A stretch of 61,161 nucleotides of DNA, taken from assembly GCA_963777155.1 (NCBI GenBank), contig CAVZPM010000013.1:1-61161 (forward strand), written 5' to 3'. The notes under the pieces are model-generated. The model worked only from the letters and a program-made list of their open reading frames with translations. It was not told the origin of the DNA and did no database searches. Positions 1-61,161 of this stretch are shown here, piece after piece. Source of the stretch: Candidatus Bathyarchaeota archaeon. Lineage in GTDB: Archaea; Thermoproteota; Bathyarchaeia; Bathyarchaeales; Bathycorpusculaceae. Within the stretch, counting starts at the first letter, position 1, and each line of letters opens with the position of its first letter. The position numbers and the translations under genes are program-made.

Positions 1-2
1 TT

Positions 3-419
3 CCAGTAGTCTCTGACGAAAGCCAAGCCGCATGGATGGAGTATGTCTACATGCAACAACCATGCCCAACCAACGCAACCGGCGTTCCAATCAGCATCAA
101 CGTGCTTGACTCTAACGGCAACTTTAGAGAAATCGGCACAACAACAAGTAAAGCAGACGGCACCTTCTCTTTAACATGGACACCTGACATATCAGGCGAT
201 TACTCTGTTACAGCTATCTTCACAGGCTCAAACTCATACTATCCATCATCGGCATCTACATCATTCCATGCAAGCGATGTAGCCTCGACACCCACACCAA
301 CCCAAGCACCAGCACAATCAGTTGTTGACATGTACTTTGTTCCATCAGTCGCAGCCATAATAATTGCAATAGCCATAGGATTTGCCATAACAATTCTAGT
401 GCTAAAAAAGAGACCGTAA
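3..419 (+). CDS. C-terminal part of a secreted, membrane-anchored PQQ-type beta-propeller protein (5' truncated by window)
   Basis: Frame open from base 3 (PVVSDESQAAWMEYVYMQQPCPTNATGV...). Ig-like segment, PT linker, TM helix and KKRP tail typical of bathyarchaeal PQQ-repeat proteins. Confidence 0.7.
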   Translation, partial: PVVSDESQAAWMEYVYMQQPCPTNATGVPISINVLDSNGNFREIGTTTSKADGTFSLTWTPDISGDYSVTAIFTGSNSYYPSSASTSFHASDVASTPTPTQAPAQSVVDMYFVPSVAAIIIAIAIGFAITILVLKKRP

Positions 420-440
420 ATACACCAAACAAAAACCATT

Positions 441-458
441 CCTCCCTTTTTTTAGTTT
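441..458 (+). terminator. Archaeal oligo-T terminator
   Basis: ctccctttttttagtttc about 20 nt after the stop codon. Confidence 0.4.
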
Positions 459-720
459 CAAAAAAACTTTGAATAAAGTTAACTTAGAAGTTCGTTCAGG
501 CGCCAATTTTGAATAATTCTTCGTTTTTTGATAGGAGGTAGGAAGAAGAGAAGGGGTAGCTTTTGGGTTTGGGGATTAGAAGTCAATAAACAGAAACCAT
601 GAGATTGTTGTCTCAGAGAAAGTTTGACAATAGACTGGTCATAGCCCGTTTTTTCTTTTAAGCATTTATCAGCAACATTTATATTAAGAGTTAAGCTACC
701 AGATAGTAGTAGGCGCACAT

Positions 721-939
721 ATGAAAAAACCAGCTCCAACAAAAGAGCACAGCAAAATAACGAAAGTCCTACTATTTCCCATATTGGCAATATTCTTTCT
801 CGTGGGCTGGAGCTTCTACTGGATCGGACAAAAACAAACAAAACAACCAAAGAAAACAATAGGCAAAACGACATCAAAACAAAAAGAAGAACTCGAACTT
901 ATCGTAATTCCTCAAGAAGAACAAACACTACTATCTTAA
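721..939 (+). CDS. Small single-pass membrane protein
   Basis: 72 aa, one TM segment, Lys-rich; AT-rich TATA-like tttatatta upstream. Confidence 0.6.
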   Translation: MKKPAPTKEHSKITKVLLFPILAIFFLVGWSFYWIGQKQTKQPKKTIGKTTSKQKEELELIVIPQEEQTLLS

Positions 940-1079
940 TCAATAAGCTAAACTTCGAAGATATTTGATCAAAACTAATTTTTACGACTAACTCCTTAGA
1001 CCTTCAACATGCCAGCTATAGTAATTCTTAAAAGGGCTATGGACTAATCATTAAGCTTATTCGCGAGGAAGACAGAGGT

Positions 1080-2705
1080 TTGGCATCAGCAGTATCGGGC
1101 AGGAAAATCGTTTTAACCGCATCCGCTACAGAAATGAGCGATTTTTTCAATAATCCTTTCATAGCATTCGTGGGAGGCTTCGGCAAAGGCCCCATTCCCT
1201 TATCATACGTGAGAAAAACGCTTTATCCACACCGCCCAAAAAGAGCCGATGGACAGGCTAGCTACGTTCCTTATGGATTGCGCAAAGTCGAATCCATACT
1301 ACTTGAAGGCGGATTTTCTCCAGACGACATCGCAGTTGCATATCCGGAAGATTTAGACTTATTCATCGGTCCAGACACAAAAGTTGTAGGCATATCCTCA
1401 ATGGACCCAACAGGTATGGGCTATGTAAGCAAAACCTACAGCTCAATAGTTGGCGGCGGCGAACCGATGAACCGCATAGAATTCAAAAAACTCGTCACAC
1501 ATCCTGCAATCAAAAAGTATAGGCCAAAAATCATCGTGGGCGGGTATGGTTCATGGCAACTTGAACGTCAACACGTCTCTGAAAGCTACGGTGTAGATTG
1601 TGTCCTCATGGGCGGTCGACCTACCCCGATCGTTGAGCTTTTCAAAAAAGCCATAAACGGTGAACCAATTCCGCGTATAGCAAAAGCGGATGAATCACTG
1701 GATAACTGGAACTACAACGAAGAGATGCCGCTTATTAAGAATGTGGCTATTCATGGAGCTGTAGAAATCTCAAAAGGTTGCGGTCGAAACTGCCAATTCT
1801 GCACGCCCACAATGCAACATAAAATTGATGTTCCGCTTGAAAAAATCATGAAAGAAGTCGCCTTAAGCACCGCTCAGGGCAGCGACCACATAACCCTGAT
1901 AACAGAAGACCTATTTCTCTATGGCGCAACAGACAAACACTTCATCCCTAACCGCGAAGCAATAGTTAAACTGGTTAGCAGCGTCGCAAAACATCCCGGA
2001 GTCAAAAGCATTCAAGCAGCACACATGTCTCTGGCCCCAATATGGCATGACCCACTCATGATTAAGCAACTTGCCGAAATCCTCATCGAGAAAAGCTGGT
2101 ATTCATTTGGCAAGAAACCAATTATCACCGCTGAGACTGGCGTTGAAACTGGTAGTCCACGCCTAATGAAGAAGTACATGGCAGGCAAAATGTTACCCTT
2201 TAAGCCTGAACAATGGCAAGACGTAGTAACCAACGCTTTCGGCATCCTAAACGATAATGACTGGTACCCGTTGGCAACCTTGATTATTGGGTTGCCTGAT
2301 GAAAAAGAAGAAGACATGTTACAGACACTTGAGTTGATGGATAAACTCAAAGGCTACAATGCATTCTATGTTCCCCTCTTCTTTGTGCCACTCGAAAACT
2401 GCGTGCTGATGAACAAAAAGGGCGCAGAAATGGATTCACTCTCCAAAGCACGTTGGGACTTCTTCATCAAATGCTGGGAATACAACGTTAAAATCTGGAA
2501 ACCAACCTTCCTGGAAAACCGCATATCCAACCCACTGCTCTACAAAACCTTCGACAACTTCATCATTCCATACTTCGGCAAAATCTTAGGCACATACTAT
2601 GGCCTAACACGTGGGGAAAAGAGCGAACAACTAAAACAAGCTGTGTGGCAGTTAAGTATGCCTATGCCTGAGCCGACAAAAAGGCAAATAAAAGATAAGG
2701 TTTAA
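1080..2705 (+). CDS. B12-binding-domain radical SAM protein (archaeal PYGLRK family)
   Basis: CxxxCxxC motif (GCGRNCQFC), VPYGLRKVE, IIVGGYGSWQ and GVETGS motifs. Confidence 0.85.
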   Translation: MASAVSGRKIVLTASATEMSDFFNNPFIAFVGGFGKGPIPLSYVRKTLYPHRPKRADGQASYVPYGLRKVESILLEGGFSPDDIAVAYPEDLDLFIGPDTKVVGISSMDPTGMGYVSKTYSSIVGGGEPMNRIEFKKLVTHPAIKKYRPKIIVGGYGSWQLERQHVSESYGVDCVLMGGRPTPIVELFKKAINGEPIPRIAKADESLDNWNYNEEMPLIKNVAIHGAVEISKGCGRNCQFCTPTMQHKIDVPLEKIMKEVALSTAQGSDHITLITEDLFLYGATDKHFIPNREAIVKLVSSVAKHPGVKSIQAAHMSLAPIWHDPLMIKQLAEILIEKSWYSFGKKPIITAETGVETGSPRLMKKYMAGKMLPFKPEQWQDVVTNAFGILNDNDWYPLATLIIGLPDEKEEDMLQTLELMDKLKGYNAFYVPLFFVPLENCVLMNKKGAEMDSLSKARWDFFIKCWEYNVKIWKPTFLENRISNPLLYKTFDNFIIPYFGKILGTYYGLTRGEKSEQLKQAVWQLSMPMPEPTKRQIKDKV

Positions 2706-3597
2706 GCAGTTTCTTTTTCTACTAACTCTTCAATGTTTTCTTCTTGCTCTATTGGTTTCTCAACTGTTACCTCAGGCATTGCCTCTTGTAAAAATGAATG
2801 CGAAGATTCTTGGGTTGGCGGCTTCAGGATTTTTCTTGCATGTGTAATGTAGCCAGTATGACCAGTCATCATCGTGTTAGGTCGAGTTTTTCCACGTTCC
2901 ACCTGCATTGTCCGCATTAAGCACTCAACGGTCTCGATAAAGACAAAACCATTTTCTTTTAGAGCCTCAGTGGTTTTTACTACTTGATCAATGGTTGGGC
3001 TAAAGGAGACGATAATGCCGGAGGGTTTAAGTGCTGAAAAAGCATGTGGAACAACCAGCCATGGAACAGCAAGGTCCAAAATCACCGCGTCAGCATCGCG
3101 TTCCTCGTATCCGGTAACTGTAACATCGCCGCTTTTCATCTCCACACGGTCAATTAGTTTTGAACGCTCTAGATTCTTTCGTGCGTTCTTTTGGAATTCA
3201 GGACGCAACTCATAAGTGTAGACTTTCCCTTGGATCCAACGTAATGTGCCAAGGCTGTGGTCAATGAACCTGTGCCTGTTCCCGATTCGACAACGCGGCT
3301 TCCAGGTCCAATGCCGCTGAACATAACTATTAAGGCCGCGTCTTTGGGGTATATGATCTGGGTGTTGCGACTGGATTTCATGATATAGTCAGTTAAAGCT
3401 GGTTTTAGGGTGGCAAAGTATATGCCGAGGCTGCTTTTGATTGGTTCACCGTATTCTTTGCCGATGACTTCGTCAAGTTTTATGTAGCCTTTGTGGGTGT
3501 GGAAGGTTTGACCTGATTGCATCTTTATCATGTAGGTTCGGCGTGCATCCAAATAAATTAAAACGTTGTCGCCATCGCAAATTTTTTCGTTAGCCAA
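2702..3597 (-). CDS. trmI: tRNA (adenine-N1)-methyltransferase TrmI/GCD14, one frameshift near 3225
   Basis: TQIIYPKD, VVESGTGTGSLT, DAVILDLAVPW and GHTGY motifs. Adding one A in gggaaagtc restores KVYTYELRPEF. Confidence 0.9.
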
Positions 3598-3774
3598 CTA
3601 TTTTGCCTCGTTTGGAAGAGAAACGGGTTTGATCCATTTAAGCTTTGAATCTTTTCGACTTAAAAATGCTGAGTACTTGATATCTTGAGTTGTCTTTGGC
3701 AAATTTACAAATAATAAAAAATGTGTTTTGAATAATTCTTATATTTGCGTATAGATGTATGAGCTCTAAAGCGA

Positions 3775-4002
3775 TTGGTGTCAATGAGTCGACCTAAACG
3801 CAAAAAGTTTTTCACTATATGGACGCAAAGCCAGTTTCCTCTCGCGTTAGATCAGTCGCTTATTTATGCTTTGGAGGACCAGGCAATACGGGAAATCAAC
3901 AAAAACATAGTCGGCCAAACGTCTATTGCAAATCTGCGCGATAATATATGCTTGAAAGGATTAATGTCGGTAAAACCCGAATCTGTCAAAATGATTCATT
4001 GA
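3775..4002 (+). pseudogene. C-terminal fragment paralogous to the adjacent substrate-binding protein
   Basis: QFPLALDQSLIYALEDQA...GLMSVKPESVKMI aligns with QFGLSLDQSLIAAMESEA...GLMSVKPESVNII at the end of 4430..5041. Confidence 0.6.
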
Positions 4003-4011
4003 GGGAAAAAG

Positions 4012-5041
4012 ATGAAAATCAGGATAGGAAAAAGAAGCGCAATTACCCTAATCGTTATCGTAGTTGCGACGACATTAATTTCAAGTTTGTTCCTATACCA
4101 CCTAAATGAAAAAACAAACGGAAAAAGTGAATCTATCAATGTAGCGTATGCAAACTTTGAGTCCCTTGCACTTTTCTGGATTGCCCAAGATCAGGATTTT
4201 TTCAGTCAAAACAACCTTAACGTAACATCACATAAGTACGATACAGGAGTTGGTTCTTTGAATGCATTGTTGAAGGGTGAGGCAGACATTGCTGTGGGAC
4301 CAGCCGAGTTCCCTTTGATAGGCAAAGCATTGCATAATGAAAAAATTAAAACAATCGGAAGCATTGATAAAATCGATTTCATTTATCTAATCGGTCGAAG
4401 GGATCGAGGAATCGATTCGGTTTCAGATCTTGCACGGTAAAAGAGTTGGGACAACAGTAGGAACAGTCTCAGAATTCTATTTGGGAAGACTTCTCAACTT
4501 AAACGGGTTGAATATACAGAATATAACTCTCGTTGACGTAAGGACTCCTACAGATTGGGTAAACGCCGTTGTAAATGGGACCATTGACGCAGTTGTGACT
4601 GCACAACCCTATGCTAATTCAGCTAAAGATGCTCTAGGTGATAATGCTTTTGTTTGGAAGGCACAGAGCAACCAGCTTCAGTACGCCCTAATGATTTCCT
4701 CTGATGTATGGATAAGAACCCATCCGAAAATAGTTGACAATTTTCTTAAGTCTCTGCTACAAGCTGAGGAGTTTACAAACAATTCCCCCACTCAAGCCAA
4801 AACAATCGTTAAGGAACATATGAATTTCACTGAGGGCTACATCGAGACAGTCTGGAAACAGAATCAGTTCGGTCTTTCGCTGGACCAATCGCTTATTGCT
4901 GCAATGGAGAGTGAGGCAAGATGGATAATAGACAACAACCTCACCAACCAAACCCGCATCCCCAACTTCGTAGATTACATATACTTGGATGGTTTGATGT
5001 CTGTCAAGCCAGAATCTGTTAATATAATTTCATCGAGGTAG
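4012..5041 (+). CDS. NMT1/SsuA/NrtA-type substrate-binding protein, frameshift near 4430
   Basis: N-terminal TM anchor; IAQDQDFF, GEADIAV and DLxGKRVGTTVGT motifs; the two ORFs join at SDL-HGKRV. Confidence 0.8.
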
Positions 5042-5048
5042 AGGAAAA

Positions 5049-7721
5049 ACGAAAATAAAAAATCAGTTCATAATATGCATCGTTGTCTTTAGTGTAATAT
5101 TGCTTGTCATAGCTGTGTCCGTTGTTAATACAGAACAACAAGTCGCGCAACTCAGTGCTCAAGAAGAAACATCTAGCAAAATCGAACGCTCAGCAAGCAG
5201 CTTAAACAGTATATCAATCGATTACTTTCTCTACCAAGAGGATTATCTGCAACTTCCAAAATGGAATAATACGCTCGCCTCACTCGCCAATGAATTATCA
5301 AACTTAAAACTCAATAATCTACAGCAACAAGCACTAGCCAACAACATTGAAAGTGACTTAAATAACTTAAATCAGACTTTTGCCCAAGTAATTACCTACT
5401 TACAAAACGCCTCCCGAACAGTAAGCGTTCGGATTGACCCTGCATTCCAAGCAAGATGGAGCAGTATGGCACTTCAAAGTCAAGCACTTGCCTTCGACTC
5501 ATCGCAACTATCAAATTCTTTAGACAACCAAGCCCACCAAGCGAATGAAATCAATAGCCTACTCATTGTCTCGTTAGCTGGTACTTTCGGAGCTTTCTTG
5601 GGAACTATTTACCTCATTGTTTTTCGCAGAACCTTAAAATCGGTCGGTGATCTCCAAAACGGAATCAACACAATCGGTTCCGGAAATCTCGACTACTCAA
5701 TAAAAATTGAAGGACAAAACGAAATAACTGAACTCTCTAAGGCTTTCAACCAAATGACTTTGAACCTGAAAAATGTAACCGCCTCCAAAATAGATCTTGA
5801 ACAAGCACAAAATTCTCTTCGCGAAAGCGAGCAACGATGGGTAACCACGTTAGCAAGCATCGGCGATGCCGTCATCGCTACTGACACTTTGGGTAGAGTT
5901 ATGTTCATGAATGGTGTAGCACAGCAACTTACTGGTTGGTCACTTAATGATGCTTCGCTTAAGCCTATAAGCGAAGTTTTCAACATCGTTAACGAGCAAA
6001 CCCGCCTGGAAGTTGAAAACCCTGTTAGGAAAGTGCTCGAGAAGGGCATGATTGTCGGACTTGCAAACCATACGATTTTGATAAAGAAAGACGCAACTGA
6101 AGTTCCCATCGATGATAGTGGAGCACCCATAAAGGATAAGGATGGTAAAACCAACGGCGTTGTGTTAATATTTAGGGATATTACAGAGCGCAAGAAAATT
6201 GAGAAAACACTACAGGAAAACGAAGTTAAGTTCCGGACAGTTGCTGACTTCACGTATAATTGGGAGTACTGGATAGCACCAGATGGCCACATGGTCTACG
6301 TTTCACCTTCATGCAAAAGAGTCACTGGCTATGAATCAGAAGAATACATAAAAGACCCCACACTTCTCAATAAAATTATTTATCCCGAAGATAAAAATGT
6401 GGTCGGACAACATTTTGACTTGATAAGCTCAGATGAAATGCACGATGTCAATTTCCGAATCGTAACTCTCTCAGGAGAGGTACGCTGGATTTCACATTCA
6501 TGTCGGGCAGTGTTTGATGCTGATGGTAAATGGATAGGTCGACGCGCCAGCAACCGCGATATAACCCAACGCAAAAAAGCGGACGTAGCAATTCAAGAAA
6601 GCGAAGAACGTTTCTCCAAAGCTTTCCACAACAGTCCAGTCCCACAAATTATCACTCGTTTTAGTGATTGGCACTATATCGATGCAAACGACAGTGTATT
6701 GAATTTACTCGGATATAGACGTGAAGAACTAATTGGACACACTTCTATCGAACTAAACCTCATCCCAACAAACAGCCGCAGTCAAGGTATACGAATGGTC
6801 AATGAAGAAGGCGAACTGCGTGACTTTGAAACCGATGTCCGAACAAAAACAGGCAAAATCATCACCGTACTCTCATCCACCGAAACAATCACTCTTAACG
6901 GACAAAAACACCTAATCAACACATTCATAGATATTACAATGCGTAAACAAATGCAGGCTAAACTGGAAGAATACAGCAAACACTTAGAGGAATTGGTAGA
7001 AGAAAGAACAAAGCAGCTCAAGGATTCTGAGCGTTTAGCAGCTATTGGAGCGACAGCTGGAATGGTGGGACATGACATAAGGAATCCATTGCAGGCTATA
7101 ACCGGCGATGTGTACTTGGCTAAAACGGAATTAGAGGGAATTCCTGATGGCGAAGGAAAAGAGAACGCTTTGGAGAGTCTGCGTGAGATTGAGAAGAACA
7201 TTGATTACATCAACAAGATTGTAGCTGATCTACAAGATTTTGCGCGACCGATGAAACCACATATGGAAGAAGCTGACTTAAAACTTATTATCGATGAACT
7301 GTTGAGAAAAAACGGGTTGCCTTCGGACATTAAAGTAAGCGTTAAGGTGCAGGCTGAAGCTAGAAAAATTGTAGCTGACAGCGCTTATCTAAACCGTATC
7401 CTCTATAACTTGGTCACCAATGCTGTTCAAGCGATGCCAAAAGGCGGAAAAATTATCATCCACGTTACTAAAGACAAAAAAACAGATGACGCAGTCATAA
7501 CAGTTGAGGATACGGGCGTAGGGATTCCTGAGGGCGCAAAGGACAAATTATTCACTCCGATGTTCACCACAAAATCTAAAGGTCAAGGATTCGGCTTGGC
7601 AGTGATCAAACGGATGGCAGAGGCGTTGAAGGGCACTGTCTCTTTTGAGAGCCAAGAGGGAAAGGGAACAAAATTCATCGTGCGATTACCCCAAAATATC
7701 AAGAAAGAAACAAACATATAG
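5049..7721 (+). CDS. Membrane sensor histidine kinase (2 TM, HAMP, 3 PAS/PAC, HisKA, HATPase_c)
   Basis: EITELSKAFNQM HAMP; RDITERK PAC ends; GHDIRNPL H-box; NLVTNA, DTGVG, PMFTTK and GFGL boxes. Start placed at ACG 5049 behind a GAGG RBS (ORF track uses TTG 5100). Confidence 0.9.
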   Translation, partial: TKIKNQFIICIVVFSVILLVIAVSVVNTEQQVAQLSAQEETSSKIERSASSLNSISIDYFLYQEDYLQLPKWNNTLASLANELSNLKLNNLQQQALANNIESDLNNLNQTFAQVITYLQNASRTVSVRIDPAFQARWSSMALQSQALAFDSSQLSNSLDNQAHQANEINSLLIVSLAGTFGAFLGTIYLIVFRRTLKSVGDLQNGINTIGSGNLDYSIKIEGQNEITELSKAFNQMTLNLKNVTASKIDLEQAQNSLRESEQRWVTTLASIGDAVIATDTLGRVMFMNGVAQQLTGWSLNDASLKPISEVFNIVNEQTRLEVENPVRKVLEKGMIVGLANHTILIKKDATEVPIDDSGAPIKDKDGKTNGVVLIFRDITERKKIEKTLQENEVKFRTVADFTYNWEYWIAPDGHMVYVSPSCKRVTGYESEEYIKDPTLLNKIIYPEDKNVVGQHFDLISSDEMHDVNFRIVTLSGEVRWISHSCRAVFDADGKWIGRRASNRDITQRKKADVAIQESEERFSKAFHNSPVPQIITRFSDWHYIDANDSVLNLLGYRREELIGHTSIELNLIPTNSRSQGIRMVNEEGELRDFETDVRTKTGKIITVLSSTETITLNGQKHLINTFIDITMRKQMQAKLEEYSKHLEELVEERTKQLKDSERLAAIGATAGMVGHDIRNPLQAITGDVYLAKTELEGIPDGEGKENALESLREIEKNIDYINKIVADLQDFARPMKPHMEEADLKLIIDELLRKNGLPSDIKVSVKVQAEARKIVADSAYLNRILYNLVTNAVQAMPKGGKIIIHVTKDKKTDDAVITVEDTGVGIPEGAKDKLFTPMFTTKSKGQGFGLAVIKRMAEALKGTVSFESQEGKGTKFIVRLPQNIKKETNI

Positions 7722-7764
7722 GGCGCCTTCAGCTCAACCCTTTTTCTCTAAGATAACCCAAAGA

Positions 7765-8229
7765 TTAGACAATGTATTTGTCTGTTTTTTCGAAATCTCG
7801 AACAATCTCCATCACACGCTTCGGCGCGTTTATAGGTCCAAGCGGAATGTCCTTAAGCAGAACCCACGGCGACTTCCGAGCAACTACTGTGGCGATATGC
7901 GTATCCCCGAAGCATTTCTTTGCCACTTCAACAACTTGTTGCCTAACACCTGTTTCTGACATTTCGCCCAACGCATGCAAATACTCATGCAATAAGAGGT
8001 TATAGACTAACGCGTTAATGGTTGGCTTGTCACTAATGGACACCTCAACTATATCCACAAGTGTTCTGTTCAAAACAATGTTGTTAGTTCCTACAGGGTA
8101 GTAGGCACCTAACTGGAGAGGCAAATCATCTAGAAAAAGCATCATGCTATCCCGGCGTTTGCCAAAAGCGCATTCAACGGATTCCTTGACGATTTTCCAA
8201 ACTTCAGCATAGTTTTTAGCTTCATCCAA
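7765..8229 (-). CDS. Conserved archaeal protein with HExxH zinc-metallopeptidase-like motif
   Basis: LLLHEYLHALG; start may lie about 14 codons further upstream. Confidence 0.7.
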   Translation of the reverse strand: MDEAKNYAEVWKIVKESVECAFGKRRDSMMLFLDDLPLQLGAYYPVGTNNIVLNRTLVDIVEVSISDKPTINALVYNLLLHEYLHALGEMSETGVRQQVVEVAKKCFGDTHIATVVARKSPWVLLKDIPLGPINAPKRVMEIVRDFEKTDKYIV

Positions 8230-8420
8230 TATTGCCGAGTAATACTCGACCGGTTTCGATTCATTGTTCAGAAGCAGTCGCCTTCAAAGAGATGATAAAA
8301 GAATCAAGCCTTTAAGCCCTTCTTTCGAATATTCATATTTTGGTAGGGTTTCACTACATATGTGGGTTATGGGTAAAGAACAAAAGCCACCTACTGACTT
8401 ATTTAATTAAAGGCATCAAG

Positions 8421-9917
8421 ATGAAAAATCAAATTCTGATTGATGGACGGTGGCAAGACTCACTATCTCAAGAAACATATACTAGGGTTAATCCTGCTAA
8501 CCCAGATGAGATCTTAGGGGATTTTCAGAAAGGGAACTCAGAGGACATGAAACATGCCATAGACGCTGCGGATGATGCCTTCCAAGCGTGGTCTGATACT
8601 CCTCCTACTGAGAGGGCAAAGTACTTGCTGAGGGCAGGAGAAATCTTGGAACAGCAGAAGCAGGAACTGTCTCTGATAATTACCAAGGAGATGGGAAAAA
8701 CTCTACGAGATTCCACCGGAGAGATTCAACATACAATAGATTTGGCACACTATGTCGCTGCTGAGGGTAGACGGTTGCTTGGAGAAACTTCCACCTCCGA
8801 GCAGAGAGGGGTTTTCAATTTTACCATGAAGCTACCGATAGGCGTTATAGGCTTGATTACCCCATGGAACTTTCCAATTTTTATAGCTGCGAGAAAGATT
8901 TTCTACTCACTCGTATGTGGAAACACAGTTGTCCTAAAACCATCTTCGGAGGCTCCGCAATGTGCAACAAAACTATTTGAAATTCTCCAAAAAACAGGCA
9001 TACCAGACGGGGTCATAAATTTTGTAACTGGGTCTGGCGAAGTAATTGGTAACACTCTGATAACAGATGACCGAGTTCGAATGATATCTTTCTGTGGGCA
9101 CAAAGATACAGGCGCTAAAATAATGAAGGGTGCGGGTCCAAAGCGTGTGAGCTTGGAGTTGGGTGGCAAGAATCCACTTATTATAATGGATGATGCCGAT
9201 GTAGGCCTTGCTGTAGCCGCTCTTGTTTGGGGTGGATATTCGACCACTGGACAGAGGTGTACAGCTTCCTCTAGAGTTATTGTTCATGAAAAGATAAAGG
9301 AAAAAGTCGAGAGAATTGCTGTTGAGAAAATAAGAAAACTCAGAATTGGAGATGGATTGGATCCGCAGACTGACATAGGTCCGTTGGTTAACCAGAAAGC
9401 ATTGAATAAAACCAAAGAATACTGCCAAATGGGCAAAGAAGAAGGCGCGAAACTGCTCACAGGTGGACAAGCACCCGAACAACTTAAAGGATGGTACTTT
9501 GAACCCACCCTTTTTACCAATTGCAAAGCGGATATGAGAATCTGCAAAGAGGAAATCTTTGGACCAGTCGTATCAATAATCTCGGCGAAGAATTTGGAGG
9601 AAGCCATTGAAATTGCTAATTCAGTGGATTATGGACTATCTTCAGCTATTTACACTGCCAGTATCGAAAGCGCTTTGGTTGCAATCAAGAAGCTTCAGGC
9701 AGGTCTAACCTACGTAAACCACCCGACGATTGGAAGTCAAGTGCATATGCCTTTTGGAGGGGTCAAATTCTCTGGAAACAACCGAGAAGGCGGCGCTGAA
9801 GGTATAAACGAGTTTACAGAACTAAAAACTGTCTGCATAAACTATCAAAATGACCAAGAATCGGTGAAGTCAAAAGCTCATAATAACTATAGAGATCTAT
9901 TCCAAGGAAAACCATAA
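8421..9917 (+). CDS. NAD(P)-dependent aldehyde dehydrogenase
   Basis: ITPWNFP, LELGGKNP, catalytic GQRCTA, EEIFGPV and PFGGVKFSG motifs; likely start MKNQILIDG. Confidence 0.95.
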   Translation: MKNQILIDGRWQDSLSQETYTRVNPANPDEILGDFQKGNSEDMKHAIDAADDAFQAWSDTPPTERAKYLLRAGEILEQQKQELSLIITKEMGKTLRDSTGEIQHTIDLAHYVAAEGRRLLGETSTSEQRGVFNFTMKLPIGVIGLITPWNFPIFIAARKIFYSLVCGNTVVLKPSSEAPQCATKLFEILQKTGIPDGVINFVTGSGEVIGNTLITDDRVRMISFCGHKDTGAKIMKGAGPKRVSLELGGKNPLIIMDDADVGLAVAALVWGGYSTTGQRCTASSRVIVHEKIKEKVERIAVEKIRKLRIGDGLDPQTDIGPLVNQKALNKTKEYCQMGKEEGAKLLTGGQAPEQLKGWYFEPTLFTNCKADMRICKEEIFGPVVSIISAKNLEEAIEIANSVDYGLSSAIYTASIESALVAIKKLQAGLTYVNHPTIGSQVHMPFGGVKFSGNNREGGAEGINEFTELKTVCINYQNDQESVKSKAHNNYRDLFQGKP

Positions 9918-9958
9918 AGTTCTGCTGCTTTAGCATACACTGAGTAGGCTTCACCTAA

Positions 9959-10612
9959 TTAGGAGAAGCTGTCCCCATATACGCTTCTGAATTTTTTGAA
10001 GGTACGAGCGCAATCTAGGCAGTCAAAACTGTAGAGTTTATTATCGATGGTTTCTATGATTGGTCTCTCGTTGATTTGTTTTGAACACATAGCACATATA
10101 ACTCCCTTTTTGCCTTGATTCTCCTCTTCTTGTCTTTGGGTCTTTGCTATTTGACCAGCGGGGAATTGGAACAGGTCTTTGTTTTGAAGCAGAATCCCAT
10201 GAGCCAATCGTAGAAGTTCTTCTTTGTTTTCAAAAGAGACTTGTTCTTGTCTGCCTAGATCTACCTTTTTGCCTTCTAGATCGAGAACGATTTTTCTTCC
10301 TAGGTCTCTGTGTCTAAAATAGAGGAATTTTTTGCCGCCGAATTCTCTTGCTAATCTGATTTCTTTGAGCACTTCAGCTGATAGGTTAAATCCGGGGGTA
10401 ATTAACAAAATGAAGACTTTGCTTTCAGACAATGCTTGGTCTCGAATTTGTATCCATTCTTCGACGCCATCAGTCATTTTTGGTATATCTTTGCTATCTA
10501 AAAATATGTGGTATCCAAGTTCTTCTAGACCTGATTTTAGGTGATCAGCGAAATCTTTGCCGCTGCTCTTTTTGTGGCATAGAAAAATGTCAAATGGTCT
10601 ATGATTACCCAT
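9959..10612 (-). CDS. TIR-domain protein with C-terminal TRASH/YHS metal-binding domain
   Basis: FDIFLCHKKSSGKDFADHL..IFLD and SAEVLKEIRLA (TIR); CAMC...YSFDCLDCARTF (TRASH). Confidence 0.8.
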   Translation of the reverse strand: MGNHRPFDIFLCHKKSSGKDFADHLKSGLEELGYHIFLDSKDIPKMTDGVEEWIQIRDQALSESKVFILLITPGFNLSAEVLKEIRLAREFGGKKFLYFRHRDLGRKIVLDLEGKKVDLGRQEQVSFENKEELLRLAHGILLQNKDLFQFPAGQIAKTQRQEEENQGKKGVICAMCSKQINERPIIETIDNKLYSFDCLDCARTFKKFRSVYGDSFS

Positions 10613-10657
10613 ATGTTACTATTAGTCTGTTTCGTTTTTAATACTATTGCTAGATTG

Positions 10658-11488
10658 CTAGGAGCCGTTTTTCTTGGTTGTTTCGCTCAATTTCTTTATG
10701 GCGTCTGCGATTTTTTCCAGTCTGGCTGAGAAGGGGTGGTTTGGCTGCCTGATTGAAAACAAGAACTCATGTCTACTAAACTGAATATCACAAAAGCAGG
10801 GAATACTTCCAACTACATCTGCGCCAACAACTCTCTCCAATTCACTTATCCAAGCTTTCTCGTCTTTGATCAGCATTGATTCTTCTTTTACAGTCTCACC
10901 AGGAACCTTGTTTAAGATAGCGTAGTATTTTGCACCATACCTACTGAGGGAATCATAGATGTCGATGATCATCTTGCGAGTTCCTTCAATATCCATATCG
11001 CTATCTTTTAGCAAAAGAAAGATGTAGTCAGACGTGGCTAGGGTGTTTATTGACCAATATCTGATGCCAGGGCTTGTATCCAAGAACAGGTAGTCAATTT
11101 TGAATTGATCAGCTAGTTCCTGTTTTGCTTTGATGAATCTTTTAACGGCTTCGATTTGCCATTTTGAATCGTGTTTTATATCGATCTCGTTTACGTCTTC
11201 TTTTCTGGAACTCGAAAAACCAACCATAAACTTGCCGTTTAGACCCAGCTCACTTGTTAGGTCGTAGACAACATCTGAAATCTTTGCTTGACCGCTGAGC
11301 AGATCATTAATAAAAGCATTTGGTTTTTTCTTAAAGTAAGAGCTTAGACTTGGAGCATACAAATCAAAATCAAGCAAAGCAACGTTAAACCCATTTTTTG
11401 CATACAATGCAGCCACGTTAGAGATTAAAGTAGTTTTGCCAGTACCGCCCTTGTAAGAATGAAAAGCAATTGTTTTTAGTGCTCCCAT
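10658..11488 (-). CDS. MinD/ParA family ATPase
   Basis: Deviant Walker A KGGTGKT; LLDFDLYAP, LFLDTSPG and ILNKV motifs. Confidence 0.9.
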   Translation of the reverse strand: MGALKTIAFHSYKGGTGKTTLISNVAALYAKNGFNVALLDFDLYAPSLSSYFKKKPNAFINDLLSGQAKISDVVYDLTSELGLNGKFMVGFSSSRKEDVNEIDIKHDSKWQIEAVKRFIKAKQELADQFKIDYLFLDTSPGIRYWSINTLATSDYIFLLLKDSDMDIEGTRKMIIDIYDSLSRYGAKYYAILNKVPGETVKEESMLIKDEKAWISELERVVGADVVGSIPCFCDIQFSRHEFLFSIRQPNHPFSARLEKIADAIKKLSETTKKNGS

Positions 11489-11761
11489 ATTAGATCTTTA
11501 TTATCCTAACTTTCTTTTATATTTTCTAAAATTCTTCCAATCTTATTCTTTATTATGTGCACTAATTAAGAGTAAAAAGAAAGTCTTGAGTTTGTTTCAT
11601 ATTATAGAATTGACAGTTAATTTTTTATATAACCTAATTTCAATTATGAAATAAGGAATAATTTGAATTCAAAGGTGTAAATAAGGTCAATTGTTTTTGC
11701 GCCTTCGGATTCTTTGCTGTACTTAAATAGATTTAGAAATGTGTTTATGGTGGGTTAAATA

Positions 11762-14700
11762 TTGGAGAGCAAAAAAAAGAAATATCCTGACAAAATAGAG
11801 CGAAGCGGTTTTTCTTTAACAAAATCTCAAAAAGAGTTTCTCATTCGCTTGAATCCAGTACTTCCATCAGTTTTAGTTCAAGAGTTTTTCGAAAAGCATA
11901 AACATGTTATCGAGATAAACTTCAAAAATGACGTTAAGAAATCACAGATGATAGTGGATTTCAACAAATCATCAGTCCATACAAAGTGGGTAACACGAGT
12001 CGTTGAAGATGAGAAATCAATTGACGAAATTATGCATGAGTTAGGAGTCGAAGAGGAAGTTAATTTCGTTTCACCTCTTTATTCTCGGGAAGATCTTAAG
12101 CGACCGAACGCATTCACCTTCATAGACCAATTGATTATCAGATTTCCCCAAGATACAAAAAAAGAGTATTTGCAAGAGATTTTCAAGGATTTGGGTGTAG
12201 AAGAAGTCCAAGGTCGACGTGGTGAGTTGGGGAAAGGATTGATGTTACTGCATCTAACAAATCCAAAAATACAGAATTGCTACGAAATCGCCAAAAAACT
12301 CACTAGTTTAGCTCCTTCAATCAATTACTGCGATGTCGATTGGATTCAGCTACATTCTGGTTTACATTTTATCCCTAACGACCCATTCTTTTGCAATCAA
12401 TGGAATCTGCGCAACATTGGCCAAACTATGCCTTATGGAGGCGACACTGCTACGACTGGATGCGATATCAACATTGTACCCGCATGGGATATAACACGTG
12501 GGAGTCCACTAGTAGTAATAGCAGTATGTGATACCGGTTGTGATCTTAAGCATCCAGATCTTATCGACAATTACGTTCAATCTGACCGTTGGTATAGTTC
12601 ATTAACTGGAACTAATAATCCTCAGGATAGTTTCGGCCATGGAACCTGCGTAGCTGGAGTTGCAGCAGCACGAGGAAACAATCAACAGGGAATAGCAGGC
12701 GTTAGCTTCAACTGTCGTATATTACCCATCCAGATGTATGCTCTTTACCTTACGAATGTTGCTGGCATCCCCTTTCTTGATTTTAATCATGAATCTCAAT
12801 CAGAGACTGTGAATGCGCTCAACCAAGCATTGAATAATCATGTCAAAATAATTAACATTAGTTGGGGGTGGGACCTGGAAGACGACGATGTTATCAAATC
12901 AAAACTTGAGGAGTGCTACCAGCATAAGATAGTTATTATTGCTTCAACTGGCGATAATAATCAAGAAGGGATCGCTTTTCCAGCATCACATAAGAATGTT
13001 ATTGCAGTCGGGGCAAGTGATCAAAATGACAATAGATGGTTAGGTAGCAATTTTGGGAAGGAGTTGAGTGTTGTTGCCCCTGGTCAATATTTATGGTCTA
13101 CGGACATTAGGGGGTTGAAAACTACTAATGATGCGGGCAACCCGGTTTTTTATAAGAATGGTTTCAATGACTCAATGGGAGGGGGTGATTGTGCAGGTGA
13201 TTATTTTGATGGTTTCGGAGGTACTTCAGGAGCGGTACCACATGTAGCTGGTTTGGCAGCTTTGATTCTATCCTACAATCCTACTCTTTCCCCAGCAGAT
13301 GTACGTAAAATAATAGAGGATAATGCTAAGGATCTTATGCCAGCGAGCAATATTCCAGGTTCAAAATGGGATAAGTACACAGGTTTTGGTCGAATAGATG
13401 CTGGAAAGACTATGCAAGATGTTGTGACAAACCATCCATTTCCACCACCTAATTCTGTTGCTGATGTTTACATTAGGGATTCGTTGACCGATGATGGTAC
13501 TCAGCCGTATGTTGATGATCCATTATGTTTCAGCCCCGACATTATTGTAAGAAAGGCACGGGTTTTAAATCCTCAGACAGATTTTGCCAACATCAGCGTC
13601 GATCCAGGAAGTGATAATGTAGAAATTGGCAATGACAATTACATATACCTCAGGGTGCATAACAAAGGGACTTTCAGCTCTGATATACATGCCAGAGTAT
13701 ATTATGCGCCTCTTTCCACAACGTGTTCCCCAGACAAATGGAAGATAATAGGACAGATTGATTTTTATAATGTCCCCGCATCCGGTTACCAAGTGTCCGA
13801 TGCTCTTATTTGGGAGAAAGTCCCTGATCCTTGTTCAGTTGGTCATTTTTGTATAATTGCTTCGATCGAAGGGTTTGGCGACCCACATCCTGACCCAGAA
13901 GCGATAAATACATCTAGTTACGCAGATTTTATCCGTAAACACAATAATATTAGTTACCGTAATGTCGTATTCGAAAATGCACTTCCAGACACTGTTATAC
14001 CGGTTAATTTCATAATTGGAGCCTTTTTAGGCATCAAAGAATTCGATCTGAGGATAAGAATGAAAAATCCAAAGAGAGCAGATATTCATTTGAATATTCC
14101 GAACTATGTTTATAGCAAATATACGAGTCTGGAAAACATCTCTAGAACCGAAGGCGCCTCAAAATATTTTTTGAGGCACAGGGTTGAGGAAGGAGAGAAT
14201 GCGCTAATAAAAGGATTTGTTATGCCTCAGAGTATTTCTGATCTAGCAAGACTTGAAATTAGAATCCCTAGTGATGCAGAACAAGATGAATTATACGAAA
14301 TAGCTATTGAACAGATATTTGAGGGTAAAGTAGTTGGAGATTTCACTGTAAAAACTAGAATTGTTGATCCTAAAAGAACGATGTTTATTGCAGTTCGAGA
14401 TAGTCGCTTCGTTCATAGAGCAAATTGCGAACATTTACCTAAAACGAATCATAATCTATGGATACCTTTCGGTACGCTAACGGATGCTCGAGCATCAGGC
14501 TATGATTTAGCACTTGATTGTTTAAATCAAGAATTTAGAGCTGTTGATGTGTCTTGGAGGCTGTCAAAGAAAGTCTTGAATTTCATAAACAACATTAACA
14601 GCGCAGAAGAATTGAATCAGACCGTGAAAGAAGCACTAAGAGGTTTAGTTACTCATAACGGCGAATTGATGACTCAAGGCAAATTCGAAATAGATATTGA

Positions 14701-14830
14701 TATTGCCAAGAAAATTTTGGAAGCTAGAGATAAAATTTGCAGATTTGAAAACATAACCCAGATAGAACAAATCGATGGAGTTGGAATCGACAAATTCATT
14801 GCTCTGGTTAATGCCGTTAAAGTAAAGTGA
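11762..14830 (+). CDS. Multidomain S8 (subtilisin-like) serine peptidase with C-terminal Ada-like metal-binding and helix-hairpin-helix segments
   Basis: Triad AVCDTG / GHGTCVAG / GGTSGAVPHVAG; DVYIRD...SPDI Ig-like domain; VHRANC...GYDLALDC; QIEQIDGVGIDKF; no hydrophobic signal peptide. Confidence 0.9.
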   Translation: MESKKKKYPDKIERSGFSLTKSQKEFLIRLNPVLPSVLVQEFFEKHKHVIEINFKNDVKKSQMIVDFNKSSVHTKWVTRVVEDEKSIDEIMHELGVEEEVNFVSPLYSREDLKRPNAFTFIDQLIIRFPQDTKKEYLQEIFKDLGVEEVQGRRGELGKGLMLLHLTNPKIQNCYEIAKKLTSLAPSINYCDVDWIQLHSGLHFIPNDPFFCNQWNLRNIGQTMPYGGDTATTGCDINIVPAWDITRGSPLVVIAVCDTGCDLKHPDLIDNYVQSDRWYSSLTGTNNPQDSFGHGTCVAGVAAARGNNQQGIAGVSFNCRILPIQMYALYLTNVAGIPFLDFNHESQSETVNALNQALNNHVKIINISWGWDLEDDDVIKSKLEECYQHKIVIIASTGDNNQEGIAFPASHKNVIAVGASDQNDNRWLGSNFGKELSVVAPGQYLWSTDIRGLKTTNDAGNPVFYKNGFNDSMGGGDCAGDYFDGFGGTSGAVPHVAGLAALILSYNPTLSPADVRKIIEDNAKDLMPASNIPGSKWDKYTGFGRIDAGKTMQDVVTNHPFPPPNSVADVYIRDSLTDDGTQPYVDDPLCFSPDIIVRKARVLNPQTDFANISVDPGSDNVEIGNDNYIYLRVHNKGTFSSDIHARVYYAPLSTTCSPDKWKIIGQIDFYNVPASGYQVSDALIWEKVPDPCSVGHFCIIASIEGFGDPHPDPEAINTSSYADFIRKHNNISYRNVVFENALPDTVIPVNFIIGAFLGIKEFDLRIRMKNPKRADIHLNIPNYVYSKYTSLENISRTEGASKYFLRHRVEEGENALIKGFVMPQSISDLARLEIRIPSDAEQDELYEIAIEQIFEGKVVGDFTVKTRIVDPKRTMFIAVRDSRFVHRANCEHLPKTNHNLWIPFGTLTDARASGYDLALDCLNQEFRAVDVSWRLSKKVLNFINNINSAEELNQTVKEALRGLVTHNGELMTQGKFEIDIDIAKKILEARDKICRFENITQIEQIDGVGIDKFIALVNAVKVK

Positions 14831-15056
14831 AGTTCAAAGGTTAATGTATATATTCTAAAAGCAAGTGAGTCTATACAATTCTCCTAAATATCAAGGGTGT
14901 CATTATTGTCTTTTCTTAAATCTATCAAGTATGAGTGGTTTTTTTGATATTTTATTAAAAGGTTCAATATAATTATCTGCTTTTTCCGATTATAATAATT
15001 AACAAATTTAAAATACTAATTCTGATTATAATTATAGTGCCAAATTTCAAAGGAGA

Positions 15057-15293
15057 ATGTGTGTAATGGACGAAAAGGTTAAGGAAATATCTGAAAGGAT
15101 CTACCGACGATCGGAATATATGAATTGCCTAATTGCACATAGAGAAAAAGCGGTGAAAGCTATACTTGAAAGAGACCTTTGTGCCCTCTGGGAGATCTTT
15201 GATGAATGCAAGGTTCCCTGTAGAGATCGATGGGATATCGTAGAATTCATAATGGAAAAAGCAAAAGATCCACGTGGACCTCACTTCTGGTAG
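15057..15293 (+). CDS. Small Cys-containing peptide ending in Trp; candidate prenylated-peptide precursor
   Basis: Own AT-rich promoter region (tttaaaa near 15007) and AGGAGA RBS at 15051-15056 that favours ATG 15066 (75 aa); ends KDPRGPHFW-stop. Confidence 0.7.
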   Translation: MCVMDEKVKEISERIYRRSEYMNCLIAHREKAVKAILERDLCALWEIFDECKVPCRDRWDIVEFIMEKAKDPRGPHFW

Positions 15294-16306
15294 GGAAACA
15301 TGTCTTTTCGGATGCTTTGAATTTCAGTTAATGATTGATTAATCATTAACTCCAATTCTTTTTTTGCTGGAGTTGAACCAAGTTCAGATATTCTATTTAG
15401 CGCTTTTTTGGTATTAGCCTCAACAGTATTATACACATATTCGTAGGCGCCGGTTTCAAATCCATAATAAATTAGCTTCACGGCGTCTTCACGTGTTATT
15501 TTGGATTTGTTTATTATGCTTTTGATTTCTGCAAAGGCTTGTTTTGAGGCTTTGGCTGAATAAATGATTGTTAGAGGTAAACTTTCATATTTTACTCGAT
15601 GAATAAGATTATTTTCCAAATTGAAGGAATCTTGCAGTTCTTCGCGTAAAAAAATATTGAAGGCAAACATTCTAGCAAAGTCCGTTAAAGCCTCGATTTC
15701 GTCTGGGGTTCCATTTCCTAAAATGGAGCCAATACACGCGCAAGCTCCAGCGTCAGAGGTAAACTTCCAAAGATACTGCAGTTGATAGTCTATGTCAACA
15801 TCGAGGTTCTTTCTGCAATACACTTCCATAAACTCACCCTCATATATTTCAAAGATGAACTCTTTGAGTGTTTTGATTATCGCGCAGTATTTATTTTGGG
15901 AGATTTTGTTGTTGAAGACTTCAATACCAGTTAATAACCCTTTTAGGAGAAGTAAATCCCCTGCAAGTAGCGCTTTATCTAGTCCCTTTTCTCCAAAGAC
16001 TGTATTCTGTTTGTTGTAGTGTTTGTTGACTGATCTATCTATAATGTCATCATGGATCGCCATTCCGGCTACTAGCAAACTCATCACTACGCCCGCTTCT
16101 TCTATTGTGTCTGGGTCCCCTCCAACAGCTTCGCACGCCAGAGAAATTAGGGCTGGCCTGTGGGGTTCTTTCCAATAAGCCTTTACAAAGGACATAATTG
16201 AGAGTAGTTCTGAGTTATTGAGTCCGGATGAAGTCTGTTCTCCAAATTTTTTTAGAATTCTCTCAACTATTGCTTTTTGGGAAAGAGAGCTGTCCTTTGT
16301 TAGCAT
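15281..16306 (-). CDS. Polyprenyl synthetase-fold (class I isoprenoid) enzyme with degenerate second Asp-rich motif
   Basis: First motif IHDDIID, ALLAGDLLL and GEFME present; second motif reads IFLREELQD. Confidence 0.85.
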   Translation of the reverse strand: MLTKDSSLSQKAIVERILKKFGEQTSSGLNNSELLSIMSFVKAYWKEPHRPALISLACEAVGGDPDTIEEAGVVMSLLVAGMAIHDDIIDRSVNKHYNKQNTVFGEKGLDKALLAGDLLLLKGLLTGIEVFNNKISQNKYCAIIKTLKEFIFEIYEGEFMEVYCRKNLDVDIDYQLQYLWKFTSDAGACACIGSILGNGTPDEIEALTDFARMFAFNIFLREELQDSFNLENNLIHRVKYESLPLTIIYSAKASKQAFAEIKSIINKSKITREDAVKLIYYGFETGAYEYVYNTVEANTKKALNRISELGSTPAKKELELMINQSLTEIQSIRKDMFPYQK

Positions 16307-16370
16307 TTCAAATTAACCTGCTTCTATATTTATTGCAGGTACTTAATTTGAATTTTTTTGCCAATCAAAG

Positions 16371-16883
16371 TTGATGATCAGGAGGCGTCAAGTGGTATTA
16401 CCACAAGTTATAAAAGCCAAAACATTGAAATCACAAATTGTACCATTTGATTCCAAAAGAAGGTTGAATAGAATTACAGATTTAAGTAGTGGCAAGGTTA
16501 AGCTGGCAATACTCTGGTTTTTTGTAGTGGTTACTAACTTGGCAATTGTAACGCTTACCTTTGTAGCCCCGGGGGTAATTGATGACATAAGAGGAGGCCA
16601 TGTGTTAGGCGCTCAAATTACACCAGATTTATTGTTATTGATCGCTTTGACTTATTTTTTGGTTCCAGCAGTTCTAGCTGTCTCATCAATTTTGTTGAAG
16701 GATTCTATTAACCGCTGGATCAATTTGGCAGGGGGCATCCTTTACGTTGTTTTTGTGCTCAATGAATTGGTTTCTAATATCATAAAAATGTCATATATCT
16801 TTGGGATGTTTCTGCAGGCATCGACAATTTTCGTTCTCGTCTTGATTATTTGGTATTCATGGAACTTGACTGGAAAGCCATAG
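16371..16883 (+). CDS. Four-TM membrane protein, DUF6326-like (true start probably downstream)
   Basis: KVKLAILW...APGVIDDIRGG...INRWINL pattern, four hydrophobic helices. Confidence 0.6.
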   Translation: MMIRRRQVVLPQVIKAKTLKSQIVPFDSKRRLNRITDLSSGKVKLAILWFFVVVTNLAIVTLTFVAPGVIDDIRGGHVLGAQITPDLLLLIALTYFLVPAVLAVSSILLKDSINRWINLAGGILYVVFVLNELVSNIIKMSYIFGMFLQASTIFVLVLIIWYSWNLTGKP

Positions 16884-17050
16884 AAATCATAAACCCTCGG
16901 CTGTTCATCGAATTGGATGATCAAGCTTAGTTTTTGTTTCTATAGAAAATATTGACTCCGTTTTAGTTCTAACTGTAAAAACAAGCTATAGCAAGACTTT
17001 TATGTATTCTCTATGCAATTCTAATTTGGAGAAATCTGTGAACCATCATC

Positions 17051-18274
17051 TTGGGATCCACTATGAGAGGTAATCACAGTTATAGAAGTATAATTGCATC
17101 TGCACTCTTATTCTCTACAACTCTATCTTGGTTTTTCATTTTCAATAGCTATCTATTAAACTCGATGCTCCAGAATTCAGGCGAAGGCACGTTTTTTACT
17201 TCCTTGGGCAATTTGCTTTTCTATAGTTTTGCAGTTGTCTTTGGAATAATTGGCAGTATCCTCTCTGAACGAGTAGAGAGAACGAAATTCCTTAGGTTGT
17301 GGGCAGCTTTCGGATTCTTTACCACAATAGTCATAGTAGTTTTTCAAGGACCCTATTTTGCCTTATTCCTGAGTGCACTCTTGGGAATTTCGTTTGGATT
17401 AGGTTTTCCAACTGTCCAAGCCTTCTTTACGGAAGCTACAACGTATGAATCGAGGGGTAAGGTTGCTGGAATCACTGCGATCTTGACTCTTACAATCGCT
17501 GTTGTTGTTTTGTTGCTGATTACTTTCTTGCAGCTTACAATTGTTAGTATAGTCTTGATTTGTGCTTGTCTTAAGGCTGCTAGTTTTCCTGCTTTGGCTA
17601 AACATATAAACAAAGAAGAGGGCTTGAGGATGGCTTGGAAGCCAGTTTTATTTTCTCCAGATTTTATTTCTTATGCGACTCCTTGGCTGATATTTAACCT
17701 TGCTAACGGACTTGGCTTCTTTGCAAGATTTCCTGAAGAGATTCAATCCGTTGCGTCACTTGGGCCAGTACTTGAGTTTCTGGCGGCTATTTTTGCAGCT
17801 GTCGTTGGTGGGATTCTTGCCGACCGTAATGGACGAAAGCAACCATTGATTTTTGGTCTTATTGTTTTGGGAACGGGTTATGCGTTTTTCGGAGTTTTAT
17901 CCTCAGCAGAAACCTATCTTATCTACTCTCTTGTTGATGGTGCAGCTTGGGGTTTACTCGTCGTTACTTACATGCAAGTAATCTTGGGAGATCTATCTTC
18001 ACGTTCAGGTGTACTCAAAGAACGTTTCTTTGCTCTTGGGGGTATTATGATACCTTTCCTTACACGTTCAATCTTTCAGGCAATTCAAGCAATAACAGGA
18101 CTAACTATTGCTGCAAACTATCTCTATACAATATTATGTTTTCTGATTTTCGTATCTATTATTCCGGTTTGGCGAGCTGCAGAGACTTTACCGGATTCAA
18201 TAACTAGAGAGAGAAAAATGCGCGAACACATCGATAAGGTTGGAAAACTTGTCGATGAATCAAAGAAAAAATAA
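17051..18274 (+). CDS. MFS transporter
   Basis: About 12 TM helices; GSILSERVERTK and GILADRNGRKQ MFS motif A. Confidence 0.85.
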   Translation: MGSTMRGNHSYRSIIASALLFSTTLSWFFIFNSYLLNSMLQNSGEGTFFTSLGNLLFYSFAVVFGIIGSILSERVERTKFLRLWAAFGFFTTIVIVVFQGPYFALFLSALLGISFGLGFPTVQAFFTEATTYESRGKVAGITAILTLTIAVVVLLLITFLQLTIVSIVLICACLKAASFPALAKHINKEEGLRMAWKPVLFSPDFISYATPWLIFNLANGLGFFARFPEEIQSVASLGPVLEFLAAIFAAVVGGILADRNGRKQPLIFGLIVLGTGYAFFGVLSSAETYLIYSLVDGAAWGLLVVTYMQVILGDLSSRSGVLKERFFALGGIMIPFLTRSIFQAIQAITGLTIAANYLYTILCFLIFVSIIPVWRAAETLPDSITRERKMREHIDKVGKLVDESKKK

Positions 18275-18598
18275 GTGATTTTCAACTTACAAAAATGGCA
18301 GAATTAATGTAAACGATATTTACTTCATCTTGGCTTTTCAAAAATTTTCGAAGATGCTTTCCGCATATCTGAGAGTAGCTCTCGATCATCGACTGAGTTG
18401 ATTTTGGAAAGAAGAAAAGGAGAGTTTTGAAAGAGATATCCCCCAATTGAAATGGATGCAACACCCATCCCCCAGCAAATGTCAGAATAGGTTTTTGAGT
18501 GATAGATCAATTTCTAGTCAACAAGTAGTTCCATTACATAAACCAGAAAATTGATAAATGACTAATGCTTTTGTCATAGCGTTATAGGTGAAAATTGA

Positions 18599-19024
18599 AT
18601 GGCAAGTAATGTCGTCGTAAAAGACATCATGCAAAAAGACGTTAAAGTCGTAAACAACAACACTGTTATGCAAGAAGTAGTTGCAATAATGAACAAATTC
18701 GACAAAGACGCAATCCTTGTTGTCCAAAGCGGAAAACCAACCGGAATCATAACCGTCAAAGATGTCCTAATCAGAGCAGTTGAAGCTAACGTACCACTCA
18801 AAACTGTCATTGCAAGAATGGTCTACACAAACCCACTCGTAGTCATTGACGAAAACGCAACCGTTGAAGAAGCAGCAAAACTCATGAAGCACTGGAACAT
18901 AAAGCACTTACCAGTTGTCGACAAGGCAGGCGCCCTAGTAGGCATGATAAATGACAGAGACGTAACCTTCTCATGTCCAAAACTCATGTCTATAATGCAA
19001 GAGCTCTACTGCAAAAAACAATAA
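18599..19024 (+). CDS. CBS-pair domain protein
   Basis: VKDIM, GIITVKDVL and IKHLPVVD motifs. Confidence 0.9.
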   Translation: MASNVVVKDIMQKDVKVVNNNTVMQEVVAIMNKFDKDAILVVQSGKPTGIITVKDVLIRAVEANVPLKTVIARMVYTNPLVVIDENATVEEAAKLMKHWNIKHLPVVDKAGALVGMINDRDVTFSCPKLMSIMQELYCKKQ

Positions 19025-19133
19025 ACCCTCTACTTCTAATTTTTATTTTTAACCCTATTTTCTCAAAACAGTTCAATTCACAATAGACCATTCTGCGCAC
19101 AAAAACTAAAAACAAGAAAAAGATGAAATATGA

Positions 19134-19430
19134 TTATGGCTTGGTTTCTTTAGCCCAAGCTTCTTTTGCCAATTTGGCGAGGTTTTCGGTGTTTGGCTGA
19201 GCATTCAAATCTGCCAAAACATTGTTGATTTCGTTTCTGACAAGCAATGCGATTTCATTGATTCGTAGTGGTTCAGGTCTTGTTGATTGATATACCCTGA
19301 GAGCACGGAGAACAAATCGAACGACAACACTGTTGAGTTCACTTTGTAATTCGGTAAGTTCATCCTTACTTTCGGTCATTTTTTTGCTATAAGCGACTGA
19401 ATCTCTTTTTCCAGTTGGTTCCATTTTCAA
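19134..19430 (-). CDS. Hypothetical helical protein
   Basis: 98 aa ORF with coherent amphipathic composition, downstream of pyrG. Confidence 0.6.
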   Translation of the reverse strand: MKMEPTGKRDSVAYSKKMTESKDELTELQSELNSVVVRFVLRALRVYQSTRPEPLRINEIALLVRNEINNVLADLNAQPNTENLAKLAKEAWAKETKP

Positions 19431-19505
19431 TCGGTCCTTTAAGCAGAAATGTCAACGGCGCATTATAGCCTTTTCTAGTAAACATCGCTTGCAACAAAAA
19501 AGAGG

Positions 19506-21134
19506 TTAAGAGATAGGTGTTTTGGGTTTACCCAGCTTGCGGTTGACACATGCTTGGATAAAACCGGCATATTCAGGAGAGGGTCTGCCGGGACGGCTCT
19601 TGAATTCTCCATGGAACTGGCTTGCGAAATAGAAGTATTTGTCAGGCAACTCTAAGGTTTCCATTCTTCTGCCGTCGCTGCTCTTGCCAGTGAAGCATAA
19701 GCCGTTGTTTTTAAGCGCCTCGATGTAGTCTAGGTTTACTTCGAAGCGGTGGCGGTGGCGTTCATGGATTTCTTCTTGCCCAAACATACAGTAAGCCAAC
19801 GAGCCTTTCTGCAAAACCACTTTGTGAGCCCCCAAACGCATCGTTGCACCCTTGATTTCTATGCCGCGTTGTTCAGGCATTAAATCGATGACTGGGTAGG
19901 GGGAATCAGGGTTGATTTCTGTGCTGTTGGCGTCTTTTAGCCCGCAGACATTTCGGGCAAACTCTATAACTGCTAACTGGAAACCATAGCATATCCCCAA
20001 AAAGGGTATATCGTTTTCTCTGGCAAATCTGGCAGCGGCAATTTTACCTTCTGTTCCTCGTGGACCAAATCCATAGGGAACAAAAACGCCGTCAAAATTC
20101 GCTAGGTCTTTTATGCATTGGGGTTCACGTTCAAACTTCTCAGCTTCCAAGTAGCTTATGCATACTTTGGTTTTGCAGGCTGCTCCACCATGCCGTAACG
20201 CCTCAGTCATGCTGACGTAGCTGTCTGATAACCCAGCATATTTGCCTACTAGCGCTATCTTTACTTCGTGTTCTGGATGGACCATACCGTCCACGAAGAT
20301 TTGCCATTCGTTGAAGTCTTTGCCGTCGCATTTTAGACCTAAACGTTGGCATATAAAGTCGCCCATGCCCTGTTTGTCTAGGATGAGGGGTACTTGGTAG
20401 ACTGTCTCAGCGTTGTAGCTGCAGAAGACTGCGCTTTCGGGGATTGTACCGAATAGAGCGATTTTTCTTAGCGCTTCAGCATCAATCATCTGTGGGCTTC
20501 TTGCAACGATTGTGTCGGGTTGGATACCGATGCGTCGCAGTTCGTTGACGCTGTGTTGGAGTGGCTTAGTCTTCATTTCACCTGTAACATCAAGAATCGG
20601 AACTAAAGCTACGTGAACGTAGAGAGTGTTTTCGTAGCCTTCTTCCACACGCATCTGACGTATGGCTTCCAAGAACGGCAAACCCTCGATGTCGCCGACT
20701 GTACCACCGACCTCTGTTAGGACTATTTCGGCGTTTACCATTTTGGCGGCGTTTCTGATGCGGTTTTTTATTTCGTTAGTTATATGGGGTACAATCTGGA
20801 CGCATCTACCCAAGAAGTCACCATGGCGTTCTTTCTCGATTACGCTGCGATAGATTGTTCCTGTGGTTAAGTTATTTTCCTGTTTTAGGCTTAAATCCAG
20901 AAAGCGTTCGTACCAGCCGAGGTCAAGGTCGGTTTCGCCGCCGTCGTCGGTGACGAAGACTTCGCCGTGCATGTACGGGTTCATGGTTCCCGCGTCTATG
21001 TTAACGTAAGGGTCGATTTTTACTACGGTTGGTTTTAGTCCTCTAGCTTGAAGCATTTTGCCGATGGAGGAAGTTAAGATTCCTTTGCCGACTGAACTTA
21101 GCACGCCGCCTGTAACGAAAATGTACTTAACCAT
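19506..21134 (-). CDS. pyrG: CTP synthase
   Basis: KYIFVTGGVLSSVGKG, KTKPLQHSV, GICYGFQ, ERHRHRFE and SQFHGEF motifs. Confidence 0.98.
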   Translation of the reverse strand: MVKYIFVTGGVLSSVGKGILTSSIGKMLQARGLKPTVVKIDPYVNIDAGTMNPYMHGEVFVTDDGGETDLDLGWYERFLDLSLKQENNLTTGTIYRSVIEKERHGDFLGRCVQIVPHITNEIKNRIRNAAKMVNAEIVLTEVGGTVGDIEGLPFLEAIRQMRVEEGYENTLYVHVALVPILDVTGEMKTKPLQHSVNELRRIGIQPDTIVARSPQMIDAEALRKIALFGTIPESAVFCSYNAETVYQVPLILDKQGMGDFICQRLGLKCDGKDFNEWQIFVDGMVHPEHEVKIALVGKYAGLSDSYVSMTEALRHGGAACKTKVCISYLEAEKFEREPQCIKDLANFDGVFVPYGFGPRGTEGKIAAARFARENDIPFLGICYGFQLAVIEFARNVCGLKDANSTEINPDSPYPVIDLMPEQRGIEIKGATMRLGAHKVVLQKGSLAYCMFGQEEIHERHRHRFEVNLDYIEALKNNGLCFTGKSSDGRRMETLELPDKYFYFASQFHGEFKSRPGRPSPEYAGFIQACVNRKLGKPKTPIS

Positions 21135-21244
21135 GCTTTTCCCCGTTTAACTTACACCTTGCATGCCGATTTAATATAACTCTTTTGTGTGCTGACCTGT
21201 AAAAACGTGCAATTAACCATGTTGAATTCTGAGAAATGAGCAGT

Positions 21245-21625
21245 TTATTGGGGTGGCGTTTGACTGTTTCTGCGGTTGCGTCTTAAACCCCAAGACAAAA
21301 GCCATACGCCGATCAAGATTAATACTATTGGCCAAAAATATTGCCAAAAAACTGCCCATGAACCAGTAAGCGCCGCTAAGCCAAGAACAAGAATGAATAG
21401 ACCAGCGATAAGTAGACCAATGCCGTTTCCTTGATGGCGATAACCGTATTGTTCCTGATAATATCTTCGCCTTTCATACCTAGAGAAAGGTCTGTTTTCT
21501 ACAGGGGCAAGTGGAGCGCCGCAGTTGGAGCAATTGGTGGATGTATCAGGGTTCAGTGTACCGCATCTTGAGCAATAAACCAAGCTGTTTCGCCTCAATA
21601 TTCCTTTAAGAGGCATTAAACTCAT
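21245..21625 (-). CDS. Zinc-ribbon domain membrane protein (start probably TTG near 21583)
   Basis: YCSRCG...NCSNCG followed by two TM helices with FWPIVLILIG. Confidence 0.75.
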   Translation of the reverse strand: MSLMPLKGILRRNSLVYCSRCGTLNPDTSTNCSNCGAPLAPVENRPFSRYERRRYYQEQYGYRHQGNGIGLLIAGLFILVLGLAALTGSWAVFWQYFWPIVLILIGVWLLSWGLRRNRRNSQTPPQ

Positions 21626-21717
21626 ATAATTATCGGTTGTACACCAAAATTTTTGGTCTAAAAGAATAAAATGTTAATTACCAAGTGGTGCACTAAGTAT
21701 TATCTTGGAGATTCTAA

Positions 21718-21951
21718 ATGCCACAAGCCTTTGTATTAATAAATGTTGAATCTGGAGCCGAAGAAGACTTAGTTAAAGAACTGAAAAAGATTGAGGGCGT
21801 AGAGGAAGCCTACTATTCATATGGCGTTTACGACATTATCGCTAAGATTAAATCTGACTCCATGGAGAAACTAAAGGAAATGGTGACTCGCAAAATAAGA
21901 ATCCTCAGCAGAGTCCGCTCAACGTTAACATTGATCATGATGGAAGAATAA
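21718..21951 (+). CDS. Stand-alone Lrp/AsnC ligand-binding domain
   Basis: AFVLINVE...YGVYDIIAKI...VRSTLTL, no HTH. Confidence 0.9.
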   Translation: MPQAFVLINVESGAEEDLVKELKKIEGVEEAYYSYGVYDIIAKIKSDSMEKLKEMVTRKIRILSRVRSTLTLIMMEE

Positions 21952-22080
21952 ACTATCAGCTACAAGTCTCTTCTTCATTTTTTGGTCATCAAAATTAATT
22001 AATCTGCCTCAACTCTAATCAAGCTTCGTCAATCAAAAATTAACCCAAGTTTATTAAATAAGGATAGTTAACATCAGATT

Positions 22081-22761
22081 ATGAAAAGAAAACTTGGGGT
22101 CGGCATAATCGCGTTAATTCTTGTTTTAAGTTTAGGTCTTCCTGTTTATGCGGATTTATCAGTTGGCGTAGAGAAGGGCAATTGGATAGAGTATTCTGTA
22201 ACTTACACTGGCTCACCATCACAGGATCATGCCCTTAACTGGGCACGGATAGATGTAACTGACGTGCAAGGCACCGACATCTATGTTAGCATCACATCAA
22301 GATACACCAATGGATCCAGTGAAGTTTTCAACTCCACTCTAAATCTGAAAACGGGACATTTAATCGACGACTTTATTATCCCAGCCAACCTAAAGACAGG
22401 CGACAGCTTCCTAGACCAAAACCAAGGCAACATCACAATTAGCCACACAGAACAGCATACCTACGCGGGTGCTCCCCGAACAGTAATATCTGCTTCTACA
22501 AGCCAGAACACGTATGTCTGGGATCAAGCCACTGGAGTAAGCCTCGAAGGAACATCGGAGCAAACCGATTACTCCATGCACACCATTGTTGAGGCTACTA
22601 ATATGTGGCAGCCCTCAACCGGTTTGAACCTGACAACTTTGGTCTTTATCGCTATTGCAGCGGTGCTTGTTACAGTTATGTTAGTTGCGATGGCGATTTG
22701 GTTTAAGAAAGAAGAAAACACTTTCACCATATATCGGAGTTGCAGTCAGGGGATTTTTTAG
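22081..22761 (+). CDS. Secreted membrane-anchored hypothetical protein
   Basis: Signal peptide, GVEKGNWIEY and WDQATGVSLE segments, C-terminal TM. Confidence 0.7.
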   Translation: MKRKLGVGIIALILVLSLGLPVYADLSVGVEKGNWIEYSVTYTGSPSQDHALNWARIDVTDVQGTDIYVSITSRYTNGSSEVFNSTLNLKTGHLIDDFIIPANLKTGDSFLDQNQGNITISHTEQHTYAGAPRTVISASTSQNTYVWDQATGVSLEGTSEQTDYSMHTIVEATNMWQPSTGLNLTTLVFIAIAAVLVTVMLVAMAIWFKKEENTFTIYRSCSQGIF

Positions 22762-22810
22762 AACACTTAAAAGTTTATCCGCCAAATGATAGTTAAGGCT
22801 TAAATCTCAC

Positions 22811-23848
22811 ATGGAAAATTCCAAAAAACCTGTCCGCTTAAACGCCATTACGATAATTTTAATCGTAGGTTTGATAGCCTTCATACTCTACATTTACTTC
22901 TACATCAACCCAGCAGAAGTCTATGATATTCTTTCCAAAACAAACCTTGAGTATTATGTGTTTGCTTTTGTTTCTTACTTCTTGTTTGCTTTTTTCTCAT
23001 CGTTGGTCTGGCATCGACTTCTAAGCAACCTGTCAATTAAAGTCAGCAAACGCAAAGTTCTTCTATTCACTTGGGCAGGCTTGTTTTTTGACGCTACTAT
23101 ACCACAGCTTGGATGGTCTGGCGAAGTCTCAAAAACCTACCTTTTAGCCCGAGATTCAACTGTTGATGTAGGAAAAATCGGGGCATCTGTCGTGGGACAA
23201 AAACTTTTCACCATGACAATGACTATTATCGCGTTAAGCTTGGGCTTAGGTTTGGTTTTAGTTAACTACTCTCTGCCACTTATGGTTACGCTGCTGATAG
23301 CCACAGTTTTAGCCCTCTCGATTACTGCGATGTCAATAGTTTACTATGTAAGCAATAAGCCCAAAGCCACAGCAACCCTGCTTACATGGGCTATAAAGAT
23401 AATTTTGTTTTTCCGCAAACGCTGGAATCCCGAAAGCTTCAAAAATAAAGCAAACGATTTACTCAAAGAATTTCACATAGGTATTCATCAGTTAATTTCT
23501 AAACCAAAAACACTAATGCAACCCATATTTTTTGCAGTTGTGAGTTTTATCTGTGAAGTCTCCGTTGTTTTTCTCGCATTTGCGGCATTGGGCTTTCCCG
23601 TGCCAGTTGACAAAGTTCTAATCGTTTTTACTTTGACAGGCACGCTTCAGACGGTTGGCATAACCTTTTTTGGTTTTCCAGAACTAATCATGACAGTCTC
23701 GTTTACCGCTCTTTTAATTCCGACGCCCTTAGCACTTTCTGCTACTTTACTGACAAGGGTTGTAAACTTATGGTTCAGGCTTGTGGTATCATATTTTGCC
23801 CTACAGTGGGCAGGAATAAAAATCATCAGACAGAACCAGGCAAAGTAA
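22811..23848 (+). CDS. Lysylphosphatidylglycerol synthase TM / flippase-like (UPF0104) membrane protein
   Basis: Multi-TM; FFDATIPQLGWSGEVSKTY and LLTRVVNLWF motifs. Confidence 0.8.
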   Translation: MENSKKPVRLNAITIILIVGLIAFILYIYFYINPAEVYDILSKTNLEYYVFAFVSYFLFAFFSSLVWHRLLSNLSIKVSKRKVLLFTWAGLFFDATIPQLGWSGEVSKTYLLARDSTVDVGKIGASVVGQKLFTMTMTIIALSLGLGLVLVNYSLPLMVTLLIATVLALSITAMSIVYYVSNKPKATATLLTWAIKIILFFRKRWNPESFKNKANDLLKEFHIGIHQLISKPKTLMQPIFFAVVSFICEVSVVFLAFAALGFPVPVDKVLIVFTLTGTLQTVGITFFGFPELIMTVSFTALLIPTPLALSATLLTRVVNLWFRLVVSYFALQWAGIKIIRQNQAK

Positions 23849-23902
23849 ACAAGGAAACATTTTAATTCAAACTACACCTAAGTTATTACTTAGAGGATTA
23901 TT

Positions 23903-24139
23903 ATGCCTACAGCGTTTGTATTAATAAATACTGAAATAGGCTCTGAATCGGATGTTTTAAAGGAGCTGAAGAAAGTTGAGGGTGTCGAAGAAGCCTCAGC
24001 TGTCTACGGAGTCTACGACATAGTCGCAAGAGTAAAAGCAGACACGATGGATAAACTAAAGGAAATTGTGACATGGCGAATCCGACGCCTCGACAAAGTA
24101 CGTTCGACATTAACGATGATTGTTGTCGAAGACAAATAA
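23903..24139 (+). CDS. Stand-alone Lrp/AsnC ligand-binding domain
   Basis: MPTAFVLINTE...YGVYDIVARV...VRSTLTM. Confidence 0.9.
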   Translation: MPTAFVLINTEIGSESDVLKELKKVEGVEEASAVYGVYDIVARVKADTMDKLKEIVTWRIRRLDKVRSTLTMIVVEDK

Positions 24140-24475
24140 TCATCCCCTTTTTGGGACTCAAGAATTTTTGCTACTAAAATGTTACAGTTGTGACTAGCAG
24201 GAGACAGTCACATAATTTTAAATTATTTTTAACCGATTTAATTCTCCTGTGCACGGGTAGTGATTAAATGATAAAGAACCGGCAAATGCAAGTTATGCCC
24301 AAAGCGAGCCAAGCGAAAGTAGAAGCTCCCACTACTGACACATGCACTGAGTTTTTTATCAGTTGGATTAAGAGGTTTGGACGGCAATGAACCTTTTTTG
24401 TGTTCCCCTCGAACAATAAAGAGCACCCCAACCTCTGAAACCAACCAACCACCCAAAGAGAAGGAGAGACAAAGA

Positions 24476-24760
24476 ATGCCCACAGCTTATATTCTTGTAA
24501 ATACAGAAATTGGAGCAGAAAAACAAGTTCTTGAAGCGCTAAAAAAAATTCAGGGTGTTGAAGAAGCCCATAGCCTATGGGGCGTCTACGATATAATTGC
24601 AAACGTCAGCGCAGACAGTGCGGACGAACTCAAATACATATTAACCTCTCAGATAGAAAAAATCAGCAAAATAAACTCGAAATTAACAATGATGATTGGT
24701 GAAAACCCCGGAAATAGGATAAAAGGACAAGTGATGTTTGAAAACCCACTAATGCAGTAG
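24476..24760 (+). CDS. Stand-alone Lrp/AsnC ligand-binding domain
   Basis: MPTAYILVNTE...WGVYDIIA; AAGGAG RBS upstream of ATG 24476. Confidence 0.85.
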   Translation: MPTAYILVNTEIGAEKQVLEALKKIQGVEEAHSLWGVYDIIANVSADSADELKYILTSQIEKISKINSKLTMMIGENPGNRIKGQVMFENPLMQ

Positions 24761-24846
24761 ACTATTTGACCTAAACTTGCTCTAAGCTAACAATATTTTT
24801 TACCTTCCAACGCATCCTTCTTACTCTATTTGGAGAGCAGCCACTA

Positions 24847-26187
24847 TTGACACAGCAAACCATGCATATTGGATTAGATGACACAGACTCGACCAAAGGA
24901 GGCTGCACAACCTATCTTACAGCTGTTCTTATTAAGAAACTGGAGAAGTTCAATGTTCACTTTATCGATTATCCAGGTTTAGTTAGGTTAAACCCAAATG
25001 TGCCCTGGAAAACAAGGGGCAATGGTGCCTTGTGTCTACGATTCACCCACAATTCAGAGTTTGAACAACAAATAATCGATACAGCCATTGATTTGTGGGA
25101 AGAATATTCCGCCGTTGAAGAGAAAGGAACTGACCCGGGAATAGTCTTCTACCAAAACTCGGAAATTCCATTTGAACTTAAGTCGTTTTCTAAAAAAACC
25201 GAAACAACCATCGTAACCCTCAAAGAAGCGACAACACTTATCAAAAAACTAGGCGCGGAAGCAGCTGGATTTAATTCCTGTAGAGGCATCATCGGCGCTT
25301 TGGCTGCAATTGGTGAAACATTAGAGGGTGATCATACTTATGAGTTGATTGCTTACCGAACGCCAGAAAACTTGGGAATGAAAAGACGGGTTGATGAGGC
25401 ATCAATTTTTGAAATGGACAAGTTGACTTCGCCTTATACATTTAACAATGTAGATACTGAGAAGGGCAGGGTTGTCATTACGCCGCGTGGTCCTGATCCT
25501 ATTCTCTTTGGAATCAGGGGGGAAACGCCCGAGGTAGTGAAGAAAGCCTATGGGATAGTCAAGTCTCTGGAGCCTGTAGAGCAATGGGTAATATTTCGGA
25601 GTAACCAAGGCACAGATGCCCATCTCAGACGAGTTGAAGAATTAAGCAAACTTGAGCCTTTTAGTTCAATTATAGCTAAAGGTACAGTTTCAAAAACGCC
25701 CCATTTGGTTCCTCTTCGCCACGTTATCTTCTCCATAAAAGACGATTCCTCAGAGGTGGACTGTGCAGCTTATGAGCCTACAGGAGATCTGAGGAAAATT
25801 GCAAGAGAACTCGTCGTTGGGGACATTGTTGAAGTTTATGGTGCCGTGCATAGGGCAACCGCAACTAAACCGTTGACAATCAACCTTGAAAAAATCAATG
25901 TCCTCAACCTTGAGCAAAGAAAATGGCAGGAAAACCCTTTCTGTTCTAACTGTGGAAAACGACTAAAATCAATGGGTAAAAACCAAGGCTTCCGTTGCGA
26001 AAAATGCGGTAGTAAATTTGCTAATTTGATAAAAAAAGAAGGACTTATTCCAAGACCTATAAAAGCGGGGTTGTATGTGACCTCGACGCGATCTCAACGG
26101 CATCTAACTAAACCGCTCAGACGTTATGGACAAGAAAAAAATGATGCTTCAAGTTGCCACATGATTAGCGGATGGTATAGTACATAA
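24847..26187 (+). CDS. tiaS: tRNA(Ile2) agmatinylcytidine synthetase
   Basis: HIGLDDTDS..GGCTTY, LNPNVPWKTRGNGA, PRGPDPILFGIRG and NQGTDAH motifs; C-terminal zinc ribbon. Confidence 0.97.
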   Translation: MTQQTMHIGLDDTDSTKGGCTTYLTAVLIKKLEKFNVHFIDYPGLVRLNPNVPWKTRGNGALCLRFTHNSEFEQQIIDTAIDLWEEYSAVEEKGTDPGIVFYQNSEIPFELKSFSKKTETTIVTLKEATTLIKKLGAEAAGFNSCRGIIGALAAIGETLEGDHTYELIAYRTPENLGMKRRVDEASIFEMDKLTSPYTFNNVDTEKGRVVITPRGPDPILFGIRGETPEVVKKAYGIVKSLEPVEQWVIFRSNQGTDAHLRRVEELSKLEPFSSIIAKGTVSKTPHLVPLRHVIFSIKDDSSEVDCAAYEPTGDLRKIARELVVGDIVEVYGAVHRATATKPLTINLEKINVLNLEQRKWQENPFCSNCGKRLKSMGKNQGFRCEKCGSKFANLIKKEGLIPRPIKAGLYVTSTRSQRHLTKPLRRYGQEKNDASSCHMISGWYST

Positions 26188-26492
26188 CTCGACGATTTTT
26201 GAATTTTAAGTTGCTTGCTCCATGGTTTGAATTATTCTGTTTTTACATTTATAATGGATAACTTGGTGAAATAAGCCCAAAATGGGCTCCGTTTTTACGA
26301 AAAGACATAAAGATTAATAAGTACTATAACATAGTTATAATTGAGCAAAAGCAGAGGCACATTACCCTCCACCCACAAACGCTTCTTCCAAGAGCGCAAC
26401 AAGGACCTCTATTCTTTACATTGGATACATAGAAAAAGAGGTCACTATATGAATCAATTTGCTTTTGCCATAAAAAATAAGAGGGAGCAAAA

Positions 26493-26861
26493 ATGCCCAA
26501 AATATCACCTATGTTTAAGAAAGTAGCATCATTCGTTTTTAGTAAGCCCGCCACAAGCGGATATCCATATGAAAAAAGACAGTTGGCAGATGATTATCGA
26601 GGTCAAATGCAGTTAGATCTTAAATCCTGTGTGGGATGCGGATTATGCAAAAAAGACTGCCCAGGAGGAGCCATAGAAATGGTGGACTTCTACGGAAAAA
26701 ACCGCCCACAATTCAACCTATCCAAATGCTTATTCTGCTACCAATGCGCGGAGAGTTGCCCCAAAAAAGCCATCGGCAACTCAACCGTCTATGAGTTAGC
26801 AACAACTGACAAACAATCACTTTTCATGAAACCCAAACACGTTATCGTTTGCAAAGCATGA
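26493..26861 (+). CDS. 2x[4Fe-4S] ferredoxin-type protein (NuoI/HycF/EchF-like), stand-alone
   Basis: KPATSGYP..RG; CVGCGLCKKDCP and CLFCYQCAESCP. Confidence 0.85.
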   Translation: MPKISPMFKKVASFVFSKPATSGYPYEKRQLADDYRGQMQLDLKSCVGCGLCKKDCPGGAIEMVDFYGKNRPQFNLSKCLFCYQCAESCPKKAIGNSTVYELATTDKQSLFMKPKHVIVCKA

Positions 26862-27174
26862 TAAAATCCATTTGTTAACTTTCAACTCCTCTTCTTATTT
26901 TTAACTAGCCAAAAGTAAATTATTTGAACCCATTTTTTAACAGGTTTATAAAATTTTATTTGGATTCTAATAGAAATCCCAAAAACCAAAGGGAAGGAAG
27001 TCTGAATTGTGAGCGGAAAGGGGTATTGCTTTTCTTTTCGCGTGATCGCCGGCACATAAAAAACTGGAAAGTAAGCTAAAGAACTAGCTAACTTAAGACT
27101 AATGATTTAAATCCGTGAAACCCATAAACCCATCTCACAATAAACCAAACATAGACAAAGAGAGCTGAAACGGG

Positions 27175-29991
27175 ATGGTTGGAAAGAAGTTCACCGCGCA
27201 AGATTACGCTTTACCCTTCTTCAAACAAGAAGGTTTTACAAGAAAACAGTGCCCAAAATGCGAAGAATACTTCTGGACGCAGAATGCCGATCAGGAAACC
27301 TGCGGCGAATCAGGCTCAGATGAGTGTGGCTGCTACACTTTCCTCGGCAAACCAGCCACAACCAAAAAATACAGCCTCTCAGAAATGCGGGAAGCGTTCC
27401 TCTCGTTCTTCGAAAAAAACGGCCACACACGCATCAAGCCTTATCCAGTTGTGGCTCGGTGGAGAAAAGACATTTACTTAACACATGCAAGCATAATCGA
27501 TTTTCAACCTTACGTAACAGAAGGAATTGCGCCACCGCCAGCAAACCCATTGGTCATTTCCCAACCATGCATTAGGCTAACAGACATATCCAATACGGGA
27601 CCAACTTTTGGCAGGCACCTAACTATCTTTGAAATGGGTGGAGCACACGCTTTCAACTACCCCGACAAAGAAGTCTACTGGAAAGACGACACCGTACGCT
27701 TCCATCATCGATTCGCCACTGAATGCCTCGGCATTAAGTCTGAGGAAGTCATCTATAAGGAGGGAGTATGGGTTGGCGGAGGAAACGCTGGTCCAGACGT
27801 CGAATGCATCTGTCGTGGCTTAGAAGTGGGCACGTTGGTGTTCATGCAGTACAAGGTTGTCGGCGATGACTTCGTTGAGTTGCCAATTCGGACGGTTGAC
27901 ACTGGGTATGGCATTGACCGTTTTACATGGATTAGCCAAGGTGTTCCAAGTCTCTTCCAAGCGATTTATGGAAACTTACTCGACAGAGTCTTTTCAATGA
28001 CAGAAATAACAAACATTGATAATGATTTGTTGGCGCGTGTGGCGAAGTATTCGGGTTTGGTTAGCGTTGACAAAAGAGCAAATAGGATGGTTGCCAGAAA
28101 ACGGGTTTCAGAGCTTACGGGAATTGACTTGCCGACACTTGAGAAGGTTCTCGTGCCAATTGAAAACGTTTGGGCAGTAACAGACCATACCAAAACTCTC
28201 AGTTTCATTCTAAGCGAAGGAGTTGTGCCATCTAACATCCAAGAAGGATACTTGGCAAGACTCCTGTTCCGACGGGTTTACCGCCTTATGCGTACATTGA
28301 ACATGGAACCAGCCAAACTCTATGACATAATAGATATGCAAGCCGATTACTGGGGTAAAGATTTCCCACGCATCAAAGAAATGCAAAAAGAGATCATTGA
28401 AATGCTCAAGGTTGAGGAAGAAAAGTTCGTTGAAACTATCAAACGCGGCGAAGGTATGGTTAAGCGCATCGCAGCTGACCTCAAAACGAAAGGCACAGGA
28501 AAACTACCAATGGATACTCTCACCGAACTATACGATTCACATGGCCTTCCACCAGAAATCGTTAAGCAAGCAGCAGAAAAAGAAGGCGTCGAAGTTGAGG
28601 TCCCTGAAAACTTTTACGCATTAATCGCTAACCGACACATGCAAGCACCAAAACCTGTAGAAGAGGAAGAGGCAAAGTCCGAGCAGATGCTAGAGAAAGT
28701 AGCTGAACAAATGCCCGCAACAGAACAACTCTACTACACTGATGTTTACCAAAAAGAGTTTGACGCAAAAGTCCTCAAAATAATCAATGGCATCTACATA
28801 GTACTCGATAAAACCTGCTTATATCCTGAGGGAGGAGGACAACCAACAGATCAGGGTTGGCTTGGTGTTGGTGATATAAAGCTTAAGGTTGTTGACGTCC
28901 AAAAAATTGGCAAAGTCATCGTACATAAACTTGCCACTCCAGCAACGTTCAAGGAAGGCAGCACTGTTCACGGTGTAGTTGATTGGGATAGACGTTATTC
29001 ACTGATGAAAGCCCACACCGTTACCCACTTGATAAATGGTGCCGCAAGAAGAGTTTTAGGCGAACACGTTTGGCAATCCGGCACACAAAAAGGTCTAGAA
29101 ACCTCACGCTTAGACATCTCGCATTATCGCAGGTTAACTCAAGAAGAAATCCACAAAATCGAAACCCTAGCAAACCAAGCAATCGCAGCTAACATGAAAG
29201 TTGAAACCACATGGCTGCCGAGAAACGAAGCAGAATCACGATATGGCTTTAGACTATATCAAGGCGGGGCAGTTCCAGGCAAAGACATCAGAGTTGTAAA
29301 GACTGGCAACTGGGATGTTGAAGCCTGTGCAGGAACACATTTAGGTACTACAAGCGAAGTTGGCTTCGTAAAAATTGTTTACACTGAACGTGTACAGGAT
29401 GGTGTAGAACGACTTGGCTACGCAGTTGGTCTTAAAGCACTTAAAGCAGTCCAAGACCAAGAAACCCTATTATGGAAAGTCTCGGAAGCCCTAACTGCAC
29501 CTATCGACAAACTAGATAAGACCGCCGAAAAAGTAGTGAAAGACCTCAAAGAAACCAATCTTGAAAGACGAAAGCTAATCAAAGAGTTGGCTGAAAAAGA
29601 AAGCACAGCAGGATCTGCAGATGTTTGCGAAACAACCATCAAAGTTGATGGTGTTTCGATTGTTAAAAGGGATTTTGGTGAAACAATTGAGGTTGACAGA
29701 ATGTTACGTACCGGAAGTGAAATAATAAAGCGCAATGAAGCCACAGTTACTTTATTCTATGGTTCTGACGGCAAATCTTGCAAACTAATGGTCATGGTTG
29801 GAGAAGCCGCTCTGCAAAAAGGAGTAAACGCGAATCTAACTGTGAAGGATGCTGCGCCAGTTTTTGGCGGTGGTGGCGGCGGCAGACCTGACTTTGCCCA
29901 AGCTGGCGGAACAAAACCTGAAAAGCTCAAGGATGCAGTAGCTGCGGCTGAGGATTCAATAAAGAAACAGCTGAAGCATCAATGCTCTTAG
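27175..29991 (+). CDS. alaS: Alanine--tRNA ligase (archaeal type)
   Basis: YPVVARWR, GRHLTIFEM, VDTGYGIDR, editing HTVTH/ACAGTH and C-Ala GGGGGRPDFAQAG motifs. Confidence 0.98.
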   Translation: MVGKKFTAQDYALPFFKQEGFTRKQCPKCEEYFWTQNADQETCGESGSDECGCYTFLGKPATTKKYSLSEMREAFLSFFEKNGHTRIKPYPVVARWRKDIYLTHASIIDFQPYVTEGIAPPPANPLVISQPCIRLTDISNTGPTFGRHLTIFEMGGAHAFNYPDKEVYWKDDTVRFHHRFATECLGIKSEEVIYKEGVWVGGGNAGPDVECICRGLEVGTLVFMQYKVVGDDFVELPIRTVDTGYGIDRFTWISQGVPSLFQAIYGNLLDRVFSMTEITNIDNDLLARVAKYSGLVSVDKRANRMVARKRVSELTGIDLPTLEKVLVPIENVWAVTDHTKTLSFILSEGVVPSNIQEGYLARLLFRRVYRLMRTLNMEPAKLYDIIDMQADYWGKDFPRIKEMQKEIIEMLKVEEEKFVETIKRGEGMVKRIAADLKTKGTGKLPMDTLTELYDSHGLPPEIVKQAAEKEGVEVEVPENFYALIANRHMQAPKPVEEEEAKSEQMLEKVAEQMPATEQLYYTDVYQKEFDAKVLKIINGIYIVLDKTCLYPEGGGQPTDQGWLGVGDIKLKVVDVQKIGKVIVHKLATPATFKEGSTVHGVVDWDRRYSLMKAHTVTHLINGAARRVLGEHVWQSGTQKGLETSRLDISHYRRLTQEEIHKIETLANQAIAANMKVETTWLPRNEAESRYGFRLYQGGAVPGKDIRVVKTGNWDVEACAGTHLGTTSEVGFVKIVYTERVQDGVERLGYAVGLKALKAVQDQETLLWKVSEALTAPIDKLDKTAEKVVKDLKETNLERRKLIKELAEKESTAGSADVCETTIKVDGVSIVKRDFGETIEVDRMLRTGSEIIKRNEATVTLFYGSDGKSCKLMVMVGEAALQKGVNANLTVKDAAPVFGGGGGGRPDFAQAGGTKPEKLKDAVAAAEDSIKKQLKHQCS

Positions 29992-30138
29992 AGAATACCA
30001 TTATCCCTAATCTTTAGTATAGAGAAAAGCACAACTGCTATGTAACCTGCCCTTTTTGTTCGTTGAGAAAAAGGCAATATTCTGGGAGGCTTATGAAGTA
30101 TTTTTTATTGGTATATTGATTATTCTTCTGTTTGAATT

Positions 30139-30276
30139 TTAGTTTAGAGAATTTTTGCTAGTGTATTTTGAAGGGGTGGTTATGTGTGTTGGCTGTCCAA
30201 TAGCCATCCGTATCGAGGAGAAAGGAGAAGGCTTCGAAAACGGAAATTTGTTTTGGCGTAGTGGTTTAGCCTTCAA
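30139..30276 (-). CDS. Possible 45-aa small protein
   Basis: GGAGG upstream of TTG; MKAKPLRQNKFPFSKP...; no recognisable homolog. Confidence 0.25.
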   Translation of the reverse strand: MKAKPLRQNKFPFSKPSPFSSIRMAIGQPTHITTPSKYTSKNSLN

Positions 30277-30387
30277 CCTTAACCAGTCCCTCCAATCACT
30301 AACAAGACTTAAGATATCTTAAATTGCTTATAAGATTTATGAACTAAAAATAAAATGTCAAAATATAGATTTTGACTATTCCAAAAT

Positions 30388-30948
30388 CTAGGTTGTAGCT
30401 AATACCCCTTCTAAAATGCTCCGCTCAGCAACATCGAGTTGCCTGGATAACCACATCTTCAGAATAGAAGAAAACTTCGGAAGCACTCCGCTGTAAGTGA
30501 TTATCTGATTGCCCTTTAGCGCATCAGCTTGAAAGACTTTCTCATCCTCTTTGAAGCTGAAAGACAACGTTTGAGCTTTAGTAGCTAGAACTTGAAAATC
30601 CTCCCATTGCTTGCAACGCAGAATCACGGATGGGGCACCCAAACCTGCTGCAGTCGCAGGCACCACTTCACTTGGCTGTTCTTTGGTGGCTGCTGCAGTT
30701 GGCAATGTATCATTTGAACCACTAGATATGTAACTTACTAAGTTTGCGACTTCTTTTTGAAGCATGTCAATTTTTCCTTCTACTTTCTCAACTTTGGAGT
30801 TTAATTCGCCGGCGTCACCCATTTGTTCTGTGACATTCGCTAGTTCGTTGATGAGCTTGTCTAAGTCTTTCTCATGTTCCTTTAGGACGTTAACTATGAA
30901 GTCTAACGCCTCTAAAGCATCATCTTTTGATTGTGGATTTTTTGCCAA
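30388..30948 (-). CDS. Hypothetical coiled-coil protein
   Basis: Likely start TTG 30948 (MAKNPQSKDDALEALDFIVNVLKEHEKDLD); heptad region then a small alpha/beta domain. Confidence 0.7.
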   Translation of the reverse strand: MAKNPQSKDDALEALDFIVNVLKEHEKDLDKLINELANVTEQMGDAGELNSKVEKVEGKIDMLQKEVANLVSYISSGSNDTLPTAAATKEQPSEVVPATAAGLGAPSVILRCKQWEDFQVLATKAQTLSFSFKEDEKVFQADALKGNQIITYSGVLPKFSSILKMWLSRQLDVAERSILEGVLATT

Positions 30949-31235
30949 GTATCTGTCCCCACTTTGTATGACACCCAAATTGATGCTTACAATAAATAAA
31001 CCTAGCGAATCGTGAGATAATATCATTAAAACAGCATTGATATATTGATTAGGAATACTCAATACTGAGTAACTATTGGCTCGCCAACCATCCAACACCC
31101 ACACAAGCTAAGTCTTCAGTTTCCAACACTAACGATCACAAAAAAGACAGATCCCAACTAACCACAACCCCCAAGTTCAACAATACAAATGGGTTCAAGG
31201 CTGAAGTCTGAGGATTCAAACACCATTGTAAAGGG

Positions 31236-32170
31236 CTAATAAACATCAGTTGCCCAAAGCAATTTTAACTGATCCTTAAAAATACTTCGCGCATCCTCTA
31301 TGAAACCTTGATTTTCCTCTTCAACACCCACTCTATCTATTCTTGCTTTGAGTTCTCCAAAGTTGACCTTAACGTTTGATTTATCAGCCAGACTCAACAA
31401 AGCACTTTCCAACGCAAGATTCTCCTTTTCATCAGCGACCCTGTCGACAAGGTTTGCAAAAATCAAATCATTCAAGGCATAATATGCTAAAATTGCTGTT
31501 TTTACGTTTTGTAGTTCTATGTTTAGGTTCTCATCTGCTTTTAAGGCATCGAAATAGCTATAAATTGTCTTTAGGATTTTGATTGCTTCTTTTGATGTTT
31601 CTTTTGGAGCATGTTTTCTTATGACCGCAAAGAAGTCCCCAAAGTTCACATTCAAAGGTTCCATAGTTTGTCCCTTGAAGGCTCAAATTGGTTTCCAAAC
31701 TATCTATGTATCTTTCCAGATTATCCCAACTAATTTTTCTTCTGCTCAATTCCATCAAAATATTAAACGAAAAGTCAACGATGCCGATTGAAAAGTTGAT
31801 TATTGATTTAAGATCATTTTTTCGCGGATTAGTCTTTTCGTTAATTTCGATATTTTTTCGTTGTCCTTCAAGTAAACTTCGAATTTGGTCACACAACATT
31901 ATGAACGATTCATTTTTTTCTTTGAAGATAAACTCATAAGCAGAACCCTTCCAACTTAGTCTCAAATCGCTACCAGAACATTCAACACTAGTTATCTCAT
32001 AGACAGGTATCTCTTTAATCGAAGCCCATCGCTTCTTTGGAAACCCTTTTGTAACATAAAACTTCAAGAAATCATTGGAAAGCTCGTATTTCTCCACTAC
32101 CAGTCTATTAAGTTTGCTTGGTTGACCCGATTTGTCGTGTTCAGAGTCGGTATTTTTTCGTCTTTCCATT
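31236..32170 (-). CDS. Hypothetical protein (PH-like N-terminus plus helical domain), frameshift near 31670
   Basis: Two ORFs join; C-terminal half aligns with 45357..45990 (ETSKEA..IL..IYSYFD; YY.LNDL). Confidence 0.65.
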
Positions 32171-32309
32171 AATATGGGAAAAGCTAAAGTTGTGATCGCT
32201 GGAGCAAATGTGTATTTGTAGGTTTTGTTTTGGACAACTTTTTTTTCTGCTTTGTTTATCATGCCGCTCTCTTTCTAATCAGCACTTTTGCTTATAAAAC
32301 TGGTGGGTT

Positions 32310-32597
32310 TTAGCAAGTATTCCATACACAACTGATGGCTTTTGCCTCACAAGCCAAAATGCAAGGTGTAAAGTGGCTTTCAGGATTGCAGGAACCGCAG
32401 GTATATTTTATTTTTTTCCGGTGCTCTTCAGATATGGATGCAACGGTTTTGTCTTCAAGGTCGATGAATTCTGTTTCTATCTTAAGTGCTGATTTGGGGC
32501 ATTTTTGGACGCATTTACCGCAGCCACAACATTTGTCGGAGTCGATAACTATGTAGTATTCACCTGAACCGTCACAGTAGCCATAATGCGTAATCAT
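32310..32597 (-). CDS. Ferredoxin, BzdM-like
   Basis: HYGYCDGSGEYYIVIDSDKCCGCGKCVQKCP; IKYTCGSC...PCILAC. Confidence 0.8.
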   Translation of the reverse strand: MITHYGYCDGSGEYYIVIDSDKCCGCGKCVQKCPKSALKIETEFIDLEDKTVASISEEHRKKIKYTCGSCNPESHFTPCILACEAKAISCVWNTC

Positions 32598-32605
32598 AAC
32601 AGTTT

Positions 32606-33508
32606 CTACCCTTTCTGCGCTTTCTCATACAGCGCTTTGGCAAGTGACGCAGCACCCAGTGCACCTGCAACCATTGGATCCAAGCTTCCTTCCTCTCGCC
32701 AGTTGGGCATCGGCAACGTCTTTACTCCAAGAATAGTTTCTATTCTGCTAACAATACCGATGTTTTTGGATTGGCCGCCTGTAATTACTAGTTCTTTTTC
32801 TAAGCCCACTCTGTTTATGAGGTTAGCCATGCGTACAGCCATAGCCCGTGTGTATGCTGCTAGAACCTTTTCTTTAGTCCAACCCTTACGCAGCAGCCCC
32901 ATGGCTTCCGTTTTTGCAAAGGCAACACAGGTGCAGCTCACCGGTTCAGGCTCCTTTTCCACCTTAAGCGAAATTTCGCCAATTTGCTCAATAGGAATCT
33001 GCAGGAGGTCTGCAAAGACTTCCATACCCCTGCCTGTGCCTGCGGCGCATTTATCGTTCATAAGGAAGGATACGACTCTACCTGTTTCGTCGATACGGAT
33101 TGCTTTGATGTCTTGTCCGCCAACGTCAAGGACGGTTCGGACAGTGGATCCCCAGATGTAATTGGCGCCTTTTGCGTGGCAGGCAATTTCGGTTATAGCT
33201 TTATTTGCCATGGGCACGTTGACTCTACCATAGCCTGTGCCGACGATGTATTTTAGATCACTTACTTTGAGTCCTGTGCCTTCCAAGGCATAGTCAAGGG
33301 CTTTTTTTGCGCTCTCCGGGCTGTTAGAGCCTGTACGGGTTATGCCCCAGCTGTAGGCTTCACCGTTTATCATGATGGCTGCTTTGGAACCTACGGATCC
33401 AACGTCGACGCCTGCGGTGATTATATCTTTGTTATTCCATTTTTTGCCAGGCATTATGCGGTGGTATTCTTGCCAACGCCAAAACTCTGTCTCTTTCGGT
33501 TGGCTCAT
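32606..33508 (-). CDS. ATP-dependent [4Fe-4S] activase, benzoyl-CoA reductase BzdQ-like subunit
   Basis: EFWRW N-terminal extension; GVDVGS, GTGYGR, EIACHAKGA, DVGGQD, NDKCAAGTG and CVAFA motifs. Confidence 0.85.
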   Translation of the reverse strand: MSQPKETEFWRWQEYHRIMPGKKWNNKDIITAGVDVGSVGSKAAIMINGEAYSWGITRTGSNSPESAKKALDYALEGTGLKVSDLKYIVGTGYGRVNVPMANKAITEIACHAKGANYIWGSTVRTVLDVGGQDIKAIRIDETGRVVSFLMNDKCAAGTGRGMEVFADLLQIPIEQIGEISLKVEKEPEPVSCTCVAFAKTEAMGLLRKGWTKEKVLAAYTRAMAVRMANLINRVGLEKELVITGGQSKNIGIVSRIETILGVKTLPMPNWREEGSLDPMVAGALGAASLAKALYEKAQKG

Positions 33509-34287
33509 TTTTGCCCCTCTTTAACCCGTGCAGCTACCAACGCAGCACCTAATGCCCCAACGTACTCGGGGTACTCTGGAATAACCACTGTTAAACCCAG
33601 TTTACGATTCAACGATGCAACAAACCCTGGGTCTTTAGCGACACCGCCTACCAACACTACCTCAGGGTTGATGCCTAAGCGGTGAATCATTGAGGAAACT
33701 CGATCTGCCATCGCGTCATAGACTGCACGTGCGATTTCCGGTTTGGATTCTTGACGGTGGATGAGTGAAACCACATCTGATTCGCCGAATATTACACACG
33801 AAGCGTTTATGGGGCTTGCCCGCTCTGCTTTTAGTGCCAGCGGACCCATATCTTCCATATTAACCTCAAGCGCTCTTGCCATAGCTTCAATAAAAGCTCC
33901 TGCACCTGCGGCGCACCGTTCGTTGACGACGAAGTCGACCATAATGCCTTTTTCGTCGCATTTTACGGCTCTTGCTTCTTCGGCTCCAATGTCAATAATT
34001 GTTCGGGCTTTGGGGACAAGGAATACACCTGCTTTAGCATCGGCACTCATCATGCTGACTTTACTGTAAGAGTAGGGTGCCATATCAATTGCTGAGCCTG
34101 TTGCAGCAAAGTGGTTGATGTCTGAAAGTTTTAGGTTCGCTTGTTTTAGGGCTTCTTCTACGGCTTGTTCTGCAGCTTTTGTTGGGTCAAACCCCGAGAA
34201 CGCACAAGCCCTGGCAACTACGCAGCCATCTTTCAAGATTACTACTTGAACTCTTTGGGTACCCAGGTCCATTCCAACTGTTATCAT
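33505..34287 (-). CDS. ATP-dependent [4Fe-4S] activase, BzdP-like subunit
   Basis: GMDLGT, DIGAEEARA, NERCAAGAG and SCVIFGES motifs (ASKHA fold). Confidence 0.85.
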   Translation of the reverse strand: MITVGMDLGTQRVQVVILKDGCVVARACAFSGFDPTKAAEQAVEEALKQANLKLSDINHFAATGSAIDMAPYSYSKVSMMSADAKAGVFLVPKARTIIDIGAEEARAVKCDEKGIMVDFVVNERCAAGAGAFIEAMARALEVNMEDMGPLALKAERASPINASCVIFGESDVVSLIHRQESKPEIARAVYDAMADRVSSMIHRLGINPEVVLVGGVAKDPGFVASLNRKLGLTVVIPEYPEYVGALGAALVAARVKEGQK

Positions 34288-35616
34288 CTAGAAGTCCACT
34301 CTTGCCGTCAACATTTCAAGGAATGCTTCCACACGAGTCTTCATTTGCCCAACATCCTCACGGGTATATTCGGTGTCAAGGTAGTAAACTGGGACATTAA
34401 TTTTGTCAAGCGCCTTTTTGACGCGCGTATATTCCATTGCGTAGAGCATGCAGCCGCGTACTACATAGTAAATTACGCCTTGAATCTTCCAGTCTTTCAC
34501 TTTGTTTAGGAGCCAGTTTATTCGATCTTCGTTACCGTCTTTGCTGGTAAAGCACGGGCACGTGGAAGCCATCAAGTATCGTTCTCCGATTGCGTTTAAC
34601 ATGTCATCCATCGACCACTCGTCGACTCCGACTGGGTCGTTGAGTATTCGTTCACCCGAGCAAAGCTCGTCTGCGACGATGATACCTTGCGGGTTGCTTT
34701 CTTCAACCAACGAGGGAAGTTTCCAGTTGTCAGGCCAAAACATCGGAGTGCCTGTCACCATGACTCTTGGAGTATCAGTCGGGCAAACCCAATCTTTCCT
34801 TTGCGCCCTTGCCTCAAGTTCGTCACATAAGGCTTCGGTTTTTTCGGTCCAACGTTTCTTATCGTCCCACTGGTACGATTGGTTAACCAGCATGGCGTCT
34901 CTGCCCATAATTACCGGGTTGCCCTTGCGTAGTTCCTGGAGGCGCCTGAATGCTTTGGTGGCTCGGTGGCTTGTTTCTATGGCTTCTTTCAGGTTCTTGC
35001 GTGTTATCTTATTGCCGGTGAATTGTTCAATTTGGGTTTTCATCTGTTTTATTTCGTCATTCCAGAAACGTAGCGACTGGGTGGAGTCTTTTATTCTTGG
35101 GACGTTCATTCCCCAGATTGTTTTGTAGTCACTGAGGATTTCGCTGAGTTTAGTCATGCCGTCGCAGGTTAACACGCTGATTAGGGCGTCGCTTTGTTCA
35201 AGAAAAGGGGAGAGCTCAATCATTTTTGCACCTATAGTTGAGCGGACAACTGGGCAAACCTCCACTGGCACTACACGATCGCCCAGTTTAGAGGTGTCAT
35301 ACCAGCCAGAGTTCACCCGTACAGGTATAGCATCTGCAGCTAAAATTAGCTCAGTGGGTGCAAACAGGCACATGTAACCAATAACTTTCTTGCCCTTCTC
35401 TTTTTCAGCCTGAATTTCCTGTTGCCTTTGACCAAACAGGTTTGCGATGTCGTCAAAGTATTTCATGGCAGTTGGTCGATGGGGATCGGCTTTTTTCATG
35501 CGCTCGATGTTGTCAGCCATTATTTTTAGAGAAGCAGCTTTAAAGGTGTTCTTGAGTTCATCAATTTCTTTTCTGGATACTTCAGGCATGTATTTTTTTG
35601 CAACAGTTTCATTCAT
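34288..35616 (-). CDS. 2-hydroxyacyl-CoA dehydratase family protein, double-cubane-cluster reductase (DCCP)-like
   Basis: RPTAMKYFD, KVIGYMC, VCP, TCDG, DELCSG, TCPCF, RGC and GQMKTRVEAFLE motifs. Confidence 0.85.
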   Translation of the reverse strand: MNETVAKKYMPEVSRKEIDELKNTFKAASLKIMADNIERMKKADPHRPTAMKYFDDIANLFGQRQQEIQAEKEKGKKVIGYMCLFAPTELILAADAIPVRVNSGWYDTSKLGDRVVPVEVCPVVRSTIGAKMIELSPFLEQSDALISVLTCDGMTKLSEILSDYKTIWGMNVPRIKDSTQSLRFWNDEIKQMKTQIEQFTGNKITRKNLKEAIETSHRATKAFRRLQELRKGNPVIMGRDAMLVNQSYQWDDKKRWTEKTEALCDELEARAQRKDWVCPTDTPRVMVTGTPMFWPDNWKLPSLVEESNPQGIIVADELCSGERILNDPVGVDEWSMDDMLNAIGERYLMASTCPCFTSKDGNEDRINWLLNKVKDWKIQGVIYYVVRGCMLYAMEYTRVKKALDKINVPVYYLDTEYTREDVGQMKTRVEAFLEMLTARVDF

Positions 35617-35630
35617 TTCTCTCTTTCTTC

Positions 35631-36615
35631 CTATTCACTTTTTGTTTCTTCCAGCCAGTTTCTTGACCTAAACATGGTTTTGTTACCTAACTTAACTTTC
35701 AATGTCCCTTCATATGGGCACATCTCAGCGCATCTTGCACACATCATGCATTGAGATGTTGCTATTTTTCCGCCCTTCTGTTCATACACTTCTGTGACGC
35801 CTGCTGGGCAAACTCGTTTGCAGACGCCGCATTTGGTGCATTTCTCCTCATCTTTGTCTATGTAAAGCAAGGGAACCCACTTAAATCCCTTGAATCTGTT
35901 TAAAACCCCAAATGACGCACCGGTAGGGCAGAAACGGCACCAAACTCGTCGAATAAAGAAGGAACCAACAAGAGTTATGCCGACAAACACAATCGCTACT
36001 ACTTGACCGATGTTTTGCCCTGCCCAAACTAGAATATCTTGAACGTAGGGATAGCTCAAGTTGATGCCGTTGACTATTAACGGAGCGGATGTCCAGGATA
36101 CTATGAGCGGTATTAGTGGTGCAAGTAGTATGCTGTAGGGGCGAAATGGACCAGCGAGAAGCTGTGCCTCGAGAACAGCGAAATCCATGTTTAGTGGAGG
36201 TTCCAAAACCCAGAGCACTATTGGAAGAAATAGGAAGAACAAGAGGATAACATATCGTGATTTGTGCAGAGCTTTGGTTAATCTGTCTGGCATGAGTCGA
36301 TGGCGTATTTTCAGGGCTTTTCTAAGCATGGCTCTCTAAGTCCATGACGAATGCGAATGGACACAGCCAACCGCAGTAGAACCTTCCAAGAACTAGCGTA
36401 ATTGCAAAAATAACAATCAGCACGTAGAGCAGCGGAATTGTGTAGGTGAATATGTAGAATATGGCTGCGAAAGAGACTGCTTGGATAACGAATCGAAGAA
36501 AAGTCACTCGGGTCGACTTGTTCTTTTTCCATAGCATAATGGCGAGTATCCCTGCTATCCCAAGTCCCGCAAGGACTGTTAGCCTCAATACGTCTCCAAC
36601 TATCTGCATCGACAT
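35631..36615 (-). CDS. NapH/MauN-type membrane 4Fe-4S protein, frameshift near 36330
   Basis: GRFYCGWLCPF, RVWCRFCPTGA, CTKCGVCKRVCP and CMMCARCAEMCP. Confidence 0.85.
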
Positions 36616-36625
36616 ATTTTCGCCA

Positions 36626-37328
36626 TCACGTTATTTGAATTATTGAACTCCCAATAGTGAATACTCCGAGCACTATAAGCACAGCGGCGCCTGCCAAAGA
36701 AATCCACTTCCGAAACAGTGGTGCTTTGTTGAGCAGCCAACCAGTAAGTCCGCCTAACAGCAGGATTGGTGAAATGGCGGTTCCTAAACCAAATAATACA
36801 GCTATTCCAACACTGCCAAGAGGGTTAGCAAAAGGCAAAGAATACACCAACAACGCTATCAATGGTGGACACACAATTAATCCTCTGCTTAAACCCAAAG
36901 AGAAAGCACCAAAATCAACTCCGAAACGACCTAGTCTTTGGTGACGCAACTATGTTTTTGGTATCTTGGATTTTGCACTCACAGGGTCTTCTGGATTTGA
37001 GAAAGATACTAACCCCGATAATTATAGTCACTATTCCAAAGGCAATTGAAGAATAAATCTGGAATGGCGAAATTGCTGCCTCGGAAACAAAAAGCCTAAA
37101 CAGACCGCTAAATATTCCAATCAAGCCGCCGATTAGAGCATAAGCAATAACTCTTCCTGAATTAAAAATCAGTGTAACCTTCACGCCCTTGCTAAAGCCA
37201 GCGCCTATACCTGCTATATAACTAGTTACGATTGGAAGGCAGGATGCAGTGCAAACCGCCAATCCATACAACAAACCACCTGCGAATGCTCCAATGTACG
37301 GATTAGAGATTTCAGGTATCAACGACAT
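36626..37328 (-). CDS. DsbD_2/CcdA-like (TauE/SafE clan) membrane protein, frameshift near 36940
   Basis: GLAVCTASCLP, FNSGRVIAY, GLSRGLIVCPP and FGLGTA motifs; about 6 TM helices. Confidence 0.75.
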
Positions 37329-37452
37329 ACAAGAGGTCACATTATTGGTTTATTAGAGCAAATAATAAAGGTGAAACCATTTAAATCTTCCATAATTTTT
37401 GCGCTATGTCATTGTCGGTTTTCTTTCAGCTGCTTAAAAAAGGAAAAAAGGG

Positions 37453-39690
37453 TTATGGCTGGGTGATTAGCTCGGGTGTTGTATTGTTGGATATATTCTA
37501 AGTGCACTGCGTCGTATGGGTAGCTTTCCGAAGTTGGATACGGGAAACCACTCATATTCATGAAAGGCAGTGGGTCAACAGTGAAGTTGAATCCGTAACC
37601 CCAAGCTCCAGGCGGATCTTTAAACCAGCAGGCAACCACAAAGAAGTAGTCGCGCACCATTCCCCGGCTCAGTTGCATTAAGGTTGGCTGTTGAGAACTG
37701 CATGTTAACTTGGTCGCCCTGTCTTCCAATCACGAACATATCGTCAGCGTTTTGAATCATGGAGTTACGTCGCCGTATCGTGTGAATGCGCCTGAAGAGT
37801 TTGATTGTGTGTCCCACATTTGACTCATTACAGCGGAAGTTGGCGTTAGCTTCTGTATTGTTATAGTTCTGGTTGGGTGATGTGTCAATTCCTATGTAAT
37901 CGTAGGTTACATTCCAGAAGTTGGTGAATCTAACTTGGCAATCGTTGACGTCTGCTGGGAACAGCCCTGTTAAGTCCACTGTGAAGGTTCGGGCGTTGTA
38001 GTCTGAGGGCAAGGGTATCTGTCGATCTTGAGGAGCACGTATCCAAGTTCCGTTTGCAGCCTTAATTTCCATGTAGGGCGCAGGCATAATTTGAGTGCCA
38101 TCAGGCAAGATTCCCTGCGCAGCTGCGTTTTTGAACTGGTTTATCCACGTGTAGTATGTGTCAGCTAGGCCCCAATCGACCATTCCGGTTATTACAAGTT
38201 TTATTGCTGGTGAAGATGTTAAATTGCCTAAATCCAGTGTTAACTTGTTTAGGGATATGTTATCCCATCTTTGGCTTTCGGTTCCGCTAATACCTGGCGT
38301 GTAGACTCCGTCTTTCTGTTGAAATTTGGGAGAGAACATTTTGCCCTTGTTCGTTTGTGGCACTGATAGGTGATAAGAAGTGAACCATTTGTGGTTGTGT
38401 AAATTTGTCCTGTTGATCCATTGTTTAGGTAGTTAGTCATGGATGTGTAAGCGTCGGTTCCAGCTGGGTGATCAACGACAAGCAAGTAGGCTGAGTCGAG
38501 GTAGTAGAGTTCATCCCATTGTTGGGCAAGCGTCATGTCAAAGTTGCCGTTGTTTGTTGCGACTAAAGTGCTGTCCAATTTGACGTAGTCCCAGGGGTTT
38601 CCGCCTCCGAACACGACTTGGCCATTAGAGTTTATGTGGCTGATGTAACCAAGCCATCCGGGGTTTGACACGTCAGTCACATAAGAGTATCCTGTGCCAT
38701 TCCAAACGTAAAGCGAGGGACAGGATGCGTACCCGCTGATTAATGTGTAAGTTGCAACCAATATCATGCGGCTGCTTAAAGTGAAAGTTCTCGACGGATT
38801 TCTGTTGCCGTCGCTCCAGTACGAAAATTCTAGACACACCTGTTCCAACATTAAACGGGTTAGGTACTGTAATGCTGTACTCACCCACAGGCAATACCGC
38901 CTGGTAAGCAGTCTGATAGTCTACTCCGTTTAAGCGTGAAAGGTAAAGCTTTGGAGCCGCCGCCTGAACGGTTAATGATAAGCGTATGATAACCTGTCTG
39001 AACGACCATAAACGAACCCGACAACGTGTTTAATTTAGCTACATGTTTTCCTTCTTTAACGTCAGATGCATTTACTGTGATCTGTACTTTTTGGCTTGCT
39101 CCTGCATCCAAAGATATTACCTGAGTGCCAACAATAACGTCGTCAATCATTGCTTTCACAGTTAAATTTTCTGTTTCAGTCGAAGGGTTAGTGGCAGTGG
39201 CAGTTAAAGTTATGTTGTCATTAGCCCAAATTTCATAGGGGTTGCTTATAAAGTTAGATAAAACGATTTTGCTTGATTCTGGTGGAGCAGGCTTTATGAG
39301 AAATGCTCCTGCTAAATCGCCAATTTTAACACTGTAGTTTCCTGGTGTCATTTCTATGTCGGTAAACTCTATAATTTGAGAAGAGTAATTGCCAGCAAGT
39401 GTCACATTCATTGTATCTTTAAGGATACTATTGATTTCTAAGGACACTGTTTGGTTGCCTTCCACATCCCCGATGTTTGTCAAATTAGCTGAGATTTGAA
39501 CTGATTCGCCCACGAAGGCTTCAAGGGGATTAATTGATAGGTCAGAGAGAGTAAATGTAGCAGGTTTGGCACCGGTAGCAATTAGTCCTTGACCCTGAAA
39601 ATAAAAGTAGACCCCTGCAGCCGCACCTACAATAATTAAATCGATTATTAGAATTGCTTTAAGTTTAACTACTGCTGAACGAGAGAGCAT
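37453..39690 (-). CDS. Large membrane-anchored protein with two CARDB-like Ig domains and an SCPxLYVWNG-type C-terminal domain; several frameshifts
   Basis: Consecutive ORF pieces 38881..39780, 38673..38894, 38249..38884, 37620..38363 and 37409..37729 form one reading (SCPSLYVWNG, DELYYLDSAYL, CWFKD, DPLPF..MSGFPY, YNTR). Confidence 0.7.
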
Positions 39691-39951
39691 TTTACCTTGC
39701 TTCCTTATTTGTGCAACATATAGAACATGGTTAAGCATTAAAAGTTTATGTGAAAACGATTTTGATGGAGAGATAGTCAATCGGAGCTGTTTGATAAGAT
39801 AATTTTGCCTGCAACCTTGAAAACGGATAAATCAACTCTGTTTGTGGCAAGCAAGCGTTAGTTGTTGTTGTATGAATACAATCACATAGTTAAATATAAC
39901 AAAATTTGCTTAACTTGAAACAAGCAAGCATGCATTTTTGGAGAAATTTTA

Positions 39952-40706
39952 ATGGTTAAATCTAAGAAAATATTTGCTTTGACTCTGATAGTATCTCTAT
40001 TAGTTGTCGCAGCATTTGCAGGCACAATAAGTGCACAAAGCCAAGCTACAGTCAACATTTTAGATTCAATAGGTGGAACAACTGACCCAGCCGCCGGAAC
40101 CCACACGTATAATGACGGAACTTCTAGTAACATTCACTGCAACCCCTGACGTAGGTACATCGGTTTTCATAAATTGGATAATTTCAACTGATGCAGGATC
40201 CAGTACCGTTGCTGAAAACCCAGTCACACATTCCAGTTGTTGGAGGAACAACATACGATATTCAAGCAGTTTTCTCACCGTTACTACCGCCACCAGGAGT
40301 TAGAAGCATACCAACTAACTTGGCAACAGCAGCCATTGTCGTTGTCTTGGCTGGCGCAGGAGGAACAACAACACCTGCACCAGGGACCTATGCGTTAGCT
40401 GATGCAACAGCTCTTGAACTAAAGGCAACCCCAAGCAGCGGCTGGCAATTCTCACACTGGGTCATTGCCGGACCAAACCTAAGCCATGGCGGATACCCAT
40501 ATACTGCAACCCCAACAGACAACCCATACAACGTCAACCACGGCTACGGAAACACCTTCAGCTACCAACCAGTATTCACCCCCGTAGGCAGCACAGAACC
40601 AACACCAACAGTACCAGAGTTTTCAAGCATCGCAACAATCATCGTGGCAATAGCCTTAGTAGCAATCGCATTTGGAACATACACATTCCGACGCAAAACC
40701 AAATAA
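39952..40706 (+). CDS. Secreted surface protein with InlB-B/Flg_new-like beta repeats and PEF-CTERM sorting signal; two frameshifts
   Basis: Signal peptide; GGTTDPAAG and GGTTTPAPG repeats; ATPSSGWQFSHW; VPEF + TM + RRKTK tail. Confidence 0.75.
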
Positions 40707-40710
40707 AAAA

Positions 40711-40741
40711 TTCCCCTTTTTATTTTTTTTTAATTATTTTT
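40711..40741 (+). terminator. Oligo-T terminator
   Basis: ttccccttttttatttttttttaatt directly after the stop. Confidence 0.45.
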
Positions 40742-41241
40742 GTACTAATCAACGCTTTAACAAGAATATTTTCTTCAACAATCCAAGCGATCAATAGAGT
40801 TATGAATTTTGAAGCCATTCAACTCAGATACTACGGTAATATGTACATTATAAACTCCTATAGGCAAAAAATTGTCCAATATGTCTCGTTGAGTAAAACT
40901 TGAAAAACAAATAAGGGTTATACTAAATGATATAAAAGCATGGAAAATGACAAAAGGATTTTTGTATTTTTAGGAGTTTTTTCTTTATACTTTTTTGGAG
41001 CATTATTTGATTAATTTGATTTTGTGTTATGAGTCATTATCGCCTGTCTGCTGATCAAAACCATTATTCCATAGCAGACTACGAGGCTTTGATGTTGTTG
41101 ATGAATTCATTGATCGTAGTGGTGTTGTTGTTTCCCCATTGTGTATATTCTGTTATACCATTTGATTAGAAAAAATTTTTATCTGAGCAAATCCCTATCT
41201 TCTCCTTCTATAGTTGATAATGAGCAAAGAGATGATTCACT

Positions 41242-42717
41242 GTGAGCAGCAGATGTGAAGTATTAGTGATAGGAGCTGGCGTCATTGGCTGCGCCATCGC
41301 AAGAGAACTAGCAAAATTCAAAATCGAAACAGTGCTGGTGGAGAAGGAAACCGACGTCGGTTCTGGGGTTAGCAAAGGCAACAGTGGAGTCCTTCACACA
41401 GGTCTTTACTATCCGAGAGGAAGCTTGAAGGCTAAACTGTGTGTTGAAGGGCGACTGATGTTTCCAGAGTTGGCGAAGCAACTTGATGTACCCTGCAAAC
41501 TCTGCGGAAAACATGTAATTGCCCGAACAGAAGAGGAACTCGAAGACTTGGAAAGCTTAAAAGCCGTGGGGGAAGGAAATGGAGTTAAAGGATTAAACAT
41601 AATCTCTGGAGAAGAACTGAAAAAGCGAGAACCCCACTTGGATGCCCTCTATGCGTTATATTCTCCTGTGGCTGGAATCGTTCCCCCTTATCTTTTCACG
41701 ATTGCCTTAGCTGAGAATGCCTTAAACAACGGTGTGAAAGTTCACGTCAACACCCAAGTGTCCGCGATAAAACAAGTAAACAGCGGTTACAAAGTAACAA
41801 CAAATCAGGGAGTCTTCCACGCAGACATCGTTGTGAATAGTGCAGGTCTCTTCGCAGACAAAATCTCCGCTATGATAGGCATTGATAATTACAAACTCTA
41901 TCCCTGCCGTGGCGAATATCTCATCCTTGACAAGAATTGCCGTGACCTAATCAACAGTATGGTCTATCCAGTGCCGCCAAAAATCGCAGGAGTCTTGGGT
42001 GTTCATCTCACGCCCACATTGGATGGAAACATATTGATTGGACCTAGTGAAGAATTCATCAACGAGCGAGAAGACACAAGAACAACCAAAGAAAAGATTC
42101 GGCAACTAATTGAGGGGGCGAAGAGTCTACTTCCGTCCATCCCCCTAAACCAAGTTATCTACGGTTTTTCTGCAGTGAGGTCTAAGATTACTCCGCCAGA
42201 AGAGAAAGGGTCTCGTGACTTCATTATCCAAGAAGACGTTGAAAACTTCATCAACATGATAGGAATGGAGTCCCCTGGTCTCACGTCCTCTCCTGCCATC
42301 GCAAGATTGGTTGTTCAAATGATTAAAGAGAAAATGGATTTGAAAGAAAAAACAGATTTTAATCCTATCCGTAGAAGAATAACTCCTTTTAGTGAAGCAT
42401 CAAGAACAGAGCAAACTTCTTTGATTAAAGTAAACCCCGCATACGGCGAAATCGTCTGTAGGTGTGAACATGTATCCAAACTGGAAGTCTTAGACGCGTT
42501 AAACAACCCAATTTCAGAGAAAACAATTTCCGCCGTGAAATACCGTACCCGAGCAGGTATGGGTAGATGCCAAGGGGGCTTCTGCTTACCAAAAATTGTG
42601 GAAATTCTAAAAGAGGAATATGGGCTGTCCCCTGAAGAGATTAAGTTGAAGAATCTAGATTCGCCTATGTTCATAGGTGAAACCAAAGACCTTAGGGAGA
42701 GTAAAAAAAGTGAGTGA
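41242..42717 (+). CDS. FAD-dependent oxidoreductase with BFD-like [2Fe-2S] domain (GlpA/LhgO-like, putative glycerol-3-phosphate dehydrogenase)
   Basis: IGAGVIG, SKGNSGVLH, ESPGLTSSPA, VCRCE and GMGRCQGGFC motifs. Confidence 0.9.
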   Translation: MSSRCEVLVIGAGVIGCAIARELAKFKIETVLVEKETDVGSGVSKGNSGVLHTGLYYPRGSLKAKLCVEGRLMFPELAKQLDVPCKLCGKHVIARTEEELEDLESLKAVGEGNGVKGLNIISGEELKKREPHLDALYALYSPVAGIVPPYLFTIALAENALNNGVKVHVNTQVSAIKQVNSGYKVTTNQGVFHADIVVNSAGLFADKISAMIGIDNYKLYPCRGEYLILDKNCRDLINSMVYPVPPKIAGVLGVHLTPTLDGNILIGPSEEFINEREDTRTTKEKIRQLIEGAKSLLPSIPLNQVIYGFSAVRSKITPPEEKGSRDFIIQEDVENFINMIGMESPGLTSSPAIARLVVQMIKEKMDLKEKTDFNPIRRRITPFSEASRTEQTSLIKVNPAYGEIVCRCEHVSKLEVLDALNNPISEKTISAVKYRTRAGMGRCQGGFCLPKIVEILKEEYGLSPEEIKLKNLDSPMFIGETKDLRESKKSE

Positions 42718-43964
42718 GTTACCGTCTCAAGATGTTGATTTGGTTGTGATAGGTGCTGGTCCAGCAGGGCTAGCTGCAGCCATCAGTGCAAGGAAAAATG
42801 GCCTTCAAAACTTGGTTATCATAGAAAGGAACGGTTGGCTCGGTGGCATCCTTCCTCAGTGTATACATGATGGTTTCGGTCTTGAACTCTTTAAAGAACA
42901 AATGACTGGTCCGGAATACGCTCAAAGATACGTCGATGAACTAAAGAGATTAAAAATCCCGTATATGCTTGACAGCATGGTGCTTGAGGTCACGCCTGAA
43001 AAAAAGGTGTTCGTTGCTAGTCCTAAGGGTCTGTTTTGTTTTGGCGCCAAAGCCATAGTTCTTGCTATGGGGTGTCGTGAGCGAACCCGTGGACAGATTT
43101 GCATTCCAGGAACAAGACCTGCTGGAGTGTATACTGCTGGTGTAGCCCAGAATCTCATCAACTTGAAGAATGTGATGGTTGGCAAAGACGTTGTTATTCT
43201 CGGTTCGGGGGACGTAGGTTTGATTATGGCTCGTCGGCTTACTCTAGAAGGCGCTAAAGTCCACGCCGTAGTTGAGATTCTTCCTCACACCAATGGTCTG
43301 CCGCGAAACATTCAGCAGTGCCTAATTGACTATGACATTCCTCTTCTTCTCTCACACACCGTCACCGAAATCCATGGGCAGAATAGGGTTGAAGCAGTCA
43401 CAATCTCTCCCGTAGACAAGGATTTGAAGCCAATCAAAGGAAAAGAACAAAAGATTACTTGTGACACTCTACTTCTCTCTATAGGCTTGATTCCAGAAAA
43501 TGACCTATCAAAAAATTGTGGTGTTAAACTCAGTCAAGTTACTGGAGGAGCCATCGTCGACGAAAATCTTGAAACTTCTGTTTCTGGAGTTTTTGCGTGT
43601 GGGAACGCCCTCCATGTTCATGATATAGTGGATTTTGTTACTCTTGAAGCGGAGAAGGCGGGAAAAAGCGCGGCAGAATACGTTCTTGGAAAGATTCGAA
43701 AGGTGGAAAGAATCCCTGTAGAGGCAGGTAATAAAATCCGATATGTTTTACCCCAAAGCATCTGCCGTGGCACTGACCTCGAGTTGTCGATTCGTGTGAC
43801 CGACCCCGAAGAAGATGTGGATGTTGGATTATTTGATGGAGAAACGCTGGATAAAGACAAAAAAGTTTCGTAAGGTTCATCCTGCTCAGATGATCAAGAT
43901 AAAACTGAAGGGAAGCGAAACAAGCGCTATTAACTCACTAAAAGTTGAGGTTTTAAGGAAATGA
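42710..43964 (+). CDS. NAD(P)/FAD-dependent oxidoreductase, frameshift near 43860
   Basis: GAGPAG, GGILPQCIHDGFG, GCRER, ILGSGDVG and CGNALHVHD motifs; shifted tail KFRKVHPAQMIKI...VLRK ends overlapping the next ATG. Confidence 0.9.
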
Positions 43965-44329
43965 AGAAGGAAATGATCTGTATCGGCTGTCCTATGGGCT
44001 GTTATCTCAGTGTTGATTATGTCGGGACAACAATAGGTGACGTTAGCGGAAACCGATGCAAAGTTGGGCTGGAATACGCGGAAAAAGAGATTTCCAATCC
44101 TGAACGAACCCTGACAACCACTGTGAAAGTTAAACACGGTCATCTTCCTTTAGTTAGTGTGAGAACAGACAAACCAATACCTAAAAGCAGAATCTTAGAC
44201 GCTATGAATTTGCTGGCAAAAGTTGAAGTAGAAGCACCCATCAAAATCGGAGAACCGATCATCCAAAACATCTTCAATACAGGAGTTAACATAGTAGCTA
44301 CAAAAAACATCTCAAAAAAGAATAGATGA
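43961..44329 (+). CDS. DUF1667 CxxC protein
   Basis: ICIGCPMGC, GNRC and PERTLTTTV motifs; usual third gene of this cluster. Confidence 0.9.
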   Translation: MKKEMICIGCPMGCYLSVDYVGTTIGDVSGNRCKVGLEYAEKEISNPERTLTTTVKVKHGHLPLVSVRTDKPIPKSRILDAMNLLAKVEVEAPIKIGEPIIQNIFNTGVNIVATKNISKKNR

Positions 44330-44548
44330 CGTAAGTTGGTAACTAATTAAAGTAATCGTCTGCTTGGTTTTCATATCGAGAATGTTTCTGATACCTATTT
44401 TTCTGTTTCTTCTCCGTGTTACAGTAAATGTGTTGTATAGAGGTTGTGCTTTTTGTATTCTTGACGTACAGTTTGTCGTACAAGATCAAAACTGCAATAA
44501 TGTTTATTAAGTCTTAATATTCATTTCATTGCTTGTTAGGGAGCAAGA

Positions 44549-45001
44549 ATGGCATCACATAAAGCACAAACGATGTTCATAATAGTTTTAACCATATTTG
44601 CGTTTTCTTTGGCAGCAAGCACACTGGCAGTTCTAACAGTCAACCAAAACATAGGCTCCTCCGGAACTGTAACAACTTCCCCAAACATATCCGTATACTC
44701 AAACAGCGCCTGCACAACCAACATGACGACAATATCATGGGGATCAATAACAGCAGGAGGCAGCACAACTCAAACGATCTATGTAAAAAATACAGGCACA
44801 GGAACCTTAACACTCGGTTTATCGACAACGAGTTGGACCCCAGCACAAGCAAGTTCTTACATAACAGTGAGCTGGGATAAACAGGGCACTCAACTTTCAG
44901 CCGGTCAATCGACCCAAGCAACAGTAACAATAACCGTTTCCCCAAGCATAACTAACATAACAAATTTCAGCAACACCATTTCTATTTCAGCAACAAGCTA
45001 A
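44549..45001 (+). CDS. Small secreted Thr/Ser-rich beta protein (possible pilin or fibre subunit)
   Basis: MASHKAQ followed by a hydrophobic stretch; VYSNSAC, ISWG and IYVKNTG; no C-terminal anchor. Confidence 0.7.
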   Translation: MASHKAQTMFIIVLTIFAFSLAASTLAVLTVNQNIGSSGTVTTSPNISVYSNSACTTNMTTISWGSITAGGSTTQTIYVKNTGTGTLTLGLSTTSWTPAQASSYITVSWDKQGTQLSAGQSTQATVTITVSPSITNITNFSNTISISATS

Positions 45002-45153
45002 AAGGTAATTTTTAATCGTTAATCGGATTCACTATTATCTTTGGAAAGATATTTCTTCAATGACTAAAAGTATGAAGGAAACTCATACAACGATGGCACC
45101 CTGTCAGTTCTTGAAATTATTATTCAAGCGGGTTTAGCGTTGAGATTTAGAGG

Positions 45154-45351
45154 TTATATGAAGCGCAATATTATGGTAACTATGAAGGCAAGTCCACATC
45201 CGATGGCGGCAAATCTCATTCGTATTTTGTTGATAAGGATTCTGTTTGAATATTCTTGTGATAAGGTAAGAAGTTCAGAGGTAATAAGAAGTATTATTGC
45301 TGTGGCACCTATCCATAGGCTGATGTCTGTAAGTGTTAGAGGGATATTCAT
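45154..45351 (-). CDS. Small two-TM membrane protein
   Basis: MNIPLTLTDISLW...; paralog of 54053..54271. Confidence 0.7.
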   Translation of the reverse strand: MNIPLTLTDISLWIGATAIILLITSELLTLSQEYSNRILINKIRMRFAAIGCGLAFIVTIILRFI

Positions 45352-45356
45352 GTCAA

Positions 45357-46825
45357 TCACAACTGTTTTTTTCTCATGGACCAAGAATAAAGTGAGCTCA
45401 TTTGCTGCAATTGTTCCTTGAAAATTTCTCTGCTATTATCAATAACGCTTTCTAAATCATTCTCAGGAATTAATTTATCTATGCTGGCTTTAAGTTCCTC
45501 AATGTTGACTTTAAAGTCAGTGTTATTTGCCAAGATTTGTAAAACACTTTCTAGTTGATGCTTCTCTTTCTTGTTTTCTTTATCTCCAACAATTTTGCCA
45601 AGCAAAAGGTCATTTAATGTATAATATGATAAAATTATGGCCTTTGCACTCAAGAAATTAGGAACACTCTCTTTAAGGTCATCATCAAGGTTTAAGCTGT
45701 CAAAATAGCTGTAAATCACATTTAGGATGTTGTTGGCTTCTTTTGAAGTTTCTTTCGGAATCTGACTTTTTATGGCTGATAAGATTTTTAGGAAGTTCAG
45801 GTTTAGCGAGGGCAAAGATTGTCCTATGAAACTAAAGTTCTCCCCCAAATCTTTAGAGTAATCTTCTAACCGTTGCCAATTAATTCGTTTCTTCTGCAGA
45901 CCAATCAGAATATCAAACGACAAATCAACGATACCTATTGAAGCATTAATTACTTCTAATAGTTCATTTCTTCTCAATAAGATTTTCTCGTTGTCCTCGA
46001 TCAATTTCTGTCGTTTCTCAAATGTCCTGTTAATGATTTTGAAGGTTGCAGTTATTGTGTTGCCGTTTGGGGTGGTTTTTATTTCTTGTATCATTGTGGG
46101 TTTGCCTGCGGATTTTGCAATAGCGCAGGCTGCTGTGTTGACCAGTGGACAGCCGAGTAGGTATAATGCTTTTGAGGTTATATTTTTGACTATAGAGGTT
46201 TTTATAAAGTGAATCATTAATTTGTAGGATTACCTCGTTTTCGTTTATGGTAATGTCAATTTTTTTGGCTAAATAAAGCTCATCTGAGAAAGTTTAGCAG
46301 CGCTCCATCAACTTCGCTGAGAGGGATTTTGGTAAAGTCAATCTTGTGTTTTTGCTCGATTTTGTCCAATAAGCCTACACCGGGGGATGCTATGAGAAGA
46401 CCTTTTGGTTTTTCAATTAAGAATTCACCTCTTGCTATGTCTTCGATTTCTGCTATTCCGTCAGTGTGTTCTGCTGGGATGAATGTGACCATTTCTTTAA
46501 GACCTTCTAGATGTTCAGGCAAGTAAATATCTCTTGGACATGGTGGGATGTTGTATGCTTCATTTTTTGGGATGAGATATTTGAGCATTCTATCTATTGT
46601 CATGTAATCAGGTAAAGATGAGGTTATCAAGAAACTTGCTTCAACATGTTTTGGGGGTGGTATTAGCAAGAAAAGTGCACCCCAGAAAATCAAGCCTAAT
46701 CCAATGATCGAAATTATTTGTGAGCCCAAAAAAACTGATAGGACGAACAGAGTGATTCCTGAAACTATAAAAATAACTGCAATTAGGAATGAATCGAGTT
46801 TTGGTTTTTTGGGGTTTATTTGCAT
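45357..46825 (-). CDS. Membrane protein with V4R-like domain fused to a helical domain; two frameshifts near 46285 and 46165
   Basis: Bridging frame DELYLAKKIDITINENEVILQINDSLYKNLY links the two ORFs; GCPLVNTAACAIAK; N-half aligns with 54274..55062, C-half with 31236..31900. Confidence 0.65.
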
Positions 46826-47476
46826 TCTCGTTATTCGCCGTTTGAATTTAATATTAGCTTTGTTCAAGATATTCTTTAAATGCGTAGAAATATAAACTAT
46901 GAGTGTCAAGCGCGGGCTTATACCTAGTTCTGGAGAGAGGAGCGACTTAAAACCTTAAAGAAAAGGAGAAGCCATCTTACTCGATTTGCTTTGATATCTT
47001 TGGTGAGACATTGTACAATTTCATATCGGTCCTTAAAAATAAGGAAAATTTTAGGGCGTACTAGAAGATTTGATGCGAAGAGAGAATATCAAATTCGTAA
47101 TATCGCATATATTGAGAGAAATTTAAGGGTTATTATAGTACCAAAAAAAGCAGGTTTTCCTGAGAAAGGGATGTTTGGAGCAACAATAAACAAAGTTGCA
47201 TGGTTAGCGGTAAATTAGATCAGACACTTCATTACGGAAGTTTCCTTGTCAGAAAGCGTGCAGTAACTAGTATCTACTCAAGATAGTCTATTTCCTGACT
47301 TATTCTCTACACGAAATAATCGATTAAAAGATGGTTTGGCTGCTACCTGTTGTCAGTTAGAAGTGGATCCACAAACAAAAGTTCCCAAGGTCAAGTTCTG
47401 GATTAGGTTGCAGGTAAAATCAGGAGAATTTGAATTTGGACCTTATAGCTATGAGACTTTGAAAGGACAGCTCAAC

Positions 47477-49792
47477 ATGGAAACGAAAAGTATTAAAAAA
47501 AAAGTTGCATACAGCCTGATAATTATCGTCTTGGCCGGTACAATATGTATTTCTAATTTTGCATGTGCAGATGTTACTGACATTTTCAATGGATTTACGA
47601 GCTACCCGGGCAATCCTGTTATTCCAACAAGCCAGGTTGGAGGATGGAACGCGAGGATTTACGAAATAGGCAACATTCTTTACGAACCTTCAGATATAGG
47701 CAAGGAGTATAAAACATGGTACACTGCCACTAACAATACTAATGACGATGGTTACACCAATCTTGTGATTGGGTATGCTTACAGTTCTGATGGCATTAGT
47801 TGGACTCAAAGACCCTGCGTTTTAAATAATGTGCCATCTAGCAGGACGTTTGAAGACCCCTACATAGTCAAGATTAACTCGATATATTATATGTACGCCG
47901 AGTTGAAATCTCCTGGCGGAAATCAAGAAGGTATCTCTCGTTTATCCTCTTCAAATGGTTTAACATGGGTTTACGAGCAAAGCGTGCTTGAAGAACAGGG
48001 GTCTGGTTGGGAAAGTACTTACGTTGCCTCACCCGTTGTATGGAAAGATGGAACAACTTGGCATATGCTCTACGAAGGAGCCACTGATTACTATTCAGGC
48101 AAAATCGGTAAATGCGAATCAACAAACGGCTTAACATGGTCTAACCGTAGAGTGGTTTTCGATAAAGGTCCAAGTGGAGCGTGGGATGGTGTTGCCATTG
48201 TTTCTGATGATGTGTATTTTGACGGTTCAACATACTACTTCACTTATCATGGTTCTGACGGTTCACTTTGGAAACATGGTTATGCGTATACTTCAGATTT
48301 TATTTCTTGGGTAAGGTACGGTGGTAACCCAATTTCGACAGAAACAAGTGTTATGTTTGCCTTTTTTGGAGTAACACGTAATTTTTATAGCTATGATTAT
48401 TTAGATGACGCACGTGGAATTTACCTTTTTAATACCACTCCTTTGCTAACTGCAGTAAGTATCAATCCTGTCTCAGTGAACAAGACAATTGGAGCCACAC
48501 AGCAATTCACCTCGACAGTAACAGGTGGACTCTTACCCTACACCTATCGATGGTACTATGTCAACAATACAGCTATAGCTGGAGCCACAACCTCAACTTT
48601 AAGTTACAAAGCAAACTTCACTGGAACCTACAGTATCTATCTTAACGTCACAGATAGCCTTAACTACAGAGTAAAATCCAATACAGCCACCATCAATGTG
48701 TATTCGCAACCAACAGTAACCATCAATCCAGCCTCAGCTAACATGACAATTGGAAACACACAACAATTCACCTCTATTACAAATGGCGGACTTGTACCTT
48801 ACGCTTACCAATGGTACTTCAGCAACGGAACCTCCATAATAGGAGCTACAGCCTCAATCTTAAGCTACAAAGCAAACTATACGGGAGCCTATAGCATCTA
48901 CCTAAACGTCACAGACAACCTCAGCTACAAAGCAAAATCCAACACAGCCACCCTCAACGTGTACTCACAACCTTCAGTTACAATTAATCCAACTTCAGTA
49001 AGCATGACTGTTGGAAACACGCAACAATTCAACTCTATTACAACAGGTGGACTTGCACCTTATACTTACCAATGGTACTACGCTAACAACACAGCAATCG
49101 CAGGAGCCACATCTTCAACATTAAACTATAAAGCAAACTTCACTGGAACCTACAATATCTATCTTAACATAACTGATAGCCTCAACTATAAAGCAAAATC
49201 CAACACAGCCACCCTCAACGTGTACTCACAACCAGCAGCTTTGATCACTCCAACTTCATCAATTCTGTATTATGGTCAGTCCCAAACATTTAACGCATCC
49301 ACCACAGGAGGCGTAGCACCCTACAACTACCAATGGTACATCAACAACACCGCAGTTCCACAAGCTACAAATCCAGACTGGACATTTACTCCCAGAGCAA
49401 ATGGTAATTACCGAATCCACCTCAACGTTACCGACAGCTTAGGCAGCGAGGTAAAATCCAATATCGCCAGTGACATCAATGTCTACTCAGTCTACCTAAT
49501 GATCGATCCACAAGCAAGCTACTCTTCAGGTGAGCAAATAAACTTGAAAGTAACCGTTTTAAATCAGCAGAACCCCAAACTAGAAACATCTTTAGCTTTG
49601 ACAATTACCGTGACTGGACCTAGTGGTTACAGTTTCTATGATTTTCAACCGATTAATGTTACGGCAAACAGCGTTGGGGAGTACAGTTTTACATGGAACA
49701 CACCAAATATTCCCGGAACCTACGTTGTTGAAACTGGAATAGCGCCATCATCATTAACTGCCTATGATGTGAAATGGGTGAATTTAACCTAA
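47477..49792 (+). CDS. Secreted five-bladed beta-propeller glycoside hydrolase-like protein (GH32/43/130 clan-like) with PKD/Ig repeats
   Basis: Signal peptide from METKSIKKK; YPGNPVI, AYSSDGISW, FEDPYIV, SSNGLTW and TSDFISW repeats; four Ig repeats. Confidence 0.8.
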   Translation: METKSIKKKVAYSLIIIVLAGTICISNFACADVTDIFNGFTSYPGNPVIPTSQVGGWNARIYEIGNILYEPSDIGKEYKTWYTATNNTNDDGYTNLVIGYAYSSDGISWTQRPCVLNNVPSSRTFEDPYIVKINSIYYMYAELKSPGGNQEGISRLSSSNGLTWVYEQSVLEEQGSGWESTYVASPVVWKDGTTWHMLYEGATDYYSGKIGKCESTNGLTWSNRRVVFDKGPSGAWDGVAIVSDDVYFDGSTYYFTYHGSDGSLWKHGYAYTSDFISWVRYGGNPISTETSVMFAFFGVTRNFYSYDYLDDARGIYLFNTTPLLTAVSINPVSVNKTIGATQQFTSTVTGGLLPYTYRWYYVNNTAIAGATTSTLSYKANFTGTYSIYLNVTDSLNYRVKSNTATINVYSQPTVTINPASANMTIGNTQQFTSITNGGLVPYAYQWYFSNGTSIIGATASILSYKANYTGAYSIYLNVTDNLSYKAKSNTATLNVYSQPSVTINPTSVSMTVGNTQQFNSITTGGLAPYTYQWYYANNTAIAGATSSTLNYKANFTGTYNIYLNITDSLNYKAKSNTATLNVYSQPAALITPTSSILYYGQSQTFNASTTGGVAPYNYQWYINNTAVPQATNPDWTFTPRANGNYRIHLNVTDSLGSEVKSNIASDINVYSVYLMIDPQASYSSGEQINLKVTVLNQQNPKLETSLALTITVTGPSGYSFYDFQPINVTANSVGEYSFTWNTPNIPGTYVVETGIAPSSLTAYDVKWVNLT
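48454..49480 (+). repeat. Four imperfect ~261-bp intragenic repeats (PKD/Ig-like domains)
   Basis: V(S/T)INP...QQF...GG..PY.Y.WY...LNVTD...KSN recurring every 87 aa. Confidence 0.85.
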
Positions 49793-50125
49793 GTGAATAA
49801 AAATGAAGCCCGAGGTTTCTGGGTAGATCTACCAACTGAAATCAAACATTAACTCGAGTGTAGTACAAAGTCTAATGACCAAAACAACCCCACCAACGTT
49901 AGCGTTGATGTGGTGCTGATAATTCTCCTTTTTCTATGTGAGTTTTTGGGTTTTCCTAAAGCAGGTTTTCTTTGAATCCGCCACTTGGTGGAGATGTTAC
50001 CCGCAAAATCTCCTTTTTTCATAGTCGAAAATTCGTTCAAGGAGTGCCTTCTGGAAGGGGCTATTGCTCCGCAGCGAGCGAGGTGAATTTGAAGTAAGCA
50101 AAACTCATAAATCAAATCACCTTAG

Positions 50126-51217
50126 TTGAAGCTGGTGGATGAATTCAAGAAACTGGTTTTGAGTGCGGCACTAATTATCATCGTTGCAATTAGTGTTAGC
50201 GCCATTTTCGTACTTCCAAAAAGTTTAGACCCTCAAAACGCAACATTTGATGAATTTCTGATAGGAACAGGCGCAGACGCATGGAGTAATTTGCAAGACC
50301 TTAACAGCGATTATTCGTTAAGCATGAATTTAGCAACATCATGGATAAGTAGTCATGATGACCTTTACGGCTGGTGGTCTAGTTATTATTTGCCCGGATC
50401 TCTGTGGAATCAGAGCCTTGTTCCACATCTGATTACATACCAATATTTTACAGGCACATGGAATGTTGATTATTCACCAGCCAGCCTCGGTTTGCACAGG
50501 CAAGAATGGCTTGATGACCTCAGGTTTTTGGCAAATCATCTGAAAGCTCCAAATGATGGTCGCCATACAGCCTTGATTTCGTTGGAAACTGAATTTAACG
50601 ACCCATCTGCTTACGAAAACCTTGATTATACATATTGGAATCAGTTGATGATTGACTCTAGGAATGCAATAAAAGAAGTTGCACCCAATGTTTTAGTAAG
50701 CTATTGCATTGGCAGTTGGGAACCACGTTATAATGATGACATCAGTATGAACGGAGCTTTGAGCTCTAGTATGGAGAGTATGGATTTTATGAGTTTTCAA
50801 GCTATGTGGAGTTTGAGAGGTGTGGAAGAAGGGAAATGGCTCAGTGGAGACGATTTGAAGACGAACTATGGAGATGTTAACTGGGTAGACAGATTCGGAG
50901 ACAAATCTCATGTTTGGGATTACATGATAGACGATATAGCTACTAATGTGAAGGCTTTGAGCAAATACAACCAACATATCCTGTTGGCGCATCTTTCCAT
51001 TGATGATTATCTCTGGGGTCACCAAGCTCAGGTTGATGTTGTTAACGACATTTCCCAAAGAGAGGCTTCCCTAAGGGAGATGGGTTTATTCGGTATTTCC
51101 TGGATGCATTACATTGACTACCATGGTGTCGGAGGCGATGGCTTTCTATTCTCAGAGGGTTCAGGTAAACCCTGTTTGTCACCTTGGAGAGAACTGATTA
51201 GCACAGTTAGGTCATAA
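50126..51217 (+). CDS. Membrane-anchored TIM-barrel glycoside hydrolase-like protein (GH26-like)
   Basis: N-terminal TM; LETEFND, IKEVAPNVLV and MDFMSFQ segments; Trp-rich. Confidence 0.6.
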   Translation: MKLVDEFKKLVLSAALIIIVAISVSAIFVLPKSLDPQNATFDEFLIGTGADAWSNLQDLNSDYSLSMNLATSWISSHDDLYGWWSSYYLPGSLWNQSLVPHLITYQYFTGTWNVDYSPASLGLHRQEWLDDLRFLANHLKAPNDGRHTALISLETEFNDPSAYENLDYTYWNQLMIDSRNAIKEVAPNVLVSYCIGSWEPRYNDDISMNGALSSSMESMDFMSFQAMWSLRGVEEGKWLSGDDLKTNYGDVNWVDRFGDKSHVWDYMIDDIATNVKALSKYNQHILLAHLSIDDYLWGHQAQVDVVNDISQREASLREMGLFGISWMHYIDYHGVGGDGFLFSEGSGKPCLSPWRELISTVRS

Positions 51218-51700
51218 AACGTAGCATTGAACTGGGACACAAGAGATGTCACTCACAAAATTCCTTTATTTTCTATTTGTGTGGGTGTGGCTTTGTGAGA
51301 ATTTACACCACACTTGAGTCTTTGGAAATGATTGTTTTTTGTTTGGGTTGTTTCTCTCTTGTATTTTGAGTGTGGGAAGAGGATTTGTTCCACACAGTCA
51401 ATATGGATACTATGTTGAGTTGTATGAGTGTGGTTGTATGTTAGCAGCTCTATTCCTGTATCATGTGCCTGTTTTTCTTTCCGCCGTACTTAACTGTGGT
51501 TTTATAAGTTCATTTAGTGAGCAAACAATCGGGTATCAAAGTGTGACTAATCTGTAGAAGATGAACTGTTCAACAGGAGGCGGACCTGAAGCCGAAAGTC
51601 GAAAGTAACGCAAATGTAAAGCAGATCGATGCTAAACTTCAGAAGACACCCTGAGTTGTGATAGTGAAATGTCAAAAGCTCAGGTTTGTAGTAATAGCGA

Positions 51701-51722
51701 TGGGTCGCGGGATTTGGACCCC
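51701..51722 (-). other. Degenerate tRNA 3'-end-like fragment (possible att-site relic)
   Basis: Reverse complement ggggtccaaatcccgcgaccca resembles a T-arm plus acceptor strand (GGGTTCAAATCCCGGCGACCC). Confidence 0.3.
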
Positions 51723-52090
51723 TATCAGAATTGAGATATTACCCGAAATCAGATAGTCTTGTCAGTTTACTATTCTAAAAAAAGTAGTGTAATTGTAAAT
51801 AGTAAGGAAAATGTTAGGAGTTTTCTTCTTAGTGTTTGCGTTTATCTAAATAAGCCAAATCCAACAAGACTTTAATTTATGAACCTGATGGCTTTGGGGT
51901 TGCTGTAGGCCTTGTGGTGAGAATTGCTGGCTCTCAGGTTTGATGCAGCTAAAAAGGGAGACCTACCTCAAATGTTAACATCTAACATGTTTGTGGTTAA
52001 TGCAGTAATCAGGACCTGTCTTGAAGTTCGGATAAAAAAAATAAGTCCAAGAATAAACGTTATAAAATCAGCGTTATTTTCAATGATCTG

Positions 52091-53795
52091 TTATGTGTTT
52101 TCAGGTTTTCTCCTTAAGCGTCTGAGGGCTATTACTGTGTAGACCAAAATAATTTCAGGAGTAATTATGCCAAGGGCAATCAAAGGCCCAAATAATGCTG
52201 ACTGCGGCATTAAAGGAGTTGCAAATTGTATTTTCATTTGATGTGTACTGAATTGTGTTGTGTACCATACGTAAAAGTTTTCTGAATCTTGCATGTAGCC
52301 CTGATTTGAAGCTTGCTGGTCGTCAATATATACAACTGGGTTTGTTCCATAGAGTACGGCTGTTTTCGGAATAGTTATGATGCTGAAACCTGTGGTGCCA
52401 CTTTCGCCTGTCACGGTGAAAGACACTGTTGTTGAGTTGGAAGATTGGGTTGTTAATATAGTAACGTTGGAAAACTGGGAACTAGTTACGTTTCCGCTAA
52501 TTGCAAGATCAACAGTTGCACCACTATCTGTCTTAGCTTTCACAGTTGTTTCTAATGGGGTTGGAGAAGGCGATGGTTTTGCTGTTGGAGTTGGAGTAAT
52601 TGTTGGCTTTGGTGTTGATATTGGCACTGATGTTGGTGTTGTCGTTGAGGTTGGAGTCGGTGTAGGTATTGGAGTAGGTTCTGGTGTGGGTGAAGGCGTT
52701 GGAGTAGGAGTGGGCGTGGATGTAGGAGTAGGCGAAGGCGAGGGAGTAGGTGAAGGAGATGGACTTGGAGAGGGAGAAGGAGAAGGACGTCGGAGTTGGG
52801 TGCGGAGTTGAATGCGTTGGCTTTGGAGTTGGACTTGGCGAAGGAGAAGGTGAAGGAGATGGACTTGGAGAAGGAGAAGGAGAAGGAGTTGGAGTTGGGG
52901 AAGGAGTTGATGTTGGCTTTGGAGTTGGGCTTGGCGAAGGAGAAGGTGATGGAGATGGACTTGGAGAGGGAGAAGGAGAAGGTGTGGGCGTTGGGGTTGG
53001 AGAAGGTGAAGGAGTTGGTGTGGGAGTAGGCGTTGGTGAGTTAATTGTGAAAGGAGACGTGGCAGAAGTCAAAGTACCAGAAGCCCCAGTCAACGTATGC
53101 GTACCAGTACCAACAGCCGTGGCTTTATAGTAGAAATTAGCAGAACTACTTTGACCAGAAGCAATCGCAATCGACGTAATCGCATTAGTACCAGCAGCAT
53201 TAGAATAGAACACACCCGTACCAGAACTACTCAAAGCAACAGTGATAGCAGAAGCCCCAGTACTAACAGGAGTACCAGACGCAGTCTGACGTTGGACCAC
53301 AATCGCGGCCGAAACAACATTAACAGTCAAAGTCTGAGGAGCACCAGAAGAAAACACCAACTTAGTAGCAACAGCAGCAGCGTTAATTGTGAAAGGAGAT
53401 GTGGCAGAAGTCAAAGTACCAGAAGCCCCAGTCAACGTATGCGTACCAGTACCAACAGCCGTGGCTTTATAGTAGAAATTAGCAGAACTACTTTGACCAG
53501 AAGCAATCGCAATCGACGTAATCGCATTAGTACCAGCAGCATTAGAATAGAACACACCCGTACCAGAACTACTCAAAGCAACAGTAGTAGTTCCAGTAGT
53601 AACAGGAGTACCAGACGCAGTCTGACGTTGGACCACAATCACAGCCGAAACAACATTAACAGTCAAAGTCTGAGGAGCACCAGAAGAAAACACCAACTTA
53701 GTAGCGGTAACTTGAGCTGTGGCTTGTATGTTCACGAATGCGCAGATTGATAGCGAAATTAGAAATGCGACTATTAGGATTTGTAGTTTTTTCAT
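52091..53795 (-). CDS. Secreted surface protein: two near-identical Ig-like domains, long Pro/Ser/Thr linker, C-terminal domain and TM anchor; frameshift near 52800
   Basis: Signal peptide MKKLQILIV; [14 protein letters not shown] repeated twice; (SP)n/(TP)n; YTTQFSTH; TM + RRLRRK. Confidence 0.8.
52555..53040. repeat. Low-complexity repeat encoding Pro-Ser/Pro-Thr linker
   Basis: ggagaaggtgaaggagatggacttggag-like units recur. Confidence 0.8.
53041..53705. repeat. Near-identical tandem duplication, period 342 bp
   Basis: ttaattgtgaaaggaga... begins at 53041 and again at 53383. Confidence 0.9.
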
Positions 53796-54052
53796 GTTTT
53801 TTCATTCTGTTGTTTCTTATTGACCTGGATTTTGGTTAATTGTCTATTAAAAGACAGCGTTTTACTTGCTTTAACCTTTCCCAATCTTATACTTGCAGAG
53901 ATGCGTATTCAGAAAAGAGATAAGTTGATTGGACTTGATAATTAAATCTAAAAATACAACGCACATGCTCAAATTATGAAACAAACAAATTTATCACTTG
54001 ATAATCTTGCAGGATTTCGGTCTTTAAGAATTTTAGGAATCAAAAGTTTTAT

Positions 54053-54271
54053 CTATAATCTTAGAGGTAGACCGTTAATTACTGTTATGGCAACAGTCAC
54101 CAAGAACAGTGTACCTAGCACCATCGCCAAAATCCGAAGTTTCTTCATGTCTGAGACTAACGTCTTTTCCCCAAATACATAGGGTACAATTTCAGCTGTA
54201 CCTAGGACAAGAATCGCGCTCACTGCCAGAAGCAAACTGAAATCTTGCAAAGTTAAGGGAGGAAGTAACAT
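54053..54271 (-). CDS. Small two-TM membrane protein
   Basis: PLTLQDFSLLLAVSAILVLGTAEIV; paralog of 45154..45351. Confidence 0.7.
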   Translation of the reverse strand: MLLPPLTLQDFSLLLAVSAILVLGTAEIVPYVFGEKTLVSDMKKLRILAMVLGTLFLVTVAITVINGLPLRL

Positions 54272-54273
54272 AA

Positions 54274-55062
54274 TTACACTTCTTCCATTCGATACTCTAT
54301 GATCAGGGTTTTGTTATCAGGGTTTAACGTATCACTTTGAATCGTTATTGGCCTATCTGATGCCTTGGCAAATGCACATGCAAAGGCACTCGCCAAAATG
54401 CATCCGACTTGCGTGTGCGTTCGGGGTTGACTATTCCTGGTTTCGTGGCAAAGCGTGTTGAATATACTGCTTGTTACCACTAAGGTTATGATCCTTTCTT
54501 GGATTTGAATCTGCACGTCTTCGGCAAATTTCAAGTTGATAAATAGTCTCTTAATACTGTTTTGCATTTGAGGTAGAGAAATTTTTCTAAAAGACAATCC
54601 GAGTTCGTTTTCAAACATTGCTGAAAGAGCAAGTCCTGGAGGAGTGAAGAACAAACCGGTTTTTTTCTCAGCGAACAATTTGTCGCTTGCTTCATCAGCT
54701 GTGGGGAGAGGCGTCTGACTCGTTTTAGGAATGAACACCAAGCTAGACTCGAAGTTGTGAAGGTTTTGAGGCGGCAAATATACTCCCTTTTCAACCAAAT
54801 CGAATTCTAGGAGTGAGCGTTCAATGTTGCTACCGCTTGCGCTTGCAGAAGCCTTCAACAAGTCGAGAAATGCATGTTTCGTTGGAGTGAAGAAGAGAAG
54901 TAGCATACTCCAAAAAGCTACAGAAACGCCTATAATAGCTAGAAAGGATGAACCATTCAGCGCAGAGAACACTATCATGACTACGCCTGTCATGAGAGCT
55001 ATGCCTATAATGAGCACTGTAGTTGCATCTTGGCTAATTCTCTTTTTCTTAATTTCAAGCAT
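54274..55062 (-). CDS. Two-TM membrane protein with V4R-like C-terminal domain
   Basis: GVYLPP, LVFIP, TPPGLAL and GCILASAFACAFAK segments. Confidence 0.7.
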   Translation of the reverse strand: MLEIKKKRISQDATTVLIIGIALMTGVVMIVFSALNGSSFLAIIGVSVAFWSMLLLFFTPTKHAFLDLLKASASASGSNIERSLLEFDLVEKGVYLPPQNLHNFESSLVFIPKTSQTPLPTADEASDKLFAEKKTGLFFTPPGLALSAMFENELGLSFRKISLPQMQNSIKRLFINLKFAEDVQIQIQERIITLVVTSSIFNTLCHETRNSQPRTHTQVGCILASAFACAFAKASDRPITIQSDTLNPDNKTLIIEYRMEEV

Positions 55063-55273
55063 TTGACTAATCTTTGTTCGGACCTCAATTAATATATTAT
55101 TATAAACAACAATAGGTTTTAATTATATGAACATAGTAACCTCATCATCTCAATGAACAGTCTGAGATTTTTAGCTCGGCAGTCAATTTACTCTCTAAAT
55201 TTCAAAAATGAAAGGGGCATCAGAAAGAGATTTCTTAGTCCACTTGACTTCTTACAAAAAGAAATGGGGAATT

Positions 55274-56847
55274 TTATTTTGTCCAGTTGGTGTAGGCTGT
55301 CCAGTCGGTTGTTTGCATGTATGCTAATGACCAAAGGGCGACGCCTGCGAATTTGCTGTCCTAGTTGGATGCCCCACAGCACTCAATTGCTGCGTCAGAG
55401 TAACCCCTCTACCTTGCATAGCCATTAAGCCGGCTAATACTGGGCATTTTGAACTGGAAAGTACTGCGTTTATTTGGTCTTTGATCCACTGTGGATACCA
55501 GGGCTGGCTGTCGTAGAACATTGGGCAAACGTATGTTACTTGTGTGATTCCGCCGTATAGTGTGGGTATGTTTGTCGCGTACATTGCGAATAGGTCGACG
55601 CTTGATTTTTTGCCTATTGCTGTTAGGGCGTTGCCTAGTGCGTTTGCGTATGTTACGTAGTTGCTGTCTGAGCCGGTGAAGCCTTCGTATAAGTCGTCGT
55701 TGAATCCGTCAAATCCGTAGCTTTGAACACAGTTTACTGCTGCAGTTACTGTTTTGGCTCTGATGCTTGAGTCAGCCAAGTTCACCTTTGTGTTGCCTGT
55801 TGACCATATTATCCATGCATGAACTTCGATTTGGTTATTTGAATAGGTCTTAATCGCATTTATAGTGTTTTTTATTGTTTGAGAACTCCACCAGTAGTTG
55901 ATGCTTACGGTGCTGCTGCTTTGTTTCCAGTTTCCGATTTGTACAAAAACGATTTTTGTGTTGCTGTTGAGTAGTTTTTGAACGACTGTTTGTTGGTTTT
56001 GGTTGAGGAATTCTGTTTCCGGGTGTTCTAGCCAAATTGCGTTTAATTTGGAAGATGCAAGTGACGGAGTTGCTGCTGGTGTTGGTGTGGTTGTGGGTTT
56101 GGGGGTAGGAGTTGTTGTTGGAACTGGAGTCGGTGACGGAGTAACAGTTGGAACTGGAGTCGGTGACGGAGTAACAGTTGGAACTGGAGTCGGTGACGGA
56201 GTAACAGTTGGAACTGGAGTCGGTGACGGAGTAACAGTTGGAACTGGAGTCGGTGACGGAGTAACAGTTGGAACTGGAGTCGGTGACGGAGTAACAGTTG
56301 GAACTGGAGTCGGTGACGGAGTAACAGTTGGAACAGTATAGGTGCCGTATATGCTTGTTACAGTATTTTCGTTTCCACTAGGGGTTCCAAAAGTTGAAGG
56401 GTAATCTCCCGAGTAAGTGTTGGTTTTCCAAACGTGAGCGTTTGTCGACGTGGTCATCATTGTTCCTGTTGACGACGGGCTACTTGAGACTATGCATAAC
56501 CAATAATATCCCGCAGCAAGGGAACTTTGTGGAACTGCAAATGTTTGCCAGCCGCTTGTAGTTATTGCTTGGGTGTTGCTCTGGGCTATTAGTGTGGACG
56601 GTGCACCGTTTTTATCTGTATAGATTGCTGCTTTGGCGTTGAAACCGGTGTTTTTGAAATATACCGTGATGCTTTGCAATATGCCGTCTTGCATCAGTTG
56701 AAATCTGCTTGCATCTCTATCAGTTGCAAAATTATTGGTCAGCGCTCCGACTGCTGTGTTTCCGAAAGTATACGAAGAAGGTGTTGCTGCTTCAACTTGG
56801 ATTACAGTTGCACTAAAAATTGACAGCGTACTTATAATGACAAGCAT
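55274..56847 (-). CDS. Secreted GH18-like TIM-barrel protein with N-terminal beta-sandwich and PT linker; frameshift near 3' end
   Basis: [12 protein letters not shown] resembles the GH18 DxxDxDxE motif; CPMFYD; shifted tail [17 protein letters not shown] ends at TAA 55274. Confidence 0.7.
56117..56334. repeat. Perfect 30-bp tandem repeat, 7 full copies plus a partial (encodes [10 protein letters not shown])
   Basis: Unit gttggaactggagtcggtgacggagtaaca. Confidence 0.95.
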
Positions 56848-57710
56848 AGCAATGCATAGAGCCGAGGGTTTTTTGAGCTTTCTGAAGGTTAAGCAGCCTA
56901 ATATTTTTCCTAAGTTCTTAGTTCTTATTTTTCTCTCTCTCCCGAATTTAGGAACCGATTATCGGTTGCATCTATTTTATATCTTCTTGAGAAATTCACT
57001 AACGTAGTCTGCCAACTTCATTCTAAGTTTTGCGAAGGCAACTTTACTAATCTGCAAAGTCAGTTGAAACAAACACATTTAACAAGTGCATTTTCCTTGT
57101 CAGTTGGTTATTTTGAATAAAAGCGGTTAGCTAAGAGAATATGTTTGACGAAGCAGAGCTACTAAAGCATATAGGTGCCGTTTATTACTGTCTGATGTCC
57201 GTATTGGGAGGTAAAATAAGTTAACAAAAAATGGAAATCATTTAATCACAGACCTTAAGCCAAAGGGCGATGCGTCCTATCCCTGAAAAATAATTTTGAA
57301 GAACTGAAACACAAAGTCTAAGAAACGCTGAGAGAGTGGTTCCACATAAACCTAACATTCTGGCAACACAGAATAGAAGTTGAACACTCCAATTAAGGCA
57401 TTATTTCCAAGGATATTGATTAATTTTCTCATTTCATCATAAAGTGGATAGTCAACTTTAGGTGCTCGCCAATTCCATTTGTGGAGAATGATGACGGCAC
57501 AAGAGGTTTTTGTTGGAGCTCTGCCAGTATACATGGGCTTGATCATAGGCAAGCCCTTGTAAGATGACTGCTCAAAAAGCGAACAAGAGGGTAATGCAGC
57601 ATCTAAAACAATCTATCAAACTTATAGTACTGCAGTTGAGAATTTAGAATAACCCAAATGAATCTGACCTTAACATTTTAGTATGCATTATTCATTTTGC
57701 AAAAATGTGA

Positions 57711-58938
57711 CTAAACAAGGAGTTCGGGCATTGCAAATATCTGAGAGGTCATAGGTAATCCACCTTTATTACCGCTCAGCCATTTTTCCGTCTTTTTCAT
57801 TCCTTCTTCGAATGAAATTTGTGGTTTAAATCCTAAAATATCCGTTGCACCTTTGATTGAAAATTGGAGTGGCAATACGAAAGTTTTTTCCAGCCAAATT
57901 TCAGGAATTTTAGGAAATTTTGACGGGCAGCTGATGTCTTCTGTTGTCAAAGAAGGATTTGTAGACTCTCTCAGATTATTAGGAGATAATGTAGACTAGC
58001 TTTGTGATTTTTGTTTTCTTAATTAAGGAAATAAGGAAATCAAGACCGCTACTTTCATTTTTCAAATATGGAAGAATTGAAGAAATTTGCATAGGATTTA
58101 AGAGCATATGCTTGATATCTTCAAGCTTCTGTCTTGTCTCTTTCAGCCCTAAGGGCACTTTGAGTTATTCCTAACAAAGGATAGGGATGAGGAAGCATTT
58201 TTATGTAACTTGAGAAGAAAGTTCTCCAACTGATTGTTTTATTATCTGAGATAGTTAAAGCGTGACCTACTGCGTCATCTTCTTTTATTGCTAATATTAT
58301 GGCTTCCACCACATTATCGACATAGACAGTATTGGAAGGAGAGAGACCGCCATTAACTAAAGTATAGCAACCTTGTTCGACCATACTAATTGGTCTATTT
58401 GTCCAACAAGTTGAGTATCGTCCGAAAACGTTGCTGAGCCGCAATACAACGAGCGGAAGTTTTTTTAAATCATAATGTAAAAAGGCTATCCTTTCGCATT
58501 CTATTTTACTTTGGCTATAGGTTGTTAGATAATCATTTTTAGAATATTTGTAGTTAGTATTCCATCTTTTACTTTGTCAACAGTAGGGGAATAACCGAAC
58601 ACTGCAGTTGAGCTAATATGAATAAACTTTTTTACTCCATGCTCCAATGCGGCGCGTATAATATTTGAGGTTCCGATGGGGTTTTCATGAGGCTCTCCAA
58701 CTGCACAATGGACAACAATGTCACACCCGCAAGTAGCTTTGCGCATAGCCTCTATGGAGGTCATGTCTCCAAATACTTTTTGGACAGGTAGCCTATCTAT
58801 TCTCACAGTGGGAATTAAGGGATTTTTAACCAACCCTCTAATGCGGGTTCTCCTAAACTGAACCAAGCGTCCAGCTAAATGCCCGCCTATGAAGCCTGTA
58901 GAACCGGTTATTAAGATAGTCTTATCTTCAATATTCAT
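57711..58938 (-). CDS. NAD-dependent epimerase/dehydratase (extended SDR), multiple frameshifts (error or pseudogene)
   Basis: ILITGSTGFIG, HISSTAVFG, YSQSK in bridging frame, RLSNVFG, VYVDNVV and LGFKPQISFEEG motifs. Confidence 0.8.
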
Positions 58939-59334
58939 TAGTAAGACTGCCCACTTACTACAAAGTAGGAGCCTCTTTATTATTGAAAGTTGTTATTCAG
59001 GAATCAATATTCCCAAACATAAGACGAGATAAACAGTTACTTCATCATTTTTTCAACTAAACAAGGTCTCACCAAAAGAACATGAATGTACTGTAAATCT
59101 GGATAAGATCAAACTCTCTTTTTCTCGAAGAAAAAAAGTCTAATTGCTACAGACAATTAACACAAACAATCCATTCATATTTAAAGCCAAAAAGTACCCA
59201 AAGTACGGTGGCTTTATACAATAATCACATTTAGATAAGGGTACCCAACTTATTAGAGAAATAACCAATATTGATCAAAAGCACAACTAAACTTGTAAAA
59301 AATAAAGGCATAAATAACGAGAAAAAACTACAAC

Positions 59335-59971
59335 TTACATTTGCTGTCTTTTCCCTTTTTCTACAAAGCCATACTCTCTTATGACCGCCGCAGTGGCAGA
59401 AACCAAACTAAACATTAGTAGGCTCAATATCATGGTGATTATATTTATGCCCCATGGAGTAAAGTTCAGGACCGAACCGATCTATAAGTGCAACCAAAGC
59501 CATACTCATAATTATGCTCAAAGCTATTCGATCTACACGACTGGATTGTAGATGTTTCTGTTTTAGGAGCATTTACCGGGAAGAGCAACTCGATAAAGTG
59601 TAGCCTGGTAACCATAGGACAAATATTAATCCTAATATATTTCTAATGTAGCTCCACGGATAGAAGGTTTCGCTAATATAGAAAGCAAACACTATTGCGA
59701 ATATTGATACTGCAACAGTTATCCTATACCAGAGTGTTTGATTGCTCTGCATATAAGATAAAAGATTTGAGGGGAGTGGCAAAGAGGGGCTACTGAGTCT
59801 AATTTTTGACTCACTCTGTAATTTCATGACAATATCAACTATCTCTTTGTCTGACCAACCCCTTTTTTCTTTCACAAAAGTCACGAGTTCTTGCACAGTT
59901 TGGGGACTCTTCTCATCGGCGATGCGAAGTATTGTCTGGGTTAGTTCATCAGTTGTTGAGTTGCTATCCAA
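59335..59971 (-). CDS. DUF1616-domain membrane protein, frameshifted
   Basis: IRNILGLIFVLWLPGY; downstream frames give RIALSI and LNFTPWGI...AAVIREY. Confidence 0.75.
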
Positions 59972-60091
59972 TAGAGATTATCCTCGAAAAGAAATATTCT
60001 TAAGTTATATAAAAACAACTTAAAAGTAATTCAGAAAACGTAAAAGAGCCATATTTTCAAGATTTTAGGCAACGTATGATTACTTCTGATT

Positions 60092-61161
60092 TCAATTGTG
60101 CTTGAACTTTTTAAATACTAAAACGCTGGCGATGGCCCAACTAATATTACTGCAACTATTTCCGCTATAGAGGAGAAAAGCGTTTATTGAGTTTATGGTA
60201 TGGTTTGGAGTCTGCGTGGGAGTAATAAAAAGATGTAAGTGTAGCGAGAAGCGGTCGCTGTAGGAGATGGGGATAAAGTTGGAGTAAATGTGCTATATGG
60301 TGTGTCAGAGCCCACGTTTACGATCAGGAGTAGATGAAGGCACGGGAGTAGGTGTAGGAGCTGGCGGGTTGTGTGTTTCCCAGGTTGCTGTTGCTGTCTT
60401 AGGACTCGTCATAGCAATAGGATTTGAAGGTGAAGAACCGCCGGAAGCATCACTCCAACCAGCAAAGATGTACTGAACCCCAGCAGACCCATCCACAGTG
60501 GTCGGGATTATTGTGGCGTTTCGCAGAACTCCTAGCGGTATACAACCTGAACCACCTACAGTGCCGTAAGTTGAGACACATACAAATCATATTGAGTCGC
60601 CCAAGTCCAAGTAATATTCGAAGGCGCATTAATTGTGAAGGTCACGGTTGAAGTACTACCAGAAACAGGAACACTACCACTACCAGACCAACCCGAACAA
60701 ACATACTAAACCCCAGTCACTACAAGAAGGAGGCGAAGTTGTAACGTTAACAGAGGATCCTGCATCATACCAATTGTCACCCACCAAAGATCGTATGCCT
60801 ACAATTCGTTGTAATCTTCAGTTTCTGTTGTCCTCCATGAAGCAGTTTCATTTATCTGGACCATTCATCGTAACAAATATCGGATTATCAGTTCCATTGT
60901 AGCTTCCGGTGCTGACCAACACAACCAAGCCAACTATAACGTTTATCAGCTCCCGCAGTTGGAGATGACACTTCGTCGATCGTCACAGTGGATCCAGCCG
61001 CATCTCCAATCTCCCCACAGAGGGCGTTGTAGTTCCAGTGTACGCTGTAAGCGTCAACTTATACTGATGGATGAAGGTTCATAACAGTCATGTTGCGTGA
61101 AACAGTCACTTCTTTCGAGTGTTTCCCATTCCAGCTGCACCATTAGCCGCCCCAGCTACTG
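60092..61161 (-). CDS. C-terminal part of a secreted surface protein with beta-repeat domains, PT linker and TM anchor; heavily fragmented, 5' truncated
   Basis: QYIFAGWSDASG...MTSPKTATATW; PTPTP linker; ends IASVLVFKKFKHN. Confidence 0.55.

Follow-up and report, generated by a model that had tools for sequence, protein, structure and literature searches.

A convergent gene module of Bathyarchaeia with a predicted role in the prenylation and export of tryptophan-tailed peptides

The locus and its small Trp-tailed gene

We analyzed a 61,161-nucleotide stretch of DNA (the window), in which five ORFs lie as an earlier note had described them from the sequence alone, including the tail-to-tail overlap of a small peptide gene and a prenyl-synthase homolog (PT) (Table 1). 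That note took the ORFs to be a ComQ/ComX-like prenylated-peptide cluster in an AT-rich block. The AT-richness was only weakly borne out: GC content is 0.33–0.42 over 11–19 kb versus ~0.42 window-wide, and stretches as low are found elsewhere in the window. Together, Pfam and the ORF list placed TIR, ParA, S8, 4-TM, MFS and CBS proteins among the neighbors between 9.9 and 19 kb.

Table 1. Features of the locus (positions in the window).
Feature	Position	Strand	Description
TIR-domain protein, C-terminal TRASH-like zinc motif	9959–10612	-	TIR_2 1.5e-10; Arc_trans_TRASH 3.3e-5, sub-cut-off
ParA/MinD-type P-loop ATPase	10658–11488	-	AAA_31 4e-16; CbiA 3.4e-11
Subtilase (S8) ORF	11762–14830	+	1022 aa; ORF list
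Small Trp-tailed ORF	15057–15293	+	78 aa, ends DPRGPHFW; 75 aa from ATG at 15066 (15066–15293)
Convergent overlap, 3' ends of peptide gene and enzyme gene	15281–15293	.	13 bp, tail-to-tail
Prenyl-synthase homolog (PT)	15281–16306	-	341 aa; divergent trans-isoprenyl-diphosphate-synthase fold; candidate peptide Trp prenyltransferase
4-TM membrane protein	16371–16883	+	170 aa; four hydrophobic segments by eye
MFS transporter	17051–18274	+	407 aa; conserved third module member; candidate exporter

The second ATG of the small ORF (15066) lies ~10 nt downstream of a ribosome-binding-like GGAG, and the 75-aa form is an entry in a public protein library. The AF2 model of the window peptide comprises a four-helix N-domain (helices 3–69, pLDDT ~89) followed by a flexible C-terminal tail of nine residues, KDPRGPHFW (pLDDT 54). 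Neither Pfam nor NCBIfam returned a match for this peptide; a PDB profile search and Foldseek gave no match, and the Atlas gave no usable one. Fifteen family members searched against Pfam at E ≤ 10 yielded only noise, and 42 members searched against NCBIfam yielded zero leader-family matches. The small protein was thus not recovered as a member of the known RiPP leader families (NHLP, Nif11, ComX PF05952).

In a profile search, 118 matches (representatives) of similar length were found among 1.84 billion proteins. Trp is the last residue in 54 of the 114 that were retrieved, and falls within the last seven residues in 102 of these 114 (counted by eye). When 42 members were aligned, no more than two columns proved nearly invariant, one of them that of the Trp, and the nearest homologs of the window peptide end in GPQFW, GGPHWW and RCHFW. 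We noted that Tyr replaces Trp in seven family members, which counts against a Trp-prenylation reading; the characterized trans-IDS-like enzymes are all described as Trp-specific (PMC13290415).

The frame is unbroken in 29 loci at 10–55% identity. Two relatives compared by eye over 30 codons differ by nine synonymous and three non-synonymous changes, an excess suggesting that the frame is under coding constraint. As a weak hint, contigs from RNA libraries of two studies are 100% identical to positions 15081–15268 and 15165–15360. Judged by these comparisons, the small ORF is a genuine gene and is conserved.

Recurrence of the module

Comparison of homologous loci showed that Trp-terminal small ORFs and MFS genes do recur there, as expected were the earlier note correct. 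Of 29 distinct Bathyarchaeia loci with a relative of the small ORF, 28 have a PT homolog in convergent orientation to it (14 of 15 in the genus and all 14 in new Bathyarchaeia genomes), a recurrence that puts the arrangement far beyond chance, although the related loci are kin and the counts therefore overstate the independent support. The peptide/PT junctions of related loci are as tight as that of the window. In the exception, G071, the peptide and MFS genes are kept and PT is absent, which counts against Trp prenylation. A peptide ending in Trp, with PT verified next to it, is encoded in the window and in L136 (..PGGW), L143 (..GDIIW), L155 (..NPIW) and L160 (..GQIW).

At the equivalent convergent site, 21 of the 23 examined sister loci, which lack the 75-aa gene, have a mini-ORF of 12–18 aa, consisting of M, a Lys/Arg-rich stretch and a Trp 0–3 residues before the end. 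It occurs in 19 of 20 loci of one sister set, where the Trp is invariant, and is also found in one Baldrarchaeota and one Hydrothermarchaeota contig.

The MFS protein matches MFS_1 (PF07690, 3.3e-10, 39.8 bits, above the gathering score). Its homologs adjoin PT in all eight related loci, in all 14 genus loci other than the window and in most of a further locus set. By contrast, two other ORFs that had been counted as parts of the cluster proved to be peculiar to the window. The 170-aa protein does show the four hydrophobic segments ascribed to it, and matches DUF6326 below the cut-off (1.6e-4, 22.4 bits versus 24), but no homolog was found in eight related loci. The subtilase matches Peptidase_S8 (PF00082, 3.7e-47, 161.5 bits, residues 251–536, above the gathering score). 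Its translation, read by eye, contains the catalytic Asp/His/Ser and, in agreement with the note, no visible signal peptide; its first 238 and last 476 residues have no Pfam match at E ≤ 0.01 save a sub-cut-off HHH_3. No ortholog was found in 60 relatives, in which the catalytic domain alone matches at ~35% identity and never beside PT, and an S8 protease is absent from all other module loci checked. The S8 protein could be a leader protease recruited specifically at the window locus.

The prenyl-synthase-like enzyme

All Pfam and NCBIfam matches of the enzyme are synthase models, with no ComQ-specific model among them. It belongs to polyprenyl_synt (PF00348, 3.6e-12, 46.5 bits versus a cut-off of 27); its top NCBIfam match, IdsA, gives 81 bits where the equivalog cut-off is 468, and no equivalog cut-off is reached. 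The AF2 model (pLDDT 93.5) has the all-alpha trans-IPPS fold. Foldseek returned 544 PDB matches at E ≤ 1e-3, and all among the matches listed have the IPPS fold, led by the Pyrococcus horikoshii GGPPS 1wy0 (TM 0.80), with Ord1 (9v4h) at rank 27 (TM 0.75). This fold does not tell peptide prenyltransferases from ordinary synthases. In profile alignment, 1wy0 was also the best sequence match (E 3.6e-41).

Like 1wy0 and IdsA, the enzyme has a DDxxD first motif, DDIID (D86-D87-I-I-D90), with its three Asp residues (D86, D87, D90) unchanged across 29 homologs. Unlike them, it has lost the FQ ahead of the second motif, and the RRG past the first motif is cut to a single Lys. In the enzyme alignment, W-K-E-P-H-R appears to take the place of GKR, the basic motif at the IPP site. 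At the second motif position the window enzyme has EELQD, and its own sub-clade (D/E)(D/E)xxD. The earlier note names a degenerate second motif for ComQ, and this is partly borne out here: the motif of the window enzyme departs from DDxxD, but it is still acidic, so the enzyme may still bind metal and condense IPP. Only in the sister peptide-linked PT clade has it turned into xDxx[V/A/K]. Just past the second motif, the peptide-linked PT clades have in common one additional residue and an Asn that does not vary. We also noted that in L148 the first motif of the peptide-linked PT is degenerate (NNMMD), a further point against Trp prenylation.

A Gln just ahead of the second motif is described as common to ComQ, ChrPC, PalQ and Ord1 (PMC13290415, section 2.4). 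The window enzyme and its relatives lack it, which likewise counts against Trp prenylation; three residues ahead of the motif, in the register of the 1wy0 alignment, Phe stands in the window enzyme and R/I/S/A in relatives. ComQ and StheQ carry a pseudo-motif, NDXXX, as their second motif (bioRxiv 10.64898/2026.08.29.745113), which EELQD is not, although the xDxxx of one archaeal sub-clade resembles it. Not every known enzyme of this kind has the pseudo-motif, since PalQ is said to retain the first Asp. By these published features, a separation drawn from descriptions, the enzyme is outside the ComQ family.

The genome holds two further canonical IDS genes, scoring 187 and 160 bits to IdsA versus 81 for the enzyme, which suggests that the latter is an accessory paralog. 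It is found in a minority of genomes only, together with the MFS and Trp-peptide genes. Unlike ComQ and StheQ as described, the archaeal enzymes score best to archaeal GGPPS and IdsA, and archaeal GGPP-synthase-like enzymes are the likely branch of origin.

Predicted peptide prenylation and its alternatives

In the published accounts available to us, several bacterial systems resemble the archaeal pair. PalX of Paenibacillus alvei is a ~80-aa precursor with a conserved folded NHLP-type leader and a C-terminal Trp (test peptide ..RRFFW, compared with ..GPHFW in the window); PalQ is reported to need Trp strictly at the terminus, to favor GW/GGW ends and to keep its second acidic motif (PMC10853753). 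Likewise, the window has an IDS-superfamily enzyme with an acidic second motif beside the putative precursor, and archaeal relatives end in ..PGGW, ..LGGW and ..GSGGW. By contrast, PalQ/PalX has a bacterial host, an NHLP-type leader where the archaeal protein matches no leader family, the upstream Gln in its enzyme, and a histidine kinase in its cluster, none being seen at the window locus (9.9–19 kb); the archaeal genes are convergent, with MFS adjoining. StheX is described as ordered over residues 1–59, then as a disordered Trp tail (bioRxiv 10.64898/2026.08.29.745113), and both StheX and PalX share with the AF2 model of the window peptide a folded helical domain and a floppy Trp tail. ComQ/ComX (Bacillus subtilis) and StheQ/StheX (Sphaerobacter) also pair an enzyme of trans-IPPS fold, its first Asp-rich motif intact, with an adjacent 52–73-aa ORF whose Trp lies within a few residues of the C-terminus (PMC4008528, bioRxiv 10.64898/2026.08.29.745113); ComQ and StheQ differ from the window enzyme in its acidic second motif and in the MFS protein as candidate transporter. 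The genes of a ComQXPA locus, which include those for a histidine kinase and a response regulator, occupy a single strand. The archaeal peptide gene, unlike that of most comQ-comX pairs, is on the strand opposite the enzyme gene, another point against Trp prenylation. A 2014 census, as described in these sources (among PMC4008528, bioRxiv 10.64898/2026.08.29.745113), has no ComQXPA outside Firmicutes. Nothing points to the quorum sensing that had been suggested for the locus: the ORF list and Pfam gave no sensor kinase among the neighbors scanned (9.9–19 kb).

We consider it rather probable that the three-gene module carries out Trp-peptide prenylation and export, as an archaeal analog, of independent origin, of ComQ/ComX, PalQ/PalX and StheQ/StheX. 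The 75-aa product would consist of a four-helix 'leader-like' domain and a floppy nine-residue tail with Trp at its end. The IDS-fold enzyme would take a prenyl diphosphate, FPP or GGPP from the canonical synthases of the genome, via its intact DDIID and Mg2+, and the indole of the terminal Trp would act as acceptor in place of IPP condensation. The MFS protein would export the product, and the helical domain may be cut off by the adjacent S8 protease, though at no locus but that of the window. The product might serve as a signal, an antimicrobial or a membrane anchor.

An alternative that we regard as unlikely is that the enzyme is an ordinary or specialized chain-elongating synthase or a terpene-former, that the MFS protein handles its lipid, and that the Trp proteins are regulators, pseudo-substrates or membrane-interface peptides on the transporter instead of substrates. 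The PF00348 membership, the top matches to GGPPS, IdsA and polyprenyl synthases and the largely kept acidic motifs of the window and mini-ORF clades are consistent with it, as is G071 with its peptide and MFS genes but no PT, and even without modification, cationic micro-peptides ending in Trp could bind membranes. However, it leaves unexplained why, across three unrelated peptide architectures abutting the 3' end of the enzyme gene, conservation is highest at a C-terminal or near-terminal Trp. Furthermore, every NCBIfam score is far under its equivalog cut-off, two better IDS paralogs are already present in the genome, and the same pairing means Trp prenylation in four bacterial precedents, as described.

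Prenylation might also occur as proposed but on an intact 75-aa protein that is anchored in the membrane by its prenylated Trp, analogous to eukaryotic CaaX prenylation. The confidently folded four-helix N-domain, kept across 118 representative clusters, and the lack of a protease conserved in the module fit such an anchor. This seems to us quite improbable, as an exporter-type MFS gene adjoins, sister loci encode 12–18-aa peptides alone with no domain to anchor, an S8 protease lies next door in the window, and bacterial leaders of the NHLP and StheX types are described as folded too, yet belong to modified peptides. Lastly, the lack of Pfam, NCBIfam, PDB and usable Atlas matches might suggest that the small ORF is no gene but a frame open by chance in an AT-rich spacer. 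This is extremely improbable and effectively refuted by the comparative data, given its 118 homologous representatives of similar length and its intact frame with mostly synonymous substitutions, besides the confident fold prediction, the upstream GGAG and the identical RNA-library contigs.

If the module does prenylate and export Trp peptides, a broader claim can be advanced, tentatively and with less confidence: a GGPP-synthase paralog independently became a peptide Trp prenyltransferase in archaea, the cassette is widespread in Bathyarchaeia and present in at least two other lineages, and archaea make prenylated lipopeptides. The substrates would then range from leaderless cationic micro-peptides of 12–18 aa, which would count with the smallest ribosomally made precursors of modified peptides, up to proteins of 65–100 aa with a new helical leader. 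Such lipopeptides, which could act as cell-to-cell signals or membrane-active antimicrobials, would be drawn from the same isoprenoid pool as archaeal membrane lipids. As the earlier note had supposed, we found no archaeal system of Trp-peptide prenylation in the literature searched.

Two further genes accompany the module in some loci. ParA/MinD ATPase homologs adjoin it in six of eight related loci and in many of the further set, the copy in L034 being 72% identical. The TIR protein is a neighbor in the closest loci only, with a 61% identical copy in L034 and fragments in L077.

Linkage of the small ORF to a polyprenyl-synthase homolog

All ORFs described in the earlier note were recovered where it had placed them, and the observation of the locus, both its ORFs and their arrangement, is confirmed; the block, which had been called AT-rich, is mildly so and no more. 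The 3' end of the polyprenyl-synthase-like gene (PT, a candidate peptide Trp prenyltransferase) overlaps the small ORF by 13 bp. A second ATG in the small ORF, at 15066, has GGAG ~10 nt before it, and the 75-aa form that starts there is present in the public protein library (P0012). The window's genome comprises 2.29 Mb in 39 contigs and is 90.6% complete. Contigs 100% identical to 15081-15268 and 15165-15360, representing the peptide gene and its junction with PT, were found in three metatranscriptome runs from two studies (two of the three appear to be a single data set under two entries), and one DNA run covers nearly the whole stretch. The RNA-library contigs did not reach the remainder of the PT gene, a gap that carries no information. 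Since RNA libraries can contain DNA, the RNA-library contigs give a weak hint that the peptide gene is expressed.

Coordinates of features in the window and in related loci (L numbers)
Feature	Location	Strand	Remarks
S8 protease	window 11762-14830	+	Pfam S8 3.7e-47
Small ORF	window 15057-15293	+	78 aa, C-terminus DPRGPHFW; no Pfam match
PT	window 15281-16306	-	Pfam polyprenyl_synt 3.6e-12
170-aa membrane protein	window 16371-16883	+	only sub-threshold DUF6326 in Pfam
MFS transporter	window 17051-18274	+	Pfam MFS_1 3.3e-10
ParA and TIR neighbours	window 9959-11488(-); L034:11036-12607(+); L077:8788-10132(+)
Closest named relative of the window locus	L077:5864-10132
PT homolog with NNMMD	L148:1694-2692	-	genome G244
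TGT[A/T]GAACAnATATACAGG motif, examples	L054:6976-6986; L045:6944-6954; L038:9079-9089	-
Mini-ORFs	L037:9214-9252; L043:1231-1269; L054:6908-6964; L039:9408-9461	-	15 more loci
Further mini-ORF sites	L071:1715-1846; L042:951-1289	-
Second locus, contig C10 (L039)	PT 8408-9400; MFS 9857-11203; radical SAM 11229-12359	+	same order in L041
Divergent small-gene pair	L037:7237-7635(-) and 7869-8216(+); L038:7001-7396(-) and 7630-8022(+); L036:7585-7992(-) and 8222-8551(+)
MarR-like winged-helix gene	L035:7991-8434

A single-sequence search with the small ORF returned one weak relative, directly against a PT homolog. With a three-member profile, 15 copies were found in 13 of the 120 genomes of the genus; at 13 of these 15 loci a PT homolog and an MFS homolog flank the ORF, which is on the opposite strand and stops within a few bases of the PT stop. 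The window has the same convergent junction, but its MFS gene is on the far side of PT. One locus, in genome G071, has the peptide, MFS and a ParA gene without PT. A 42-member profile, run against 401 Bathyarchaeia genomes, gave 20 matches in 17 genomes; 14 of these were new, each with a convergent PT homolog within ~135 bp. The earlier note had proposed asking whether Trp-ended small ORFs and MFS genes recur beside PT homologs, and this comparison upholds the core of its interpretation: the small gene is paired with PT in 28 of 29 distinct loci, counts that overstate independent events because the genomes are kin. The convergent arrangement is kept while peptide identities drop to 10–25%. Two relatives of the peptide gene differ, as counted by eye, by 9 synonymous versus 3 non-synonymous changes over 30 codons, which indicates constraint on the reading frame.

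PT-related loci were obtained with a five-member alignment (a single-enzyme query gave none, and an 11-member alignment was too diverse). Nearly every named contig with a member of this PT family bears the label Candidatus Bathyarchaeia or Bathyarchaeota, and no MFS gene was seen at the locus on a Methanomassiliicoccaceae contig (L060). An 86-aa convergent ORF in L040 (ending ..RWWNYIP) was dropped, its alignment with the peptide family being unconvincing. We also noted that in L077, which among named relatives comes closest to the window locus (52% identity over the PT segment), the PT, ParA and TIR genes are broken into several frames; long-read indel errors or a decaying copy could be the cause.

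The peptide family and its tryptophan

Among 1.84 billion representative proteins, a profile search gave 118 matches at E ≤ 1e-3, nearly all of 56–106 aa. Trp was counted by eye in 114 of them, four long multi-stretch proteins (P0053, P0087, P0113 and P0114) being left out; it is the last residue in 54 and lies within the last seven residues in 102. The remaining 12 comprise seven with Tyr at the Trp position (six K-Y-P, one ending ..PIYG), four with a longer extension past Trp, and one whose GW repeats lead on to an additional domain. Across the 42-member alignment just two columns are nearly invariant, and the terminal Trp is one of them. Peptides of one sub-type end in [Q/K]-[W/Y]-P plus 0–5 residues, and those of the other, which includes the window peptide, usually end exactly at Trp. 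The nearest relatives of the window peptide end in GPQFW, GGPHWW and RCHFW, and an adjoining PT was verified for the terminal-Trp peptides of the window, L136, L143, L155 and L160.

AlphaFold2 predicted four helices for the window peptide (residues 3–69, pLDDT ~89) and, after them, a nine-residue tail without structure (pLDDT 54). Pfam, NCBIfam, Foldseek and a profile search of the PDB matched the peptide to no known fold or leader family, and the ESM Atlas gave no usable match; a likeness of the helical domain to Nif11/NHLP found no support in the first four. Two library proteins were unusual. P0033 (220 aa) starts as the N-terminal half of a PT (PF00348, 3.1e-5), continues as a peptide-family C-terminus (..QKWPDEA) and may be a chimeric assembly or a chimeric gene call; P0105 (306 aa) has a peptide N-domain, GW repeats and then ~200 residues without a Pfam match.

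The PT enzyme and its candidate chemistry

The model of the window PT has a confident trans-IPPS fold (pLDDT 93.5). By sequence profile (3.6e-41) and by fold (TM 0.80) it is closest to the GGPP synthase of Pyrococcus horikoshii, and the indole prenyltransferase Ord1 ranks only 27th among its fold matches. Against NCBIfam IdsA the window PT scores 81 bits (cut-off 468), versus 187 and 160 bits over partial sequences for two other isoprenyl diphosphate synthase (IDS) paralogs of the same genome, and it is therefore an accessory copy. Beside its likeness to a GGPP synthase stands the reading that PT works as a genuine synthase, for which the peptides would not be substrates; with an accessory copy so regularly paired with Trp-ended peptides, we regard this as unlikely.

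PT homologs were separated into groups A, A' and B on alignments read by eye. The widespread group B keeps the second motif as (D/E)(D/E)xxD, and its PT and MFS genes share a strand with a gap mostly of 150–280 bp (up to ~730 bp). Group A accompanies the K[W/Y]P peptides; its second motif is lost to xDxx[V/A/K], its GD motif has become GG, and an Arg of the RP motif is lost. Group A', to which the window PT belongs, accompanies terminal-Trp peptides and retains an acidic second motif, which reads EELQD in the window. Just after this motif, A and A' both have an inserted residue and an invariant Asn, absent from B. One peptide-linked homolog, in L148, has a degenerate first Asp-rich motif (NNMMD for DDxxD) and, if the sequence is right, may not be able to bind prenyl diphosphate.

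To our knowledge, peptide Trp prenylation by IDS-fold enzymes is confined to a few bacteria (ComQ, PalQ, ChrPC and StheQ). Published work places ComQXPA-like loci only in Firmicutes (2014 census, PMC4008528), extends the system to Chloroflexi (2026 preprint, bioRxiv 10.64898/2026.08.29.745113), and describes PalQ as prenylating an NHLP-type precursor of ~80 aa on its C-terminal Trp (PMC10853753) and ComQ and StheQ as prenylating 52–73-aa precursors on a near-terminal Trp, two to four residues from the end (PMC4008528; bioRxiv 10.64898/2026.08.29.745113). It is also reported that residues 1–59 of StheX are ordered and its Trp tail floppy (bioRxiv 10.64898/2026.08.29.745113), and that all characterised trans-IDS-like enzymes target Trp (PMC13290415). 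A Gln upstream of the second motif is described in a review (PMC13290415) as common to ComQ, ChrPC, PalQ and Ord1; it is absent from all three archaeal groups in our alignments. The window PT thus has the same scaffold as ComQ but, by these features, falls outside the ComQ family, and it probably arose independently, from a GGPPS-like gene of archaea. The word 'archaea' is absent from the PalQ (PMC10853753), StheQ (bioRxiv 10.64898/2026.08.29.745113) and 2014 census papers, and where the review (PMC13290415) mentions archaea, an unrelated lipidation is meant. Searches of open-access main texts brought up no comparable system from archaea.

The mechanism that we favor, and consider reasonably probable, is that a repurposed synthase would move a prenyl group from FPP or GGPP to the terminal Trp of the peptide, after which the MFS transporter would export the product. 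That the product remains a membrane-anchored protein is quite improbable beside an MFS gene that recurs with the pair. Co-folding of enzyme and peptide returned a score of 0.00, which is no answer and speaks neither for nor against binding. For the module (PT, Trp-tailed peptide gene and MFS transporter) we infer which reaction takes place, which donor serves it, whether the precursor is cleaved and what the product does. If true, this archaeal counterpart would give a starting point for work on lipopeptides secreted by archaea, or on archaeal signalling by peptides; Bathyarchaeia, abundant in soils and sediments, have almost no members in culture. It would also be a clear-cut example of convergence, with an enzyme recruited from GGPP synthase, and would supply new lipidation enzymes that may take C20 donors and very short leaderless peptides, useful in peptide engineering.

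Mini-ORFs and neighboring genes

Group B loci are without the 75-aa ORF. They have a conserved DNA motif, TGT[A/T]GAACAnATATACAGG, on the opposite strand ~20–100 bp past the PT stop and just upstream of the start of a 12–18-aa frame (mini-ORF). The exact core occurs at this position in 20 distinct loci; the motif, which may be a promoter or operator, is not present upstream of the 75-aa gene of the window. The mini-ORF comes after the motif and is convergent with PT, in loci where PT and MFS are on one strand. Among the 20 loci, which were picked for carrying the motif, 19 have a mini-ORF consisting of M, a Lys/Arg-rich stretch, often P-[V/T]-R, and Trp 0–3 residues before the stop; L073 carries the motif without such a frame. 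Met1 and Trp are the only invariant columns of the translations, and a pair of related loci shows 7 synonymous against 5 non-synonymous changes in 18 codons (by eye). The last part of the mini-ORF in L037 and L043 runs antisense to PT's own C-terminal extension, and the Lys-rich part of mini-ORFs may derive partly from T-rich terminator sequence on the other strand. Of three contigs examined that lack the exact motif, one from Baldrarchaeota has a mini-ORF encoding MRKRKPRPFRFRWW and one from Hydrothermarchaeota has one encoding MAKKKKTPRIPVRAWR; a convincing mini-ORF was not found on the third, the Methanomassiliicoccaceae contig.

The window's genome (G000) has a second locus, on contig C10, in which a 17-aa mini-ORF ending ..VVFTW lies between PT and MFS. 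Directly after MFS is a radical-SAM/SPASM gene (Radical_SAM 7.9e-10, SPASM 2.8e-3), an enzyme type typical of peptide maturases. Collectively, three different peptide architectures have in common a Trp at or near the C-terminus, and each of them directly adjoins the 3' end of a gene from this one enzyme family. Upstream of PT in sister loci we noted a divergent pair of small genes that, by eye, look like PadR-type regulators.

Two genes that the earlier note had counted in the cluster fall outside the conserved module. The S8 protease, proposed as a conserved maturase, is without an ortholog in 60 relatives and absent from all other loci checked; its catalytic domain alone matches in the 60 relatives, at ~35% identity and never adjoining a PT. 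The 238-aa N-terminal (11762-12475) and 476-aa C-terminal (13400-14830) regions have no Pfam family at E ≤ 0.01, bar a sub-threshold helix-hairpin-helix, and no match in the 60 relatives. Judged by position only, the window locus may have acquired it to cleave off the leader. The 170-aa, 4-TM protein is unique to the window among the loci checked. The closest loci (L034 and L077) have their genes in the order PT, peptide (opposite strand), MFS, ParA and TIR, and the window looks like a rearrangement of it, with the S8 gene in the place of MFS and MFS moved across PT. In many loci a ParA/MinD-type ATPase recurs beside the module, frequently accompanied by a MarR-like winged-helix gene, and a TIR-plus-TRASH protein also adjoins the module in the closest loci.
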